The position numbers and the translations under genes are program-made. Below, in pieces: positions 1 to 64,000 of a DNA stretch of 64,000 bases. A model generated the notes under the pieces. That model saw nothing but the letters and a program-made list of their open reading frames with translations, had not been told where the DNA came from and made no database searches. How positions within the stretch are numbered: position 1 is the first letter of the stretch; each line of letters starts with the position of its first letter. The DNA is from a virus (taxonomy: Duplodnaviria; Caudoviricetes). The stretch is from positions 55,673-119,672 of IMG/VR virus record IMGVR_UViG_3300033463_000038; one strand, written 5' to 3'.

Positions 1-11
1 CTTTCTTTGCT

Positions 12-19
12 TATAAATA
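12..19 (+). promoter_or_regulatory. T4-type late promoter (TATAAATA)
   Basis: Exact TATAAATA upstream of SD (GAGGA) and ATG 38. Exact copies also at 7881, 20572, 22334, 29688, 32743, 36479, 39465, 41376, 48170, 61177, 63084 (+) and 39450, 61173 (-). Confidence 0.75.
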
Positions 20-37
20 ACTTAAGAGGAATTTCTT

Positions 38-529
38 ATGAAGAGATTTATGGATTTCAGAGAAAAGCGCATCGACGAGGCTGAACCAGTTCAACAGCAA
101 GCCTCACCACAGCCTAAAGAAGCGCCAAAAGAGCCTGTAGAAGCTCCAAAAGCTGAGCCTCAGGATGCACCTAAGGAAGAGAAGCCAAAGAGCCTTAGAG
201 AGACGTTAGCGGACAAAATTAAGCCGCAGATGGAATCTGCATTGAGCATCGTGAACGGCATTCAGACTGCATTCCAGGACAGATGCGCAAATACGACTAA
301 GTATGACGCAATGGGTGACCAGATCAAGAACTTCGAGAAGCAGATCCGTGGCGCTTGTGAGCAGGTCATCGCGATGGTCGAACAGGAAAAGTTCGACTGG
401 AAGAACTGGGACAACTGCTCTCCGAAGTCTTACAACGTGATCACGAAGTACAAAGATCGCGACTTCGACGTTCTGAAGCTCTCCGCTGCAGTGATCGTAT
501 TCTACAACAGCTTGATAGGAAAGAACTAA
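38..529 (+). CDS. hypothetical late protein, possible head-internal protein
   Basis: 163 aa with late promoter and SD; N-terminus MKRFMDFREKRIDE resembles T4 capsid-targeting leaders; Pro/Glu-rich linker. Confidence 0.6.
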   Translation: MKRFMDFREKRIDEAEPVQQQASPQPKEAPKEPVEAPKAEPQDAPKEEKPKSLRETLADKIKPQMESALSIVNGIQTAFQDRCANTTKYDAMGDQIKNFEKQIRGACEQVIAMVEQEKFDWKNWDNCSPKSYNVITKYKDRDFDVLKLSAAVIVFYNSLIGKN

Positions 530-530
530 C

Positions 531-932
531 ATGAGATATCTAGTCGAAAAGCTACTACTCGAACAGCCACATGTCTTTCTCGACATGGACGAAGAGTCTG
601 AAGATGCTGGCGGAATCTGGGATTTCTGTGCAGAAGATCGTCCGAAGACTTGGATCATTCAGTTGATCAAGCTATATGCGATGCACAAGCTAGAGACTCT
701 GAATCCGAGAAAGAACAACTCGACCGTCTTGTATTTGACTCCAGACGAAGTCGAGATGTTCACACAGCACATGGCCGAAGATCCGTTCTTCATCATCCAG
801 GCTAAGAGCTGCGTCGACAAGATGAAGAGAGATAATCAAGATAAAGCGATTCGATTGCTTCAGAAGTACCTACCAGACGCGCTTCTTTCGAAGATAGGAA
901 TCTCAAAAGAAGTTGAACTGGAGGAAGTATGA
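531..932 (+). CDS. hypothetical protein
   Basis: 133-aa ORF starting 1 nt after the upstream stop. Confidence 0.65.
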   Translation: MRYLVEKLLLEQPHVFLDMDEESEDAGGIWDFCAEDRPKTWIIQLIKLYAMHKLETLNPRKNNSTVLYLTPDEVEMFTQHMAEDPFFIIQAKSCVDKMKRDNQDKAIRLLQKYLPDALLSKIGISKEVELEEV

Positions 933-1060
933 GCGTAAGAGTCCGAAAGCCTATCAAAAAGGTTCAAGAGACAGAACCTAAGAAAATCTTAAAGGAAATT
1001 CCGATCCGTAAAAAGAAGAGTGAATCTACTGTATCGAGTGACGTTGGTACAGCTCCTTGA
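929..1060 (+). CDS. small basic hypothetical protein (43 aa)
   Basis: ATGA overlap with the upstream gene, GGAGG SD; MSVRVRKPIKKVQETEPKKILKEIPIRKKK...; not in the ORF track. Confidence 0.35.
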   Translation: MSVRVRKPIKKVQETEPKKILKEIPIRKKKSESTVSSDVGTAP

Positions 1061-2114
1061 ACGAGCTGAACACCTTGACTTTGTCACTGATATCTGAGCT
1101 GTCGTCGATATACTTCTTTGCTAGACTCAGCAGAGTGATTTTCGAGACATCGATCTTCTCTATCGATGTCTTTTCTTCTCTGCGCTGGTAGATCGGATTG
1201 ACAGGATACGCTGGCTCGTAGCTTTCGATCTTCTCAAGGTACTCGTTCACCTTGTTCATGTATTTCGAATCTTCCCAACCGATCTCGACATCAATTATGT
1301 TGCCCTGAATGAAGGTCTTTGGATCCTCGGGCATATCTGGGTACTTGAGCTTCTTGTACTCGATGCAGTGCTCGTTACGGATAAATTCCATCTCTTCCGT
1401 GTAAGTGTCGAGAATGTAGAATCCTTTATCTTCGATCTCGGAGCGATTGAGCTGGTATGGAGAGCCCAAATAGGTCAGTTTGCAGTCACCCTGTGTAGTT
1501 TCCGAGTGAATGTGATAATGGCCCGTATAGATGTGTTTCCAGTGCTTAAACAGCTCTTCTTTGTCGAATCCTTGCTCGGCGCGGTTGTTGAAGATGTCCA
1601 TCTTTGCGCCTAGCACGTCCAAGTGACCGAATAGGCGCGTAATTCCACTCGTCATCGTGTGCTTTTTCTCGACAGTGTTTCTGAACTCTTCGTAGTCCGT
1701 AACCCACGGCAGAAGGAGTGTGTCGTGATCTCTTCCCTCTTCTATGCAACGCTGAGGATCGAGACTAATTCTCAACGGCCTATCTATGATGCACACGTTC
1801 TTGATGCGGTCCAATACGACCAACGAACTAATGTCCATCGAATTCTTGTAATAGAGGTCGTGATTGCCGAGAATGATGTACCAGATCACTTCGCCCTCGT
1901 GTCGCTTGAAGAAGTCGATCACTCTGTTTATCGTCAAAACGTTCACTGCATGACGAGTGTCGAACAGGTCGCCCAGAACGAAGATTTTCTCTATTCCTCG
2001 CTCTTTGCAGTCGTTGACCATCTGCTCCATGAATGCGAATTGAGAATCTTGGAATTTCTTGTCTGAATCTTTTACGCCAAAGTGGATGTCGCTAACTAGG
2101 GCTACCTTGCTCAT
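1026..2114 (-). CDS. 47: recombination endonuclease, Mre11/SbcD-like (T4 gp47)
   Basis: Metallophosphoesterase motifs SDIHFG, LGDLFD, LGNHD, GHL, GHYH; paired with gp46. Confidence 0.93.
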   Translation of the reverse strand: MSKVALVSDIHFGVKDSDKKFQDSQFAFMEQMVNDCKERGIEKIFVLGDLFDTRHAVNVLTINRVIDFFKRHEGEVIWYIILGNHDLYYKNSMDISSLVVLDRIKNVCIIDRPLRISLDPQRCIEEGRDHDTLLLPWVTDYEEFRNTVEKKHTMTSGITRLFGHLDVLGAKMDIFNNRAEQGFDKEELFKHWKHIYTGHYHIHSETTQGDCKLTYLGSPYQLNRSEIEDKGFYILDTYTEEMEFIRNEHCIEYKKLKYPDMPEDPKTFIQGNIIDVEIGWEDSKYMNKVNEYLEKIESYEPAYPVNPIYQRREEKTSIEKIDVSKITLLSLAKKYIDDSSDISDKVKVFSSFKELYQRHSIQ

Positions 2115-3873
2115 TTCTATCCTTTACCAACTGGCTGAAGCAGCCCTTCTTCTGGACTCTCAGCGTCTCGAACTTATATTGTATTTGACTAAAATTTAGA
2201 TCATTTAGCTTGTGAGAAATTAGGTACACGCCGAGATTGCTGTCGCCTTGAATCATCGTGATCAGCTCTTTCAGGAAGTCCGTAATGCCTTCGCCGTCGA
2301 TGCCAGTGTCGAAGATCTCGTCCATGAACAGAATAGAGCTAGACCAGTTAGACAGCTGTTTAGCGATATCGTAGAACGTGAGCAGCATAGCGACGTTCAC
2401 TCTCGTCTTCTCGCCGTTCGATAGTCCGTTGTATTCCATTTCGAACGCGCCACGAGTGAGCGTATACTCGAGCATGCTGTCGAAAATGACTTCGACGTTC
2501 AAGCCGAACTTCTTGATGTACTCGTTGATCTTGAGATTCAGAATCGGAACGATCTCCTCGAAGAAGTAGCGCTTGATTCCGCTGTCCGACAGAATCGTGA
2601 TGAGATCCGTTGCGATCGCAATTCTCTCTGAGGTGTCGTCGAGAGTGTCGTTGCAGATTTTGAGCTGCTTTCGATACTCTTCTACGCGCTTTCTCTGGTC
2701 GGTCGGATCGAACCCGTTTGTCTCAGCCTCGATCTCTCTATACTGCTGCTCGTCGTAAGAAATGCCACGTTTCAATCCCTCGATGACCGTCTGCTCTGTC
2801 GAAATTCTGCTCTTCACTTTTTCGTAAAAAGCCTTAGAGTTGCGCATCTTCTCAGCGCTTTCCTCGTCTGCTTTCTGCTTCTCGTTCAGAGTGTCGTAGA
2901 ATCTCTGCTCCATGTTGATCTCTGCGAGAATTCCGTCGAAATACTCTTTCGCGTGATCCGAGCAAAAATCTGTCCCGCATATCGGACACTTGTTCTTATC
3001 GTGGAAGTCGTAAATCTTCGTAAGGCTCGTCACCTTCGCCTTGTGATCTGCGAGTCCAGAGACGCGCTCACGGATCCTCGTCATCGTGTCATCGAGTTCC
3101 GCAAAGTCGGACTCGAGTTCGGCGCACTTCTCTTCGCACTTTTGAATGTTGCTCTCATGCTTCACCAAGTCGGATTTCTGCTGTTCGATATGCTCTTTCA
3201 CCTTCTCTAGCCTGTCCGCTTTGTTCGTTTCGAAATTGCGGCTCTTCTGCTCCATGTCAGCGATGATCTGGATCAAGTCGTCTATCGAGTTCTCGAGGCC
3301 CTTCTTAGTTGCGCTCATCGTCTTGATGGTGATGTTGTCGTTAGAGCGTCGTTCCTTCACCTCGTCGAGCATATCCGCGATGTTCGTGAGTCCGAATATC
3401 GTCTCGAGCAGCTCCCTTCTATCTGACAGACACATATTGAAGAACGGCACGTTCGAGATTGCGCCGATACACATCACATTCTTGAACAGCAGATATTTGA
3501 CGCCGAGCAGTTTGTCGATCTCGAGCTGATTGAGCTTCTTCGAGCTCAGCGCCTCTACCATCTCTCCGTTCTTGTACAGTTCGAACTTAGACGGCGCAAG
3601 GCCTCTCAGCATGCGGTAGGAATCCTTGCCGATGTCGAACTGGATCTCTACCTCTAAGTGGCGCTTATTGATGTAGTTTACCAGGCTCTTCATTTTGATG
3701 TCACGATAGGGCTTACCGAAGAGCACGAACGAGATAGCGTCAACGATTGTCGATTTTCCTGCGCCGTTCTGAGCGTTGATCAGGTTGAGTTTGTTGTTGA
3801 AGTTCAGGGTAGTCCACCCGTTGCCATAGGACAGGAAGTTCTTGAACTTGAGCGTATTAAACTTGATATACAT
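2092..3873 (-). CDS. 46: recombination ATPase, Rad50/SbcC-like (T4 gp46)
   Basis: KNFLSYGN, Walker A NGAGKST, coiled coil with CPIC zinc hook, LSNGEK signature, MDEIFD Walker B, ISH. Confidence 0.95.
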   Translation of the reverse strand: MYIKFNTLKFKNFLSYGNGWTTLNFNNKLNLINAQNGAGKSTIVDAISFVLFGKPYRDIKMKSLVNYINKRHLEVEIQFDIGKDSYRMLRGLAPSKFELYKNGEMVEALSSKKLNQLEIDKLLGVKYLLFKNVMCIGAISNVPFFNMCLSDRRELLETIFGLTNIADMLDEVKERRSNDNITIKTMSATKKGLENSIDDLIQIIADMEQKSRNFETNKADRLEKVKEHIEQQKSDLVKHESNIQKCEEKCAELESDFAELDDTMTRIRERVSGLADHKAKVTSLTKIYDFHDKNKCPICGTDFCSDHAKEYFDGILAEINMEQRFYDTLNEKQKADEESAEKMRNSKAFYEKVKSRISTEQTVIEGLKRGISYDEQQYREIEAETNGFDPTDQRKRVEEYRKQLKICNDTLDDTSERIAIATDLITILSDSGIKRYFFEEIVPILNLKINEYIKKFGLNVEVIFDSMLEYTLTRGAFEMEYNGLSNGEKTRVNVAMLLTFYDIAKQLSNWSSSILFMDEIFDTGIDGEGITDFLKELITMIQGDSNLGVYLISHKLNDLNFSQIQYKFETLRVQKKGCFSQLVKDRNEQGSPS

Positions 3874-3926
3874 TTCGACAGTAAATATAAAATTCCTATT
3901 TTTACGCAAATTTCGAGCTTTCTGGG

Positions 3927-3955
3927 TTTAGAAAATCGTCAAAATTTGCTATATT
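3927..3955 (+). promoter_or_regulatory. early promoter, TTTAGA-N17-TATATT family
   Basis: One of 7 copies with identical 17-bp spacing; precedes a cluster of small genes. Confidence 0.7.
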
Positions 3956-3985
3956 GTATATGTAAACTTTGAAAGGAACTCAACT

Positions 3986-4168
3986 ATGAGCGATGAAGAC
4001 AAGAAGCTGCTTATGGAGAAAATCAAAAAGTATGGCGAGTTGATGGCAGAAGGACGCTATTTTGCTGCTCGTCATAACCTCAAATTGATCGAAAAGTCGA
4101 TCAAAACTGACAAAGAACAGTTCTTCGATTGGGTGGACGAGAATAATGGATCAATTCGCAGATACTAG
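3986..4168 (+). CDS. hypothetical early protein
   Basis: 60 aa, AAGGA SD. Confidence 0.55.
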   Translation: MSDEDKKLLMEKIKKYGELMAEGRYFAARHNLKLIEKSIKTDKEQFFDWVDENNGSIRRY

Positions 4169-4361
4169 AAAACCTTATTTCAGCGAGCGCACTAGTGAGA
4201 TGGTGTGCCCATACTGTGGCTACATTCACGAGTGCAGTGAAGAGCTGTCTAGCGACAGCAGTGAGTACGAGTGCGAAGTATGTGGCCGCGAATTTCACTA
4301 CGAAAGAGAAACTGAAGTGTACTATAGCACTTACCGCAAAGAGGATAAAGAAGAATGCTAG
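4146..4361 (+). CDS. small zinc-ribbon protein
   Basis: CPYCG...CEVCG pair. Confidence 0.65.
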   Translation: MDQFADTRKPYFSERTSEMVCPYCGYIHECSEELSSDSSEYECEVCGREFHYERETEVYYSTYRKEDKEEC

Positions 4362-4672
4362 GCTACGATTCTTATAGCAGAGAGGATCTCGAGTCTATGC
4401 TCGACAAAGAGCGCGAGAAGGTAAAAGAGCTCGAAAAGAAGATTGAAGATATGCAAGCCAACGAGTATGTCCGTTCAGTCGATGACGGAATGGAGATCCG
4501 TCGTTTGCACCGCTGCGTAGTCCGAATGACAAGACAGTGGCTTAGCGCAGTCGACGACATGTATAGCCGTCTAGACGACGTTCACGGACTCGACGACCAA
4601 GATGTCTTAGACTGGGACAAAGTAACAACCCTTCACGAAAAGTTGAAGAAAGTTTTAGAAAAGTGGAAGTGA
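4355..4672 (+). CDS. hypothetical coiled-coil protein
   Basis: 105 aa, overlaps the upstream gene. Confidence 0.55.
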   Translation: MLGYDSYSREDLESMLDKEREKVKELEKKIEDMQANEYVRSVDDGMEIRRLHRCVVRMTRQWLSAVDDMYSRLDDVHGLDDQDVLDWDKVTTLHEKLKKVLEKWK

Positions 4673-4673
4673 T

Positions 4674-5084
4674 ATGCTCAAAGAAGACTTTTTGAAATTT
4701 CAGGAAATGGCGCTCGAAGATGTAGTGATGCCAGAGAACCCGGACGACATTCTGGAAAAGAATATGCAGATTCCGGGTATGAAGCAGAAGTATATCGACG
4801 CTTACCGCAAACAAGTAGCAGTCGTAGCTACACTAGAGACCAAGTTGGAAGAAGCTACAGCTCGAGCGAAGAACAAGTTGAAGGACGGCGGATACGCTTA
4901 CACAGCGAAGGAAGCAACAGAGCAGACTGCGCTCGACGACGAGGTCGCAAAGATCAATCGTGCTTTGATCGAGCAGCGCTACTACATGGGTTGGCTCGAA
5001 GACACAGCAGCTAACATCACTTCACTGTCTTTCACGATCAAAAACTGGTTGAAGTGGAAAGAGATCATCTCTACCAACTACTAA
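4674..5084 (+). CDS. uvsY: recombination mediator, UvsY-like
   Basis: 136 aa helical protein ending ITSLSFTIKNWLKWKE, like the UvsY C-terminal motif; T4-like context. Confidence 0.65.
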   Translation: MLKEDFLKFQEMALEDVVMPENPDDILEKNMQIPGMKQKYIDAYRKQVAVVATLETKLEEATARAKNKLKDGGYAYTAKEATEQTALDDEVAKINRALIEQRYYMGWLEDTAANITSLSFTIKNWLKWKEIISTNY

Positions 5085-5138
5085 GAGGTAAGTATGAGTA
5101 AGAGAGTTTCTAGAACGCTTAGCTAAAGAGATTACTTA

Positions 5139-5948
5139 TTAAGCCTTGACGTTAGTGTTTCCGCCGTTAGTAGGAGCACCAGTCACGAAACAGAAGGGAT
5201 GAGCGCAGACCAACGTCTTCAGACTATTTCTACCCAGATTGACGTCTCCTAGAACAGCGTCTATGTTGACGTCTTTCCTCGCATTCAAGTTTACTACGCC
5301 GTTAGCTGTCAAGTCGAAATCTCCTTCGAGAGTAACTGACATCTTTGCAGCTCCATCCGTGTCAATCTTCTTGGACAGACTCTGTTCAACCGATATGCTG
5401 CCATTTGGATCAATCTGAATCTTCAATCCAGAACGATGATTTATCTTCATCAAACCAGTCTTTCGATTGAGCGTTACTCCTTCACCGTCGTCTGTCTTCA
5501 TCAAGACCATCGTATTCGGATAGTCTGAATTGACTGCGTCGTCCATGATGCTCTCACCTGGACTTCTCATTCCAAGGAATGATTCTACCGCTGCTACCAA
5601 CGGGTTCTCTGCAGTGATTATTCCTGTGTAGATCGGCTTCATCAAGTCGCCGTTCTCGAAGTATCCTCGTACTATCGAATCAACGGGAGGAACGACTAGG
5701 TTAGAAGAGCTCGCTCCAAGATATGTTCCTTCTGGAATAGCCCACGGAAGCACTTCATCTTGAACATTGTCATAGTAGCCGAAGATTCGGATTCGTACTC
5801 TACCAAGCTTCAGAGAATCATTGTTGTTTACAACCTTTCCAGTCCATCGATCATGATTTTTCTCATTGCTTGATGCAGCGATATCGAAACCTTCCATAGG
5901 ATCTTCAGTGATATTTCCATATCTCTCTGCTAACTCTTCATCTCTCAT
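5139..5948 (-). CDS. 5: baseplate central spike, gp5-like OB fold plus beta-helix, no lysozyme domain
   Basis: WTGKVVNNNDSLKLGRVRIRIFG...LPWAIP...VRGYFENGD..PI (gp5/Vgr OB fold), then short beta repeats and a CAHPFCFVTGAP tip. Confidence 0.8.
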   Translation of the reverse strand: MRDEELAERYGNITEDPMEGFDIAASSNEKNHDRWTGKVVNNNDSLKLGRVRIRIFGYYDNVQDEVLPWAIPEGTYLGASSSNLVVPPVDSIVRGYFENGDLMKPIYTGIITAENPLVAAVESFLGMRSPGESIMDDAVNSDYPNTMVLMKTDDGEGVTLNRKTGLMKINHRSGLKIQIDPNGSISVEQSLSKKIDTDGAAKMSVTLEGDFDLTANGVVNLNARKDVNIDAVLGDVNLGRNSLKTLVCAHPFCFVTGAPTNGGNTNVKA

Positions 5949-6805
5949 CGACTGACTCCTTTAGGTTTACTTCCCTTCTTGAGATTCTCCGATTCCTTCT
6001 GCGCCATATCGTTTACTGTAGCGATAAGAAGCTCTACTTCGTTGTACGGCATATCGTCATTGATCACGACACCGCAGTATTTGCTGACCTGAATCTGGTT
6101 TCTGATCATCGTAATCGTATTTACGCGATTGAATAGATTTATATCTCGGATATCGACTCCTACTCTCAACTCTCTTCCGCAGTCAGTACAGATCAAATTA
6201 GTCCATGACTCGATACCGAACATCGCATCTTCGGCTAAATGTTTCAATTTAGAGAACGTGTCTGCTGGTAGTTCTAGAATGTCACTCTCTATGTTCTCGT
6301 TGTCGAAATGATCGGCTATGTCGGTCCAGTTCAAGATGTTCTCGATGTCGTGATCCTTCGATACGTACTTTTTGTCAGAAATCTTTCTGTGTACGCCAGA
6401 GATCTTCACACCTCCGATATAGATGCTTCTCAGTACGCTCTCATCGATATTCTTGACATGAAGGCTGCTCATCTGGAATTCTGAGCTAACCCTAGATCTA
6501 CAATATGGACACACAAATTCAGTCTGGTAGCTGTTAGAGAGCTGAAACGTGTTGGTCCTCAGATAGAATACCAACGTTAGCCGATCTCCTTCGAGAATGT
6601 CTTTGAATTCCAGATTCTCTATCAGCAAGCATCTCTCAAGGATCGAATTCACCATCTGCCTAGAGTTCTTTTCGTTAATAGCAGCTAGAAATTTGAGATC
6701 TCTGACATTGAGACATCGAAACTTTATGGTAGCGCTCTCTGGATATTCTTTTCCTCTGCTCGGCAGTGCAGCCAAAGGTATATCCCAATAGTTGAATTCG
6801 TTCAT
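5945..6805 (-). CDS. baseplate hub assembly protein, T4 gp26-like
   Basis: LPSRGKEYP, DILEGDRLTLVFYLR, two CxxC pairs; adjacent to gp5. Confidence 0.7.
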   Translation of the reverse strand: MNEFNYWDIPLAALPSRGKEYPESATIKFRCLNVRDLKFLAAINEKNSRQMVNSILERCLLIENLEFKDILEGDRLTLVFYLRTNTFQLSNSYQTEFVCPYCRSRVSSEFQMSSLHVKNIDESVLRSIYIGGVKISGVHRKISDKKYVSKDHDIENILNWTDIADHFDNENIESDILELPADTFSKLKHLAEDAMFGIESWTNLICTDCGRELRVGVDIRDINLFNRVNTITMIRNQIQVSKYCGVVINDDMPYNEVELLIATVNDMAQKESENLKKGSKPKGVSR

Positions 6806-6852
6806 GAGTTATATTCGATCCATGTATATAAGAATATATAGCGAGGTTTGAA

Positions 6853-7875
6853 ATGTCAGAGAGCAACTGGAAGACTGAAGGATATAATCCGGAAGAGCAT
6901 GGCTGGTGGAAAGCCACACTTGACGATAAAGATAATCTGGGTTATCCGACTGGCTATTACTATGCTGACACTATGCGAGCAATCATGGTCGCATTCACTA
7001 AATTCTTCAACGACGTGTATGTGATCCGATACGACGAACAGGGTTATCCCAGAAAGAGCATTAGAGTTCCGATCAAGTTCGGTCCGAGATCGAAGGCTCA
7101 CGACTTCAGAAAAGAAGAAGAGTCTGGAGAGGATTACACTATTCCTCTACCGAACATGTACTACAAGTTCACTGGTTTCCAGTACGACAGCACTAGAGCT
7201 GCATCTTCGAATTCGATACGCACATTCTATGAGAACTATCTCTTGTCTAAAGGAATCGAAGAGGGCGAGTGTCAGCTTCTATGGGAGGACACTCAGCCAG
7301 TTCCATACAACATCACTTTCGAGATGACCGCAAAAACTGAGCTCTTCGCAGATCTACTGCAGATCATCGAGCAGATATCTTCGAGATTCAATCCAGACGC
7401 ATTCCTGTTCATCAAGGAATTCTGGTTCATGAACATCCGTAGAGATATCAAGATGAAGCTAGACAGCGTCTCGATAGACTTTCAGGACGAGTTTGGAGAG
7501 CAAGATAAGCGAGAGCTAGAAGCTAAATTCTCTTTCACGATCGAGGGCCAGGTCTACACGAAGATCGAGCATGGCGCTATCATCGACCGCATCATCGCTG
7601 TTCTGAATCCTGCTATCGCAGTATACAAGGACGGATCCGACGTTCCAGACAGATACAAGTCGATCATCGACGTATCAGGAAACTACAGAGAAGAGCCAGG
7701 AACATACGATCCAGATACGAACACTTGGCAAGGCAGCATGACGGATCGCTACGATTTCGCTAACGTAACAGAGGAAAGCATCACGAATTCTGGACGTAAG
7801 GATTTCCTAAATAGCGCAAACGAGAAGGTCGATACCCAGTGGGCTAGCAGACATACTATCGAAGATGCTCAATAA
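6853..7875 (+). CDS. 15: tail sheath stabilizer / tail terminator (T4 gp15)
   Basis: YYYADTMRAIMVAFTKFFND...IRVPIKFGPRSK...PVPYNITFEM...QIIEQI. Confidence 0.85.
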   Translation: MSESNWKTEGYNPEEHGWWKATLDDKDNLGYPTGYYYADTMRAIMVAFTKFFNDVYVIRYDEQGYPRKSIRVPIKFGPRSKAHDFRKEEESGEDYTIPLPNMYYKFTGFQYDSTRAASSNSIRTFYENYLLSKGIEEGECQLLWEDTQPVPYNITFEMTAKTELFADLLQIIEQISSRFNPDAFLFIKEFWFMNIRRDIKMKLDSVSIDFQDEFGEQDKRELEAKFSFTIEGQVYTKIEHGAIIDRIIAVLNPAIAVYKDGSDVPDRYKSIIDVSGNYREEPGTYDPDTNTWQGSMTDRYDFANVTEESITNSGRKDFLNSANEKVDTQWASRHTIEDAQ

Positions 7876-7918
7876 ATCACTATAAATAAGCTGTAAAGAC
7901 TGAAAGAAGAGTACCCTA

Positions 7919-9283
7919 ATGGAAGATCAAGCTAGAAGATTAAAGGAGCTTAAATCGTCGCTAGACCGCATTGGCGATCTGGTTCTCTGGAATACGGAGA
8001 AATTAGGCACAATTATCGCTTCTGAAAGCAAAGACGAGCAAAAATCGATGAATCTCGTATATGGCAACATCGTCGACAGCATAAAGTCAGAGACGGAGCC
8101 TTTGAGAAACATAGTCATCGACCTGAAGTACTACTTCGATCGTCAAAATAACGAGATCACAGCGATTCTCAAGAATTCTTCTGTAATCATAGATACTGTC
8201 AAAGCTTCTGTAAAGAACGAAGATGAGCGTAACGCTGTCGAAGCGGATATCGAACGCAAGAACTCATTAGTTACGACAAGTCCAGTCGTAGAGAGCGTAG
8301 GAAAAGTCCAATCTACGGGTCTCGATCCGGAGCTGCAAAACAAGTTGAGCTTAGTCCTCGATTCTGCTGCTGGATTCTTCAAAAGCTGGGGAAATCCCGT
8401 CGAAGTTGGCGCAGCTCTCGCACTTCCAGTCGTCGGAGCTCTCGGAGTCGCTTTCGGCGGAGTCGTTCTGACCGTCAATAAGCTAGTTGACGGCATAACT
8501 GACATTATCGGAAAGGTGACTGACATGCCTTCTGGTATCGCTACAGCAGTAGGCGGAGCAGTCACTGGAGTTTTCAAAGCAACATCGAATCCGACAAATA
8601 TTGACGGATCGACGCTGAATTCTGCGATACTGATAGGCACTAAGCCGATATTGGATCAACTGACAAATATTGACGGATCAATCAAGAACGTCAAGATCGA
8701 AAATGCATCTCTAGGAGTAAATCTTGATCCAGTGTTGAGAGCTATCGACAACGTATCTTCATCGATCTCCTCTTCTATAGGTAATTGGAGTTTCTCTGCT
8801 CCAGTCGCTTATCCCGTAGTCGAAGAGCCGAAAGATGACATATCGTTCAAGACAAGGGTCATATCACTGCTAGAGAATCCAGTTCCAGTCGAAGTCATCG
8901 TACGTGAAGATTTGAGAAACTCTAATGGACAGCAGATTCGCGAAGACGTGTTCGCAGATGCAGTCCGTCCTCTAGTCAGAAACCAAGAAGCGATGTACAA
9001 TATGCTCTCTAGCAGTCTCAGAGAGCTCAGTCAGGCAGTCGCTACATTGAGCGTTCCTCCAGAAGTCGGAAGAACAGATCGTGTCACACGACTGAACGAC
9101 AACGTCAACATGACTGTCAATGACACAGCTATCGAGTTGATATTGACAGAGACTAGAACGATTGCACAAGCGATCGCTGGATTCCGTTCCGATTTTGGAA
9201 CTTTCAGTACAAATTGGACTGCTGCTAACTCCGAAAAGCGTCAAGAGCGTACCGGAGGCGAAACTGTCCTGTCTGGAGATTGA
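7919..9283 (+). CDS. late virion protein, possibly tape-measure or hub (gp29)-like
   Basis: Late promoter at 7881; helical with a central Ala/Gly/Val-rich hydrophobic stretch; function inferred. Confidence 0.4.
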   Translation: MEDQARRLKELKSSLDRIGDLVLWNTEKLGTIIASESKDEQKSMNLVYGNIVDSIKSETEPLRNIVIDLKYYFDRQNNEITAILKNSSVIIDTVKASVKNEDERNAVEADIERKNSLVTTSPVVESVGKVQSTGLDPELQNKLSLVLDSAAGFFKSWGNPVEVGAALALPVVGALGVAFGGVVLTVNKLVDGITDIIGKVTDMPSGIATAVGGAVTGVFKATSNPTNIDGSTLNSAILIGTKPILDQLTNIDGSIKNVKIENASLGVNLDPVLRAIDNVSSSISSSIGNWSFSAPVAYPVVEEPKDDISFKTRVISLLENPVPVEVIVREDLRNSNGQQIREDVFADAVRPLVRNQEAMYNMLSSSLRELSQAVATLSVPPEVGRTDRVTRLNDNVNMTVNDTAIELILTETRTIAQAIAGFRSDFGTFSTNWTAANSEKRQERTGGETVLSGD

Positions 9284-9296
9284 TGGAGGCTAGCTG

Positions 9297-10322
9297 ATGT
9301 TTGATATCATAAACATCTGGGGTGGAAGAGCTAGAGAAGGCCTAGTATACATAGAGCCGTTCTCTGATCAAGCATCTCTGCCAGAAAAAGACAACATGCC
9401 TCCGATGATCGCTTACCTGACTAAGTTTCCGACGATGAGCTATGGAACGGACTGGGGCGACTGGAATCACAGCAACACCGAGTTCGTATCAAGCAAGATC
9501 CAGGGATTAGCTGGAGGAGGAACCGTATCTGTCGGAAAAGAAAGCCGTGGAATAAAGACTGACTTCTTAGCTCTGCTAGCTGGATCTGAGTACAAAAATC
9601 CTATCTTGACTGACCAATGGACTCAGTTGATAGCGCAGAACGACCAAAAGAGCTACATCAATCTCGATCTAGAGCTTGTAGCATTTCCAGTCATTAGACC
9701 GAATACCAGAGCACATGTCGAAGGAATGAGATATGACTCCAGAAACATGGATGCAGTTCTAAACGTAAAGTACGACGGAAACACGAGAAGAGTGAACAGC
9801 TTCTGGGACTGGCTGAAGTTCGGAAAGACTGCTATGATGCCTTTAGAGAAATTCTCTTCTGCTGTAGTGCCACAGAATATGAATGCTATCTACAACAATA
9901 TGAACGGAACAAATGGAAAGATGGTCAAGCACGGCATTCACTCTATGGCTCACTTCGTCGACGGCTTCATTCCATCTTCTAAGACTACGATCTCAGACTC
10001 GATGAGAGATACGATCAAGGGAGCTGAAGAGGTAGCACAGGGTCTAGCAATCAATGGAACAAGAATCGGACATACGTTCACTGTTCAGCTGTTCGACTGC
10101 AATAGAAAGAAACTGTTGAATTCGAAAGCTCCAGCCTGTCCGATCGACTTCTATGTGACAAGCCTGAAGTTCAAGTTCTCTCCCAAAGTCGTCAAGATAA
10201 TCGACGACAACGGCAAAAGAAAAGGCGCAGCTCCAGAATGGTGCGAGATTTCTCTGTCTTTGACCAGCGTAACTATGCTCTCTATCGATCAAGTATTGGA
10301 CATGTGCAGCTATGAATATTGA
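9297..10322 (+). CDS. hypothetical virion (baseplate/tube-associated) protein
   Basis: 341 aa in a late operon; GGAGG SD. Confidence 0.5.
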   Translation: MFDIINIWGGRAREGLVYIEPFSDQASLPEKDNMPPMIAYLTKFPTMSYGTDWGDWNHSNTEFVSSKIQGLAGGGTVSVGKESRGIKTDFLALLAGSEYKNPILTDQWTQLIAQNDQKSYINLDLELVAFPVIRPNTRAHVEGMRYDSRNMDAVLNVKYDGNTRRVNSFWDWLKFGKTAMMPLEKFSSAVVPQNMNAIYNNMNGTNGKMVKHGIHSMAHFVDGFIPSSKTTISDSMRDTIKGAEEVAQGLAINGTRIGHTFTVQLFDCNRKKLLNSKAPACPIDFYVTSLKFKFSPKVVKIIDDNGKRKGAAPEWCEISLSLTSVTMLSIDQVLDMCSYEY

Positions 10323-11430
10323 TGATATAGAAGAAGTACGTGAAGATGAAGCTGTAGCGTTTCAAGCTCCGGAAGATGTCGTTGTAGAGTACAGCGCTCG
10401 TCAGAGAGACATGTTCAACGGATTTAGCGAAGATCTGTACGGAAACAACTGGTTCATACTGACTACGAACGAAGCTGGTCCACAGGGTACGACAGGAAAA
10501 GCTAGATCGATATGCGGAATTCTGGAAGAGGTTCCAGATCTAAGCTTCAACACCGATGTAGTTGATGGTCCGCAAAAATTCATGGTTGATGCTATGCAGA
10601 GCTTCTTGGGTAGAAGAAGCAGCGGTAATAGCAATCTGCTCTCTGCTGTGACTGGAAAGTTTGGATTCTATTCCAAGCTGGCTAACTCTATGGGAGCAAA
10701 TCTGAATGTCCAGTTAGCTGGAAACTATACGAAGAGAATCTCTAATACTAAGGATTTCCAGAAAGACGGCTTCAAGCTAAAGTTCAAGACATGGAAATAC
10801 CCCGAGCAGCTCTTTGATCCATCATGCATACCCTCTTCACAGAAAGAAGTTATCGACTATCTGTCGAAATATGCTACTGTCTACACACGACCGAGCATAT
10901 TTGGAACACTGGACAAGGCAGTAGATCAGACTATGGCAGCATTTGGAACTCTAGCGCCGGTCGGAAAGAAACTACTGTTCGGTGCAGTCGGTGGAGCAGT
11001 TGACGCTATTGGTACTGGCATCGGAGCTACGTTCGGCACAGAAGCTAAAGCATATTACGACTGGGCTGCTAGAGAACAACTAGGTAGAGAATTCACTGCT
11101 AATAATCAAGCTCCAAAGTCTCCAGAAGAGCTCATAAAAGCGATGGGAGACACTGTAGACAGTGTCCTAGTCAGATCTTGGAATGACAAGCAGAGAATCA
11201 CTCATGGCCAAGAGAAGTTCAATGAATCTCTGCATCGTCTCGACATATTGAGAGCTGGAATTCTGGACACTTACCTTATCGTTGGCGTATCTAACTGGAG
11301 CTATACTCTAGAGCAGGAGACTCTTGGCGAGTCGATGGAAGTTACGATAGATGTTAAGCTAGATCAGAGAATGAGCCGCGACAGGCTGAAGCTGTACGGC
11401 GAAAGAGAAGATATTTTCGGGAAATCCTAA
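10312..11430 (+). CDS. hypothetical virion (baseplate/tube-associated) protein
   Basis: 372 aa overlapping the previous gene; similar overall layout. Confidence 0.5.
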   Translation: MNIDDIEEVREDEAVAFQAPEDVVVEYSARQRDMFNGFSEDLYGNNWFILTTNEAGPQGTTGKARSICGILEEVPDLSFNTDVVDGPQKFMVDAMQSFLGRRSSGNSNLLSAVTGKFGFYSKLANSMGANLNVQLAGNYTKRISNTKDFQKDGFKLKFKTWKYPEQLFDPSCIPSSQKEVIDYLSKYATVYTRPSIFGTLDKAVDQTMAAFGTLAPVGKKLLFGAVGGAVDAIGTGIGATFGTEAKAYYDWAAREQLGREFTANNQAPKSPEELIKAMGDTVDSVLVRSWNDKQRITHGQEKFNESLHRLDILRAGILDTYLIVGVSNWSYTLEQETLGESMEVTIDVKLDQRMSRDRLKLYGEREDIFGKS

Positions 11431-11603
11431 TCGTCGAACTTCTCGCCAGACGGATTATTAGCTTCTCTGAACTCTTCAGCGTGCTTCTTTATCCATTCGC
11501 GAACGAACTCTTCTCCAGGATCACGCCCTATCCGCTCTCCCTCAAGCCACTTCTCACGCTCGATCTCAGCAATCTGCTTCTGCATGAATTCTTTCTCATC
11601 CAT
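11427..11603 (-). CDS. small hypothetical protein (58 aa)
   Basis: AGGAGG SD; MDEKEFMQKQIAEIEREKWLEGERIGRDPGEEFVREWIKKHAEEFR...; not in the ORF track. Confidence 0.65.
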   Translation of the reverse strand: MDEKEFMQKQIAEIEREKWLEGERIGRDPGEEFVREWIKKHAEEFREANNPSGEKFDD

Positions 11604-11612
11604 GTGAGCCTC

Positions 11613-11996
11613 CTAGAGTTTCGAGCTGTCGTGCTCGCTGTTGACGTCTGGAAATTTCTTGTCGTAGTGTTTGAGTCCAGCAGCTTTGCGCTTCTTCATG
11701 CTCTGTTCCCAACTCTTCTTTCTGGCAGTTTCCTTAGCTGCTCTCTTCTTCTGACCAGTGATGCGTCCTCTTGCTCCATCTTCGCTACTATCTCCGCCAC
11801 GCTTACGATGAAGAATTTCTTGCTGAGTCATCCTCACTTCTCTAGGATTGCCATACTCGTCATACTCTACACGCTTTACCCCAGGTTCAGTCGTCTTCCA
11901 CTTGGTGACGACCTTGCCATCTCGAATCATCTTCTTACGCTTCAGTGATTCATTTAGCTCTTGGTTTTCCTTAGTAAATTCGAGAAATCGCAGCAT
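11613..11996 (-). CDS. basic hypothetical protein, probably head-associated
   Basis: AGGAGG SD; MLRFLEFTKE leader like T4 capsid-targeting sequences; K/R-rich. Confidence 0.6.
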   Translation of the reverse strand: MLRFLEFTKENQELNESLKRKKMIRDGKVVTKWKTTEPGVKRVEYDEYGNPREVRMTQQEILHRKRGGDSSEDGARGRITGQKKRAAKETARKKSWEQSMKKRKAAGLKHYDKKFPDVNSEHDSSKL

Positions 11997-12055
11997 ATAG
12001 TCCTCCTTTGGAGTAAAGCGGTCTAATTTATTTATTCGACAGATAAATACAGTAT

Positions 12056-13960
12056 ATGGGAAGATTTTTCGAGCATAGCGACATAGAGCAGCGTACTATA
12101 GAGCGACACGGAACGATCAGTGGCGTAGAAGTCGGAAGTACACAGCAGAGTCAAGTCGACAAGATGCGTGAAGATATGCGAGAGCGATATGGTTGGCTCT
12201 CGCCGAGTCAGTACTATTCAGGACAGTACGACTCGCAGTTTATTCCGAATGAGCTGTTCATATCGCTAACTGACATAGAAGAGTATCGAAAAGGAACTGG
12301 AGAGCTGCCCACTGAAGCGGCAGACAGAACAGAGATACCGCACTACTTCTGGATAGACAGTCTGAGCAACTGGTGTTACTTCAAGATCACAGACGATATG
12401 ACAGCCTTCAAGAAGACCACGTCTCGTTTCGGAAAAGCTGGAAATGCTCTCCTCAATATTGCTTTCTTCGGACTTCCTGGAGCTATCGACGCTATGCAGC
12501 AGGGCAGCTGGTGGAATTTCTTCACTAGCTGGTCTTACAATCTCGCTCTATCTTACGCCGATTTGTCCACTACGACTATCGAAGGCATAGATCAGATCGA
12601 AAGCTTCATATCAGACAACATATTCGGTTTCGAGGAAGAGCTGTTCGGAACAAGCGTACTGAAGAACATGTACTCCAGAATGAACTCGGAGAAATTGACT
12701 CTGGGCGCTATGATGCTCGGTGCTGCTAGCGAGCTCATGTCGACGCGTAGGTCTGCTGCTGTAGGAATTCTATGGGGATGGATTCAATCTGCTTACGATC
12801 TAGCGACTTCAGACGTAGATGCTGAGCCTTACATAGAAGAATTGGCATCAGGAAGTAAGCTTCACAATCTTCCCAGAAACTGCATAAGCTTGTACATGTG
12901 GAACGGATATAAGCGAAACTGGATGCCAGTGAAACAGCTTATCGAAATATACGAGCGTTATTGCAAGCGTTCTAGTTACGATCTAGTCTATACGACAGTC
13001 AAGAATTTCTACGCTCTATTGATAACTACAGGAGAAGACGATATTCTTGACAAATTCCTTGAAACTATCGGACTTCCAATCAACACAGAAGACGAGACGA
13101 TAGAGAATTTCAGACAGAGAGCAAACGACATAAGAGACACTTATGGAAGCAGTGAAAATCTCTTCTGCTCCAAATTTACCGATTTGATAATGGAGATTCC
13201 TCAGGGCATCAACTACTGCTCTCGTTTCCTGTTCATCAACATCTACGGAATCGATCCCGCTTGCATAGAAGCTATCCAGGCAAGATCTCCACTGTCTAAG
13301 AAGCAAACGCTGTACAACTGGGACACTGACGGAGGTTCATGGAGCCAGAAGAAATGGCAAGAGAATATGAGCTTCTGGATCGCATTGCCAAACGACAGCG
13401 CTAAGTTGAAGCTGTACGCGATAGACACATATCAACTCATAAATCGTCCGACTGCGTACAAGTATTGGTTTAATCGAGACTTGAAGGGATATCTTCACAA
13501 GAATATCGGACATCCTTGCTTCATGAGAGGCAATGACGACGTTCTGTGGATGTGCTACTGGATGAGATGGTCAAGCTCTAGAGGTCCTGAGAAGAGTGGT
13601 GGAAGTCTGTTGACTGAAGAGATAACAGTTGAAGGGCTTCAAGACATCATGAAGCTTGACGTTGATAACTGGGAATGCATAGTCGATTCCATGTTCCAGA
13701 AGCACGACGAGTACGGCTTCGAAGACTGGCTGATCAACGGCAACTATACTCTCAACTACAGCAAGTTCACGATCGATGAAGAACAGCCTTCCGAAGTGCT
13801 GTCGTTCGAAGACTCTACTCTAGCTCCTAATAAAGCCGAGCTCGTGAACTCTATCGACGACTACGACGGCGAGACGTTGACTCTGTCTCTATCGAGTGGA
13901 ACTGTCGTATCGAGAGACGATGGAAACGAATACATAGATACTGCTAAGCGTTGGAGATAA
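12056..13960 (+). CDS. hypothetical virion protein (634 aa)
   Basis: Long ORF just after a GATAAATA late-promoter variant. Confidence 0.6.
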   Translation: MGRFFEHSDIEQRTIERHGTISGVEVGSTQQSQVDKMREDMRERYGWLSPSQYYSGQYDSQFIPNELFISLTDIEEYRKGTGELPTEAADRTEIPHYFWIDSLSNWCYFKITDDMTAFKKTTSRFGKAGNALLNIAFFGLPGAIDAMQQGSWWNFFTSWSYNLALSYADLSTTTIEGIDQIESFISDNIFGFEEELFGTSVLKNMYSRMNSEKLTLGAMMLGAASELMSTRRSAAVGILWGWIQSAYDLATSDVDAEPYIEELASGSKLHNLPRNCISLYMWNGYKRNWMPVKQLIEIYERYCKRSSYDLVYTTVKNFYALLITTGEDDILDKFLETIGLPINTEDETIENFRQRANDIRDTYGSSENLFCSKFTDLIMEIPQGINYCSRFLFINIYGIDPACIEAIQARSPLSKKQTLYNWDTDGGSWSQKKWQENMSFWIALPNDSAKLKLYAIDTYQLINRPTAYKYWFNRDLKGYLHKNIGHPCFMRGNDDVLWMCYWMRWSSSRGPEKSGGSLLTEEITVEGLQDIMKLDVDNWECIVDSMFQKHDEYGFEDWLINGNYTLNYSKFTIDEEQPSEVLSFEDSTLAPNKAELVNSIDDYDGETLTLSLSSGTVVSRDDGNEYIDTAKRWR

Positions 13961-13977
13961 CTGCGTGTAAATAATAC

Positions 13978-16900
13978 ATGCGGCAAGTATTCTTCAACAG
14001 CTTTAAAGAGAAAATACTGAAAGGTCAGATTCCGGATGTCATAACAGCGTCCGGAATTCCGTTCACTTCTGAATTTCTAGACACTTACGACAATACGGAC
14101 ATTTCGATCGAGCAGTTTAGAACGCTGTCCGACTTCGACGCTTATTCGAACGGAAATAGCGCTACTAAGTTCGAAGACACTAAGTTTCAATACACTGAAT
14201 ATGGAGTTGAGTACAGCGCCTATTACGACAACGACGTATCCGAGAAGCCTCTATTCATCAACCCAGACAATTATCAAGAGTTTCTCCAGATCTACAGCGG
14301 AGAGATCCGTTATGAAGATTCATACGTAAAAGACAAGTTTGACGGCTACGTCTCAGGTGATGCAAACGTCAACTCCGGATTCTACTATGTCGCAAAGAAG
14401 TCGCAGTTGAAGTGGATCGCTGATAGATGCAACGATGAGAACAACTTCAACAACAGAATCACTGTCGTACTTGGAGACGACATCGGAAATCCTGATGGAA
14501 GCAATCCGGTCGTTCTTGACACTGTTATAGGAAAGAATCCGAACAAGCCGTTCGCTGGAACGTTCGACATGAACGGACATAAGCTGTCTAACCTGATCTT
14601 CAGCTGTAAAGAGAATTCGAACGGACTTATCGGATATCTCGCACCAGACGGAATCGTGAGAGACGCTATCGTCCAAGATCTGACGTTCCGATGCATGAAC
14701 AAAATTTCTCTCGATAAGATTCGCAACGACTGCTCAGACGTAGTCGTCGGAGGTCTTGTCGGTACGAACTATGGTACGGTCGAGAACGTAATCACTTCTG
14801 GAGCATTCCAGTTCAACGAATTCTGCCCAGAAGTGTACTTGACTGAGAATAAGTACGAATATGAGCCTTACGACAACGTTGTCAACAACCGAGATTACAA
14901 CTGCTTCTTCCCGAGCAAATTCTGCATCAACTCGATCAACAACGTCATCCCTTATGTAGGCTACTTCTGTGAAGGTGCAGACAGCTACTTCAACGATATC
15001 GGAAATCCTCTGCTGACTGTGTCTGGCAGCTTCAATCCGACTTATCTGTACATGAATACGCAGAACAATATCAACTGTCTGCTAGGATTGAAGTTCAAGA
15101 CTCATGGATCGAATGACGATAAGCTGTTCGACAAGTCTTACAACTACGACCACTATCTGGAAGGAAAGCTAGCTAACTCAGTCATGTACGACCAGAGCAC
15201 AGTCGAATTAGCTCACGTCATTCCAGAGAACAACTTCTATGTATCGAAGTCATACAACGGAGACGGCTATCACCCTTATAACGACAACTCATACTTCGCA
15301 GACGCTTATCGTCAAAAAGAGATAGACGGCGACGTATGGCTTCTGCCGCCGTTGATTACCCTAGAGAATGACCAGAGAATTCCAGAAAGAGTGCTCACGA
15401 ACACCATCAACAATCTCGGAAGCATAAAGTCTTGGAACGAGAAGCAAGATCAGTCGATAGGAGAGGCGTCGACATATTATCAATATGCTGGTCTCGATAC
15501 TGAGTACGGCTCTTACATAGCTAGACAGATTCGTGACCAGATCCTGATGTATATCAAATCTGGCGAAAAGGTTACGACTCACCAGAAGATGAACCCTTAC
15601 AGCCGCATCGCTTACTTCTGCTCACCAATCGTCGGAAACAACTTTGGAACGATTCGAGAGATCGACTGCCGTCATACGATCAAGGAAACTCGAGATACGT
15701 TTGTCGGCTTCATCGGAAACGTATGCGGAAAAGAGAACTGCGGCGACATATATGACGTCAACTCTATTCTCGACATAGAGGCTATCCCTACATCTGCGCA
15801 TTCTGAACGTACTAACGTCTACACGAACAATCTCAACTTCAAGCCGACCTATCCAGACGACTACGCTAACCTAGTCAACGTATTCGGCTATAACTGGGAC
15901 TATTATCAGATCGACAATGGACTCAGTCCAGAAGACATGGAGAAATACTCTGCCGTATCGGCTTCAGCTGTAAGCGTATCAGACCGCTTCTACCGCTATC
16001 ACGATCTAGGAACTGGAACATATTCAGGAGTTCAAAGAAACAAGCTAGATGACTACGTATTCAATCGCATTCCTTACGTAGACACTTATGAAGCTAACGA
16101 ATACTGCAACTTCAACCTTCCAGAGGGAGAAACCAGCGCAGCATCGTCTAAGATTCCTTCTGCGATCAGAAACAGCAAGCTAAAGCTAGACATCGAAGGA
16201 GGAAACGCAAAGCCTGACACATTTACGCTTCAGATGAGCGTAGATCCTGAAGACGTATCGAAATATTCGACATTCAAGCTGTTCAACCCATACGATGCAG
16301 ACAAGAGAGACAACGTATATGAGAAGCTGAATATCTCTTCAGCTGACGTAGAAGACGGATTTAGCAGAATCTCTGTCGAGCATCTGGACTACAGTCAAAT
16401 TGGAGATGCATGCAAATACACGTCGTTGCAAGATAAGCCGAATTTCGGTTCCATCGGAGATCACAAGATCACGATGGAAGACGTCATGACGTACTGCACA
16501 GCATTCACTGGAACACTCGGAAAGACGATCGACAACGCTTATGAGTTCGCAAAGAACCTGATGGACGCTAAAGTCGCTATCGGATGCGAGATGTTGGCTA
16601 ATCCGAAGCTCGACGTCAATTACGTATTCCCAGGAGGAAATGAACCTTTCGCTACTGACGCTGGTCTCTTCGGTACTACGAATAACAACGGTCCATACAT
16701 CATTCCAGCTCACACTGGGCCAAATGACACTGATACAGATAAAGATCTCGGCTCTGACATAGCCGACATGTGCTGGTTCATGCAGCCTGGAGTATATCAG
16801 AATGCGACGAACGGACCGAAGGCTTATGATCCAGCGGTCATTCAATACGTAGGATCGAACTGCGACGAAGTTACTCTGAACAGCGGAAATACTGCTAACC

Positions 16901-19287
16901 GTCTCAACTACTTCTGCAGCATATCTCCTAACGGCCGTTGGGATCTGTACGGCAAGTGTCCATCGAATCCCATCGATCTGCCGGATACATTCAACGAGCA
17001 AGAGAACTACGCTAAGGCTTCAATACCGAGATCGACTGTAGAGATCGACATCAGAAGCGGCGCAGACGAGCTCATCGAGAAGATCACAGAAGCTGCTTCT
17101 ACATCAAGCGGATGGAGTGAGTTGATCGGAAATCAAGAATACGAAGCTTCGATCAACAAGATATACGTTCCTGTCGCTAACAGGACTCAGAACGACGCTT
17201 ATCAGTCTCAAACGTTCGAGGGAGTAAACGTATCGGGCATCTATCTACATGAGGTCGCACAGCAGAGAAGATGGCGTGATTCTGGAAATTTCCCATCCAC
17301 GCCAGAAGATGCGAATCCAGATCAAGTCGGCAACCTAGACAAGATGTACATCGATCTGTCAATCGCTGTCAAGAAGGACGATGACTATCTCGTCTATCCG
17401 ATGATAGTCGAGATTCCAGTCAAGGAGATGTATCTGCCAATATCTTGCGTGAAGGGATCTGAGCCTTGGGAATTTACGATCAACTACTACTCAGAAGATC
17501 TCGCTAATACGATAAACGAAGATATCGCAATCAATAGAAGAGATGTCGAATACTATCACCTGATTCCTGCATACGACATGTATGACGTAGCCGAAGAGGA
17601 ATTAGCATACCTTCTCAAGTCGATATACAACGTCGGCGGAATCTGCGGAATGATCAACCATTCTCAACGATTCATCGAGCACGGAAACTACGATCTCACA
17701 AGCAACGGATATACTTCAGATGTCGATAATCGAGTGACCAACAGAGCAGAGACTGGCTCAATCAGAAACTGTTGCGTAAAGATCACAGACAAGACAGTCA
17801 AATTCATCAATGATACTCTTCTCAACGAGAAGGTCGATGGAGAACTGGTAGAGAAGAACGACCATACTATCGCTATCGCTAACAAGTTCGGTGGCGTAGC
17901 TGCTATCTACGAATATCGTCAAAACGACATGGGAACAAGTCCGAAGACTATGATTCCTGGAGCAGATCTTGATGGTCTGCAGCGTATCGACTTCCAGAAA
18001 TTCAAGATCGAGAATGTCGTCGTAGCTGGTTCTGACAATTTCTACACAGGAACGACAGTGACTCCAGCAGAGGCAGCGAACCGTTCACTGTTCAAGATAT
18101 TCAGCAAGGTATTCTCTCCGTTGGTCGAATGGAGCAACATAAGCAACATTCTCGATACTACTAACTTCTATCTAATCAACGACGAGAGATCATACTCTAT
18201 CAATTACTGCTCTAGACAGAGTTCAAACTTCCCGATCGCTGGAAACGTTCATCAGGACTTCGGCGTATCAGACTGGGAGATGGTCAACGGACCAGGAACG
18301 TTCATCGGTACGACAGACGCTCGTCTCCTAGCAGACGCATGGCCAGTCATAGACGTCGACAGAGCTGCTCCGACTCAAGACGAAGATCTGCACTCGATGA
18401 AGATATACGAGAGAAAGTTCAATCGGGTCGGAAGCAATTCGACTGGCGTAGACACTATGGTCTTCTCAAGCGACAGATATCCTCGATTGAGCTTCACAAA
18501 GAGATACGATCTGATGCCGTCTGTTCTCTTCTCGATCAACGGCTTCAATCTCTACGGCGACATCGACGATCCGGATTACGAGATGGATTCTCACATGAGT
18601 CCAGTCGCTAACGCGTCTTGCAGCGAGTACAACGACATCTATGAACAGATGCTGTCTGGAAATGGCCACTACGTCAACAGAAAGTTGAGTAAGCCAATCA
18701 TGCATGCTCCTCTGAAGATGAACGGCGATTCTTACCATCTAGCTCTAGCGATGAGAGTCCAGTTAATGCCTATAATCAACTACCGCTTGATCGAGTTCTT
18801 CGAGTGGAGATATCAGGAGAACGGCGGAATCACAGACAGATACTTCACGTGGGATTACGATACACAGGAAGTAGAGAAATCTGAGCTGAGATTTACGATA
18901 AGATACTGGCAGCATGCTCTGTGGATCCATCAGCATGACCGAGCAGACTACGATCCGATACTGCGCTATCCGATGAGAGATGACGAAGTGACTAACGACG
19001 GATCGAACATTCATCTCGGCTACATGCCGTCGAGATACGGCATCGTTCGTCTGCTCAACACCCTCGATCTTGACATCGGAGAAGATCTGTACGACGAAGG
19101 AAGAGCTATAGAGGGCGAGGACTTCAGAGGAATTCTTCTCTTCGACTTATCGGACAATTCGCTGATCGCTCTCTTCGACCGTGGCTATGGAGCTGATATG
19201 AACAACGGAACTTATGTCGCAGAGCTGAAGAACAAGATGAGCATCGGACCTCTTCGCTACGGAAGATTAGCTGAGCTGACAGTGTAA
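13978..19287 (+). CDS. very large tail fibre/adhesin-like protein with GLUG-type motifs
   Basis: 1769 aa; FAGTFDMNGHKLSNL, VGGLVGTNYGTVEN, VGGICG motifs; N/D/Y-rich. Confidence 0.6.
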   Translation: MRQVFFNSFKEKILKGQIPDVITASGIPFTSEFLDTYDNTDISIEQFRTLSDFDAYSNGNSATKFEDTKFQYTEYGVEYSAYYDNDVSEKPLFINPDNYQEFLQIYSGEIRYEDSYVKDKFDGYVSGDANVNSGFYYVAKKSQLKWIADRCNDENNFNNRITVVLGDDIGNPDGSNPVVLDTVIGKNPNKPFAGTFDMNGHKLSNLIFSCKENSNGLIGYLAPDGIVRDAIVQDLTFRCMNKISLDKIRNDCSDVVVGGLVGTNYGTVENVITSGAFQFNEFCPEVYLTENKYEYEPYDNVVNNRDYNCFFPSKFCINSINNVIPYVGYFCEGADSYFNDIGNPLLTVSGSFNPTYLYMNTQNNINCLLGLKFKTHGSNDDKLFDKSYNYDHYLEGKLANSVMYDQSTVELAHVIPENNFYVSKSYNGDGYHPYNDNSYFADAYRQKEIDGDVWLLPPLITLENDQRIPERVLTNTINNLGSIKSWNEKQDQSIGEASTYYQYAGLDTEYGSYIARQIRDQILMYIKSGEKVTTHQKMNPYSRIAYFCSPIVGNNFGTIREIDCRHTIKETRDTFVGFIGNVCGKENCGDIYDVNSILDIEAIPTSAHSERTNVYTNNLNFKPTYPDDYANLVNVFGYNWDYYQIDNGLSPEDMEKYSAVSASAVSVSDRFYRYHDLGTGTYSGVQRNKLDDYVFNRIPYVDTYEANEYCNFNLPEGETSAASSKIPSAIRNSKLKLDIEGGNAKPDTFTLQMSVDPEDVSKYSTFKLFNPYDADKRDNVYEKLNISSADVEDGFSRISVEHLDYSQIGDACKYTSLQDKPNFGSIGDHKITMEDVMTYCTAFTGTLGKTIDNAYEFAKNLMDAKVAIGCEMLANPKLDVNYVFPGGNEPFATDAGLFGTTNNNGPYIIPAHTGPNDTDTDKDLGSDIADMCWFMQPGVYQNATNGPKAYDPAVIQYVGSNCDEVTLNSGNTANRLNYFCSISPNGRWDLYGKCPSNPIDLPDTFNEQENYAKASIPRSTVEIDIRSGADELIEKITEAASTSSGWSELIGNQEYEASINKIYVPVANRTQNDAYQSQTFEGVNVSGIYLHEVAQQRRWRDSGNFPSTPEDANPDQVGNLDKMYIDLSIAVKKDDDYLVYPMIVEIPVKEMYLPISCVKGSEPWEFTINYYSEDLANTINEDIAINRRDVEYYHLIPAYDMYDVAEEELAYLLKSIYNVGGICGMINHSQRFIEHGNYDLTSNGYTSDVDNRVTNRAETGSIRNCCVKITDKTVKFINDTLLNEKVDGELVEKNDHTIAIANKFGGVAAIYEYRQNDMGTSPKTMIPGADLDGLQRIDFQKFKIENVVVAGSDNFYTGTTVTPAEAANRSLFKIFSKVFSPLVEWSNISNILDTTNFYLINDERSYSINYCSRQSSNFPIAGNVHQDFGVSDWEMVNGPGTFIGTTDARLLADAWPVIDVDRAAPTQDEDLHSMKIYERKFNRVGSNSTGVDTMVFSSDRYPRLSFTKRYDLMPSVLFSINGFNLYGDIDDPDYEMDSHMSPVANASCSEYNDIYEQMLSGNGHYVNRKLSKPIMHAPLKMNGDSYHLALAMRVQLMPIINYRLIEFFEWRYQENGGITDRYFTWDYDTQEVEKSELRFTIRYWQHALWIHQHDRADYDPILRYPMRDDEVTNDGSNIHLGYMPSRYGIVRLLNTLDLDIGEDLYDEGRAIEGEDFRGILLFDLSDNSLIALFDRGYGADMNNGTYVAELKNKMSIGPLRYGRLAELTV

Positions 19288-19297
19288 AGGAGAAACT

Positions 19298-20017
19298 ATG
19301 AAATACATCACTTACGACTCTTTCATCGACTATCTCTTCTCAGACGACAGCAAATCGGATACGTACAACAAGCTGACGGCTTGGCTGATCAAGTCGGGAG
19401 GTGTCGAGACGTTCCGTATAACGAACGGAGATTTCAGCATACCAGTCGAGACAGTAGAGAGATTCTCTGTTCCGAACAGTGACTTCGAAAAGTCTCCGTA
19501 TTCGTACGACTGCAGGCCATCAGTCTCTAATTCGAACGGAATGATGTCAGAGACAGACAAGACATATCAAGAGATATTCAACATTCCGGCGAAAGAGAAC
19601 CTATCAGAGTGCAAGTACATCAATTCGTTCGTACAGAAACAGCAATGGAACGAACTGCTGAAAGAAGATGAGAGTGGTTCAAGTCAGGGCAGCGGTCCTC
19701 GTGTCGACAACGACAGCGATGATCCAGCGTACCAGACTCTCAAAGGAGAAATTCCGTTCAAAGACGAGTACGACGAAGCAGAGTACGACTCCTATGGAAT
19801 TCCTCTGGACTTTCTCAACAGCGACGATCCAGCAGTCATCGCAGAAGAGCTGTTGAAGTTCTACGGCAACAAGATAACGACTCCGATAGGATGCTTGATC
19901 GGAGTCTTGAAGAACGATCTAGTGTTTCCTATCGGGTATATCGACTTCGAGAACGTGAAGCCGTCTACAAGGATCGAGATCAAGTTCGATCCGAGAGGTT
20001 TTCTTCAGTTGAAATGA
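19298..20017 (+). CDS. tail-associated protein, apparent paralogue of the termini of 13978..19287
   Basis: YDSFIDYL N-terminus and PIGYIDF...IEIKFDPRGFLQL C-terminus; AAGGAG SD. Confidence 0.5.
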   Translation: MKYITYDSFIDYLFSDDSKSDTYNKLTAWLIKSGGVETFRITNGDFSIPVETVERFSVPNSDFEKSPYSYDCRPSVSNSNGMMSETDKTYQEIFNIPAKENLSECKYINSFVQKQQWNELLKEDESGSSQGSGPRVDNDSDDPAYQTLKGEIPFKDEYDEAEYDSYGIPLDFLNSDDPAVIAEELLKFYGNKITTPIGCLIGVLKNDLVFPIGYIDFENVKPSTRIEIKFDPRGFLQLK

Positions 20018-20419
20018 TCAGAGAAGCTGACGAGCGGTGACGGGCATGACGTAGTAGACCACTCGGCCTTTAGTGCCCTTGTCACGACGGAGAGCGAATC
20101 TTGCAGCGCCTCTGATGTAAGCTGGCAGCTTCTTAGAGTCGTACTTGTCGCACATCACTACGGCAGTGACCTGAGCGACGACGTCGTCATTAGAGAGATT
20201 ATCCAAAGGTATCTGCTCTTCCCAGAGAGAGCGGTGCATCGTGATCTCGCAGTTCTTGTCTCCTCGCTGGATAGACTTGAACTCGGCTTCGAACTGCTTA
20301 TAGAGAATGTCGTTGTTGATCAGCTCGCATGCGAAAGCGTCGCAGAATGCGATATCTTCAGCCCAGCTCATCGAGACGAGGAGCGCGAGCGCGAGAATGA
20401 TAGAGTTGAGCAGTTTCAT
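20018..20419 (-). CDS. exported early protein with signal peptide
   Basis: MKLLNSIILALALLVSMSWA Sec signal; 4 Cys; own early promoter. Confidence 0.7.
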   Translation of the reverse strand: MKLLNSIILALALLVSMSWAEDIAFCDAFACELINNDILYKQFEAEFKSIQRGDKNCEITMHRSLWEEQIPLDNLSNDDVVAQVTAVVMCDKYDSKKLPAYIRGAARFALRRDKGTKGRVVYYVMPVTARQLL

Positions 20420-20454
20420 TTGAGTTTCTCCGGTTAAAGTTCTTTTACATATAC

Positions 20455-20483
20455 AATATAAGTATTTTCAAGAGAAATCTAAA
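20455..20483 (-). promoter_or_regulatory. early promoter, TTTAGA-N17-TATATT
   Basis: Minus strand reads TTTAGAtttctcttgaaaatactTATATT, identical to the copies at 34436 and 34896. Confidence 0.75.
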
Positions 20484-20586
20484 CAGAAAATTGAGATTTT
20501 CTCATTTTTTCTGAATATGAGACGAAATATGCCATTATGCTTAAATTGAGTATATTTGACGTTTGAGCTATTATAAATAACAGGAC

Positions 20587-20708
20587 GAACTGCTGAGAAG
20601 TCGAAATAGTCTATATTTTAAACAAAGAGTTTACGATACGACCCATTGGTGCATCTTTCTTAGCAGTTCCTTTGCACTAGTGGGTCGTATTTCTTTAGGA
20701 ACTGCTGA
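20587..20708 (+). promoter_or_regulatory. structured 5' leader (18-bp stem with SD-sequestering pseudoknot) of the Rep-like gene
   Basis: Stem 20636-20653/20673-20690 with two G-U pairs; loop complementary to both 20697-20708 (SD) and 20587-20600. Confidence 0.65.
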
Positions 20709-22160
20709 ATGGAAAAGTACACAGAATATCTCCAATACTCGCTATGGATCAGCGATGTGAAGACGAAGGAGATAAGAGTCGGAAAGAATGGCCGGACAAA
20801 ATATGATCACGAGTGCATCAGGGGAATTTGGAACTCTTCTGGATCTCACGGGATCTTTCCAGTCGGAGTGAAGCGCTGCACGTTCGAAGACTACATCGAA
20901 CTTATCACGACAGGACACTCAGTCAAGAGAATCCAGAAGATCGAAAATGAAGTGTTCACGTCGAGATTTCTCTTTATCGATCTAGACAACGACAACGGAG
21001 AGAACGTGACTGAATATGACCTGGAAGCGTTGAAACTGATCACTAACAACCGCATCGTGTACTTCCCGTCGACTTCAGGAACGCCCTTCCGGTGGCACTT
21101 GTACATCGAGACCGCGAACCCCATGTTCGTTGTCAAGGATCTGAAACGAGAGACGTTCAAGATCATATCCGAGCTAGAGTCTGTCTGTAAAAGAAAAGTT
21201 ACATGTGACTCGAAGTGCTACCAGAACTGGCATCAAGTCTGCTACGGAATGCCGCAGAAAGAGCACTACAAGCTCTCGATCCCCGATGGAACTGAGTTCT
21301 TCTGTCACCAGATTCTGAAGCCGAAAGACGACAAAGAGACAGTCATCGTCCAAAAGTTCACAGAGTACGTTGAGTTCAGGAGGAAGTCGAATGATAAAGA
21401 ACAGAAAGAGGTGAGAATCGTACCATACAACTCCAAGATGCTAGCGAGAGCTCTCGGAATCGGAGAGCTCCAAGACAAGCCGTTCTCGATCTACCCGCCG
21501 TTCACGTACAAGAATCGCGTCAAGGGAGACTGGCACATCCGCGAGGGAAACCGGTACAAGACAGCTTGCAACTGGATCCTACACTTAGTCCCGCAGTGGT
21601 ACAAGTGCAACCTCAAGTACGACATGGGATACTCTGTCGAAGATCTAGTTCACACCCTCAAGTGTCTCTGCAGGACTAACTTCGCCAGCTTCGAGACGTT
21701 CGACTGGAACTCAGCTCAGCGAGCTCTGTTCAGCAAGATAAACGCTCTCGATGGAAAGTCGTGGGAAGAGATCGAAGCCGAATCCGAAGCTAAGATCCGC
21801 ACGTACAGGACCCAGAACTACACTTGGGATCTAATGATGAAGCTCAAAGACGAGTTCGCGTACGACGACTGGACGATCGCTTTCCAAGACCGAAAACAGC
21901 TCAGAGAAGCGCTGAGAAAGTACAAAGTCTCGATCAAGACAGTGAAGAAGTATCTCCACGAAGAGGCGGGATTCGACATCGTCATTAAGAACGAGAAGAG
22001 AGCAGAGCGATCCGACAAGGGAAAGACGAAGTTCGACTTCACGAGATACCCTCAAAACGAGAAAGGACAATACTTGATCCCGTCAAGAGAGATCACCTCA
22101 TACATAAGAAACTTAGCTTCGAAGATGAAAATAAAGATAAAGTCGGTTAGAGAATGTTAG
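20709..22160 (+). CDS. AEP-type primase/replicase-like (Rep) protein
   Basis: RFLFIDLDND (DxD), PSTSG..RWHLY (SxH), IREGNRY (PriCT-like), basic HTH-like C-terminus. Confidence 0.6.
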   Translation: MEKYTEYLQYSLWISDVKTKEIRVGKNGRTKYDHECIRGIWNSSGSHGIFPVGVKRCTFEDYIELITTGHSVKRIQKIENEVFTSRFLFIDLDNDNGENVTEYDLEALKLITNNRIVYFPSTSGTPFRWHLYIETANPMFVVKDLKRETFKIISELESVCKRKVTCDSKCYQNWHQVCYGMPQKEHYKLSIPDGTEFFCHQILKPKDDKETVIVQKFTEYVEFRRKSNDKEQKEVRIVPYNSKMLARALGIGELQDKPFSIYPPFTYKNRVKGDWHIREGNRYKTACNWILHLVPQWYKCNLKYDMGYSVEDLVHTLKCLCRTNFASFETFDWNSAQRALFSKINALDGKSWEEIEAESEAKIRTYRTQNYTWDLMMKLKDEFAYDDWTIAFQDRKQLREALRKYKVSIKTVKKYLHEEAGFDIVIKNEKRAERSDKGKTKFDFTRYPQNEKGQYLIPSREITSYIRNLASKMKIKIKSVREC

Positions 22161-22187
22161 AGAAGGCGAACGAAGTGAGCAAAATAG

Positions 22188-22287
22188 CGTTTGATTTGAA
22201 TGTGATTTTGTCACATTTTAATCAAACGTGTTGTTCCCATTTCTCTCTTCTTGAATATATTTTGTCCAGATTAAAATGTGACAAAAT
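22188..22287. repeat. inverted-repeat cluster downstream of rep (ori/operator candidate)
   Basis: Perfect 19-bp IR 22205-22223/22269-22287 plus an imperfect third copy at 22189-22205. Confidence 0.75.
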
Positions 22288-22363
22288 TCTGTAAAGGAAA
22301 CTTTACACTATATCAAGTTCAAAAAATGAGCTCTATAAATAAACTCAACAAGGAGAATCAACT

Positions 22364-22564
22364 ATGACTCGATTCGTTATCACTGGAAAAGTATCAAATC
22401 CGCTAGCGGGATCTTCGCTCAACGAAGATCTCGTCATCTCTGGTCGTCTGGACTCGAAGCTCGCACAGCTCAACCTGGAAGTCGAGAAGATCGAGACTGT
22501 CGGAGACGAAGTCACTTACTACCTGAAAGAATCGACATCTAGACCTAAGCTCCTGTGCGACTAA
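22364..22564 (+). CDS. hypothetical late protein
   Basis: TATAAATA at 22334, AAGGAG SD. Confidence 0.6.
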   Translation: MTRFVITGKVSNPLAGSSLNEDLVISGRLDSKLAQLNLEVEKIETVGDEVTYYLKESTSRPKLLCD

Positions 22565-22579
22565 CAAAAGGAAACACCA

Positions 22580-23374
22580 ATGAACAACATGGTTTATATC
22601 GGAAACGCTGGATCCAAGAATCCAGGTATCACTTGTCTTCTCAGATGCGCAATCTTCAATCTAGAAGAGAATTCCGACTGGGAAGGAATCGACTACGTCA
22701 AGAACGCTTGGTTCAACGAGGACGGCATCTCTGTCGAGATCGATCAGGAGGGCTGGGACAAGCCGATGTCCGATGAGGAGTTCGCTGAGCTGCCTGTCGA
22801 TCTCATCAATCAGATCATCCGTGAAATTCCAAAGGTTATATCCGGAATCATGATAAACAGCGAGCAGCAGACTGAAGAAGATAAGATCGCTGAGCTGGAA
22901 GACATCATAAACAACTCCGAAGAGACAACCGTCAAGGGAGGAGGAAACTTCGAATATGGGGACGAGAAGATCGCACTTCGTCTTCTGAGACAGGCTAAAG
23001 CTAGATATTCCGCTAAAGGTCCGGTCGAGTCTATGAAGTTCGGAGAAGCTAAGAGAATTCTCGAAGCTGAGGGACTCAAACTATCTAAGGACTGCTGCTC
23101 TAAGAAGCGCAAGAGAACTCTGAAGGAATCTAGCCTGACTATCTGGGACTATCTTGACGAGCTAGAAGAGATCGATCCGTCTGCTAGAGAAATGATGATC
23201 GAGGAGCTGATCGAGAACTCCGACACTATCGTTCGTGGAGATGACGGCTGCTACTACGACACTTCGATCGGCAGAGACAGCATGACCGATGATCCGATGG
23301 AATTGATCCAAGACATCAGCTATGATGATCTAGTCGCCGATTACGGAACACCAGAAGAGTTCGCAAACAACTAG
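22580..23374 (+). CDS. acidic hypothetical protein, probably head-internal
   Basis: 264 aa, acidic; contains ESMKFGEAKRILEAEG. Confidence 0.6.
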   Translation: MNNMVYIGNAGSKNPGITCLLRCAIFNLEENSDWEGIDYVKNAWFNEDGISVEIDQEGWDKPMSDEEFAELPVDLINQIIREIPKVISGIMINSEQQTEEDKIAELEDIINNSEETTVKGGGNFEYGDEKIALRLLRQAKARYSAKGPVESMKFGEAKRILEAEGLKLSKDCCSKKRKRTLKESSLTIWDYLDELEEIDPSAREMMIEELIENSDTIVRGDDGCYYDTSIGRDSMTDDPMELIQDISYDDLVADYGTPEEFANN

Positions 23375-23435
23375 TCGAAATCTGGAAACTCTGATAAATA
23401 AGTAAATTTCTAGAACTCTACAAGGAGAATCATAT

Positions 23436-23660
23436 ATGATCACTAACTCTACTGACGCAACCATCGACAGCAACGACTTCATCATTCAGTCTATGCGCAA
23501 GCTCAAGCAGCGCCTCGAGATCGAAGAGAACGACATCAAGTCCTACAAGATTCCGGAAGGACTCCAGGGCTCTGCTCTCGCTTCTGAGAAGGCCTACATC
23601 AAGGGCGCTCTCGACGAGATCCAGAAGTTCCGCCAGTTCATCAAAGAGATGGGCGTCTAA
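23436..23660 (+). CDS. hypothetical protein
   Basis: AAGGAG SD; followed by a terminator. Confidence 0.65.
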   Translation: MITNSTDATIDSNDFIIQSMRKLKQRLEIEENDIKSYKIPEGLQGSALASEKAYIKGALDEIQKFRQFIKEMGV

Positions 23661-23690
23661 CGCAACTTACATAAAGTCTGTTGTCTCCAT

Positions 23691-23722
23691 GAAGCGCTGG
23701 TCGAGAGACCAGCGCTTCTTTT
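23691..23722 (+). terminator. rho-independent terminator
   Basis: gaagcgctggtc-GAGA-gaccagcgcttc-tttt. Confidence 0.85.
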
Positions 23723-23828
23723 GTACCCAGACCTCGTCATAAATGCGGTTTTGAGGCGGTTTTAAGACGTTTTAAGCCTGTACCCTAGTAACTATACTGG
23801 TGAGCCGTAAAACTCCTATAAATGGCCC

Positions 23829-23954
23829 TTATGCGCAATTAACCGCATGTTCGCTTTTTCTCTTCTCGAAATAGTCTTTAACGTTCTCTGTGCGATCGGC
23901 TCTGATCTCTTCTTCGCTGCGATCGACTTCAATTTCGATTCCGTCTGGTCCCAT
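23829..23954 (-). CDS. 41-aa micro-protein carrying the RxxRxxxVKxYF motif
   Basis: AAGGAG SD; MGPDGIEIEVDRSEEEIRADRTENVKDYFEKRKSEHAVNCA; second gene of an early operon; not in the ORF track. Confidence 0.7.
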   Translation of the reverse strand: MGPDGIEIEVDRSEEEIRADRTENVKDYFEKRKSEHAVNCA

Positions 23955-23963
23955 GATTACTCC

Positions 23964-24302
23964 TTATGCGATAGAGCGCTTCTCGTAGACACGAACTGTG
24001 ATCACATCGTACTTCTTCAATTTCTGCAGACGCTTGAAGAGCTCTTCGACACTCTTGACGCTCTTGCGTTCATCCTGCTTGTCGTTGTCGTACGTGATGA
24101 GGGCTTTGTCTCTTAGGTTCTCGTCCATGACGAAGCCGACCTCTTCGAACTGTTCACTTTCCTCCTTCTCGCCATCGATGTAGATAATGGTCCAAATGCT
24201 TTTCTTGAGAGCCTTTGGAAGCTTCGCTTTCGGAAATACCGAATTAACAGCGTTGCGGTAGATGTTGTAGACGTCTTGGGCGGTTTCGGCGAGATATTTC
24301 AT
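23964..24302 (-). CDS. hypothetical early protein
   Basis: AAGGA SD; early promoter at 24336-24364. Confidence 0.65.
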   Translation of the reverse strand: MKYLAETAQDVYNIYRNAVNSVFPKAKLPKALKKSIWTIIYIDGEKEESEQFEEVGFVMDENLRDKALITYDNDKQDERKSVKSVEELFKRLQKLKKYDVITVRVYEKRSIA

Positions 24303-24335
24303 AGTTTTGGTCCTTTTTGTTAAGTTTACATGAGT

Positions 24336-24364
24336 AATATAGGTATTTTCATGAGAAATCTAAA
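24336..24364 (-). promoter_or_regulatory. early promoter, TTTAGA-N17-TATATT
   Basis: Minus strand reads TTTAGAtttctcatgaaaataccTATATT. Confidence 0.75.
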
Positions 24365-24436
24365 CCCATAAACACGAATTTTTATGCTGCAAATAGTTTC
24401 TAAATTAACTATTGAAAAGCGCTAAAACGAGAATTT

Positions 24437-27400
24437 ATGTACAAAAACGTCTACTACGACCGTGAGTCCAATTCGATTTTCGAACGTGAAGTTGGCTCGA
24501 CAGAATACGTCAAGCATCCGTACACTTTCAAGTACTTTATGCCCGACTCGACGGGACAGAGTCCGATTCGAGACTGCTTCGGCGTACCGATGAAAGAGGT
24601 CGTATGCAAGACGAAAGAGGACTATCAAATCTATCGCGTGATGTCGAAGAAGATGCGCTTAGCGGAGTCCGACCTCAAACCTCCCGTAAAATACATTCAC
24701 GAGAAATACGACACCGCAGAATTGAACTACGAAGAGTACAAGGACTACCGCATCGCCTTCTATGATATCGAAACGCAGACTTCGAGACGCTATTACCTCA
24801 ACAAAGAAGTGAAACTTCGCTTGATCGAGGACGGACACGAAGAGACGATGACCCTGTATCAGTTCGAGCACACTTGCAAGACGAGAAAATGGGAAGTCTG
24901 GGACATCGTCCGTAACGAGTGGCGCAAATACTACGACAGCTGCTTCATAAATCAGGAATTTCCTAATCCGGAGGAAGCGAACTATCCGATCAACCTGATC
25001 ACTGTCTACTCGACGGTCGCTGGCGAGACTTTCACTTGGGGTCTGGAGCCGTATGAGGGCAACTCTCCAGAAGTGACAAACTACAAATGGTTCGAGTCCG
25101 AGCTAGAGATGATGAAGGACTTCTATGTATGGTTCTGGCAGCAGAAGTTCGATATTCTGACTGGCTGGAATTCTGAGAAGTTCGATGACGCGTATATCAT
25201 CGGCCGTATGCAGAAGATCCAACGAGAGAACGGCGTCAAGCTCGATTACACACGTCTGCTTTCTCCGCTCAAACTTCCGCCTCAGAAGCGCCCAATCACC
25301 GACGACAAGGGTAAAGTAACGGGATTCCACTTCTCGTCTCCAGGCCTGTATATGATCGACTATCTCCAGCTCTACAAATTCATCGGCTTCGTGAAGAACT
25401 CGCCGTCGTGGAAGTTGGACTACATCGGCAAGAAGGAAACTGGAGAAGGAAAGGTCAAACTGGAATATGGTCTTACCGAGCACTATATCAAGGACTACAC
25501 GACCTACGTCGAGTATAACGTGCAGGACGTTCGATTGATGGTGAAGATCGAAGAGAAAAAGCGTCTGTGGCCGACGACTATCGCCTACGCCAATGAAGCT
25601 CTAATCACTCTTGACTCCGTCTTCGCGATGACGGCCGCACACGACGGCTATATCATGAAATTCCTCCATGCGCAGAATCAGGTCTACAACGACCGCTACG
25701 AAAAGCCGAACGACTGGTGGTACGAGGAAGGATATTGGAAGAAGGATTTAGGAAACGGTATCATCGAGTATCAGAACTGCCCGCTGGAAACGCCGACTTC
25801 GTTCGAGCCGTATGCTGTGAAGGCAGGTTACTGCTACGCTGATCCAGGCCGTTATCAGCACAACATGAGCGGCGACATTACGTCATCCTATCCGAATCAC
25901 ATCATCATGTACAACATCTCTCCCGAGACTCGTGTCATTAAGCCGAGTCAAGAGGATATTGATTCCGGAAAGGTTATCTGTTCGGAAGTCAACGGAGTCG
26001 GATTCATCAACAACGACTGCGCTATTCTGCCGTCTGTCGTTTCCAAGATCTTCGACGAACGTCTCAAGTTCAAGCTGCTCATGCAGGATGCCGAGAAGGC
26101 GGGCGACAAGATCGCTGCCGACCGCTACCGCACACTGCAGCTCACCCGTAAGAAGCTCATCAACTCTCTATACGGCGCTTGTCTGTTCCCGCAGTTCCAC
26201 CTCTTCAACATCGACTGCGCTCGCTCCATCACCCGTTGCGCTCGCGTCACCATCCGCTACCTCAAGGACAACACGGACCGCTACTATCGCTCCAAGTATA
26301 TCCTCAAGGATTCGATGGACTTCTTCCCTGTCATCAAGATCAACACCAAGTGGTACAAGAAGGAAGACGAAGTCGAAACGGATCAGGGCAAGATTCTCGC
26401 GAAGGACGTAACGACCGCCAATACTATCAACGGTGCGGCTGTAACCGTCTTCGTGAACGACCTCACTAAGAAAGACCTTCTCAATCCTATCAAGAAGATC
26501 ACGACCGAGCGTATCATCAACGTGGTCTACGACGGCGACTGCCACTACTTCAAACCGGGCGACGAAATCGAAGTCGAGATGGATGGAAAGAAGATCAAGA
26601 TGCAGTTGGGCGTCAAGGACGGCGGTGCAAGATTCACAGGCGAAGAGACCATCATGGAAGAGCTCAAGGCCAACTTCAAACATCCTGATGGCTCTACAAT
26701 TTCCGGTTTCGATCTGCAGCGCAACGCTAAGATCAACGGCCGTCCAATCGACAACGTGAACGTGATCGAGAAGCCTATCAAGTTCGTGGATCGTGCGTCT
26801 GTCGTCGTTCAGGTCGACACCGACTCTAACTACTACTGCTTCGACGAGCACAAGATCAACCTCTTCCCGTACATGGACGACATGGAATGGTTCTACTGCA
26901 TGGAGAAGCAGATGAACTGGTTCTGGAAGCGCATTCTGGACGCGAAGGCCGAGAAGAACAAGATGCACAACCGCATCATCTTCACTCGCGAGAATATGTT
27001 CTCGAACTTCATCTCTTACGGAAAGAAGCTCTACCTCGGATCCGTCGTCGACAAGGACGGCAAGTATTTCGGATACGAGGAAGATCCTCACAAGCACTTG
27101 AAGATTCAGGGTCTAATTCTAAAGAAGGCCGAGTTCCCTCCGTTCTGTCAGGAATATGCAGTCAACATCACGGCTGCCGTTCTGCTCGGTCAGGACAAGG
27201 AAGAGACGACGAAACAAATTCAAGACGCTTACATGAAATTCAAGGCGTCCAAGCCAGAGGATATTTCGTCGTCCCGCACTATCGGCGACCTCTCGGTTAT
27301 GCCTCACGAAATCGACTGGTACGTCAAGAACGGCCTCTCATATCCGGACCGCATTCACTACGCGGCAAAGATCGGCGTGAACTTCAACTACGTGAACGCT

Positions 27401-27673
27401 AAAGAGAAGCTCGGTTACGACCCGCTGCAGCGTGGCTCGAAGGGTAAGTATCTCTTCCTCTATCCGCGAAACAAATACGGTTTCGACCAGATCGCTTTCG
27501 AAAAGTGGCCGAAGGAATTTGACCAAATGTTCGAGATCGACTACGACACTACCTTCGAAAAATTCTTCATGTCCAACTTCCACGCGCTATTCGAGGTCGT
27601 TGGATGGGCGGACTCAAGAAAAGACTATATTGAGTATAAGATGACGAAGGCGAAAAAGAAGTTCCTGAGGTAA
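24437..27673 (+). CDS. 43: family B DNA polymerase (T4 gp43-like) with insertions
   Basis: ExoI YDIET, ExoII GWNSEKFD, ExoIII YNVQD, motif A DITSSYP, motif B KKLINSLYG, motif C VDTDS, KKLY. Confidence 0.95.
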   Translation: MYKNVYYDRESNSIFEREVGSTEYVKHPYTFKYFMPDSTGQSPIRDCFGVPMKEVVCKTKEDYQIYRVMSKKMRLAESDLKPPVKYIHEKYDTAELNYEEYKDYRIAFYDIETQTSRRYYLNKEVKLRLIEDGHEETMTLYQFEHTCKTRKWEVWDIVRNEWRKYYDSCFINQEFPNPEEANYPINLITVYSTVAGETFTWGLEPYEGNSPEVTNYKWFESELEMMKDFYVWFWQQKFDILTGWNSEKFDDAYIIGRMQKIQRENGVKLDYTRLLSPLKLPPQKRPITDDKGKVTGFHFSSPGLYMIDYLQLYKFIGFVKNSPSWKLDYIGKKETGEGKVKLEYGLTEHYIKDYTTYVEYNVQDVRLMVKIEEKKRLWPTTIAYANEALITLDSVFAMTAAHDGYIMKFLHAQNQVYNDRYEKPNDWWYEEGYWKKDLGNGIIEYQNCPLETPTSFEPYAVKAGYCYADPGRYQHNMSGDITSSYPNHIIMYNISPETRVIKPSQEDIDSGKVICSEVNGVGFINNDCAILPSVVSKIFDERLKFKLLMQDAEKAGDKIAADRYRTLQLTRKKLINSLYGACLFPQFHLFNIDCARSITRCARVTIRYLKDNTDRYYRSKYILKDSMDFFPVIKINTKWYKKEDEVETDQGKILAKDVTTANTINGAAVTVFVNDLTKKDLLNPIKKITTERIINVVYDGDCHYFKPGDEIEVEMDGKKIKMQLGVKDGGARFTGEETIMEELKANFKHPDGSTISGFDLQRNAKINGRPIDNVNVIEKPIKFVDRASVVVQVDTDSNYYCFDEHKINLFPYMDDMEWFYCMEKQMNWFWKRILDAKAEKNKMHNRIIFTRENMFSNFISYGKKLYLGSVVDKDGKYFGYEEDPHKHLKIQGLILKKAEFPPFCQEYAVNITAAVLLGQDKEETTKQIQDAYMKFKASKPEDISSSRTIGDLSVMPHEIDWYVKNGLSYPDRIHYAAKIGVNFNYVNAKEKLGYDPLQRGSKGKYLFLYPRNKYGFDQIAFEKWPKEFDQMFEIDYDTTFEKFFMSNFHALFEVVGWADSRKDYIEYKMTKAKKKFLR

Positions 27674-27674
27674 T

Positions 27675-27860
27675 ATGCTCACGGTGACACTGACAACACC
27701 AACGATAATTCTGATCATCCTGGCGCTCGTTCTGGGCGTCTGGATCTTCTCTTGCGACAATACAGACACATTCCTCGGCTCTAACAGGTCTTGGGCCGTG
27801 TTGGCTTCTATTTTTATCATGGCTTTCGCGGTAGCGATAGTAGGAGGTATCTGGTGGTGA
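27675..27860 (+). CDS. small membrane protein (2 TM)
   Basis: Two hydrophobic segments; GAGG SD. Confidence 0.6.
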   Translation: MLTVTLTTPTIILIILALVLGVWIFSCDNTDTFLGSNRSWAVLASIFIMAFAVAIVGGIWW

Positions 27861-27865
27861 GAGAA

Positions 27866-28162
27866 ATGGAAAGTCCGAATCAAATCACGTTCGAAGCTGC
27901 AAAGCTAAAGAATCGAGACTTTATGAAGTCTATCATTCTGAGAACAGGTCCAATCATAGCAGCGACAAGGCCGCTTATTTGGAACAAGAAACTGAAGAGA
28001 TATGTCGAAGGTCACGTAACTGGATCTGTTACGAACTACGATGGCCGAGTGACGTGTTTCTCATCAGACGAACAAGCGAGAAGAGTGATAGCCGATGAGC
28101 GAGCTCGTTGGCACTATTACAAGTCGTTCTCAGATCGTTTCGCTCCAGAAGAATGGCCATAA
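27866..28162 (+). CDS. hypothetical protein
   Basis: ORF between the membrane gene and uvsW (track start 27791). Confidence 0.5.
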   Translation: MESPNQITFEAAKLKNRDFMKSIILRTGPIIAATRPLIWNKKLKRYVEGHVTGSVTNYDGRVTCFSSDEQARRVIADERARWHYYKSFSDRFAPEEWP

Positions 28163-28186
28163 ATACTGGAACTGAAGGTAAGTATC

Positions 28187-29692
28187 ATGGGACGAATAAC
28201 TGCAACTAAGATCAACGAGACGCACTTCTTTATTCAGGTCAATGATGGAGATCTGCTCTACGCTCTGGATAGCGCTTTCGCTATCCACAAGGACGGTTAT
28301 CAGTTCGTTCCTGCTTACAAGAATCACACTTGGGACGGAAAGACTCACTTCTTCAAGGCTACAACGCACAAGTTCCCTATCGGACTCGTGGACGAGTTGA
28401 TCAAGTGGTGCGACAGCAAGAAGTACGAGCTCAAGTTCGAGAACTACGAAAAAGAACCTGTAGAATGGCTGTCCAGAGAGAAGTTCGAAGCCAACTGCAA
28501 GCAGATCATGGCAGGATCGAAATATCAGCCTAGAGACTATCAGCTCGAAGCCGCGTTCGCTGCACTGAACGGAAAACGTGGAATTCTAGAGTGCTGCACC
28601 TCTTCAGGTAAGTCACTCATGATCTATCTGATCATGCGCAATTTGATGATGGAACGAGGCTACAAGAAGATGCTGTTGATTGTTCCGTCCATCATGCTAG
28701 TGACTCAGATGTACAAGGACTTCGAAGACTACGGATGGTCAGACCTCGGCAAGTGGTGCGAACTGCAGGACAAGGATCACGTTCCGACTTACCAGAAGAC
28801 GATCTTGATCACGACTTGGCAGTCTTTGATGAAGCAGTCAGCTGACTACTTCGAGGATGTGAACGTGGCTATCTGCGACGAGTGCCACGGACTCAGAGGA
28901 GTGAAGCTGTCCACGATGATGCAGTTCTGTATCAACGCGGACTTCAAGATCGGCACGACCGGCACCCTTCCGACGTCTGCGGTCGAGAAATATGACGTGA
29001 AATCTGTTCTCGGTAGAACTCTGTACAAGATCAGTTCGGAAGAGTTGATCAGCAGAGGATTCCTAACTGACATCATCGTGGCTAACTTGTTCCTTCAGTA
29101 TCCGATCGACTTCATCAAGGAAAATCAAGAAAGGACATATCCGGAAGAGGTCAGACTCACGGAAGAGTACGAAGACCGAATGCATATCCTCGACATCATC
29201 TTGAGAAAGACCGACTTGAATCACAACATGCTCATTCTGTGCAATCACGTCGACCATCTAGAAGCTACGATCGACTATCTGAAGGAGCACGCGAAGGATC
29301 GAAAAGTTGTCAAGATCACTGGATCCGTGAAGTCGGCTGAGCGAGAATTCATCAGAATTTCCGCAGAAGAGTCGGACGGATTGATCATCGTGGCGACTTA
29401 CGGCACCATGTCAACTGGCGTCAATATCAAGAAGATCCACGAGATCGTTCTGTTCGCTGACTCGAAGTCCAAAATCAAGGTTCTTCAGTCTATCGGTCGT
29501 GGACTTAGAAAGCATCCAGAGAAGTCGAAAGTCATCATTTACGACATTGTCGACGACATGCGGTACAAGTCGAAGAGAGGCAAAGTTCACTCAAACTATC
29601 TCTACGACCATTGGCTAGAGCGCTCAAAATACTACATTGAGCAGAAATTTAAGCAGAAATCCGCGATTTTGCCTATCTCCAAGTTAGTATAA
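28187..29692 (+). CDS. uvsW: UvsW-like SF2 DNA helicase
   Basis: PRDYQ, TSSGKS, DECH, TGT, QSIGRGLR, YDIVDD. Confidence 0.93.
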   Translation: MGRITATKINETHFFIQVNDGDLLYALDSAFAIHKDGYQFVPAYKNHTWDGKTHFFKATTHKFPIGLVDELIKWCDSKKYELKFENYEKEPVEWLSREKFEANCKQIMAGSKYQPRDYQLEAAFAALNGKRGILECCTSSGKSLMIYLIMRNLMMERGYKKMLLIVPSIMLVTQMYKDFEDYGWSDLGKWCELQDKDHVPTYQKTILITTWQSLMKQSADYFEDVNVAICDECHGLRGVKLSTMMQFCINADFKIGTTGTLPTSAVEKYDVKSVLGRTLYKISSEELISRGFLTDIIVANLFLQYPIDFIKENQERTYPEEVRLTEEYEDRMHILDIILRKTDLNHNMLILCNHVDHLEATIDYLKEHAKDRKVVKITGSVKSAEREFIRISAEESDGLIIVATYGTMSTGVNIKKIHEIVLFADSKSKIKVLQSIGRGLRKHPEKSKVIIYDIVDDMRYKSKRGKVHSNYLYDHWLERSKYYIEQKFKQKSAILPISKLV

Positions 29693-29761
29693 ATAACTTA
29701 GAAAGATTGACTGGTACCTAGTTATCAGTCTCTAAAGCTATTATACTAGGAGATTTTAAAC

Positions 29762-32692
29762 ATGGCTAATACGGCTTACAACGTCCCAGGAGTTGGCTAC
29801 ACTGAAGTCGACAACACTGTGATGCCGAATGCTACTCCAGGTGAGGGAATTGGAGCTATCGTTATCAACGCAAACAGAGGATATCCTAACCAGCGTGTTC
29901 TCTGTACGTCGATCGACAAGTTTCACGAGTATTTCGGCACACCAGACGATCCGAATCAATATGGACACTTCGCTGCTCAGGTCTATTTCGAGCAGGGTGG
30001 TGCTACTCAGCTTCTCGCTGTGAGAGCTACTCAGGGTGATGAAGGCTACGCTCAGATTCAGTACCCTTACACTGACTCTATCGATAAGCAAGATCTAAAC
30101 AAGATTCATCAGAGACTCGATTTCGTCGACAACGGTATGCTTGACAATCTGAAGATCGTCGAAGCTGTTACATCTGGTGATATTTCTCACGATTTGAGTA
30201 AACAAGAAGGATTCGAAGGAGCTGGATTCTCTGACAACGAAGGCGTATTCGAGTATCGAGCTAAGTCGAGGGTCGGAACAGTCAATGATATCTTCAACAG
30301 TGCATACGACTACGGCGACATCTACGTCTATCGTGATACCGAATATGACGACAATGAAGAGGGCAAGGCTTACTACGACGGAACTGGCAAGGCCATGTTC
30401 GCTGTTACCAGCGGCGATATCACGCTAACGTCTGGCGATACGTTCAACCAGTCTCTCACTTCTGCTTACGCAGTTGGTAATGCTGCTTACTACGAGACTA
30501 TGATCGCTATCGAGAGCTCTGCATCACTTTCTGGAGAAACTCTAACTCAGAAGGTTTATGCAAAGAAGATCGAAGGAACGACTGTCAATCTCGATTCTCT
30601 CATGGGAGATGCTCAGATGCCTCAGAAGACAGACGTCAGTTCTGAAACTGTCAAGAAGCTGACTCTAGTCGACTGGGATGACAGCTTGATCAAGTCGTTC
30701 ATCGTCAAGAAATCTGAATGGAATCCTGAAGACGTCAAGGCTCTGCAGTTCACAGAATATGGCACTGCCGACAGCCGTTATCTTCTCGTCAAGGCAGATG
30801 GACTCAGCGTTCAGAACTGCAATGACGCAACAGACTCTGATCTGCGCTACGTAGCAGATGAATACGGAGTTCAGGTAGCGGACATCAACAACGTTAATTA
30901 CGCTATCATCAAGTATAAGCTCGCAAAGAGCGAGGATGACGAAATTCAGATCATCTTGGCTGTCGTCGACAAGTCTAAGTATGGCACTCAGCCGTCTGGA
31001 TCTCATGTCGAATCTCTCGCTGACGCAGCTCTCGCTTACGAGTACACTTGGTCTCTGTTCAAGGAAGTCAATCAGAAGAAGATCACTATCGTTCCGACTT
31101 ACGGAAGCCCGATAACGAAGTCTATCATCAAGCCGTGGCAGATCGGAGACGTCGATTCTGATATCGATCCGTTGGTCGCTATCTCTTCGACAGAAGTCTT
31201 CTCGGATCCGACTGGCATCTGGAAGGACGGCTATACACCAGCTTGCGAAACAGATGGCGAACCTGGTAACGGCGACATCGAGTCTTATCAGTCTAACAAG
31301 AAGGATCAGCTCGTGATCGCTGCAATCGGTCCTGGCGAATTCGGTAACGATGTCGGCATCTCCGTCATCACTCCTGAAGCTGCTAAGATTCCTGCTCTCT
31401 ATGGTCCTAACGCGTTCTCTTGGCTATATCGCTATGACGATGAAGACAAGGTTGACGCAGACGGCCTCGACTATACGCAGAATCCGGACAACCTGACTTG
31501 GAAGAAAGTCTACAAGATCAACGTCTACGTGAAGGCCCACTCTAAGACAGCTGCAGTCTGGGGATTCGGTCTTGATGCTCTGTCAAGCTCTCCAGTCGAA
31601 TCTTGGCTCGTCTCTAACGATCCTTCTGCAAAGGACGAGAACGGCAACAGCCTCTGGGCTCCTTACGTGATCAACGGCAAGTCCAACTACATCTACGTAT
31701 CTAAGAAGTCAGTTGAAGCTGCTAAGGATCGCTTCGGCAACTACTCTATGCCGGAAATGACATGGTCTATCTACCAGATGACCGGTGGTACGAATTCTAA
31801 GCTGAACAACGTCAAGGAAAAGACGAAGGGTCTAGATCTGTACAAGAATAGAAAGAAAGCTACGCTTGACTATCTGTTCAACGTCGAACCTATCGAGACT
31901 TTCTCTGGAAAGCAGAAGTACATGGCTATGCAGACTCGTATCGGTCAGATCGCTTCTGACAGAAAAATGGACCTCGGCATCATCCAGTGTACGTCTAAGG
32001 AAGCTAAGACGATCCGTCTCAAGGTTTCCGAGGGTAAGATGTTCAGCTTCGGCAATGGCTCTTACGTCGCTGGATATGATGACTATGATCGTTACTTCGA
32101 TCCGTTCACCAGCACTTACGTGATGCTTCCTAAGTCGGTAGCTGCTGCAGTCGCTTGCTGCTTCTGCGATACCTATCTTCAGCCTTGGATGGCTCCTGCT
32201 GGTACGACACAGGGACGTATCGCTTATTCTGACCGTACGATGACGAGACTCGACGATGATGAATTTGGACAGCTGTTCGACATCAACGTCAATGCTTCTC
32301 AGTTCTTCCAGGGCTCTGGCGAGTGCTTGATGGCACAGAAGACGATGTTGAAGAAGGAGTCTGCTTTCAACAGAATCGACATCAGAAAACTATGCAATTA
32401 TATTGAGAAGTATCTCGAAGGCAAGCTGACTCCTTATCTCTATCGTAAGAACACGTCTACAGAGCGTTCTTCTATGAAGACTGCTGTCGATACCTTCATC
32501 GGTCGCATTCAGTCTGCTGGTGGAATCATCTGGCGAGACGTCAAGGTCATCCCTGACGAGAAGAACACTCATCTCGTCTACGTGAAGATCAAGTTCATTC
32601 CAGCAGAATCGATCGAGAGAATCGAAGTTGTGCTCGACCTGAACAGAAATACTGGAACTATTACTGCTACTGAGGCAGTAACTCGTCTCTAA
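29762..32692 (+). CDS. 18: contractile tail sheath protein (T4 gp18)
   Basis: PGVGYTEVD, GEFGND, PWMAPAG...RG, AFNRIDIRKL, C-terminal sheath domain; late promoter at 29688. Confidence 0.93.
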   Translation: MANTAYNVPGVGYTEVDNTVMPNATPGEGIGAIVINANRGYPNQRVLCTSIDKFHEYFGTPDDPNQYGHFAAQVYFEQGGATQLLAVRATQGDEGYAQIQYPYTDSIDKQDLNKIHQRLDFVDNGMLDNLKIVEAVTSGDISHDLSKQEGFEGAGFSDNEGVFEYRAKSRVGTVNDIFNSAYDYGDIYVYRDTEYDDNEEGKAYYDGTGKAMFAVTSGDITLTSGDTFNQSLTSAYAVGNAAYYETMIAIESSASLSGETLTQKVYAKKIEGTTVNLDSLMGDAQMPQKTDVSSETVKKLTLVDWDDSLIKSFIVKKSEWNPEDVKALQFTEYGTADSRYLLVKADGLSVQNCNDATDSDLRYVADEYGVQVADINNVNYAIIKYKLAKSEDDEIQIILAVVDKSKYGTQPSGSHVESLADAALAYEYTWSLFKEVNQKKITIVPTYGSPITKSIIKPWQIGDVDSDIDPLVAISSTEVFSDPTGIWKDGYTPACETDGEPGNGDIESYQSNKKDQLVIAAIGPGEFGNDVGISVITPEAAKIPALYGPNAFSWLYRYDDEDKVDADGLDYTQNPDNLTWKKVYKINVYVKAHSKTAAVWGFGLDALSSSPVESWLVSNDPSAKDENGNSLWAPYVINGKSNYIYVSKKSVEAAKDRFGNYSMPEMTWSIYQMTGGTNSKLNNVKEKTKGLDLYKNRKKATLDYLFNVEPIETFSGKQKYMAMQTRIGQIASDRKMDLGIIQCTSKEAKTIRLKVSEGKMFSFGNGSYVAGYDDYDRYFDPFTSTYVMLPKSVAAAVACCFCDTYLQPWMAPAGTTQGRIAYSDRTMTRLDDDEFGQLFDINVNASQFFQGSGECLMAQKTMLKKESAFNRIDIRKLCNYIEKYLEGKLTPYLYRKNTSTERSSMKTAVDTFIGRIQSAGGIIWRDVKVIPDEKNTHLVYVKIKFIPAESIERIEVVLDLNRNTGTITATEAVTRL

Positions 32693-32709
32693 TCTCCTAC
32701 TATAACTAG

Positions 32710-32741
32710 AAAATCCCGCTTAACCACAGCGGGATTTTTTT
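32710..32741 (+). terminator. rho-independent terminator
   Basis: aaaatcccgc-ttaaccaca-gcgggatttttt. Confidence 0.85.
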
Positions 32742-32754
32742 GTATAAATATTCT

Positions 32755-33165
32755 ATGCTTCCTATAACAGAATCATCGGACTTCAAGCGCGTAGGCGATA
32801 CCGTAGAGGCTGGCTACTACGATCTGACGTTGTTTAATGACAGTGAGATGTACGAATGCTCTAACTTCTACGCGATGGATCAGGCTATCGAAAACTATCT
32901 GTTGACGATTCCTGGAGAACGGCTATTCAATCTGACGTTTGGTAGTCCATTATATTCAGTATTGTACAAGAAGAATAGCAACACTGAAGAGCTAAGAGAG
33001 ATGATATACAGCGATGTCGAGAACGCATTGAGAATCTCTATCGACAGAAGCACAGCTGAGCTCGGGAGCACAGAGGATCCGCATATTTTAAAAATCCACT
33101 TCAGATATTCTACACTAGACGGAGCAATCTTAAATCATGAATTCGTTAGAAGATTCAGCAAATAG
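32755..33165 (+). CDS. 25: baseplate wedge protein gp25-like
   Basis: AMDQAIENYLLTIPGERLFNLTFGSPL. Confidence 0.85.
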   Translation: MLPITESSDFKRVGDTVEAGYYDLTLFNDSEMYECSNFYAMDQAIENYLLTIPGERLFNLTFGSPLYSVLYKKNSNTEELREMIYSDVENALRISIDRSTAELGSTEDPHILKIHFRYSTLDGAILNHEFVRRFSK

Positions 33166-33547
33166 AGTAGCAGAAGCTTACAAATCTTTTAAGATCGAAG
33201 ATACTAAATTAGGCAAACACTGCTCCTATAATCCATATACCGACGAGATTACACTCAGTTTCGAGACAATTAAGCGCTATCTAGACATCTTCAAGATTCT
33301 TCATGAATTAGCGCACAGAGATCAGAGAGATGTAGAGCTTTTATACTCGGCTACAGGCTTGATAGAGTTGAACGCTAACAAGATAGCCTCTGAAGCATAT
33401 CAGCTACTTGGATATCCTCTTACGTACGAAGTCACAAGATATATCAACTACAACAACTTGTATTGGCTCAACTCTGATCTTACGCAGCGAGAGATAATGA
33501 GAAAGATCGCTGGAAAGAAGGAACTTATATGGCGTCTACCTGCATAG
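33137..33547 (+). CDS. zincin-like metallopeptidase (ImmA/IrrE-like)
   Basis: ILHELAH followed by IELNANKIA. Confidence 0.55.
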   Translation: MNSLEDSANRVAEAYKSFKIEDTKLGKHCSYNPYTDEITLSFETIKRYLDIFKILHELAHRDQRDVELLYSATGLIELNANKIASEAYQLLGYPLTYEVTRYINYNNLYWLNSDLTQREIMRKIAGKKELIWRLPA

Positions 33548-34338
33548 AACAAGCAAAGGAAGAACTAAAGAAATTCAACGACATCTCGATCGAACCGGTC
33601 GCACACAAGTACAGCGACTCTAAAGGCACTAAGTACACTTCCGTGACTACTTTCGTCGGTAAGTTCGCTGTTCCGTTCGACAAGGGCAAAATGGCTCTTA
33701 AATGCGCTCTACGGGACGCAAGACCAGTCAATGAAGTGTTGGATGAGTGGGAACAGAAAGGAGCTTACGCTCGCTGTCTGGGCACTGAAGTGCACGCTGT
33801 GATGGAACATCTGTGGAAACAGGACGAGAACAAGCCTGACTACGACGCGATGAGCAAGTTTCCTGGAATGATCGAAGATTTTGAGTACCGCAAGGGAATC
33901 TGCGTGGACTTGTACGAGAAGATGAAGAACGTGTACGAGCCGATCGCGAACGAAGTCATCGTGAACGACTCAGCGCTCGGCCTCTCTGGAACGATCGACT
34001 TCGTCGCTTACAACAAGCGCACTGACACGATCGACATTCTTGACTGGAAGACTTCTAAGCAGTTCTCTGTAAGCTCTGGATCACAGATGATGAAGGATCC
34101 GTTTGGCGCATTTCCGAACACTAACGTGTCTGAGTACAGCCTACAGCTAAGCTTATATAAGTACATCGTTGAGAAACACACGGACCTGAAGATTAACGAG
34201 CTTCGCCTCTTCCAGATACCAGGAAAGGGAAAGATGAAGACGATCAAGTGCTACGACATGGTCGACATCTTGAAGTCCAAGCTATTCAATGCAGAGACTC
34301 TGTCGAACGGAGAAATACTAGAATTCGCACAGAAATAA
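33529..34338 (+). CDS. PD-(D/E)XK exonuclease (RecB/Cas4-like superfamily)
   Basis: SVTT, GTEVH, LSGTIDF, LDWKTS, YSLQLSLY. Confidence 0.85.
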   Translation: MASTCIEQAKEELKKFNDISIEPVAHKYSDSKGTKYTSVTTFVGKFAVPFDKGKMALKCALRDARPVNEVLDEWEQKGAYARCLGTEVHAVMEHLWKQDENKPDYDAMSKFPGMIEDFEYRKGICVDLYEKMKNVYEPIANEVIVNDSALGLSGTIDFVAYNKRTDTIDILDWKTSKQFSVSSGSQMMKDPFGAFPNTNVSEYSLQLSLYKYIVEKHTDLKINELRLFQIPGKGKMKTIKCYDMVDILKSKLFNAETLSNGEILEFAQK

Positions 34339-34412
34339 GAAAACTTCTTTAAAAGATGTAAAGCATTTTACAAATTCGGTTTGAAATTCGATAAATATAT
34401 AAAAGACGAAAG

Positions 34413-34464
34413 ATTAAGATTTTCTGAAAAATCTATTTAGATTTCTCTTGAAAATACTTATATT
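34413..34464 (+). repeat. 52-bp direct repeat copy 1, containing an early promoter (34436-34464)
   Basis: Identical to 34873-34924. Confidence 0.85.
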
Positions 34465-34492
34465 ATTCTTGGAAAATCAAAGGGAGTTTAAG

Positions 34493-34867
34493 ATGGATAA
34501 GGACTATATCAAAACAGCTTACAACGAGATCTGCTCGGTCATGTACAACGGAGAAACCCCGGTTATTACCGTTGAATACGGCAGTCCTGAGCTCAATAAG
34601 CTTAAGAAAGAGTTTGAGAAAGATGGTTTCTATTCGACTCTCATCAATCTTGACGACAAGAACGTGGAAGAGATCAGAAAAGACCTCGGCGTTCTGAAAG
34701 ACACAATTCGTATGCTAGACGCAAAAAGCGTCGTATTCATCGAATTCCGTGGTGGAAACGAAGCTAAGTACAAAGAAGCTCTCGTCGTAAAGGAGCATCT
34801 CAGCGGTTTCTGCATTATCGTCAAGAAGATTTGGAAGCAAGAAGGGATCGAAATCGGAAAAATCTAA
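34493..34867 (+). CDS. hypothetical early protein
   Basis: GGGAG SD; lies between the two 52-bp repeats. Confidence 0.6.
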   Translation: MDKDYIKTAYNEICSVMYNGETPVITVEYGSPELNKLKKEFEKDGFYSTLINLDDKNVEEIRKDLGVLKDTIRMLDAKSVVFIEFRGGNEAKYKEALVVKEHLSGFCIIVKKIWKQEGIEIGKI

Positions 34868-34872
34868 AAAAA

Positions 34873-34924
34873 ATTAAGATTTTCTGAAAAATCTATTTAG
34901 ATTTCTCTTGAAAATACTTATATT
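34873..34924 (+). repeat. 52-bp direct repeat copy 2, containing an early promoter (34896-34924)
   Basis: Identical to 34413-34464. Confidence 0.85.
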
Positions 34925-34970
34925 TACTATGTAAACAACAAAAGATCTAACTTCAACAAGGACCATAACT

Positions 34971-35492
34971 ATGATCAACACTGCCGCACTCTCCGCCCTC
35001 AAGGGAACTCACAACTCTGTCAAGATCATCACGACCAAGCAGGGTTCTCCGTTCAACGAAACTAAGAAGAACAAGGCTGCTCTTCTCGAACTCGGCATCG
35101 ACGTCGACAAGATGGTCAAGGTCACCACTTTCGACTGCTTCGCTGGTTCCGACATCGACTACAAGGAACTCTACAAAGAACGCGCTGGTGAAGAAAAGGA
35201 ATCCCGTCCGATCAACACCAACAACACTTGGGTCGAAGGTCTCGAAGGCATCCTCATGACCAACTCCACGACTGGCAACAAGCTCGTCCGCATCTACACG
35301 GACAACAACCATCGCGCTAAGTCTGTCTACATCTACAACGGCGAAATCTTCGACAACTACAAAGAAAAGTACGCCGAATACCTCAAGAAGCCCCGCGTGG
35401 TAAACGAAAAGGCTGAAGGACTCTGCCCCATGTCCCTCACCCTCGAAACCATCACCTCCATCGAAGTCGACGGTCAGAAGGTCGCTCTCTAA
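34971..35492 (+). CDS. hypothetical early protein, strongly biased codons
   Basis: AAGGA SD; mostly C-ending codons; own promoter and terminator. Confidence 0.7.
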   Translation: MINTAALSALKGTHNSVKIITTKQGSPFNETKKNKAALLELGIDVDKMVKVTTFDCFAGSDIDYKELYKERAGEEKESRPINTNNTWVEGLEGILMTNSTTGNKLVRIYTDNNHRAKSVYIYNGEIFDNYKEKYAEYLKKPRVVNEKAEGLCPMSLTLETITSIEVDGQKVAL

Positions 35493-35531
35493 TCCGTCTC
35501 GCTTCGCTAAAGTCAACGTAGTCATAACCTC

Positions 35532-35560
35532 AAAGAGGACCTTACCTCAGGTCCTCTTTT
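35532..35560 (+). terminator. rho-independent terminator
   Basis: aaagaggacct-tacctc-aggtcctctttt. Confidence 0.85.
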
Positions 35561-35709
35561 CCGTGTTCGTAGCGAAAATTTTAGCACTTAAATAATGTTA
35601 AATTGTTTTTTAAGAAGTCCTCATAATTTCGTTTAACCTGAGAATTTTCGATCCGCTCTATCGCTTGGACTTCTTGATCGAAATTCTCTTCAGCTTGAGG
35701 AAAATATCG

Positions 35710-36168
35710 ATGGCAATCGCACGATATAACCTAAAGATCGTCGCAAATGGAAAGGTGCTTATCGCACTTCCAACGACATCCAAGACGGCTGGGCACAATG
35801 ACTGGGTTCTTCCCAGTGATCTAATGACAGTCGAAAATCCAGCAAACGACGTCAGAAAGCTGTTCAGCAGACTGACTGGCCGCGACATTGAAGAAGTCGC
35901 TCGCAACTATCACGCTCTTCAGTACGTTCAGCGTGTTGAAGACGAGAAGATCAACTATCGCACAGAGATCTATCTCGATGAAGAACTTCCGATGAGCTTC
36001 TCTACTTGCTCTCTCACTCGCTATGACAAGGCGAACGAGATGAGAATTCCGAAGTATGTCAAGTTCAAGTGGGTCGATGAAGATGAGCTGTACTACTGGC
36101 TGACCCGTCAGTACTGCCGTCTCGAAGATATCCGTATCTCTTACTTCTATCCCGAGAACGGCCGATAA
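35710..36168 (+). CDS. hypothetical protein, possibly a degenerate Nudix fold
   Basis: GKVLI...WVLP...LTG...FKWVDEDEL pattern without the canonical Nudix glutamates. Confidence 0.4.
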   Translation: MAIARYNLKIVANGKVLIALPTTSKTAGHNDWVLPSDLMTVENPANDVRKLFSRLTGRDIEEVARNYHALQYVQRVEDEKINYRTEIYLDEELPMSFSTCSLTRYDKANEMRIPKYVKFKWVDEDELYYWLTRQYCRLEDIRISYFYPENGR

Positions 36169-36180
36169 GGAGCTCGTTCT

Positions 36181-36459
36181 ATGGAATGTGAGAATATTGA
36201 TTTTCTAGTAGATACAGCGAAAGAACACGTTGTTCTGAAGAACGAAGAGATCAAGGAAATCGTAGAGAAACGCTACTATTCCGAAGTGATCGACTTGGTT
36301 AGAGGAATGACGCAGGCAGAGCTGCAGATTCTCTACTATTGGGGATTCAGGCTCCGCAACTTCATCTTCTGCTCGGCTGCATCTCAGGAACTGAGAGAAC
36401 ATTACGGCCTTACGCCGAACTATGAGCTGTGCAGCGAACGTATGTCTGAATACACTTAG
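36181..36459 (+). CDS. hypothetical protein
   Basis: AAGGAG SD. Confidence 0.55.
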   Translation: MECENIDFLVDTAKEHVVLKNEEIKEIVEKRYYSEVIDLVRGMTQAELQILYYWGFRLRNFIFCSAASQELREHYGLTPNYELCSERMSEYT

Positions 36460-36614
36460 AAGACAGAGAAAGTCCAGTTATAAATAAACTGGACGAAGCA
36501 ATAAGAGGCGCTTCTCCACTTGAGGCGCTTCTTTTGTATGAGCTCCAGGCAAACTGCTGAATAGCTGCATGATCGTCCTAACAACTGTGCGAACTGCACA
36601 TGGAGAATAATACA

Positions 36615-37073
36615 ATGGAAGGCATCCTTAATAATGGTCTCACGCTAGCTGACCAGCTTCAAAACGCACTCAATCACTTCGACAGCTACATGCCGTCGTC
36701 TTTCGAAAAGGCTATCAAGTCCGAATTCCCATCTAACTGCCATTGGCCGTACAACGTCGTCGAGGAAGAAGATGGCTCTATCACGTACGAAGTCGCCGTC
36801 GTTGGAAAGACTAAAGACGACATCACCGTAACGTCTAAGGAAACGGATACGATCCCTATGCTCATCATCGAAGTCGAAGACGACAAGAAAGATTCTAAGC
36901 GCAAGATGATCGAAGAGAGAATCAAGCGCGGTCATCTCAGACTAGAGATCAGCGTCGAACCGAAGTACGATCTGTCTCAGATCAAGGCTAAGGTGCAGAA
37001 CGGCCTCTTGACCGTCAACGTTCCTCTCGCCAAGATCCCAGAACCGAAAGTGACTAAGTACACTATCGAATAA
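36615..37073 (+). CDS. small heat-shock protein (Hsp20/alpha-crystallin)
   Basis: WPYNVVE...YEVAVVGKTKDDITV...IKAKVQNGLLTVNVP. Confidence 0.9.
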   Translation: MEGILNNGLTLADQLQNALNHFDSYMPSSFEKAIKSEFPSNCHWPYNVVEEEDGSITYEVAVVGKTKDDITVTSKETDTIPMLIIEVEDDKKDSKRKMIEERIKRGHLRLEISVEPKYDLSQIKAKVQNGLLTVNVPLAKIPEPKVTKYTIE

Positions 37074-37089
37074 AAAGCACCTAGAGAAC

Positions 37090-37791
37090 ATGGCAAATTT
37101 CGGAACAATAACGCTGTCTAATCTAACAGACCCACAGCCTTCTTACGAATGGACGAGAAAGGCTCTCACGAGCTCTATAAACGAGTATATCAGTAAATCT
37201 CTATCAGAGAACGTGAATATACCTTTGTTCGGCGTAGAAGGCTCTATTCTGTATCCTACAGCGGGTACTGTTCCGTATGCCTGTTCTCCAGGATCTTCTC
37301 AATGTGGAAGATTGATCTCTTTAGTTCCTGGGACAATTTCTGAGTCGGAATACGACTCTGTGGCTGCTAAAGCGCGCGAAGGAAGCGACTACTGGACGGA
37401 GTTCTTCGTCCTGATAGGGAAGGCATTGTTTAGATCGAAATTGACGGTAGCTCCGTATGTTCCAGATATAGGAAAATCTGGCTATTCGACAAGGATCGTC
37501 TATACGTCAGATACGTTGACAGCGATATCCTCTAAGTACAAGAAGAGCACATTCACGCTAGCGAGCGTACTTTATGACTGGCGTGCTGCTGGATCTAAGA
37601 TTAGCATCGAGATCGCTGAAAGTAAGCCGAGCGAATCTGCTCAATTGTGGAATTTCGTATCGGAACGTGTTCGCAACGCTGCTATAGCTACTACGAATAT
37701 AAAGAGAAAGTATGTCGGCAACGTACAGAGAAGCACAGACCCTGAACCTGGATTGCTAAACGGATATATCTACGGAAGCTTAAAATTCTGA
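37090..37791 (+). CDS. hypothetical protein, probably structural
   Basis: 233 aa in a late operon. Confidence 0.55.
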   Translation: MANFGTITLSNLTDPQPSYEWTRKALTSSINEYISKSLSENVNIPLFGVEGSILYPTAGTVPYACSPGSSQCGRLISLVPGTISESEYDSVAAKAREGSDYWTEFFVLIGKALFRSKLTVAPYVPDIGKSGYSTRIVYTSDTLTAISSKYKKSTFTLASVLYDWRAAGSKISIEIAESKPSESAQLWNFVSERVRNAAIATTNIKRKYVGNVQRSTDPEPGLLNGYIYGSLKF

Positions 37792-37798
37792 GGAAAAC

Positions 37799-38416
37799 AT
37801 GGCAGACACATTTCAGAAAAACGTAAACAACTTCTCTAAGAACAAGTATCTCTTGTCAATAAGCAATATTCCGAACTTGACCGTCATTCCTGATGACGAA
37901 GTCGATCTGTCTGTATTCAACACTTCCGTAAAGTCTGTAGAGATCCCAAACATCACTCTCGCTCTACTTCATTCATATTTCAACCACGAGGACCAGAAGC
38001 ATCCGAATCCTCAAGGCGCAAGAGAGACTAATACTCTCAACGTTGAGTGGATGCTAGACTCTAAGTTCATGAACTACATTCTGTTCGCTGCTTGGGCTCA
38101 GGGCTCTCGCTACGGCATACCAGCTAGAGAACCGAGAGAAGATCTAGGAGAGGCTCTTCTCCGTGACAACTGCATCGACAGAATTGACATATATTCACTC
38201 GACAACACGGGCTTTCCGACTGCAAAGCTGTCGTTCTTTAGGGCATTCTTGACTGGATTAGGAAATCTTCCTCTCGAATTCGGTGACGCTTCGATTGTCA
38301 CTTTTAATACTACGTTCGAATACGAGAAGTTTGGTCTCACTGTTCAACAAAAATTGGCTGATGGCACATGGGCCATCGAACCTTTAAAGAACAAGACTAT
38401 CTCCGCTAAATCCTAG
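37799..38416 (+). CDS. tail tube terminator, T4 gp3-like (tube fold)
   Basis: NNFSKNKYLLSISNIP...SVEIPNITL...LNVEWMLDSKFMNY...VTFNTTFEY. Confidence 0.7.
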   Translation: MADTFQKNVNNFSKNKYLLSISNIPNLTVIPDDEVDLSVFNTSVKSVEIPNITLALLHSYFNHEDQKHPNPQGARETNTLNVEWMLDSKFMNYILFAAWAQGSRYGIPAREPREDLGEALLRDNCIDRIDIYSLDNTGFPTAKLSFFRAFLTGLGNLPLEFGDASIVTFNTTFEYEKFGLTVQQKLADGTWAIEPLKNKTISAKS

Positions 38417-39165
38417 ATCTCTGGAAGGAAGAATTCTGGAGACATAGAAATCTCGGCGTAAGCTTTTTCACCACATTCGCACTTATATTCAGCGTACGGA
38501 ATAGCGCCGAACGTGTATTTTCTGAGTGTGCTTACTAGACGTGAGAAATCCTTTGCGCTGCCATTGCCTCTCGTAAAGTACGTATAAGCTTCGTAGATGC
38601 TTACTGGACTGCCGTTGATAGTCTTCACGTTTGATGCGACAGTCAACATGTCAGAGTCGATATTCTCGATGAAAGCTGGATTTGCTTTTGTCCTCTCGAC
38701 TTCGATCTCTGTCTCGATGTCCGGAAATTCCAGTGTCAGCTTGTCGCCATTTGGAAGTTCGAGCTCTTCAGGCAGTTCGTTTTCGAGATATACTACGATC
38801 AAGTCGGACAGCCGATAGTCGTACAGCTTCTCTGCGCCGCACTTCTTGCACTTGCCTATAACCTTCATCGGCTGGTCATCGTAAGTGATCGAGCGCAGAT
38901 AGTAGATCAACCATAGCTTGTCGTTCACCTTGATCTTTCCTACGCTTATTCCGTCTAGAGCGCTGTTCAGAATCTTGTTGAAGATATTATTAGCGTTCTC
39001 CTTACGTACTTTAGAAAGCTCTTTCATTTCGATTGCGCTAAGCTTTCTGGCAGTGATGTCGCCGTCATAATAACGGCCTTTCGAAGGCAATAGCGACTTA
39101 TTGATCGTTACTCTTCTAGGAGAGCTGATTTTTGATACTTCACTCACTTCACGGATAGACTTCAT
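38413..39165 (-). CDS. baseplate hub assembly protein, second gp26-like paralogue
   Basis: LPSKGRYY, DKLWLIYYLRSITY, CxxC pairs, ends PEFFLPEI. Confidence 0.7.
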   Translation of the reverse strand: MKSIREVSEVSKISSPRRVTINKSLLPSKGRYYDGDITARKLSAIEMKELSKVRKENANNIFNKILNSALDGISVGKIKVNDKLWLIYYLRSITYDDQPMKVIGKCKKCGAEKLYDYRLSDLIVVYLENELPEELELPNGDKLTLEFPDIETEIEVERTKANPAFIENIDSDMLTVASNVKTINGSPVSIYEAYTYFTRGNGSAKDFSRLVSTLRKYTFGAIPYAEYKCECGEKAYAEISMSPEFFLPEI

Positions 39166-39193
39166 AGTTGAAAACTCCTGTTCAAGTTATAAG

Positions 39194-39442
39194 CTATTTA
39201 TGCTTTCTTCTGATCTCTTTCTGTTTCTTGGGCATTTCGATCTTTAGATCTCGGCCAGTTATATCTACGATAGTGCCATCTGGTTTGTAAACTCTTAGAA
39301 ACTTATCACCAGAAAATGTCTTCAGCCACTCGTATTTAGCTGCTTCGATCTGCTGTTCATAGCACGTTCTGTCGTTGCAGATGTGTATAGTAGCTGCAAA
39401 TGCGAAGGCAGCGAACAATAGTACAAAGTTGATAGTCTTCAT
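39194..39442 (-). CDS. small exported protein
   Basis: Signal peptide MKTINFVLLFAAFAFA; late promoter 39450-39457 (-). Confidence 0.6.
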   Translation of the reverse strand: MKTINFVLLFAAFAFAATIHICNDRTCYEQQIEAAKYEWLKTFSGDKFLRVYKPDGTIVDITGRDLKIEMPKKQKEIRRKHK

Positions 39443-39497
39443 AGTATACTATTTATAGCGCTCATATAAATAAACAGATAAAACCGGAGAATTTAGC

Positions 39498-40394
39498 ATG
39501 GGAATCATGGAAAAGCTTTCAGATATGAGAAGAAGAGTCGATGAAGACTGGAGAGATGACGCCAGAGCCGCTATATCTGCGAAATCGGTAAAAGACTTTC
39601 ATAAGAAAAGACTAGATAAATTGAGCTTCTCGATAGATACCAGTTTTGGTTACTTCAGATTGAATATACAGCCTACTAAATGGGGGGATGGACTCGATCT
39701 AAGGGTATATTTGGGAGAAGATTATCTATTTTACGAGATTTTCAATGGTGTCAAAGAACTGAAAGAATTTATCGAGAACAAAGTGATTGACAAGATCTAT
39801 GAAAGAGTCCGCGAGAAGTTCTACTACAAGATCCAGAAGATGCCGAGGGATGAAGCGAAGTCGATATTGAAGAGGTTTGACATTCTTCTTGACGAGCTTG
39901 CCGAAGGCATCAAGATGGAGATCGACTTCGATAAACTTGAAAAAGATCTTCATCGCTATGCTGTCTATTCGAAAGCTTTGAACGATAGAAGCAGCAACAA
40001 GTCAAACTTGGAGACACGCGCTAGAAGAAACTTCGAGAAGGAACACGGATTCGAAGTCGGTGACGTAGTCTATGGAACTCACAGATCCGATCTGAGAGAC
40101 GGAAAGGCTTACGTCGTTACCGAAATCGTTGATGACGCCAGTGATAAGAAGTTCTGGAAGTATAAGCTAAAACCAGAGAACGGCCGTGGTCAGGGAGCCA
40201 CAGTTTACGGCTATCAGATATATCTTGCTAGTGAAGTGATCGACTCAGCAGTCAACAATCCCGATGATCCGAAGTATACACCGAAGTTCGACCAGCAGCA
40301 GTACATGATGGACCGATATAGCGCTGATCGTCAGTTCGACGAAGCAGTTGAGCTTCTAAACAGCTGCGGCATGATCGTAGAAGCAAAATCGTAA
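39498..40394 (+). CDS. late hypothetical (head-associated?) protein
   Basis: TATAAATA at 39465, GGAG SD; SH3-like GFEVGDVVY segment; ends FDEAVELLNSCGMIVE. Confidence 0.6.
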   Translation: MGIMEKLSDMRRRVDEDWRDDARAAISAKSVKDFHKKRLDKLSFSIDTSFGYFRLNIQPTKWGDGLDLRVYLGEDYLFYEIFNGVKELKEFIENKVIDKIYERVREKFYYKIQKMPRDEAKSILKRFDILLDELAEGIKMEIDFDKLEKDLHRYAVYSKALNDRSSNKSNLETRARRNFEKEHGFEVGDVVYGTHRSDLRDGKAYVVTEIVDDASDKKFWKYKLKPENGRGQGATVYGYQIYLASEVIDSAVNNPDDPKYTPKFDQQQYMMDRYSADRQFDEAVELLNSCGMIVEAKS

Positions 40395-40417
40395 CAAGAA
40401 CTATAAAGAATCGTCGC

Positions 40418-40455
40418 AATCTCTGTGGAATTTCCACAGAGATTTTCTTGTTTTT
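40418..40455 (+). terminator. terminator / palindrome
   Basis: aatctctgtggaa-t-ttccacagagatt followed by a T-rich tail. Confidence 0.75.
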
Positions 40456-40459
40456 AGGG

Positions 40460-40488
40460 TTTAGAATTCTCATGAGAATACCTATATT
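40460..40488 (+). promoter_or_regulatory. early promoter, TTTAGA-N17-TATATT
   Basis: TTTAGAattctcatgagaataccTATATT. Confidence 0.75.
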
Positions 40489-40518
40489 ATAGGCGTAAAC
40501 AAAAAAAAGACTGCCAAT

Positions 40519-40824
40519 ATGAAGTACACGAAAGACCAAAAGACCCGCATGATCGCTAAGCTCGAAGCTATGAAGAGCGGCACCATCTTCAACCTCAACA
40601 AGAATGACGTCTGTCCTATCAAGTGCAAGCTCGTCAAAGACCGTAACTTCCTTTCGATCCTCGCTACCGAGCTAAACGACGAAGTCCTCTTCACTGCGCA
40701 GGGTCCTCATGACAAGGTCATGGAAACTGCCGTCGACTGCATCGAAGAGTACATCAATCACTTGGATCTGATGACCAAGCAGTTCTTCATCAACAAGGCT
40801 CGTCTTCAGGGCTACGAACCGTAA
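40519..40824 (+). CDS. hypothetical early protein
   Basis: 101 aa after the early promoter. Confidence 0.6.
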   Translation: MKYTKDQKTRMIAKLEAMKSGTIFNLNKNDVCPIKCKLVKDRNFLSILATELNDEVLFTAQGPHDKVMETAVDCIEEYINHLDLMTKQFFINKARLQGYEP

Positions 40825-40830
40825 CATTTT

Positions 40831-40886
40831 TTCTTCATCCTAACATTTCGAAATCTTAAGATCGATAAAAATGTTAGGATGAAGAA
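40831..40886. repeat. perfect 18-bp inverted repeat with palindromic spacer
   Basis: ttcttcatcctaacattt (40831-40848) / aaatgttaggatgaagaa (40869-40886). Confidence 0.8.
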
Positions 40887-40935
40887 TTACGAATTCCACA
40901 ACAAATAACTATATTATCCATACAAGGAAGAAAAT

Positions 40936-41304
40936 ATGAATGAGGAAGTCTATATTCCGCTAATTTTCACACAATACCTGGGACTGATTATGTCCATAGC
41001 GTATCTCTTCATGATTCTCTTGGGAGATCATACGTTCTTCCGTAAGAGCAAGCGCAAGAAGGAAAAGTGCTTCAAATGGGGCTCTCTGTTCGCTTTTTAC
41101 GTCGTGATTCTAGATCTATTCACGATTCTGTTCGCACTCTACTCCGGAAAGTTCATATCTGGGATGGTAATAGAGACGATCGTCTGGGTCGCTATCTATT
41201 TGATCGCATATCGCACGATGAAAAATCATCAGAAAGAATACGATCGCATCTACAAACTCTACGAGGAGCTCGGTCGTCCCGACTATATGCTCAAACGTTT
41301 ATAG
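40936..41304 (+). CDS. membrane protein (3 TM)
   Basis: Three hydrophobic helices with a basic loop; AAGGA SD. Confidence 0.65.
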   Translation: MNEEVYIPLIFTQYLGLIMSIAYLFMILLGDHTFFRKSKRKKEKCFKWGSLFAFYVVILDLFTILFALYSGKFISGMVIETIVWVAIYLIAYRTMKNHQKEYDRIYKLYEELGRPDYMLKRL

Positions 41305-41370
41305 CCTAGGTTCTTTTGGTCATTTCCTAGGCTGAGCGCTGCCGTCCTGGTCCTTCGGCAGCGCTCGTTT
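41303..41370 (+). terminator. tandem hairpins / terminator
   Basis: agcctagg...cctaggct then gagcgctgccg...cggcagcgctc-gtttt. Confidence 0.7.
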
Positions 41371-41390
41371 TGTGTTATAAATACTTTGAT

Positions 41391-43133
41391 ATGATTATCG
41401 AAGTTTTCAAAAACTATGATCAGGCATTGCGTCTGTTCGATTCAGTTAGATACAACGACAACGAGCCTCCTAGCCCAGAAGACTTCGTGGGTTGGCAGTT
41501 TGACAGCATAAACACATACCCTGATCCGCAGCCAGAGGGAACGATCTATTTTGACGCAAACTCTGGAAAGTACACACTCTCTTCGACGACTCAGAATATT
41601 GTTCTTGACTATCAAGCGCCCGAGCTCGTCTCATGGTCTGGAAAGTACACTGTGTTCGAGGGACAGAAGTGGATCACGGAGATGACGTTCAAAGATGAGA
41701 GCGGTATAGACGCTGGATCTTATGAAGTCTTCCTAAACGGTGGAAGCGATCAATATCTTCTTCGTTCGTCAAGAAAGAATTCGACTGCACCAGACTGGAC
41801 GCCGACTGTAGAATTTAATTCCGAGCTTGTTCAAGATCAAGGTGCAATCACTGTAAGTTTCCAGAGAAACTCTGTTGAAAAGAACAAGTATCGTGTCACT
41901 GTCGAAATCGATCCTTCGAAATTGAGCAATAGAGCTCTGCTAGGTTGCACTGAATACGTCTCATATCTGAAGGCTGGAATCAAGATTTACGACATCGCTG
42001 GAAACGAGATACGATGCACTCTTCCTATCGCATTTGTACTCTACCAGATTAGCGCTGACGAGATACTGAACGATGTGACTCGTTTGAAGCTTGACTTTAT
42101 CGATACATATCCTGAAAATCTCATGGTCGACAGCGATGTGATCGGAAAGACTACAATACGAGCGGTCAGCAGCAACGAGAAGCTTCATAAGTTGGGTTTC
42201 CACGTTCGTTTCGGTCTAAAGAGCGATTCTGTCGGATATCTGTCTGGAAGAACAGAGTCAGACGGAGAAGAGCCGTTAACTACAATTCAGCAGATCGATG
42301 GAATCGACCATAGCGGCAGAGTAAAAGCTTTCGCCTATCTCGATGGAACTTACGACGGTCAAATGAAGTGCCTGCTAGAGACTATCTCGATTCAGGTCGA
42401 CCCTAATCTAGCACAGCTCGTCCGATCTGCTACTTACAAAGAGGCTGAGCTCGGCACATTCGTAATCGAGTGCGAAGACAATGTCAGAAAGATAAACGTC
42501 GATCCGTTCATTCCGAGCGTTCTTCGTAGCGAAGAGCTGTATGGACTGTGCAAACTCTTTGAACGCTACTTGAATACGATGTACACTCCTGTAGGATCGA
42601 CATGCCGCATCGGGTTGCTCGAGAAGATCTCTCGCATCGGAAGGATGAAAGATCCAGACAGCTGTGAAGCTAAGCTCCTGCCCAACTTCTTGGAAGAGCA
42701 TGGTTCGGAGCTGTCATTCACTAGAGCTGATCTAAAGAGCGCTGCAGAGACGATTCTGAGCCATTTGCCAGACGACACGGCTATAACTACGGATAGAGTG
42801 ATTGACTCCATATACAGACGTTATGCGTCCATTACGCCGTACATAAATCGTTGGAAGGGAACTGAGAAATGCTTCGATCTTCTCTTCAAGGTCATCGGGA
42901 TCGACTGTAGGATCGAATATCTGTGGGAAGATTCTGAAGGAAACTTCGTAACTGAATCCGAGGCTGGAGACGATTGTTCGCTATCTACTCATCTTCGCAT
43001 CGTCATCAACTCAAGAGGCTATACTGAAGACGAGATTAAGAAACTTGTCCCGTTCGTTACGAAGTGCGCAAAATCGGTTCTACCAGTCAATCGTGTCATA
43101 GAGGGCATAACTATCGAGGAATATGATGGTTGA
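41391..43133 (+). CDS. baseplate wedge protein, gp7-like C-terminus with Ig-like N-terminal domains
   Basis: C-terminal YINRWKGTEKCFDLLFKVIG...VLPVNRVI; late promoter at 41376. Confidence 0.6.
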   Translation: MIIEVFKNYDQALRLFDSVRYNDNEPPSPEDFVGWQFDSINTYPDPQPEGTIYFDANSGKYTLSSTTQNIVLDYQAPELVSWSGKYTVFEGQKWITEMTFKDESGIDAGSYEVFLNGGSDQYLLRSSRKNSTAPDWTPTVEFNSELVQDQGAITVSFQRNSVEKNKYRVTVEIDPSKLSNRALLGCTEYVSYLKAGIKIYDIAGNEIRCTLPIAFVLYQISADEILNDVTRLKLDFIDTYPENLMVDSDVIGKTTIRAVSSNEKLHKLGFHVRFGLKSDSVGYLSGRTESDGEEPLTTIQQIDGIDHSGRVKAFAYLDGTYDGQMKCLLETISIQVDPNLAQLVRSATYKEAELGTFVIECEDNVRKINVDPFIPSVLRSEELYGLCKLFERYLNTMYTPVGSTCRIGLLEKISRIGRMKDPDSCEAKLLPNFLEEHGSELSFTRADLKSAAETILSHLPDDTAITTDRVIDSIYRRYASITPYINRWKGTEKCFDLLFKVIGIDCRIEYLWEDSEGNFVTESEAGDDCSLSTHLRIVINSRGYTEDEIKKLVPFVTKCAKSVLPVNRVIEGITIEEYDG

Positions 43134-44454
43134 TTCAGTACAGCTAGATCGAAACATGAAGCCGTTGACGAGCTTCTTGTACAAGTGTACTTTCTCTGCT
43201 AAACCCGGAGATCGTATGCTTACTGACGACGTGCTGAAGAAACTGAATTACTCTGTCTTTTCGTTCTCTGTACCGAAGATGAAAGAAGAGAATGGTAAAA
43301 CCATCTCGTATGGTTCTTTCGCTCTGCCTTTCCCTTACTATTCTTCAAGCGAGAAAGAGATGAGCATTGAATTCTATGAGCAAGATGACATGCTCATATC
43401 GAAGGTATTCTACGAGTTGTTGAATCGTGACCGTTGGAGAGCTACTCCTTTCTTCCGCTTTAGCGATGCTTGGTTGATAGCGACGCTAGAAGTATACGAC
43501 CAGAGAAACTCTCTAAACGAAAACAAGAATGTGATATTCAGACGTCAATACGCTCTCAAGGTGAAGACAATCGATCCTCCTAAATTCAGCCGCAGTTCTG
43601 ACGCTATGCCCACTACTGTTACGATACGCTTCAACACGATACAGAGCGAATACAAGAGCGAGAGATTGAGAGAAGCTGAGCTTGAGGGATTCACTAACGA
43701 GATGAAGACACTTGACAAGGTACCTGATCCAGCTTTAGTGAATACTGAAGATGCAGGCAACGCTCTAGCTACATTCGTATCATTCCTAGGTATAGAGAAT
43801 AGCGTCGACCATGCAGACCAAGTCTCCAAGAACGAGGCACTTCGCGAATTCTCAGAAAGTCTAGGTGCTAACAGCTTGAAGCGTACAGAAGCATTCATGG
43901 GCAAAGAGGGACAGAAGAACGTCGACGAGCTCAGAGCTGTTCTGAAAGACCAGGGCGTGAATACGAAGGATTACTCAGAAGTGTATGGTGCTTTGACCGA
44001 GATGGGTATCATGAAGGCTGGAGGAAACAGCTACTGCCAGCTCGGAGTTTCTCTCGTGGAGAGCATCGTAACCGAGAAGGAACGAGTTATAGCTTCTACT
44101 GCATCTATGAGCATTCCAGCTTGGAAAGAGGAAGGCTATCAAGAAGTCGAATCTAAGAAGCTCAAGAAGCAGAATGCTCAAGGCGTAAGCGAATACATCA
44201 ACAGCTTGATCAAGAGCGGAAAGGTCAAAGAGGGCGACAAAGTCGTTATTGACTACAGCGAAGATATCAAATACGACAAGGAAAAGAAGAACGCTGGACA
44301 CATCGTTACGATTCTGTATGATGAGAATCGAATAGCGAAGGGTCAGTCTCCTTGGTACATGGGATCAGACTTTGAACAGACTACACTAGCTGGAATTGGA
44401 AAACATCCAGCAGTCAAGGTACATCTATTGAAGAAAAAGAGCGATACTGAGTAA
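43123..44454 (+). CDS. tube-fold (gp19/gp54-like) protein fused to a CHAP/NlpC-like peptidoglycan hydrolase
   Basis: N-terminal FSVPK...MSIEFYEQDD...TVTIRF; C-terminal YCQLGVS...GDKVVI...AGHIV...WYMGSDFEQ. Confidence 0.55.
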   Translation: MMVDSVQLDRNMKPLTSFLYKCTFSAKPGDRMLTDDVLKKLNYSVFSFSVPKMKEENGKTISYGSFALPFPYYSSSEKEMSIEFYEQDDMLISKVFYELLNRDRWRATPFFRFSDAWLIATLEVYDQRNSLNENKNVIFRRQYALKVKTIDPPKFSRSSDAMPTTVTIRFNTIQSEYKSERLREAELEGFTNEMKTLDKVPDPALVNTEDAGNALATFVSFLGIENSVDHADQVSKNEALREFSESLGANSLKRTEAFMGKEGQKNVDELRAVLKDQGVNTKDYSEVYGALTEMGIMKAGGNSYCQLGVSLVESIVTEKERVIASTASMSIPAWKEEGYQEVESKKLKKQNAQGVSEYINSLIKSGKVKEGDKVVIDYSEDIKYDKEKKNAGHIVTILYDENRIAKGQSPWYMGSDFEQTTLAGIGKHPAVKVHLLKKKSDTE

Positions 44455-44463
44455 AGGTAATCT

Positions 44464-45852
44464 ATGCAGTACAACATATTCCAGAACGACTTTTACGACG
44501 ACACTCCAGGTGTTCCTTGGGCATATCGCTTGACTCTGATATTGGGAGATCCAGGAGAACAGGTTGTTGTGCTAGGCAAGTGCGTAGCGGAAGTCAATCT
44601 GTCAGAAGCCGAGTTGAAGACCTATACGATCTTTCATGGCGGAATTTCATTCGAGCTTCCTGTAAGGTATAAGAACGCGTCCTCTTTCAACGTCAGATTC
44701 AATGACAATCGAAAGCTCACAGCGTACAAGACTATCTTGTCTCTATTTAGACGCTCTTACGACAACCGTGAGAGCTATGCGGATGGACAGAGAAATCTCA
44801 AAATCTACAAATATGCAGATCAGTCGAAGAATCTGAGGATTGTTCTCGATATTCTCGATCCGAGTGACATCAATCTTCGTGATACGAAGCCGACTGGAAC
44901 TGGACAGACGATAACTGGTTTGACGACTAACGAGATGCGTATAGTCGCGACATACACTTTCGAAGATTGCTACTTCGAAGACATAGAGGATGTGGAGCTG
45001 AATTATAGCTCAGAAGAATTAGTCGAATGGGGAGTCACTGTAGAATTCCAGTCCGTTGAAGTTGAATATCCTAGACAGAGAAAACTGGTCATAGAGGACT
45101 ACACAGACGTTACAGAAATACCGTCGACAGATTATGGCATCGACGAGCCTGCATTCGATGTAGATCTGTCTCGTCAGCAAGAAGGCTATGGCAAGTTCAA
45201 AGATGGAGGATTCGGAGGCACTGGCGAAGGTGGAGAAGGCGCTGGTGGCGATGGAACTGGAACTGGACTCGGAGGAACGAGCATGTACGGCATCGGAAAC
45301 TCTAAGATTGCAATCTCTGAACGATCTAGCAATGATGGTATCTCTGGTGGCACTTCAGATGAGATGTTCCAGAACGTCATTCACGAGGGTAACGGCAATC
45401 CTGGAGATGAAGAGGGTGATACTGCTACGGAGCTCAAGAAGGGAACTGGCACTGGCAAGTACGATGTAGACAGCGCCGACTATCGCATGGCGAAGGAATC
45501 TATTGCAGGATTTGATGAGCTTCCTCCTGAAGAACAGAGTGAGATAGTCAAGAACATGAAGAAGAGCGATGTCGGCAGGATCTACGACAAGGCAGACTCG
45601 GTTAGAGAAAACCTCGAAAATCAAGGACTTGAAGCTAATGAAGTGCAAGCGAAGATGAGATCGATGGGCTACACTCAAGAGACTATCGAACGCTCATACG
45701 AGACAAAGGCCGAGGAACAGCTGGAAACAGAAGGAATTGAAGCGACTTCCGAGAATATAAAGCTTAGAGCTAGACTCGAGATGGCTGGATTCGAAAGAGG
45801 ACAACAGAGATTCGCAGATCCTCTCAAGAGAAAGTTCAAATCCGATAAATAA
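44464..45852 (+). CDS. tube-fold protein with Gly-rich and helical C-terminal extension
   Basis: FNVRFNDN...YTFEDCY...ELNYSSEELVEWGVTVEF. Confidence 0.6.
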   Translation: MQYNIFQNDFYDDTPGVPWAYRLTLILGDPGEQVVVLGKCVAEVNLSEAELKTYTIFHGGISFELPVRYKNASSFNVRFNDNRKLTAYKTILSLFRRSYDNRESYADGQRNLKIYKYADQSKNLRIVLDILDPSDINLRDTKPTGTGQTITGLTTNEMRIVATYTFEDCYFEDIEDVELNYSSEELVEWGVTVEFQSVEVEYPRQRKLVIEDYTDVTEIPSTDYGIDEPAFDVDLSRQQEGYGKFKDGGFGGTGEGGEGAGGDGTGTGLGGTSMYGIGNSKIAISERSSNDGISGGTSDEMFQNVIHEGNGNPGDEEGDTATELKKGTGTGKYDVDSADYRMAKESIAGFDELPPEEQSEIVKNMKKSDVGRIYDKADSVRENLENQGLEANEVQAKMRSMGYTQETIERSYETKAEEQLETEGIEATSENIKLRARLEMAGFERGQQRFADPLKRKFKSDK

Positions 45853-45855
45853 TAC

Positions 45856-46179
45856 ATGCAAGGAATATACAATCGAGAGATCCTGTTCAAGCAGAACATG
45901 GTAGACGGAAGGCTGGAGTACGATATGGGAAGCATCGACTTTCCAGAGCTTTTTCGTGACCAGAATGTAGGATGGACAGTAGTTAAGAGCTCAGAGGAAT
46001 GCCGTCCAGACCTGATAGCACAACGAATCTACGACGACTCTGATCTGTGGTGGTTTGTCATGTGGTTGAACGGAATCTCAGATCCTTGGAACGATTTGAA
46101 GTCGGGTGTCGCTCTCAAGTTTATCGCTAAGAGCAAGATCGACAACATCGTCAAATACGTGAGAATGAGAAGAGCATAA
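45856..46179 (+). CDS. 53: baseplate wedge protein gp53 (LysM-like)
   Basis: ECRPDLIAQRIYDDSDLWWFVMWLNGISDPWNDL. Confidence 0.88.
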   Translation: MQGIYNREILFKQNMVDGRLEYDMGSIDFPELFRDQNVGWTVVKSSEECRPDLIAQRIYDDSDLWWFVMWLNGISDPWNDLKSGVALKFIAKSKIDNIVKYVRMRRA

Positions 46180-46916
46180 TGAACCAGTATCTGTCAATTG
46201 AAGACTATCTAGCGAATAAGACAGTGAAGCTGTCTGACGCTTACAGCATAGAGATCAAAGACAGAGAACCGTTCTGGGAGAACAATCTGACTGAAGTCGG
46301 ATTCACTGAAGACGATATACAGGCTCTAGGGATAGAGGTTGGGACAGACGAAAGCCGATATAAGACCAGAACATTCGTATTCAAGAACTGCACTAGCTTC
46401 ACTCCTCCGACATATACGCCAAAAGAGATGGTCTTGAAATTCTGCAACACGACAAAAGTGATCTATGTGCCTAACACAGACAATCCGTCACCAGTCAAGT
46501 TCCAGTTCTTCGAAAACGAGAGAAGATACATAGGAAAGTTTATTCGATACTGTCTTAGAAAGAATTTCTTCGATGAGGATATCGATCACAGCAGAGATGC
46601 TTACAATCCGCATCGATACATCGACAGCATCACAGTGAACGTTCTTGACAACAATCTGCAGAAGGTTGTACTGAGACACATATTCGAGTGTTGCCGCATC
46701 AATTCTTACGATTACGACTACAATTTCAAATATGACTCCAATCAGACGCTCAATCCCACTATCGATTTCAGCTTCTTCAGGTACAAGATAGACTTGAACC
46801 CGAATATCGAATATGAAGAGAGAAGAGCTGATACAGAGAAAGGCATAACTGGGTACACTGAACGAAACAACACGCAGACAGACGCATATAGAAACTATAG
46901 AGGAGTTTCGATATGA
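46179..46916 (+). CDS. tube-fold (gp19/gp48/gp54-like) protein
   Basis: CTSFTPP...VKFQFFEN...HIFECCRINSY...TIDFSF. Confidence 0.55.
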   Translation: MNQYLSIEDYLANKTVKLSDAYSIEIKDREPFWENNLTEVGFTEDDIQALGIEVGTDESRYKTRTFVFKNCTSFTPPTYTPKEMVLKFCNTTKVIYVPNTDNPSPVKFQFFENERRYIGKFIRYCLRKNFFDEDIDHSRDAYNPHRYIDSITVNVLDNNLQKVVLRHIFECCRINSYDYDYNFKYDSNQTLNPTIDFSFFRYKIDLNPNIEYEERRADTEKGITGYTERNNTQTDAYRNYRGVSI

Positions 46917-47485
46917 GCAACAATTACTCGATATTCACTACAGAGCTTAATAATTTCTCAGATCCGCAGCGTACTGATCTGTTTGAAGTTCTCTTCTATG
47001 ATTCTACTGGATATACTTATCGCTATGCTGCTACTGAATCTCATCAGTTTTATCCAGTGAAGGCGTCTCTTCCTAGACAGGCTAACGTGATTGCGAAGAG
47101 ATGGTATTTTGGCACTTATCGTCAGTATGTGATAAATTCAGATCGTGGCGGAGAAACGACCATCGAATTCTACTTGAGAAGTGAACCAGGAAAGAACATC
47201 AGACTCTTTCAGTTCCTCGGCGTACCTATCGGCGGAGAATTTCTCGATGAAGAGCAGCGTTACAAGCACGTGGAGTTCAATAGATGTTTCGACAAGGTCG
47301 AGATCATAACAAGATCCCAGAATTTCAGGCGTGGAACAGTATATACGCTGTACAACTGCAACGTAAAAGACATCAATTTTCCGGAACTCGATGCTAGAAA
47401 CTCAGAAGCTCTAACGCTGAACGTACCTATCACGTATGACACATTCGACGTAGCGGAATATGACGAAGAAGATAGGAACGACTAA
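46913..47485 (+). CDS. tail tube protein-like (gp19 family)
   Basis: DPQRTDLFEVLF...KASLP...TIEFY...YTLYNC...ELDA...TLNVPITYD. Confidence 0.65.
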   Translation: MSNNYSIFTTELNNFSDPQRTDLFEVLFYDSTGYTYRYAATESHQFYPVKASLPRQANVIAKRWYFGTYRQYVINSDRGGETTIEFYLRSEPGKNIRLFQFLGVPIGGEFLDEEQRYKHVEFNRCFDKVEIITRSQNFRRGTVYTLYNCNVKDINFPELDARNSEALTLNVPITYDTFDVAEYDEEDRND

Positions 47486-48174
47486 TGAGCGAAATTCCTT
47501 ACAATATCTTCAAGAACGACTTCTACGATGAGAAACCTGCACCGAAGTGGGCTTTTACCGTCGAGTTCATCTTATCGCCTACGCTAAATCAATACACTGA
47601 GCCGCTTCAGGGTACGCTTCCAGATGATGCACCAGAGTTTCTCAAGAATATAGTGGGCAAGCTGGAAAGAGACACTGGATTTTCTCTGTCTGAATGGATG
47701 GAGAAGCTGTCGAAGTGCGTACAGAGCATTCCGATCGCGCATCCGAAAGGAGCAGGAGCGATACCTGTCTGGTTCCCGGGATATATGAGGAATTATCCTG
47801 GAAGATACAATACGTCAGGGAGCTTATCGGTAAACTTCAGCGACAACATGGATCGCGACATAAGATGTATTCTTGAACAGCTCCTGCACTACGACGGTTT
47901 GAGCTATCTGAATGGCAGATCGAACGTCTATCCGACACTATCCAAGAATCTCTGGTTCGACATGATCGTACGTGTATATGACGTAGAGCTAGTCAATCAA
48001 TATGAGCCGACTGAAGGAAATGATCGAGTTTCTGAGCATGGCACTGTTCAAGCGTTTAGATACGAGGGATGCTATGTCTCTAAGATCGGAAACGAGAAGA
48101 ACAGCTACGAATCTTCAGATCAGATAAGAACTGTAGAGGCTACGATAACTTACCAAAGGATGCGGCCTCTATAA
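47485..48174 (+). CDS. tube-fold (gp19 family) protein
   Basis: YPGRYNTSGSLSVNFSDN...YEGCY...YESSDQIRTVEATITY; N-terminus YNIFKNDFYD shared with 44464. Confidence 0.6.
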   Translation: MSEIPYNIFKNDFYDEKPAPKWAFTVEFILSPTLNQYTEPLQGTLPDDAPEFLKNIVGKLERDTGFSLSEWMEKLSKCVQSIPIAHPKGAGAIPVWFPGYMRNYPGRYNTSGSLSVNFSDNMDRDIRCILEQLLHYDGLSYLNGRSNVYPTLSKNLWFDMIVRVYDVELVNQYEPTEGNDRVSEHGTVQAFRYEGCYVSKIGNEKNSYESSDQIRTVEATITYQRMRPL

Positions 48175-48211
48175 ATAAATCAAAAGACTTTTTGTAAAAG
48201 GGTTTATAATC

Positions 48212-48571
48212 ATGGGCAAGACATTAAAAAGTTATGTAGTGAACGAAGTCATCAATTCTCTGGGTCCGAGAGAATTCCCTGGCTCTGTCGTGTTCGGTTC
48301 GACTTCGGACGCTATTCCGAACACTGAAAAGTGTCAGGTCGATTCACATCGTCATCACTACTACATGGACAAGTACTCTAACCTCGGTCATACCGACAAG
48401 GCTGGCGTAGACGGCCACATGCATCTCATCATCAACGGCGAGATCATCGCGGGCAACCATCATCACACTCTAGAAGAACCTCAGGGTTCCTGTCAGTCGT
48501 TCAACGAGATCGAAGACCAGACAGGTATCGTGATGCCAGTCTTCCAGACTGAACTTTCCAAGCAGAAGTAA
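48212..48571 (+). CDS. His-rich putative metal-binding late protein
   Basis: HRHH, GHT, GHMH, NHHHTL; late promoter at 48170. Confidence 0.55.
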   Translation: MGKTLKSYVVNEVINSLGPREFPGSVVFGSTSDAIPNTEKCQVDSHRHHYYMDKYSNLGHTDKAGVDGHMHLIINGEIIAGNHHHTLEEPQGSCQSFNEIEDQTGIVMPVFQTELSKQK

Positions 48572-48643
48572 TCATATTTCTTTTCCTGGATCAACTCGAT
48601 CCAGGAATTTTTGTGTAAATATGATATAAGAGAAGAGTATTCT

Positions 48644-49570
48644 ATGGCAGACATCAATTTGAATGGAAAGAAATTGAACGTAGACGACAACACAGCGCAG
48701 CAGATCAAGAATCTCGTATCGAGAGATGATCTCGTAAAGCTCGTCAATGAGTATCTGACAGCTGATAAGCTTGGAAAACACACTGACCTGAAAGATGATT
48801 ACCTAGAGATTCTTCAAAAGACGCTTCAGGTCGAGCCTGCGATATTCAAAGAGGATCTGTTCAGAAACAAGATCAAGCTCGGTACGTTCGAATCGCCTAT
48901 TAGCGCCATATTGACAAATTCGAAGCTGAACGGCGATCTGAAACCGTCATACTTGAGTCTATGTCTCGACGTTACGACGGAAAGGCCCGCTATCGGAAAG
49001 GGTGAATTCTTATTCGCAGTTACGTTCGCAAATTTGGGTTTCTCTAAGAATACTGGAGACCTGATCGATATAGAAAGCAAAAAGAAGATCGAAGTCAAAG
49101 GAATAAGCGCTGTTCTCGGTAACGCACAGAGCGGTAAATTCAGACAGATGTCTGCTGAGACGATGAGGACAGTGTTCAAGGCTCTCGAAATCAACGACGT
49201 AGCGAGTTCAGAATACTATCTAAGCGAAGAAAACGCTAAGAAGATCAAGACAGCTATTGGACTCGACAGAGAGAAGGCGTTGAGGACGTTCACATATCTG
49301 CAGAATCTCAGAAACGAGAACGAAGCCCTCGCAAAATCGGCAGTTTCTCTCTATTTCGACAAAAAGCAGCTCATTCGGACAGTCACTGCGATGCACTTAT
49401 ATGCTTATATGAGAGTGGAAAGGGACGACTATCTACTAATACTGAACGACAAGAAATTCATGCTTACAGAAGCTCCTAAGAGCCTCTATGAAGCTTACGA
49501 CATCATCGACAAGCTAGTCGTTAAACCTTGGCACCAGGGCGAATACGGAATAAAGGTCACGTTGAGGTAG
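48644..49570 (+). CDS. putative PD-(D/E)XK-fold protein
   Basis: IGKGEFLF...TGDLID...IEVKG. Confidence 0.5.
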   Translation: MADINLNGKKLNVDDNTAQQIKNLVSRDDLVKLVNEYLTADKLGKHTDLKDDYLEILQKTLQVEPAIFKEDLFRNKIKLGTFESPISAILTNSKLNGDLKPSYLSLCLDVTTERPAIGKGEFLFAVTFANLGFSKNTGDLIDIESKKKIEVKGISAVLGNAQSGKFRQMSAETMRTVFKALEINDVASSEYYLSEENAKKIKTAIGLDREKALRTFTYLQNLRNENEALAKSAVSLYFDKKQLIRTVTAMHLYAYMRVERDDYLLILNDKKFMLTEAPKSLYEAYDIIDKLVVKPWHQGEYGIKVTLR

Positions 49571-49574
49571 TCAA

Positions 49575-50948
49575 ATGCCAGATCAGATATCAGTATCTCA
49601 AGCGATAAGCGAATCTAAGCTCACGGATACGAGCAAGAATTCGCGTATTCAACTAAAGCTGTGGCTTGACGACTACGACACGTCAAGCGGCATCGCTATT
49701 CCTATCGCCAACATTATCGACTTTCGACTGAGAGAATCGGTATTTCTCAAGCTGCCTTATGGTCAGTTTCAGTATGTCGACGACGGAAGCGCAGCAGATG
49801 AGTCTGTCTTCAATGCTGGCCGAATTATCTACATAGGATTCGAATACGCTACACTGAGCCAGTCTAGCAAGTCGAAAAAGAGCATATCGAAGGGCCGTTA
49901 CGTTATCAACGGAGTAAAAGTAAGGAAAGACAATTCTCAGACAGTGACTTACACAGTCACCTTCATCTATGACGCAGTAAAGCTGCTCAATTCTATCATA
50001 AGGTACCCGAGAGCATTGACTCCTAGAAAATGTTCAGTTGACGTGATTCGAGAAGTCGGATCGGAAATCGGCCTTTCCGTATCGACTAACTGCGAGACGA
50101 AAGACTGGATGAACTGGATCAATCCTAACATGAAGACCTACGACTTTATCCAGTACGTCTTGAAGCACAGCTACGTGTCTGACAGTGACTTTCTGATCTT
50201 CTGGGTAAGCAAGAACGGTGACGCGAAAGCTAACTCCGTACGTGAGATGTTCACAAATGGACTATCCCATTTCTTCGACAACAATGATAATAAAACTTTA
50301 CAAGATCGAAGTAAACATCTGATTTTCTCTGACGTCTATATGGAAGATCTACAGAATTTGACACAGCAAGAAGCCGAACACAAATATCTGTCTAGCTGCT
50401 ATATTCTGATGAATTCCGCTCAGAAGAACAATGACAGCTGGATCACAGACGAACGAGGAAACACAGTCGAAGTGACTTTCTACGATCCTTCTCTCCTGAC
50501 AGTTGTCGATCGTCTTGGCGACGATATGACGCTGGACGGCTTTAAAGTGACTCAGAAAGTGACTTATAGTCAGATCAATAGAGGAACACCTGCTGTCGAT
50601 AATTCGAGCTTAGAGACTGTACGAGAGAGCAAATTCAACGGGTTCATATCTCTAGACACTCACGCTAACTGGGAAACGGCACCAACGAGAAACGAAATCA
50701 TGATGTCTGAGTTCTTCGCTAACAGACAGACTATCACTATAAACACTGGAAAACAGCTAGCTACATTCCAGGAGCAGGAGCTCCGCATAGGTGACATTCT
50801 CGATATCGACTTCACTCGTCCAGGTCCAGACGGTTTCAGTACAGCCGACAACGGCAAATATCTCTTACATACGATCGACTGGATCTTCAAAAATGGAAGC
50901 GATCTGTTCGTTCAGTTAAGGGTAGCAGCTGACGCTACACACACATAG
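49575..50948 (+). CDS. baseplate hub protein (gp27/VgrG-like)
   Basis: LRESVFLKLPYGQF N-terminus; LRIGDILDIDF...GKYLLHTIDW C-terminus. Confidence 0.6.
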   Translation: MPDQISVSQAISESKLTDTSKNSRIQLKLWLDDYDTSSGIAIPIANIIDFRLRESVFLKLPYGQFQYVDDGSAADESVFNAGRIIYIGFEYATLSQSSKSKKSISKGRYVINGVKVRKDNSQTVTYTVTFIYDAVKLLNSIIRYPRALTPRKCSVDVIREVGSEIGLSVSTNCETKDWMNWINPNMKTYDFIQYVLKHSYVSDSDFLIFWVSKNGDAKANSVREMFTNGLSHFFDNNDNKTLQDRSKHLIFSDVYMEDLQNLTQQEAEHKYLSSCYILMNSAQKNNDSWITDERGNTVEVTFYDPSLLTVVDRLGDDMTLDGFKVTQKVTYSQINRGTPAVDNSSLETVRESKFNGFISLDTHANWETAPTRNEIMMSEFFANRQTITINTGKQLATFQEQELRIGDILDIDFTRPGPDGFSTADNGKYLLHTIDWIFKNGSDLFVQLRVAADATHT

Positions 50949-51096
50949 AAAGTCACTCGCTCAAAAATCGTCAAAATTCCTTATTTATCGCTATTTCTAA
51001 AAATCAGCAAAAATAAGGGGTACCACGCGAAGATGCGCGTGTCTATTTTAGCATAAATATTACATCAACTGGCGAAAAACAAGCAAAAACAGCACT

Positions 51097-51447
51097 ATGG
51101 CGGAAGAAAAGAGATCGATTTCGATAGTTAAGAACAACTCTGGACTAGAGATTATGACCGAGAATGGAACTTTCGAGCCGTTCTGGGGACTAATCGAGAA
51201 GAAGAGCCACGGGTACAAATTGAAGCTTGAAGATGGCCGAGAGCTCAAATACTCTGACGGCCACAGGTTCATGATCGATGGCTGGGAAGTGTATGTCGAG
51301 TCACTTTCCGTAGGCGACGAGATCGCAGGCTCTACTATCATCGACATAGAGGAAGTCACTGACACATTCTATGGTCCTTACTCGGTGAGAGGGCATGAGT
51401 ACAGCACAGTGGACGAAAATGGCGAGAAAGTGCAGATGCACCACAAC
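51097..51447 (+). mobile_element. atypically split intein, C-fragment (117 aa)
   Basis: Block B KYSDGHRF, SLSVGDEI, terminal HN followed by Cys+1; no N-terminal block A; in-frame TAG at 51049. Confidence 0.85.
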
Positions 51448-52179
51448 TGTGAGTTCATGGGATCTTCAACGACACTCATCGAACTCGATAAGCTCGCTAA
51501 GCTGTTCCCTACAGAGCCAAAGGAATTCAAGTACGGCTATCTCGTCTCGATCTGGGAAGAGCCGATTCCTGGAGCTATGTACGTGATGGGCGTGGACACT
51601 TCGACTGGCTCTGGTCTAGATTTCTCGGCAGTGCAAGTTCTAAAACTCGTCAGCAAGGACAAATTCGAACAGGTATGCACCTTCCACGACGATAGAACAC
51701 TTGGCGGCAAGTTCAGTCAGATCATCAAGGATCTGAGCGAGTGGTACAACGACGCTCTAATCATCATCGAGAACAACGGCCCGGGTAAGACGGTAGCAGA
51801 AGAGCTATGGTACACACTGGACTGCCAGAACATCATCAACACAGACCCGCACGGAATCGGTACGAACGCAAACAAGGCTTCTAAGCTCGACGCGTGTCTG
51901 ATGCTCCAGCGAGAAGTGAACAGGGACTCTCTGATCATTCACGACTCCGCTACTCTCAAGGAATTGACGACTTTCATTGAAGTTAGCCCGAATGTCTTCA
52001 AAGCGACAGCGGGTTCACACGACGACCTCGTATCTGCTCTCTACTGGGCAGTGTACGCGATCTTCCAGCCAGAGATCGACTTGGACAACCTCAAAGTCGA
52101 TATGAACAAGAGGGAGGAGCTAGTTGAAGTCCCACAAACGGTATTTCCGGACGAAGACGACGGAATTTGGACGTTCTGA
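51097..52179 (+). CDS. 17: terminase large subunit C-half (nuclease domain) preceded by a split-intein C-fragment
   Basis: After HHN comes CEFMGSSTTLI, YVMGVDTSTGSGLDFSA, IENNGPG, HDDLVSAL (gp17 nuclease); no ATPase half. Confidence 0.9.
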   Translation: MAEEKRSISIVKNNSGLEIMTENGTFEPFWGLIEKKSHGYKLKLEDGRELKYSDGHRFMIDGWEVYVESLSVGDEIAGSTIIDIEEVTDTFYGPYSVRGHEYSTVDENGEKVQMHHNCEFMGSSTTLIELDKLAKLFPTEPKEFKYGYLVSIWEEPIPGAMYVMGVDTSTGSGLDFSAVQVLKLVSKDKFEQVCTFHDDRTLGGKFSQIIKDLSEWYNDALIIIENNGPGKTVAEELWYTLDCQNIINTDPHGIGTNANKASKLDACLMLQREVNRDSLIIHDSATLKELTTFIEVSPNVFKATAGSHDDLVSALYWAVYAIFQPEIDLDNLKVDMNKREELVEVPQTVFPDEDDGIWTF

Positions 52180-52699
52180 CGAACACAAAGGCGAGAAGAA
52201 ACGAGTCAGTCGGCGAAAGAAAGAGCGTGAAGAGAAGTCACTTCGCCACTCTAACAAGCTGATGGATCAGAAACGGAAACAGAAACTCAGGCACACTAGA
52301 CAGTGGAGAGAGCTGAAAGGCCGTTTGATCGCTTCGAGAGGCAAAATCGACGAACTCACTGGACATAAGCTAACTAGAGACGACAAACTCACTTGTCATC
52401 ACATGCGCCTGACAGCAGAGAAGTATGGAGAATTCACGAAAGACGAAGATTTCATGCTTTTGACTGAGACAACTCACCGCGTTGTGCATTGGCTGTGGGA
52501 ACTCACCAAAGGTGAAGATTTTACTATTTTTGAAAGGATGAAGTCCGTGTTGACGCGGATGAAGGAACTACAAGATGAAGATAGCGGGACTGGACATGTC
52601 AGTGACCCACACTGGTGCTGTGAAACTGAAACTGGACGAGAGATTGAATATCCTGAACGCGGACTGGCTGACGTTCACGACTACCAAGAAGTATGCTAG
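52124..52699 (+). CDS. HNH-type endonuclease (start uncertain)
   Basis: QWRELK...DELTG...CHHM...FMLLTETTHRVVH. Confidence 0.65.
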   Translation: MKSHKRYFRTKTTEFGRSDEHKGEKKRVSRRKKEREEKSLRHSNKLMDQKRKQKLRHTRQWRELKGRLIASRGKIDELTGHKLTRDDKLTCHHMRLTAEKYGEFTKDEDFMLLTETTHRVVHWLWELTKGEDFTIFERMKSVLTRMKELQDEDSGTGHVSDPHWCCETETGREIEYPERGLADVHDYQEVC

Positions 52700-53225
52700 C
52701 GACAAGTCTATCTGGTACTCGAACGACGACTGGAACAGCAAATACGACAAATACAAGTTCATGCAGGATCGAATCCTGAAGTTTGTCGAAGACGCTGACT
52801 ATGTCTCGGCGGAAGACTACGCTTTCGGAGCTGCTGGAGCGACTGGTCTTGTGTTCGACCTAGCCGAGTTCGAAGGCTGGATCAGACAGTCCATCTGGCG
52901 CATGGGAAAGCCCATCTATCTCTATTCACCGATGACTATCAAGAAGGTCTTCTCGGGCCACGGCAACTCAGACAAGAAGGGTATGTTCGATGCTTATAAG
53001 CGAGTTACGCTCGTAAAGCCAGATTTGAGCATCTTTCCTCCAGTGACTAATGGTAAGAAGGGTCAACCTGGTGCAAGTGACGTAATTGACGCTTATGGCG
53101 CTGCAATGACGCTCATAACTGAGCTTCTAATCGAACGCGATGGACCCGAGAAGTTCCCTAAGCACATTCAAGAATTCTGGAAGAACAGAACCCGTGAAGT
53201 CATTCTCGGCTACAAGGGGCCGTAA
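52575..53225 (+). CDS. RuvC-like Holliday junction resolvase
   Basis: IAGLDMSVTHTG, AEDYAFG, KKVFSGHGNSDK, DVIDAY. Confidence 0.85.
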   Translation: MKIAGLDMSVTHTGAVKLKLDERLNILNADWLTFTTTKKYASDKSIWYSNDDWNSKYDKYKFMQDRILKFVEDADYVSAEDYAFGAAGATGLVFDLAEFEGWIRQSIWRMGKPIYLYSPMTIKKVFSGHGNSDKKGMFDAYKRVTLVKPDLSIFPPVTNGKKGQPGASDVIDAYGAAMTLITELLIERDGPEKFPKHIQEFWKNRTREVILGYKGP

Positions 53226-53226
53226 G

Positions 53227-53877
53227 ATGAGCTTAGAGATAAACGGAAACGACTTCGACGATCTGCTATCTCAGACGACGCTGTGGGTACTAGACAACTT
53301 CGCTTCCGTCTTCGCTAAAGAGGAAGAGGTGACACTCACAGCTCAGAGGAACGACTGTCCGTATATCCGAGAGGTGATCCAAGCCTTTCCAAAGAAGATG
53401 GATCAGCTGCGTAAGCTCTACGTGACCGAAGCTGAGATCGATAGCTCTCATCGTGAGTACAAGAAGACTGGAAAGGGCATATTCCACTTCAATGCTGTGA
53501 ATCACAAGAACAATCACGTCAATGGCGCGTGCCTCACTAGCATGGAGTACACGCGAGATGAAGTGACAGTCAACATTCGCGCATCCATCGCTCCTTACAA
53601 TCTCCAATTCGACTTGGTATTGATATCGGATCTGATACGTGAGCTCGGGCTGTCACCGAAGCAGATCACGATAAATATCGGCTACATGGCGTCCAAGCCA
53701 GTCCACAATCTCTACACATTCGTACTATACGGGATGAGCAAAGAAGACATTCAGGACACTGTCTATGGAAAATCTATCTGGAGTTCTTATGAGCGTGCTT
53801 TGACAGACAAGTGCAAATTCAACAGCATGAAAGTTATCGCTAGAAAGATTCAAGAGAAACTAAAGGATCAAAAGTAA
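53227..53877 (+). CDS. thymidylate-synthase-fold protein, paralogue 1
   Basis: GACLTSMEY...VNIRAS...NLQFDL matches TS C...RS...FN/D spacing. Confidence 0.55.
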   Translation: MSLEINGNDFDDLLSQTTLWVLDNFASVFAKEEEVTLTAQRNDCPYIREVIQAFPKKMDQLRKLYVTEAEIDSSHREYKKTGKGIFHFNAVNHKNNHVNGACLTSMEYTRDEVTVNIRASIAPYNLQFDLVLISDLIRELGLSPKQITINIGYMASKPVHNLYTFVLYGMSKEDIQDTVYGKSIWSSYERALTDKCKFNSMKVIARKIQEKLKDQK

Positions 53878-53879
53878 AT

Positions 53880-54599
53880 ATGAGTTTACATTTTAACTGT
53901 ACTGACTTTGACGACATTTTTCAGCAGACCTGCCAATGGGTGATGGAAAACTTCAAGTGTAACAGTTCTAGAGAAGATGATGTCACGATAGAGTGCAATT
54001 CATATTATTATGACAAGAACGGTAATCTGTCGAAGATGGCTAAGCGTCATCCGAAGAAGATGATCCATCTGAGAAGCATCTACGTTGAAGAGAGCGAACT
54101 TGACAGAGCTCACTCTGAGCTCATGAAGACTGGATCGTCCGACTTCCGCTTCAAGAACGTCCAGCATGAGTTCGACCACATTCGCGGCGGATGCCTTACA
54201 GCTATGCACTTGACTAACGACGAGGTTACGATCACTCTTCGTGCGTCTGTCATCCCTTGGAATCTTCAGTTCGACCTTGTCATGATTGCAGAACTTCTCG
54301 AACAGTTGGGTATGAATCAGAAGAAGATAACGTTCAAGATAGGCTACATAAGATCGAAGGTCATTCACGCTCTCTACACTTATCTCATCATGGGCTGGAC
54401 TCCAGAGAAGATTTGCGAATATCGTTTCGGAAGATCATGCATCGCTGCTTACATGAGAGGAAAGAAGCCTAACTGCAAATACCGAAACTGGATCAGGTTC
54501 TGCGGAAACGTAGATAAACTGAGAGCAGAGCTTGGTATAGGTCCACTTGAACCAGTGCTTGAAGCTGCAAAGGCTAAATTAGAGGACGAAAATGACTGA
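53880..54599 (+). CDS. thymidylate-synthase-fold protein, paralogue 2
   Basis: GGCLTAMHL...ITLRAS...NLQFDL; colinear with paralogue 1. Confidence 0.55.
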   Translation: MSLHFNCTDFDDIFQQTCQWVMENFKCNSSREDDVTIECNSYYYDKNGNLSKMAKRHPKKMIHLRSIYVEESELDRAHSELMKTGSSDFRFKNVQHEFDHIRGGCLTAMHLTNDEVTITLRASVIPWNLQFDLVMIAELLEQLGMNQKKITFKIGYIRSKVIHALYTYLIMGWTPEKICEYRFGRSCIAAYMRGKKPNCKYRNWIRFCGNVDKLRAELGIGPLEPVLEAAKAKLEDEND

Positions 54600-55023
54600 A
54601 AATCTTGATATCCCAGTGTTCTTCCCATTTGGAAGTCCGGGAGATTTTCTTGCAGATAAGCCGAGAAGCACTGAAGACATGGTCCGTAAGCTCTATGGCG
54701 ACGACGTTGAATTTCACGAGATTCCTCAATCAGTCACTTACACAGAGTTCGCAGCGCAAGCAGCCGATCGAGCTAAGTTCGGGCCGATGATCTTTGGAGA
54801 CGCTGGACTATCGGCTGAGGATCTAGCGTTGCTGCCTACGCAGGACGACCTGCCACAGCCAGATCGAAAGCAGTTGATCCAGAACTCGGAACCTGCAGAG
54901 GATCTACTGCCTCCGCCAGAGATGACACAGGATCTCGCATCTATGCTAGCTGCGTTCGACTCCGAGGCTGCGGGATATATCAAGTCAGGCGCAATCAACA
55001 CAAACACAAGAGGAAGGCGATAA
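54592..55023 (+). CDS. hypothetical protein
   Basis: 143 aa, Pro/acidic-rich; GAGG SD. Confidence 0.55.
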   Translation: MTENLDIPVFFPFGSPGDFLADKPRSTEDMVRKLYGDDVEFHEIPQSVTYTEFAAQAADRAKFGPMIFGDAGLSAEDLALLPTQDDLPQPDRKQLIQNSEPAEDLLPPPEMTQDLASMLAAFDSEAAGYIKSGAINTNTRGRR

Positions 55024-55032
55024 CAACAATGA

Positions 55033-55059
55033 AAGAGAGCAGATCCGTTCTGCTCTCTT
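55033..55059. terminator. hairpin terminator (possibly bidirectional)
   Basis: aagagagcaga-tccgt-tctgctctctt. Confidence 0.65.
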
Positions 55060-55091
55060 ATTGTGTAAACTTAAGTTTACTTAGTCTTGTG

Positions 55092-55166
55092 CTACTTCTT
55101 GATTCTTTCGAGTAAGAGGCCTGACTGCTCGATGATGCTCATAGCTTCGCTGATCTTCATAGACAT
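55092..55166 (-). CDS. 24-aa micro-ORF MSMKISEAMSIIEQSGLLLERIKK
   Basis: AAGGA upstream; shares the EA-xx-[IL]-xxxx-G pattern with 22580 and 39498. Confidence 0.3.
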   Translation of the reverse strand: MSMKISEAMSIIEQSGLLLERIKK

Positions 55167-55226
55167 AATAGCTATTTCCTTTGTGCAAATGCACGGTTGT
55201 CATGACATTTTTATTGATAAAAAGGG

Positions 55227-55255
55227 TTTAGAATTCTCATTGAATTACCTATATT
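55227..55255 (+). promoter_or_regulatory. early promoter of the paralogue array
   Basis: TTTAGAattctcattgaattaccTATATT. Confidence 0.75.
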
Positions 55256-55259
55256 AGCT

Positions 55260-55532
55260 GTGAATATGAATCAAAGGACCAACAACATAATCGTATCACT
55301 AAACGATAAAGGAGTTCCATCCACTAGAAAACGTCCCGTTCTCGGTGATATGTACATAACGCAAAGTCTAACCGATCCAGAGATGTACGACCAATGGATC
55401 TGGTCTGGAGATACTCTCGAATGGCAGAGGCTCGGAAGCATTCCGTTTTTCGATGAGGAGAAGGCTATGAGAAATGAACGAGTTGAGAATGTCAAGACGT
55501 ACTTCAGAGAACGAAAGGGGGCATCGAAATGA
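55260..55532 (+). CDS. YF-motif family member 1
   Basis: Ends MRNERVENVKTYFRERK. Confidence 0.7.
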   Translation: MNMNQRTNNIIVSLNDKGVPSTRKRPVLGDMYITQSLTDPEMYDQWIWSGDTLEWQRLGSIPFFDEEKAMRNERVENVKTYFRERKGASK

Positions 55533-55593
55533 ACGACTTTTTGACAAATAGGCGGTCGCAGGCTCTATACTTCGGTCCTTGCGGATGGTGCGT

Positions 55594-55941
55594 ATGATCA
55601 CTTCAAGAGACGCTTTCATGATACTCGACAAGAACGGATTTCGCGTACCGAACGGTAGTCAAGATGACGGCTACGGAGCGATCACGTACAACGGCGAACG
55701 AGTCGGAACGCTGTATGAGGATGAGGTCTACATCGCGTCAGAGTTTCCGCATCTCCGCAACAAGTCCTACGCTGACACAAAGAAGCAGGGAGCGATCAGG
55801 CTAGCTTCACGCACAGCGAGATCAGATCTAGAGTACTGCATTCAAGTCTTGTTCAAGTCTCCAGCTGCTTTCGAAGAGGAGATGAGGAACGAACGTGTCA
55901 AGAAAGTCAGACGCTATTTCGATACAAGGAAATTCTACTGA
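55594..55941 (+). CDS. YF-motif family member 2
   Basis: YNGERVGTLYE; ends MRNERVKKVRRYFDTRK. Confidence 0.75.
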   Translation: MITSRDAFMILDKNGFRVPNGSQDDGYGAITYNGERVGTLYEDEVYIASEFPHLRNKSYADTKKQGAIRLASRTARSDLEYCIQVLFKSPAAFEEEMRNERVKKVRRYFDTRKFY

Positions 55942-56378
55942 TGAAGCTCGTGAAAGTAGGAACGATAGTCAAACACTTGAAAGAGCTCGGCATTGAGTGC
56001 AAGTACATGAGTGGATCCTTCGTTAGTCTGTATTGGAGAGGCGAAGACATAGGAAATATCTACGAGAGAGATGGTGCAGATAAGCCTCTAGTCGTTCATA
56101 TTCTCGCCGATCTGAGAGCGGTCGCTGGACCTAACCCTGATGCTGTCGACATCCAGATCTACTGAAACGACTGGAAGGAGACACTAGGCGCTGCTGTCTA
56201 TCACCTGCAGGGATCAGAAGAGCGTTTCATCGATATGACCAGGGCAAAGCGAGTCCGTAACGTCCAGCAGTATTTCGAGAAAAAGAAAGAAAGATACCTG
56301 AGGACTATGATGGGTCGTCTCTCCGATGCGCTAAATGAAGTTGGAACGGCGTTCAAGGAACTGAAGGAGGACTCATGA
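55941..56378 (+). pseudogene. YF-motif family member 3, interrupted by an in-frame TGA at 56163-56165
   Basis: Frame continues after TGA through RAKRVRNVQQYFEKKK to a stop overlapping the next ATG. Confidence 0.7.
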
Positions 56379-56740
56379 GATTGACGTACTACGAAGCAAT
56401 GAATCTCTTGAAGTCGAAAGGTATCGAGTTCGACGGCAACGAACTCCTTCTCGATGGTGAAGTCGTAGGACATCTGTGGGAAAGGGTGCTCGTCATATCC
56501 AACGAAATTCCGTCTCTGTACAATCGTCTGTATGCCGAGATGGAGAAGACTAGGATCGGATTGAGCAGCGCCGATGCCAAAGAAGCGATCTCAAGGGCAG
56601 TCAAATCTCTCAAATCGTCACCCGTTCGATACGAGAAGACATTGAGAGATATGAGAATCTCTGATATACGCGACTACTTCAACAGACGCAAGAACGCTGT
56701 AAACGAAATTGAACAATTCATGTTGGCGGAGATGTGCTGA
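56375..56740 (+). CDS. YF-motif family member 4
   Basis: DGEVVGHLWE, IPSL, RDMRISDIRDYFNRRK. Confidence 0.75.
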   Translation: MRLTYYEAMNLLKSKGIEFDGNELLLDGEVVGHLWERVLVISNEIPSLYNRLYAEMEKTRIGLSSADAKEAISRAVKSLKSSPVRYEKTLRDMRISDIRDYFNRRKNAVNEIEQFMLAEMC

Positions 56741-57192
56741 TGGAACTGCTTGACAAGACAAGAGGACCTCTTCTCGGAGGTGTCGCTAACAACCGCAACT
56801 TCGCAGTCAATTACATGCGCAATCACGGATTCGAAGTCAAAGCGGACGACATGTCTGAATTTCCGCAGAAGCGCTATTACTATCTTCGTGGAGAGCTCGT
56901 GGCGTGGTCGTATGAGAATATCATCTATCTCCAACAGGTTCTGCCATCGCTCATCAAGATGGGTATTCTGGAGCAGAGAAGTAAGACCGAGATACCGTTC
57001 GATCTGCCAGGCATCGAGGTCCACAATCGTCTGCAAGCCGCTGTGAAGGAACTCAAGAACAGCTCGGATTCTTATGACGAGCTAGTCAAGAAGTCGAGAG
57101 TGCAGAAGGTCAGAGAGTATTTCAAGTACAGGAATATCGCGAAAGAGAATTCAATAGAGTACAACAAGCTAATGAAAGGGCTAATGAGATGA
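56734..57192 (+). CDS. YF-motif family member 5
   Basis: RGELVAWSYE, LPSL, KKSRVQKVREYFKYR. Confidence 0.75.
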   Translation: MLMELLDKTRGPLLGGVANNRNFAVNYMRNHGFEVKADDMSEFPQKRYYYLRGELVAWSYENIIYLQQVLPSLIKMGILEQRSKTEIPFDLPGIEVHNRLQAAVKELKNSSDSYDELVKKSRVQKVREYFKYRNIAKENSIEYNKLMKGLMR

Positions 57193-57629
57193 CGAGGGAG
57201 GAAGTCGAACAAGGAATAGTCGATCTGGGATACTCTACTAACAGAGATCAGGTCAAGAAAGGCGCATCGGTGAGTATACTGATCGATGGCGAGATCGTAG
57301 GACTGCTAGGGCAGGAATCTCTACAGCTAGCAGACTACATTCCTAGCATAGTGGGAAAGGATTGGTTGACTATCAACAGACGAATATTCGTGTATTACCG
57401 GATGGAGAACATGGACGGCGTCAAAAAGGCTCTAGAAGAGCTGAAAGACAGCGCAGCGAGATATGACAGAGATCTGAGAGAGCGGAGAAAGCTGAATGTC
57501 AAGATGTACTTCAAAGAGCAAGAGCTGAAGAAGATGAAGCGAAGAGAGCTCATCTCTAGTTTCAAGCGTGGAGAGCATCTCTCACGAGAAGAGCTACGAG
57601 AGCTGTCTGCTATGGGGTATGCGCTATGA
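57189..57629 (+). CDS. YF-motif family member 6
   Basis: DGEIVGLL, IPSI, RERRKLNVKMYFKE. Confidence 0.75.
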   Translation: MTREEVEQGIVDLGYSTNRDQVKKGASVSILIDGEIVGLLGQESLQLADYIPSIVGKDWLTINRRIFVYYRMENMDGVKKALEELKDSAARYDRDLRERRKLNVKMYFKEQELKKMKRRELISSFKRGEHLSREELRELSAMGYAL

Positions 57630-58297
57630 CAAAGTCAGAGGTACGTGATCTGTTCATCCGCAGAGGATTCAATCTGAGAGAGGAGAAGAGCCAAGACTAC
57701 ACAGTCGTCGAGCGCAACGGCGAGGTAGTGGGCACTATCTATGATGAGGAAGTCTACATAGCTGACAACTATCCGTCTCTCAACCAGGGTAAATCACCAA
57801 CTTACACAGACACTACGAAGACTATCGTCTCATTCAAGAAGCCGTTGAAGATGGTAGAAGACGCGATAGAGTTTCTCTTAGATTCTGAATATGTATCTAG
57901 GACAAGAGAGATTGCAATTGAACGGCTTCAGGCAGCTGGTCTCGAAGTTACTGATGTACCGCGAGACAAGACGAAATATCCCGATCTTCACTTCGAGATA
58001 TGTTATCACGGCGAGAAGGTCGGTGACATATACGAAAACGAGATGTATCTCGCGACAGCGCTGCCTTCTCTAGAACAGCTGGGCGTATTCACGTCAGTGT
58101 ATAAGAGCTCGATAGCTTTCGGTGTTCAGAGCGCTATCGATCTGCTTCTGACTGAGACGTTAGAGAGACTGAAGACTTCTGCAGAGAAATACGACGATCT
58201 TGTACGTGAGAAGCGCATCACTGACGTTCGAAACTACTTCAAAGACAGAGAAGACACAGAGTTCGTTAAGTCACTACATGACGCAGACAGGAGCTGA
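57626..58297 (+). CDS. YF-motif family member 7 (duplicated N-terminal domain)
   Basis: Two GE.VG.IY[DE]...PSL domains; REKRITDVRNYFKDR. Confidence 0.75.
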   Translation: MTKSEVRDLFIRRGFNLREEKSQDYTVVERNGEVVGTIYDEEVYIADNYPSLNQGKSPTYTDTTKTIVSFKKPLKMVEDAIEFLLDSEYVSRTREIAIERLQAAGLEVTDVPRDKTKYPDLHFEICYHGEKVGDIYENEMYLATALPSLEQLGVFTSVYKSSIAFGVQSAIDLLLTETLERLKTSAEKYDDLVREKRITDVRNYFKDREDTEFVKSLHDADRS

Positions 58298-58299
58298 GT

Positions 58300-58743
58300 A
58301 TGAAGCTGAGCAGAACTGAGTGCATAGAGATGATCGAGAGAGCTGGAATGGAAGTCCAAGTGAAGAACGACATCATCAACGCATATCGAGACAGAGTATT
58401 GTACAAGGGCGAGCGAGTGGGCACTGTGTACTACGACAGCGTATCTCTCAGCCCTCACTACGACTATGACGACGATCCAGTGAGGATCCAGTTCAAAGAC
58501 GAGCCCGCGGCAGAGAGGTTAGAGAAATCTCTCAAGCTGCTAGTCGATTACGAAGCTGTCAAAGGCATGAGAAATCCAGACGCCGAAAGAGAGCTGAGAA
58601 TTCAGAGAGTAAAGAACGTCCGCAAGTACTTCCAAGACCGCAAGGACGCAGAGACGATACTATCTCAGCCGACATACGACTACGAGAAACTGATCAAGCA
58701 GTTGACCAAACTGTCAACAGAGGAGAATCTCAAATGCTGTTAG
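58300..58743 (+). CDS. YF-motif family member 8
   Basis: YKGERVGTVYY; RIQRVKNVRKYFQDRK. Confidence 0.75.
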   Translation: MKLSRTECIEMIERAGMEVQVKNDIINAYRDRVLYKGERVGTVYYDSVSLSPHYDYDDDPVRIQFKDEPAAERLEKSLKLLVDYEAVKGMRNPDAERELRIQRVKNVRKYFQDRKDAETILSQPTYDYEKLIKQLTKLSTEENLKCC

Positions 58744-59147
58744 CAATCTTAGCAGCTATCTATATCATCGTACTCATATCAGCACTACTGTACATCCTCG
58801 GATGCTTAGTAGCAAAGCGTATGATCTCAAGGCGAAAGAAGTATCAAGATCATATCGACGATCTGGTAGAAGAGCTGTTCCCTCCATCTATCCAAGACTC
58901 TTCTGCTATAGACACGACTGTCCAAGACACGACTGTCCAAGAAGCTGCTGTCATCGAGTCCGATCTCCAGCGCCAAGAGACCAAGCGCAAGATGGTCGCA
59001 GACATCAAACGGTACTTCAATCAACGCAAGATGGACGCAGCTCTTCGAGATACAGAGAACAAGATAGGTCTACCGACGAGCTCGCCCATGTTATCCGATG
59101 GACCAGTCAGACCGACTCCTCCCTCTATAGGTCTATGGCTCGAATGA
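58734..59147 (+). CDS. YF-motif family member 9, N-terminal membrane anchor
   Basis: About 26-aa hydrophobic helix then basic residues; KRKMVADIKRYFNQRK. Confidence 0.7.
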   Translation: MLLAILAAIYIIVLISALLYILGCLVAKRMISRRKKYQDHIDDLVEELFPPSIQDSSAIDTTVQDTTVQEAAVIESDLQRQETKRKMVADIKRYFNQRKMDAALRDTENKIGLPTSSPMLSDGPVRPTPPSIGLWLE

Positions 59148-59289
59148 TCATCTCTCTCCATATATGCGCTATATTGGCATCATTCTCGGCAGGATTCCTG
59201 GCCGCTATACCCGGCCCAAAACCGGCATATTCCCCGGGTCCCAGTAGAACCTCTCCTCTCTCCAAAAGTTTGTATTAAGGCATATAAGA

Positions 59290-59770
59290 CACCCCTACCG
59301 CCCTCTTCGACTCCCGTGCCCTATATCAACCGGACAGCTCGCATGTTCACGCACGGAGAAATTTCCCAAAATTTTTTCCCCCAAAAAAATTGGCCTCTTA
59401 CTTTTCCGCAAAAAATCGCAAGTCGCCTGCATCTCACCCGCAGGAATTCGCACTATTCCGCATCTTTCCGCACTACCCCGCAAAACTGCTTTTATGTTAC
59501 ATCCCGCAGAAATTTTTCCAAAAATTTTTTTCCAAAAATTTTTCCCAAATTTTTTCCCAAAAATTTTCGATCCACGGGCGCTTGCGTCGAAAATGCGCTT
59601 TATCGGAAAAGGCTCATTTTGGGACTTATGTTACATTCCGAAGAAATTTTCCAAAAAAAATTTTCCAAAATTTTTGGGCGCTCTGCGGGGACTGCGGAAA
59701 TCTAGAGAAATGTTAGATCGCGAGAAATTTTTTCCAAAATTTTTTCTCAGAAATTTTTGGGACCCCGGAC
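59290..59770. repeat. non-coding iteron / A-tract region (ori or packaging-site candidate)
   Basis: Four ATGTT..N..AGAAATTT(T)CCAAAATTTT units at 59343, 59494, 59628, 59710; clustered CCGCA. Confidence 0.7.
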
Positions 59771-59910
59771 TTACATACAAGTTAAGAGGATCGTGAGGAA
59801 AACGTAATGTAATGAAAATATGAGGATGCAAGAAGAGCGAGAGAAATAGATCCTCTCGCTCAGTTCTTGAATTATGAGAAATCTCTTCTCTACTAAGCCA
59901 CAGCATGGCT

Positions 59911-61095
59911 CTAAGCCATAGTTCCACCCCAAGAGGTAGGTATCTGAGCCCTCTCTGCTGCACCAGAATCAGTATCTTTACCACAATTACCGAACGTGGA
60001 AGTGTGAGATGGTACAGGAGCTTGAGTGCTTGCTTGCTGGTATAAAGCTAGTGCCCCAGACTGTACCTTTACACATCTATAGAACATGCTACTCATATTC
60101 GTACAAGAGCTAGTATTGAACAATGGTACTGTAGTGAGAGCAGTACAGTTATTGAACATGCTACTCATATCAGTACAAGAACTAGTATTGAACAATGGTA
60201 CTGTAGTGAGAGCAGTACAGTAATTGAACATCCTACTCATATTCGTACAAGAGCTAGTATCAAATAATGGTACTGTAGTGAGAGCAGTACAGCTATAGAA
60301 CATGTAACTCATATTCGTACAAGAGCTAGTATCAAATAATGGTACTGTAGTTAGAGATGAGCAATTCCGGAACATGCTACTCATATTCGTACAAGAGCTA
60401 GTATCAAATAATGGTACTGTAGTGAGAGCAGTACAGTAATAGAACATGCTACTCATATTCGTACAAGAGCTAGTATCAAATAATGGTACTGTAGTGAGAG
60501 CAGTACAGTAGTCGAACATGCTACTCATATTCGTACAAGAGCTAGTATCGAACAATGGTACTGTAGTTAGAGCAGTACAGCTATTGAACATGCTACTCAT
60601 ATTCGTACAAGAGCTAGTATCAAATAATGGTACTGTAGTTAGAGATAAGCAATCGGCGAACATATAGCTCATATTCGTACAAGAGCTAGTATCGAACAAT
60701 GGTACTGTAGTTAGAGCAGTACAGCTATTGAACATGCTACTCATATTCTCACAAGAGCTAGTATTGGCTCCTAGTACTTCAACCAATCTTGTATTGTTCA
60801 TAAAGAGGCTTGTCCAGTCAGTGCTATTCTTGTAGATGTCCCAGACGTTCTCGTCAGCATCGACAAGAGTCTGACTGTCTCCCATAGTAGGTGTATAGCC
60901 AGAAGTGAACTTGCATCGAATAGTGAATGGAGGAAGTCCTAGAGGATTGTAAGGATCAACTGAGCTACCTTTGTCGTAGTGAAGCTCTCTGTCAGCTGCG
61001 ATCATCGAGACGGTCGGTCCGCCCAGAGCTTCTCTTGCGCTCTGGTCTGATGTGTAGTCTGATAAGGTAGGATATAGATTGATATAATCTGCCAT
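59911..61095 (-). CDS. BspA/DUF285-type leucine-rich-repeat protein
   Basis: Nine full 24-aa repeats MSxMFxxCTALTTVPLF[DN]TSSCT[ND] plus a partial tenth; AAGGAG SD; late promoter 61173 (-). Confidence 0.85.
   Translation of the reverse strand: MADYINLYPTLSDYTSDQSAREALGGPTVSMIAADRELHYDKGSSVDPYNPLGLPPFTIRCKFTSGYTPTMGDSQTLVDADENVWDIYKNSTDWTSLFMNNTRLVEVLGANTSSCENMSSMFNSCTALTTVPLFDTSSCTNMSYMFADCLSLTTVPLFDTSSCTNMSSMFNSCTALTTVPLFDTSSCTNMSSMFDYCTALTTVPLFDTSSCTNMSSMFYYCTALTTVPLFDTSSCTNMSSMFRNCSSLTTVPLFDTSSCTNMSYMFYSCTALTTVPLFDTSSCTNMSRMFNYCTALTTVPLFNTSSCTDMSSMFNNCTALTTVPLFNTSSCTNMSSMFYRCVKVQSGALALYQQASTQAPVPSHTSTFGNCGKDTDSGAAERAQIPTSWGGTMA
60073..60765 (-). repeat. 72-bp coding tandem repeat
   Basis: Period 72 (gaacat at 60082, 60154, ...), near-identical at nucleotide level. 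Confidence 0.9.
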
Positions 61096-61172
61096 ATTGA
61101 AAAATTCTCCTTTTAACGCCAACAGAGACTCTTTACACGATCTCTAGAGTGACTTTTTTGCTCAATATGATT

Positions 61173-61184
61173 TATTTATAAATA
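61173..61184. promoter_or_regulatory. overlapping divergent late promoters (TATTTATAAATA)
   Basis: 12-bp palindrome carrying TATAAATA on both strands, between divergent genes. Confidence 0.7.
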
Positions 61185-61238
61185 TATCCAATAGAGAAGC
61201 ATGATAGAGAAGCATGATAGAGAAAAAGGACAGCAGAT

Positions 61239-61988
61239 ATGGGTAGCGGAATCTTCGAGCAAGAGTGGCTGTGCAGCACTGTCAGAGAGAAGCCAGTGTA
61301 CTGCACAGCAGTCGATGGAAAGAACGTCAGCGAGGATGACGCTGCGCTATCTGAGCGTGTCGCTATCGAAGGAATCGATCTATACGGACTCAAGATGGCT
61401 TACTATCCAGTCTCAGAGCACGCCTATCAGGACGGCGCTGTCTCGATAGATCCTCTGTTCGGAGAGCAGCAGATGGAGACGATCGACAGAGCGTTCTGGT
61501 TCATGGGATATGTCTCTCAGTTGCCTCCAAATGTCAGAACATATCAGCTTCAGGGCATCTGGGGCGAAGACATAGTCCAGCTGTACGTGTCGACTGCTGC
61601 TTTCCTGTACTTCTCCACTTACGGCGGATCAGACCGTAACACTCCAGAGATGCACGGCAAGATGCCGCCACGGATAGGAGATGTCGTATATATTCCTAAC
61701 AACGGCACTCTGTACGAGATCGTGGACGTGAAGAACTGGGAAGAGGCGTTCGGACTCACTCCGAGGTACAAGCTCATCACTCTTAGAGTCTTCAAGGACA
61801 ACAAGAAGACTGTATCAAGTGATCCGAGCATTCCAGCTGACGATCCGATAAGAAGAGCGTCTCCGAGCGAGGTCTCTGCATATCAACCCACTACAGACGT
61901 TCTCAAGATAGATCCAGCAGAGACTCCAGACGAAGACAGAGTGGACTTGTTCGACTGGATGTACGACTTCAACAAGGAGAAGAGATGA
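61239..61988 (+). CDS. 14: neck protein (T4 gp14)
   Basis: EGIDLYGLKMAYYP, DPLFGE, PRIGDVVYIP...LYEIVDV. Confidence 0.8.
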   Translation: MGSGIFEQEWLCSTVREKPVYCTAVDGKNVSEDDAALSERVAIEGIDLYGLKMAYYPVSEHAYQDGAVSIDPLFGEQQMETIDRAFWFMGYVSQLPPNVRTYQLQGIWGEDIVQLYVSTAAFLYFSTYGGSDRNTPEMHGKMPPRIGDVVYIPNNGTLYEIVDVKNWEEAFGLTPRYKLITLRVFKDNKKTVSSDPSIPADDPIRRASPSEVSAYQPTTDVLKIDPAETPDEDRVDLFDWMYDFNKEKR

Positions 61989-62518
61989 ATAAGCTCGACC
62001 GATTCGGATATTACGAAGAAGACGATGACGACGACGAAGAGGAATTCGACGGAGAAGACTTCGACTCTGAGGAAGATAGAGAAGCTCTGCTGTTCAACGA
62101 GCTGACTCTGAGGCAGATCAATCGAGAGCTAGTGTGCTTAGACAATCGAGACTTGGTCGAATTTCTCGCATGGGAGCTAGACCGTCTCGACTTCACTGAC
62201 GACAGCGAGCTAGTGCTGGTCGGGATAGAGTTCGACACGCAGTATCTCTTGCAGTTCTACAACATAAGAGAGGACAAGACTGTCAAGACTGCGACTGGCG
62301 CTGGAAACATATACATGCTTGTCGACGGATGGATCATGAAGACGCTGACTGACTTGTACATCGATCGTCTATATGGAGATCTAGCCGACGTATATCCGTC
62401 AGATATGACAGACTGTCACATGAACATATTGATCGACATTCTCGACTGGAAGAAAGAGAACGAGATCGAACCCATCGGTTCTAAGAGCCCAGAAGACGGA
62501 CCCCGCGAAGATAAGTAG
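61985..62518 (+). CDS. acidic hypothetical protein
   Basis: D/E run at the N-terminus; ATGA overlap, AAGGAG SD. Confidence 0.6.
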   Translation: MNKLDRFGYYEEDDDDDEEEFDGEDFDSEEDREALLFNELTLRQINRELVCLDNRDLVEFLAWELDRLDFTDDSELVLVGIEFDTQYLLQFYNIREDKTVKTATGAGNIYMLVDGWIMKTLTDLYIDRLYGDLADVYPSDMTDCHMNILIDILDWKKENEIEPIGSKSPEDGPREDK

Positions 62519-62897
62519 AGGGTACGTTGTGCATTATGATTCCCGCTGGGGTCCTCTTGTCTCCCTTCGTGACCCTGACATCCCACAGCTGCACGTGATC
62601 GACTTCTAAGCTTCTCCTGATGATCTCGTACATGCACTTGTCTCCTGGATCGAGAGCGTCTATGCACAGCACTCCGACATCGAGATCGACGTTCTCTATA
62701 ATTTCGTTTTTAGCTGGTTCTGGGGCGTTTTCTTCTGTAGAGATAGTTTCTGACGGCTTGAGCGTTTTAGCCTCTTTGACGGCTGTTTCCAGCGGATTCT
62801 TGATCCAGTTTGGGGTACGAGGGTTAGTTACGATCTTCTTGATAGCTTCGATGAGCATTCTGCACTGCTGTCTCTCGATAGAAATCTGCTCTGCCAT
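62481..62897 (-). CDS. hypothetical protein
   Basis: GGAG SD before MAEQ. Confidence 0.55.
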   Translation of the reverse strand: MAEQISIERQQCRMLIEAIKKIVTNPRTPNWIKNPLETAVKEAKTLKPSETISTEENAPEPAKNEIIENVDLDVGVLCIDALDPGDKCMYEIIRRSLEVDHVQLWDVRVTKGDKRTPAGIIMHNVPSTYLRGVRLLGS

Positions 62898-63037
62898 GAA
62901 TTTTTCTCCAGTTTTTTGTTTACGATCCCGATAAAGTTTCTTATATTTATGATGAGGCTGGACTTTCTCTTTGCCGTCCAGCTTTGCTCCTGGATTCACA
63001 GGTTTCCATATTTCCTAGTGAATTCTTGGTTAGGTTG

Positions 63038-63079
63038 GCGCCGGGTCAGTTCACCTCCTTCACTGACCCGGCGTTTTTT
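63038..63079 (+). terminator. terminator hairpin with anti-SD loop
   Basis: cgccgggtcagt-tcacctccttc-actgacccggcg-tttttt. Confidence 0.75.
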
Positions 63080-63141
63080 CAGCTATAAATAATTCAAACA
63101 GATCTGCTCTTGTACGAATAGCAGACTCAAGGAGAATTTTT

Positions 63142-64000
63142 ATGGCTAAGTGGGTCAACAAATATCCGAACTCGACTGGATATGAATCCGAGACTGAAGC
63201 GCGAAACGCTCTCGGCAAGACTGTTTCTCTCGTCCTGAATCCGAGAACTCTTCATTACGACAAAGGCAATGGTGGAGGGGGGGGTCCTTCCAGCTTACAC
63301 AGTTAGACTCAAGTACGTCGATGGATATGATCCACATGATCACTTCGGAAACAACACGAATCTCACTCAAGTTTCATCGAGTCCTAACGTATGGGATGCG
63401 ACTAAGGTCCAGAACAGTACGAACATGGAAGGCTGGATCGGTGTAAACGGGGCTATTGACGAGAATCTCCTTGAAGTGATCGCTGCTAACACGACTGGCG
63501 TTACTACTATGGCTAGAATGTTCCAGAACTGTCGTGCACTTACCTCAGTTCCACGCTTTGACACTAGTTCGTGCACAACGACTCAGTACATGTTCCTAGC
63601 CTGCTATCAATTGACGTCTTCTCCGCTGTTTGACACTTCATCTGTAACTAATATGGAGGGTATGTTCGAGAGCTGTATATCACTTACATCGGTTCCTCTT
63701 CTGAGCACTGCTTCTTGTACAACGATGGATATAATGTTCAAGAATTGCTACAACGTAGAGAGTGGAGCATTGGCTCTATATCAGCAAGCCTCAGAACAGA
63801 CAACGCCTCCAGCATCTCATTCAGGCACATTCACCGACTGCGGTAGAGACTCAGTAGCTGGATCTGCCGAGCTTTCTCAGATTCCTCAAGACTGGGGTGG
63901 TACTTATTCTCCAGCAGATCCTTACAATCCACTGAATCTTCCTGCTTACACAATTCGCATTAGGTGCGTTGATGGCTATGATGCTAGTAGCTGGTGGGGA
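63142..64000 (+). CDS. second BspA/DUF285-type LRR protein, frameshifted at a G8 tract (63277-63284); runs off the window
   Basis: Start frame 63142-63306 (MAKWVNKYP...LHYDKG) and the open frame 63284-64000 (VLPAYTVR...MFQNCRALTSVPRFDTSSC...ALALYQQAS...WGG) both align with 59911..61095; late promoter 63084, AAGGAG SD. Confidence 0.8.

Follow-up and report, generated by a model that had tools for sequence, protein, structure and literature searches.

The locus analysed here is a 41-codon open reading frame on the minus strand at 23829-23954 of the window, by which we mean the whole 64,000-nt stretch of DNA under study. The micro-ORF begins with ATG, and a Shine-Dalgarno (SD) sequence, AAGGAG, lies 5 nt before the start codon at 23960-23965 on the same strand, as the preliminary description of this DNA had reported. 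This ribosome site overlaps the TAA stop codon of an upstream ORF of 112 codons (23964-24302, minus strand), which implies that the two form a coupled two-gene unit with the 112-aa gene as first cistron. The unit is divergent from the DNA polymerase gene (24437-27673, plus strand), and a 12-bp GC-rich hairpin at 23691-23718 is a likely terminator common to the convergent units. The sole family match of the 112-aa protein, AbiJ_NTD4, is weak and below threshold (E 0.006; 17.5 bits, where the cut-off is 34). No above-threshold match was returned by Pfam, PHROGs or NCBIfam for the micro-ORF and 112-aa products, for the 92-aa and 115-aa proteins discussed below, or for any of the array members.

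A repeated promoter-like element is present at the locus (24297-24382, minus strand), with hexamers TTTAGA-17-TATATT at 24336-24364. There are nine copies of this element in the record, one of them ahead of the array of related genes described below (55224-55256, plus strand) and the others at 20444-20484, 34436-34475, 34896-34943, 40445-40509 and three sites upstream of the window. The element has the consensus GGGTTTAGATTTCTC ... TAC[CT]TATATT and is positioned 30-45 nt ahead of an AAGGACC-type ribosome site. Several copies have an inverted repeat immediately upstream, an arrangement that recalls the PeSL cassettes of T4-type phages. The micro-ORF had been described as lying under another copy of the array's promoter. 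A copy is indeed found at the locus, but it precedes the 112-aa gene, and the micro-ORF is thus the second, translationally coupled cistron.

Contrary to its earlier description as unannotated, the micro-ORF is a called gene on JGI contigs: the identical 41-aa product is called on two other JGI assemblies, within 841 nt that are 100% identical to the window. This identity excludes an assembly artefact. It also means that the 41-aa allele, being the same in all assemblies, offers no variation for a test of selection. The shortness of the ORF might nevertheless invite the view that it is an artefact or an unexpressed chance reading frame. We regard this as extremely improbable given that three assemblies are identical, that the SD sequence is strong and correctly spaced, that the head of the ORF is under protein-level constraint in its homologues, and that the repeats at the junction are too short for misassembly.

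The 119.7-kb virus record that contains the window is estimated to be 47% complete; there are relatives 243-248 kb long, and one of them has terminal repeats. The phage is a myovirus with a T4-like PolB, a helicase and a tail sheath, and is distant from any named phage. Its PolB is 25-28% identical to those of cyanomyoviruses, and a search of the phage collection found no DNA relative of the window. Comparison with other contigs places the micro-ORF at the edge of a variable cassette (23839-24388) between the flank of a 74-aa gene and the polB leader, where backbone homology breaks. Homology to relatives L001, L002 and L003 ends at 23838, and restarts beyond the cassette at 24389 (L003) or 24368 (L001 and L004). 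On the near side it is the 3' flank of the 74-aa gene (23436-23660) that is conserved, from 23838 downward. Because this flank is common to relatives without the cassette, the last three codons of the micro-ORF and its stop codon are backbone sequence. The cassette site amounts to 42 bp in L003 and ~1.9 kb in L002, where it holds a 260-aa gene on the opposite strand and 114-aa, 92-aa and 113-aa array-type genes on the strand of the micro-ORF. The 112-aa protein of the window is 35% identical to the product of the L002 114-aa gene; despite this low protein identity, conservation between the two alleles extends over the promoter and the first 40 nt.

Conservation of the micro-ORF itself is lacking among these relatives. 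L001, L003, L004 and L005, the polymerases of which are 89-97% identical to that of the window, have no trace of it at the site, and L002 carries the 92-aa gene in its place. The complete relative G005 was searched for a 92-aa-type motif, and none was found. The preliminary description had stated that its functional reading would fall if the ORF were neither translated nor conserved in related phages, and the non-conservation seen here comes close to that outcome.

The micro-ORF encodes a helix bearing the motif RxxR[VI]xx[VI][RK]xYFxxRK, here termed the YF motif. This motif is defined by a tightly packed array of paralogous genes (55260-59147, plus strand) ~31 kb from the micro-ORF, the distance originally given. 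To score the micro-ORF, a profile HMM was made from the nine array motifs with the micro-ORF left out, and was run against every six-frame segment of the 119.7-kb record. The micro-ORF was hit with an E value of 4e-7 (27.5 bits), the next non-family segment scoring 1.6, and the claim that it contains the motif therefore stands far above chance. It is identical to array member 1 at 11 of the 20 residues quoted in the earlier comparison. Only twelve residues precede the helix, and no part of the micro-ORF aligns with the alpha/beta N-domain of the array family. The YF-helix family comprises ~92 clusters at 50% identity, and the Y and the F are the only invariant columns among 66 family sequences. 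Codon usage varies between copies of the motif, indicating that it is conserved as protein and not as DNA. A DNA or RNA element was considered and rejected, the codons differing among copies and Rfam giving one sub-threshold match only.

The motif occurs in a variety of protein contexts. It follows an alpha/beta domain in some proteins and a transmembrane anchor (58734-59147) or unrelated N-termini in others, and in the 92-aa protein it lies near the N-terminus. Residues 10-37 in a profile of the 92-aa family align to the helix at the C-terminus of the array proteins (hhalign 93%, E 2.6e-7, 28 columns), and this helix is the sole part that the two families have in common. The earlier proposal that the motif works autonomously is upheld to the extent that these varied contexts and the profile alignment identify a transferable module; it does not extend to the peptide as a dedicated minimal effector or competitor. 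Proteins of 248-250 aa that end in the motif (...VSGYFDKRRS) are encoded in L001 (1733-2485) and L002 (735-1481), where they occupy the position of the 264-aa gene of the window (22580-23374), which implies that the motif has spread over several variable loci. Array member 3 (55941-56378, plus strand) is a single 145-codon frame with one TGA codon in frame (56163-56165), which may be a nonsense mutation or a site of read-through. The frame is thereby divided into an N-domain ORF of 74 aa and a 47-aa ORF (56235-56378) whose start lies almost at the YF motif, and so presents a second motif-first small ORF, apparently derived from a broken family member; none of the array loci examined has an orthologue of it. 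A 243-aa protein of L048, a TARA ocean contig (1450-2181), has the sequence ...VIKNIKDYFEQQ near its N-terminus, which is probably a chance resemblance to the motif.

In the AlphaFold2 (AF2) model of a 121-aa array member (pLDDT 96), residues 1-80 form an alpha/beta domain with the signature helix-G ... GExVG ... PSL, and residues 82-120 form a 39-residue helix that bears the YF motif. Residues 64-121 superpose on single long coiled-coil helices, suggesting that the motif is displayed on a protruding helix. Foldseek searches of the PDB and BFVD gave no match at E <= 0.001, PDB sequence profiles no match, and the ESM Atlas no usable lead. The best VIA-align scores (Z 5.2) were to common alpha/beta folds (YjbR, frataxin, MotA C-domain and T3SS chaperones) and are too weak to name the fold. 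The YF helix is most likely a free-standing amphipathic docking or oligomerisation helix that would tie diverse small phage proteins to a common partner. Clamp-binding (PIP-box) peptides have the pattern Qxx[ILM]xx[FY][FY] at a terminus and occur alongside a phage-encoded sliding clamp. The hydrophobic-xx-YF spacing of the motif fits this pattern, and its position 1 is V, I or T, not Q. The clamp-binding idea was dropped because no gp45 C-domain (PF09116) was found in G000, G002 or G005.

We sought the origin of the micro-ORF by searching a large protein collection with its 41 residues. The search returned 52 clusters (at 90% identity) of a 92-93-aa protein, together with three other short forms (34, 37 and 38 aa) and one protein of 115 aa (P0057). 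The members of the 52 clusters have the first ~30 residues in common with the micro-ORF, at 74-84% identity. Their sequence starts MGPDGIEIEV, has the YF motif at residues 21-34 and continues for 58 more residues; residues 1-10 and 13-20 are invariant, save for position 16, which is conserved at 90% or more. In the AF2 model of the 92-aa protein (pLDDT 70), a strand (residues 7-11) and a helix (14-34) that contains the motif are followed by a second strand (46-50) and two further helices (55-68 and 74-91). The micro-ORF is without residues 35-92 of the family, corresponding to this second strand and both helices, and no copy of that C-terminal part was found elsewhere in the 119.7-kb record. 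The 92-aa member P0006 matches the micro-ORF at all but one of positions 1-26. P0057 is typical of the array type, and its final 15 residues are identical (15/15) to those of the micro-ORF. The genes for these two proteins are neighbors on the same contig (P0006 at 1119-1397 and P0057 at 1401-1748), 3 nt apart in the order 113 | 92 | 115, and the 92|113 gene pair has the same 3-nt gap in every context that we read.

The two ends of the 92-aa gene evolve very differently. Across 92-aa genes, codons 1-27 have a pN/pS of ~0-0.2 and codons 31-92 one of 0.3-1.0. Between the close alleles L002 3235-3513 and L046 2501-2779, the C-terminal 62 codons have pN/pS near 1 and the head is nearly invariant. 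The 92-aa protein thus looks like a fast-evolving specificity part mounted on a fixed handle.

At the DNA level, the head of the micro-ORF (codons 1-30, 23865-23954, minus strand) is homologous to the 5' end of the 92-aa gene, matching L002 3424-3526 (78.6%) and L045 up to position 1020. In both cases the homologous stretch begins in the promoter region, takes in the start codon and ends just past the YF codons, at 23865. The tail (codons 27-41 plus stop, 23829-23876, minus strand) is the part with 15/15 protein identity to the C-terminus of P0057. Relative to L045, near-identity persists until ~nt 74 of the ORF and is then replaced by differences at synonymous sites, which places the crossover in codons 23-27 (23874-23888, minus strand), within the YF motif. 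The two parental genes and the gap between them, counted from the start of the first to the stop of the second, cover 630 nt, from which the 126-nt ORF leaves a loss of 504 nt, a multiple of 3. The putative distal junction, with a tail from a P0057-type gene, is placed by protein identity alone. P0057-type parental DNA was sought in viral contigs with an exact 29-nt pattern and in metagenome contigs with a degenerate tail pattern, and not found, the only return for P0057 in these two collections being a TARA contig with a chance-like match to the motif. Taking head, crossover and tail together, we are confident that the micro-ORF is an in-frame deletion chimera of two neighboring YF-helix genes of a large gut phage.

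These features suggest the following course of events. An ancestral cassette would have contained three co-oriented genes under one promoter-like element, encoding proteins of ~113 aa, 92 aa and 115 aa, the last of array type. The YF helix would have been located at residues 14-34 of the 92-aa protein and near the C-terminus of the 115-aa protein. In-register exchange between the two YF-coding stretches would then remove the 504 nt, and with them the part of the 92-aa gene that encodes the C-terminal two thirds of its product, as well as the part of the 115-aa gene for the entire globular domain. What would remain are the first ~26 codons of the 92-aa gene and the last ~15 of the 115-aa gene, joined so as to encode one hybrid but complete YF helix. 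Recombination between repeats is in principle reversible, as the mini-circle integration of T4-type phages illustrates (PMC2839356), and the 41-aa ORF might on that account be the ancestral minimal gene, with the 92-aa and 115-aa genes formed when DNA was inserted into its motif. That direction of change is very hard to credit: the 92|113-115 pair occurs widely and with deep divergence between copies (pS up to 0.7), family members normally have the array-type architecture, and the short alleles nest within two different clades of the pair.

The last of these points comes from a comparison of the short alleles, which recur across samples. Three contigs, each from a different sample, carry the 37-aa allele, and two samples contain the 38-aa allele. 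Both have the junction seen in the window allele and fuse the head of the 92-aa gene to the tail of the downstream 113-aa gene: in L002 coordinates, position 3425 is joined to 2922 via the 8-nt sequence TACTTCGA, which encodes YFE. Over the first 81 nt, the window allele is nearest to an L045-type head (7 differences, against 16-19 to others), while the 37-aa and 38-aa alleles are nearest to an L002-type head (2 to 7 differences). That the heads are of two parental types implies that truncation has occurred at least twice independently and that the short forms are derived. They are rare, accounting for 4 clusters against the 52 clusters of 92-93 aa. Two 37-aa alleles are separated by 4 nt differences, all synonymous, and have differing upstream contexts; the synonymous-only differences could reflect purifying selection on the short form, and fit independent origins from constrained parents equally well. 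On two contigs with the 37-aa allele (L040, positions 1-230, and L042) the upstream 114-aa gene has also been deleted, from its own start-codon context to that of the next gene with an overlap of 9 nt, and as a result the micro-ORF is directly under the promoter-like element. Two metagenome proteins, P0147 and P0136, look like additional cases of rearrangement around the motif: in one the YF motif is present twice in tandem, and the other has an N-terminal 20 residues joined to the C-terminal helix by an internal deletion.

What the deletion product does is a separate question from how it arose. With its ribosome site, start codon and coupling to the 112-aa gene all kept, the peptide is probably still made. 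In-register crossover between copies of the motif yields an intact frame and an intact motif automatically, and no selection is needed to account for either. We therefore lean towards the micro-ORF being a tolerated loss-of-function allele, a by-product of a dispensable accessory module. Considered as a whole, a deletion scar combined with such an allele is the best explanation of the locus and, we think, a likely one. Since the retained head is the most constrained part of the 92-aa protein, the remnant may retain binding, and any residual activity would consist of occupying whatever the YF helix docks to.

The preliminary description saw in the peptide a competitor, regulator or minimal effector of the array system. 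This is not supported by our analysis, in which the peptide is the deletion product of two longer genes. The same deletion origin could still be combined with retention for function, such that the lone YF helix competes with or caps the nine array proteins. In keeping with such a role, it is the complete and most conserved module of the 92-aa protein that has been kept, behind a good SD sequence and coupled to an expressed-looking unit under the array's promoter-like element; the YF helix is predicted to be free-standing; and short alleles recur across samples and contexts, two of them separated by synonymous differences only. Other observations speak against such a role. Frame and motif are preserved by the crossover itself, the short alleles are polyphyletic as well as rare, and the 41-aa allele, which does not vary, leaves nothing from which to gauge selection. 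Such a gene is absent from the site in four close relatives, the parts removed by the deletion are not found elsewhere in the record, and the peptide has lost the strand partner and the two helices of the parental fold. On balance we consider retention for function unlikely, and selection of the peptide specifically as a competitor or regulator is correspondingly doubtful. A bolder form of the idea, which we offer as speculation and do not expect to be correct, is that the YF helix is an autonomous hub-docking element and that recurrent motif-to-motif deletions yield helix-only peptides that are kept to tune or block recruitment of array proteins. If true, phages would have a counterpart of microProtein regulation, supplied on demand by a recombination hot spot that the family itself carries.

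Reading the micro-ORF as a tolerated deletion scar removes a tempting over-reading, that of a minimal effector proving that the motif acts alone, and puts a documented mechanism in its place. Among these uncharacterised jumbo-phage proteins, the conserved helix emerges both as a common protein module and as a place where genes are repeatedly broken and rejoined. The helix-only alleles provide a natural set with which to ask what the helix binds. They also carry a warning that very small, motif-only ORFs in the variable regions of phages may be scars rather than genes.

Chimeric or truncated genes are a known product of unequal or in-register crossing-over between paralogues. The micro-ORF resembles such products in that co-oriented neighbors with a conserved stretch have lost the intervening DNA and left a hybrid frame. 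It differs in that the common stretch is only a ~28-residue helix with 8-20 nt of real DNA identity, which brings the event closer to microhomology-mediated deletion than to classical homologous exchange. In the hyperplastic regions of T4-type phages, small ORFs are gained and lost by way of short repeated promoter-terminator cassettes (PeSL), in which a sigma-70-like early promoter adjoins a stem-loop (Arbiol et al. 2010, PMC2839356; also PMC4122927). Our locus has much in common with this shuffling, namely a T4-like myovirus backbone, conserved genes on either side of a variable cassette whose small ORFs are non-essential, an association of that cassette with a repeated promoter-like element and a stem-loop putative terminator, and gain, loss and replacement among very close relatives through exchange at short repeats. 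However, the crossover that gave rise to the micro-ORF joined two copies of a protein motif within coding sequence and did not fall in intergenic regulatory elements. The outcome is accordingly an in-frame chimeric ORF, and not a clean excision.

At the protein level, the micro-ORF has the head (residues 1-30), ribosome site and cassette position of the uncharacterised 92-aa family but not the rest of its fold, and has the helix and P0057-identical tail of the equally uncharacterised YF-helix array family but not its alpha/beta N-domain. MicroProteins are small single-domain proteins that titrate their larger relatives, as do the LITTLE ZIPPER proteins of plants and the Id proteins of animals. 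Like them, the micro-ORF product is short and made up only of the candidate interaction element of a larger family; unlike them, it originates from a recent deletion and is not a conserved gene. The micro-ORF thus adds a new example to a known process, in a protein family that is itself uncharacterised.
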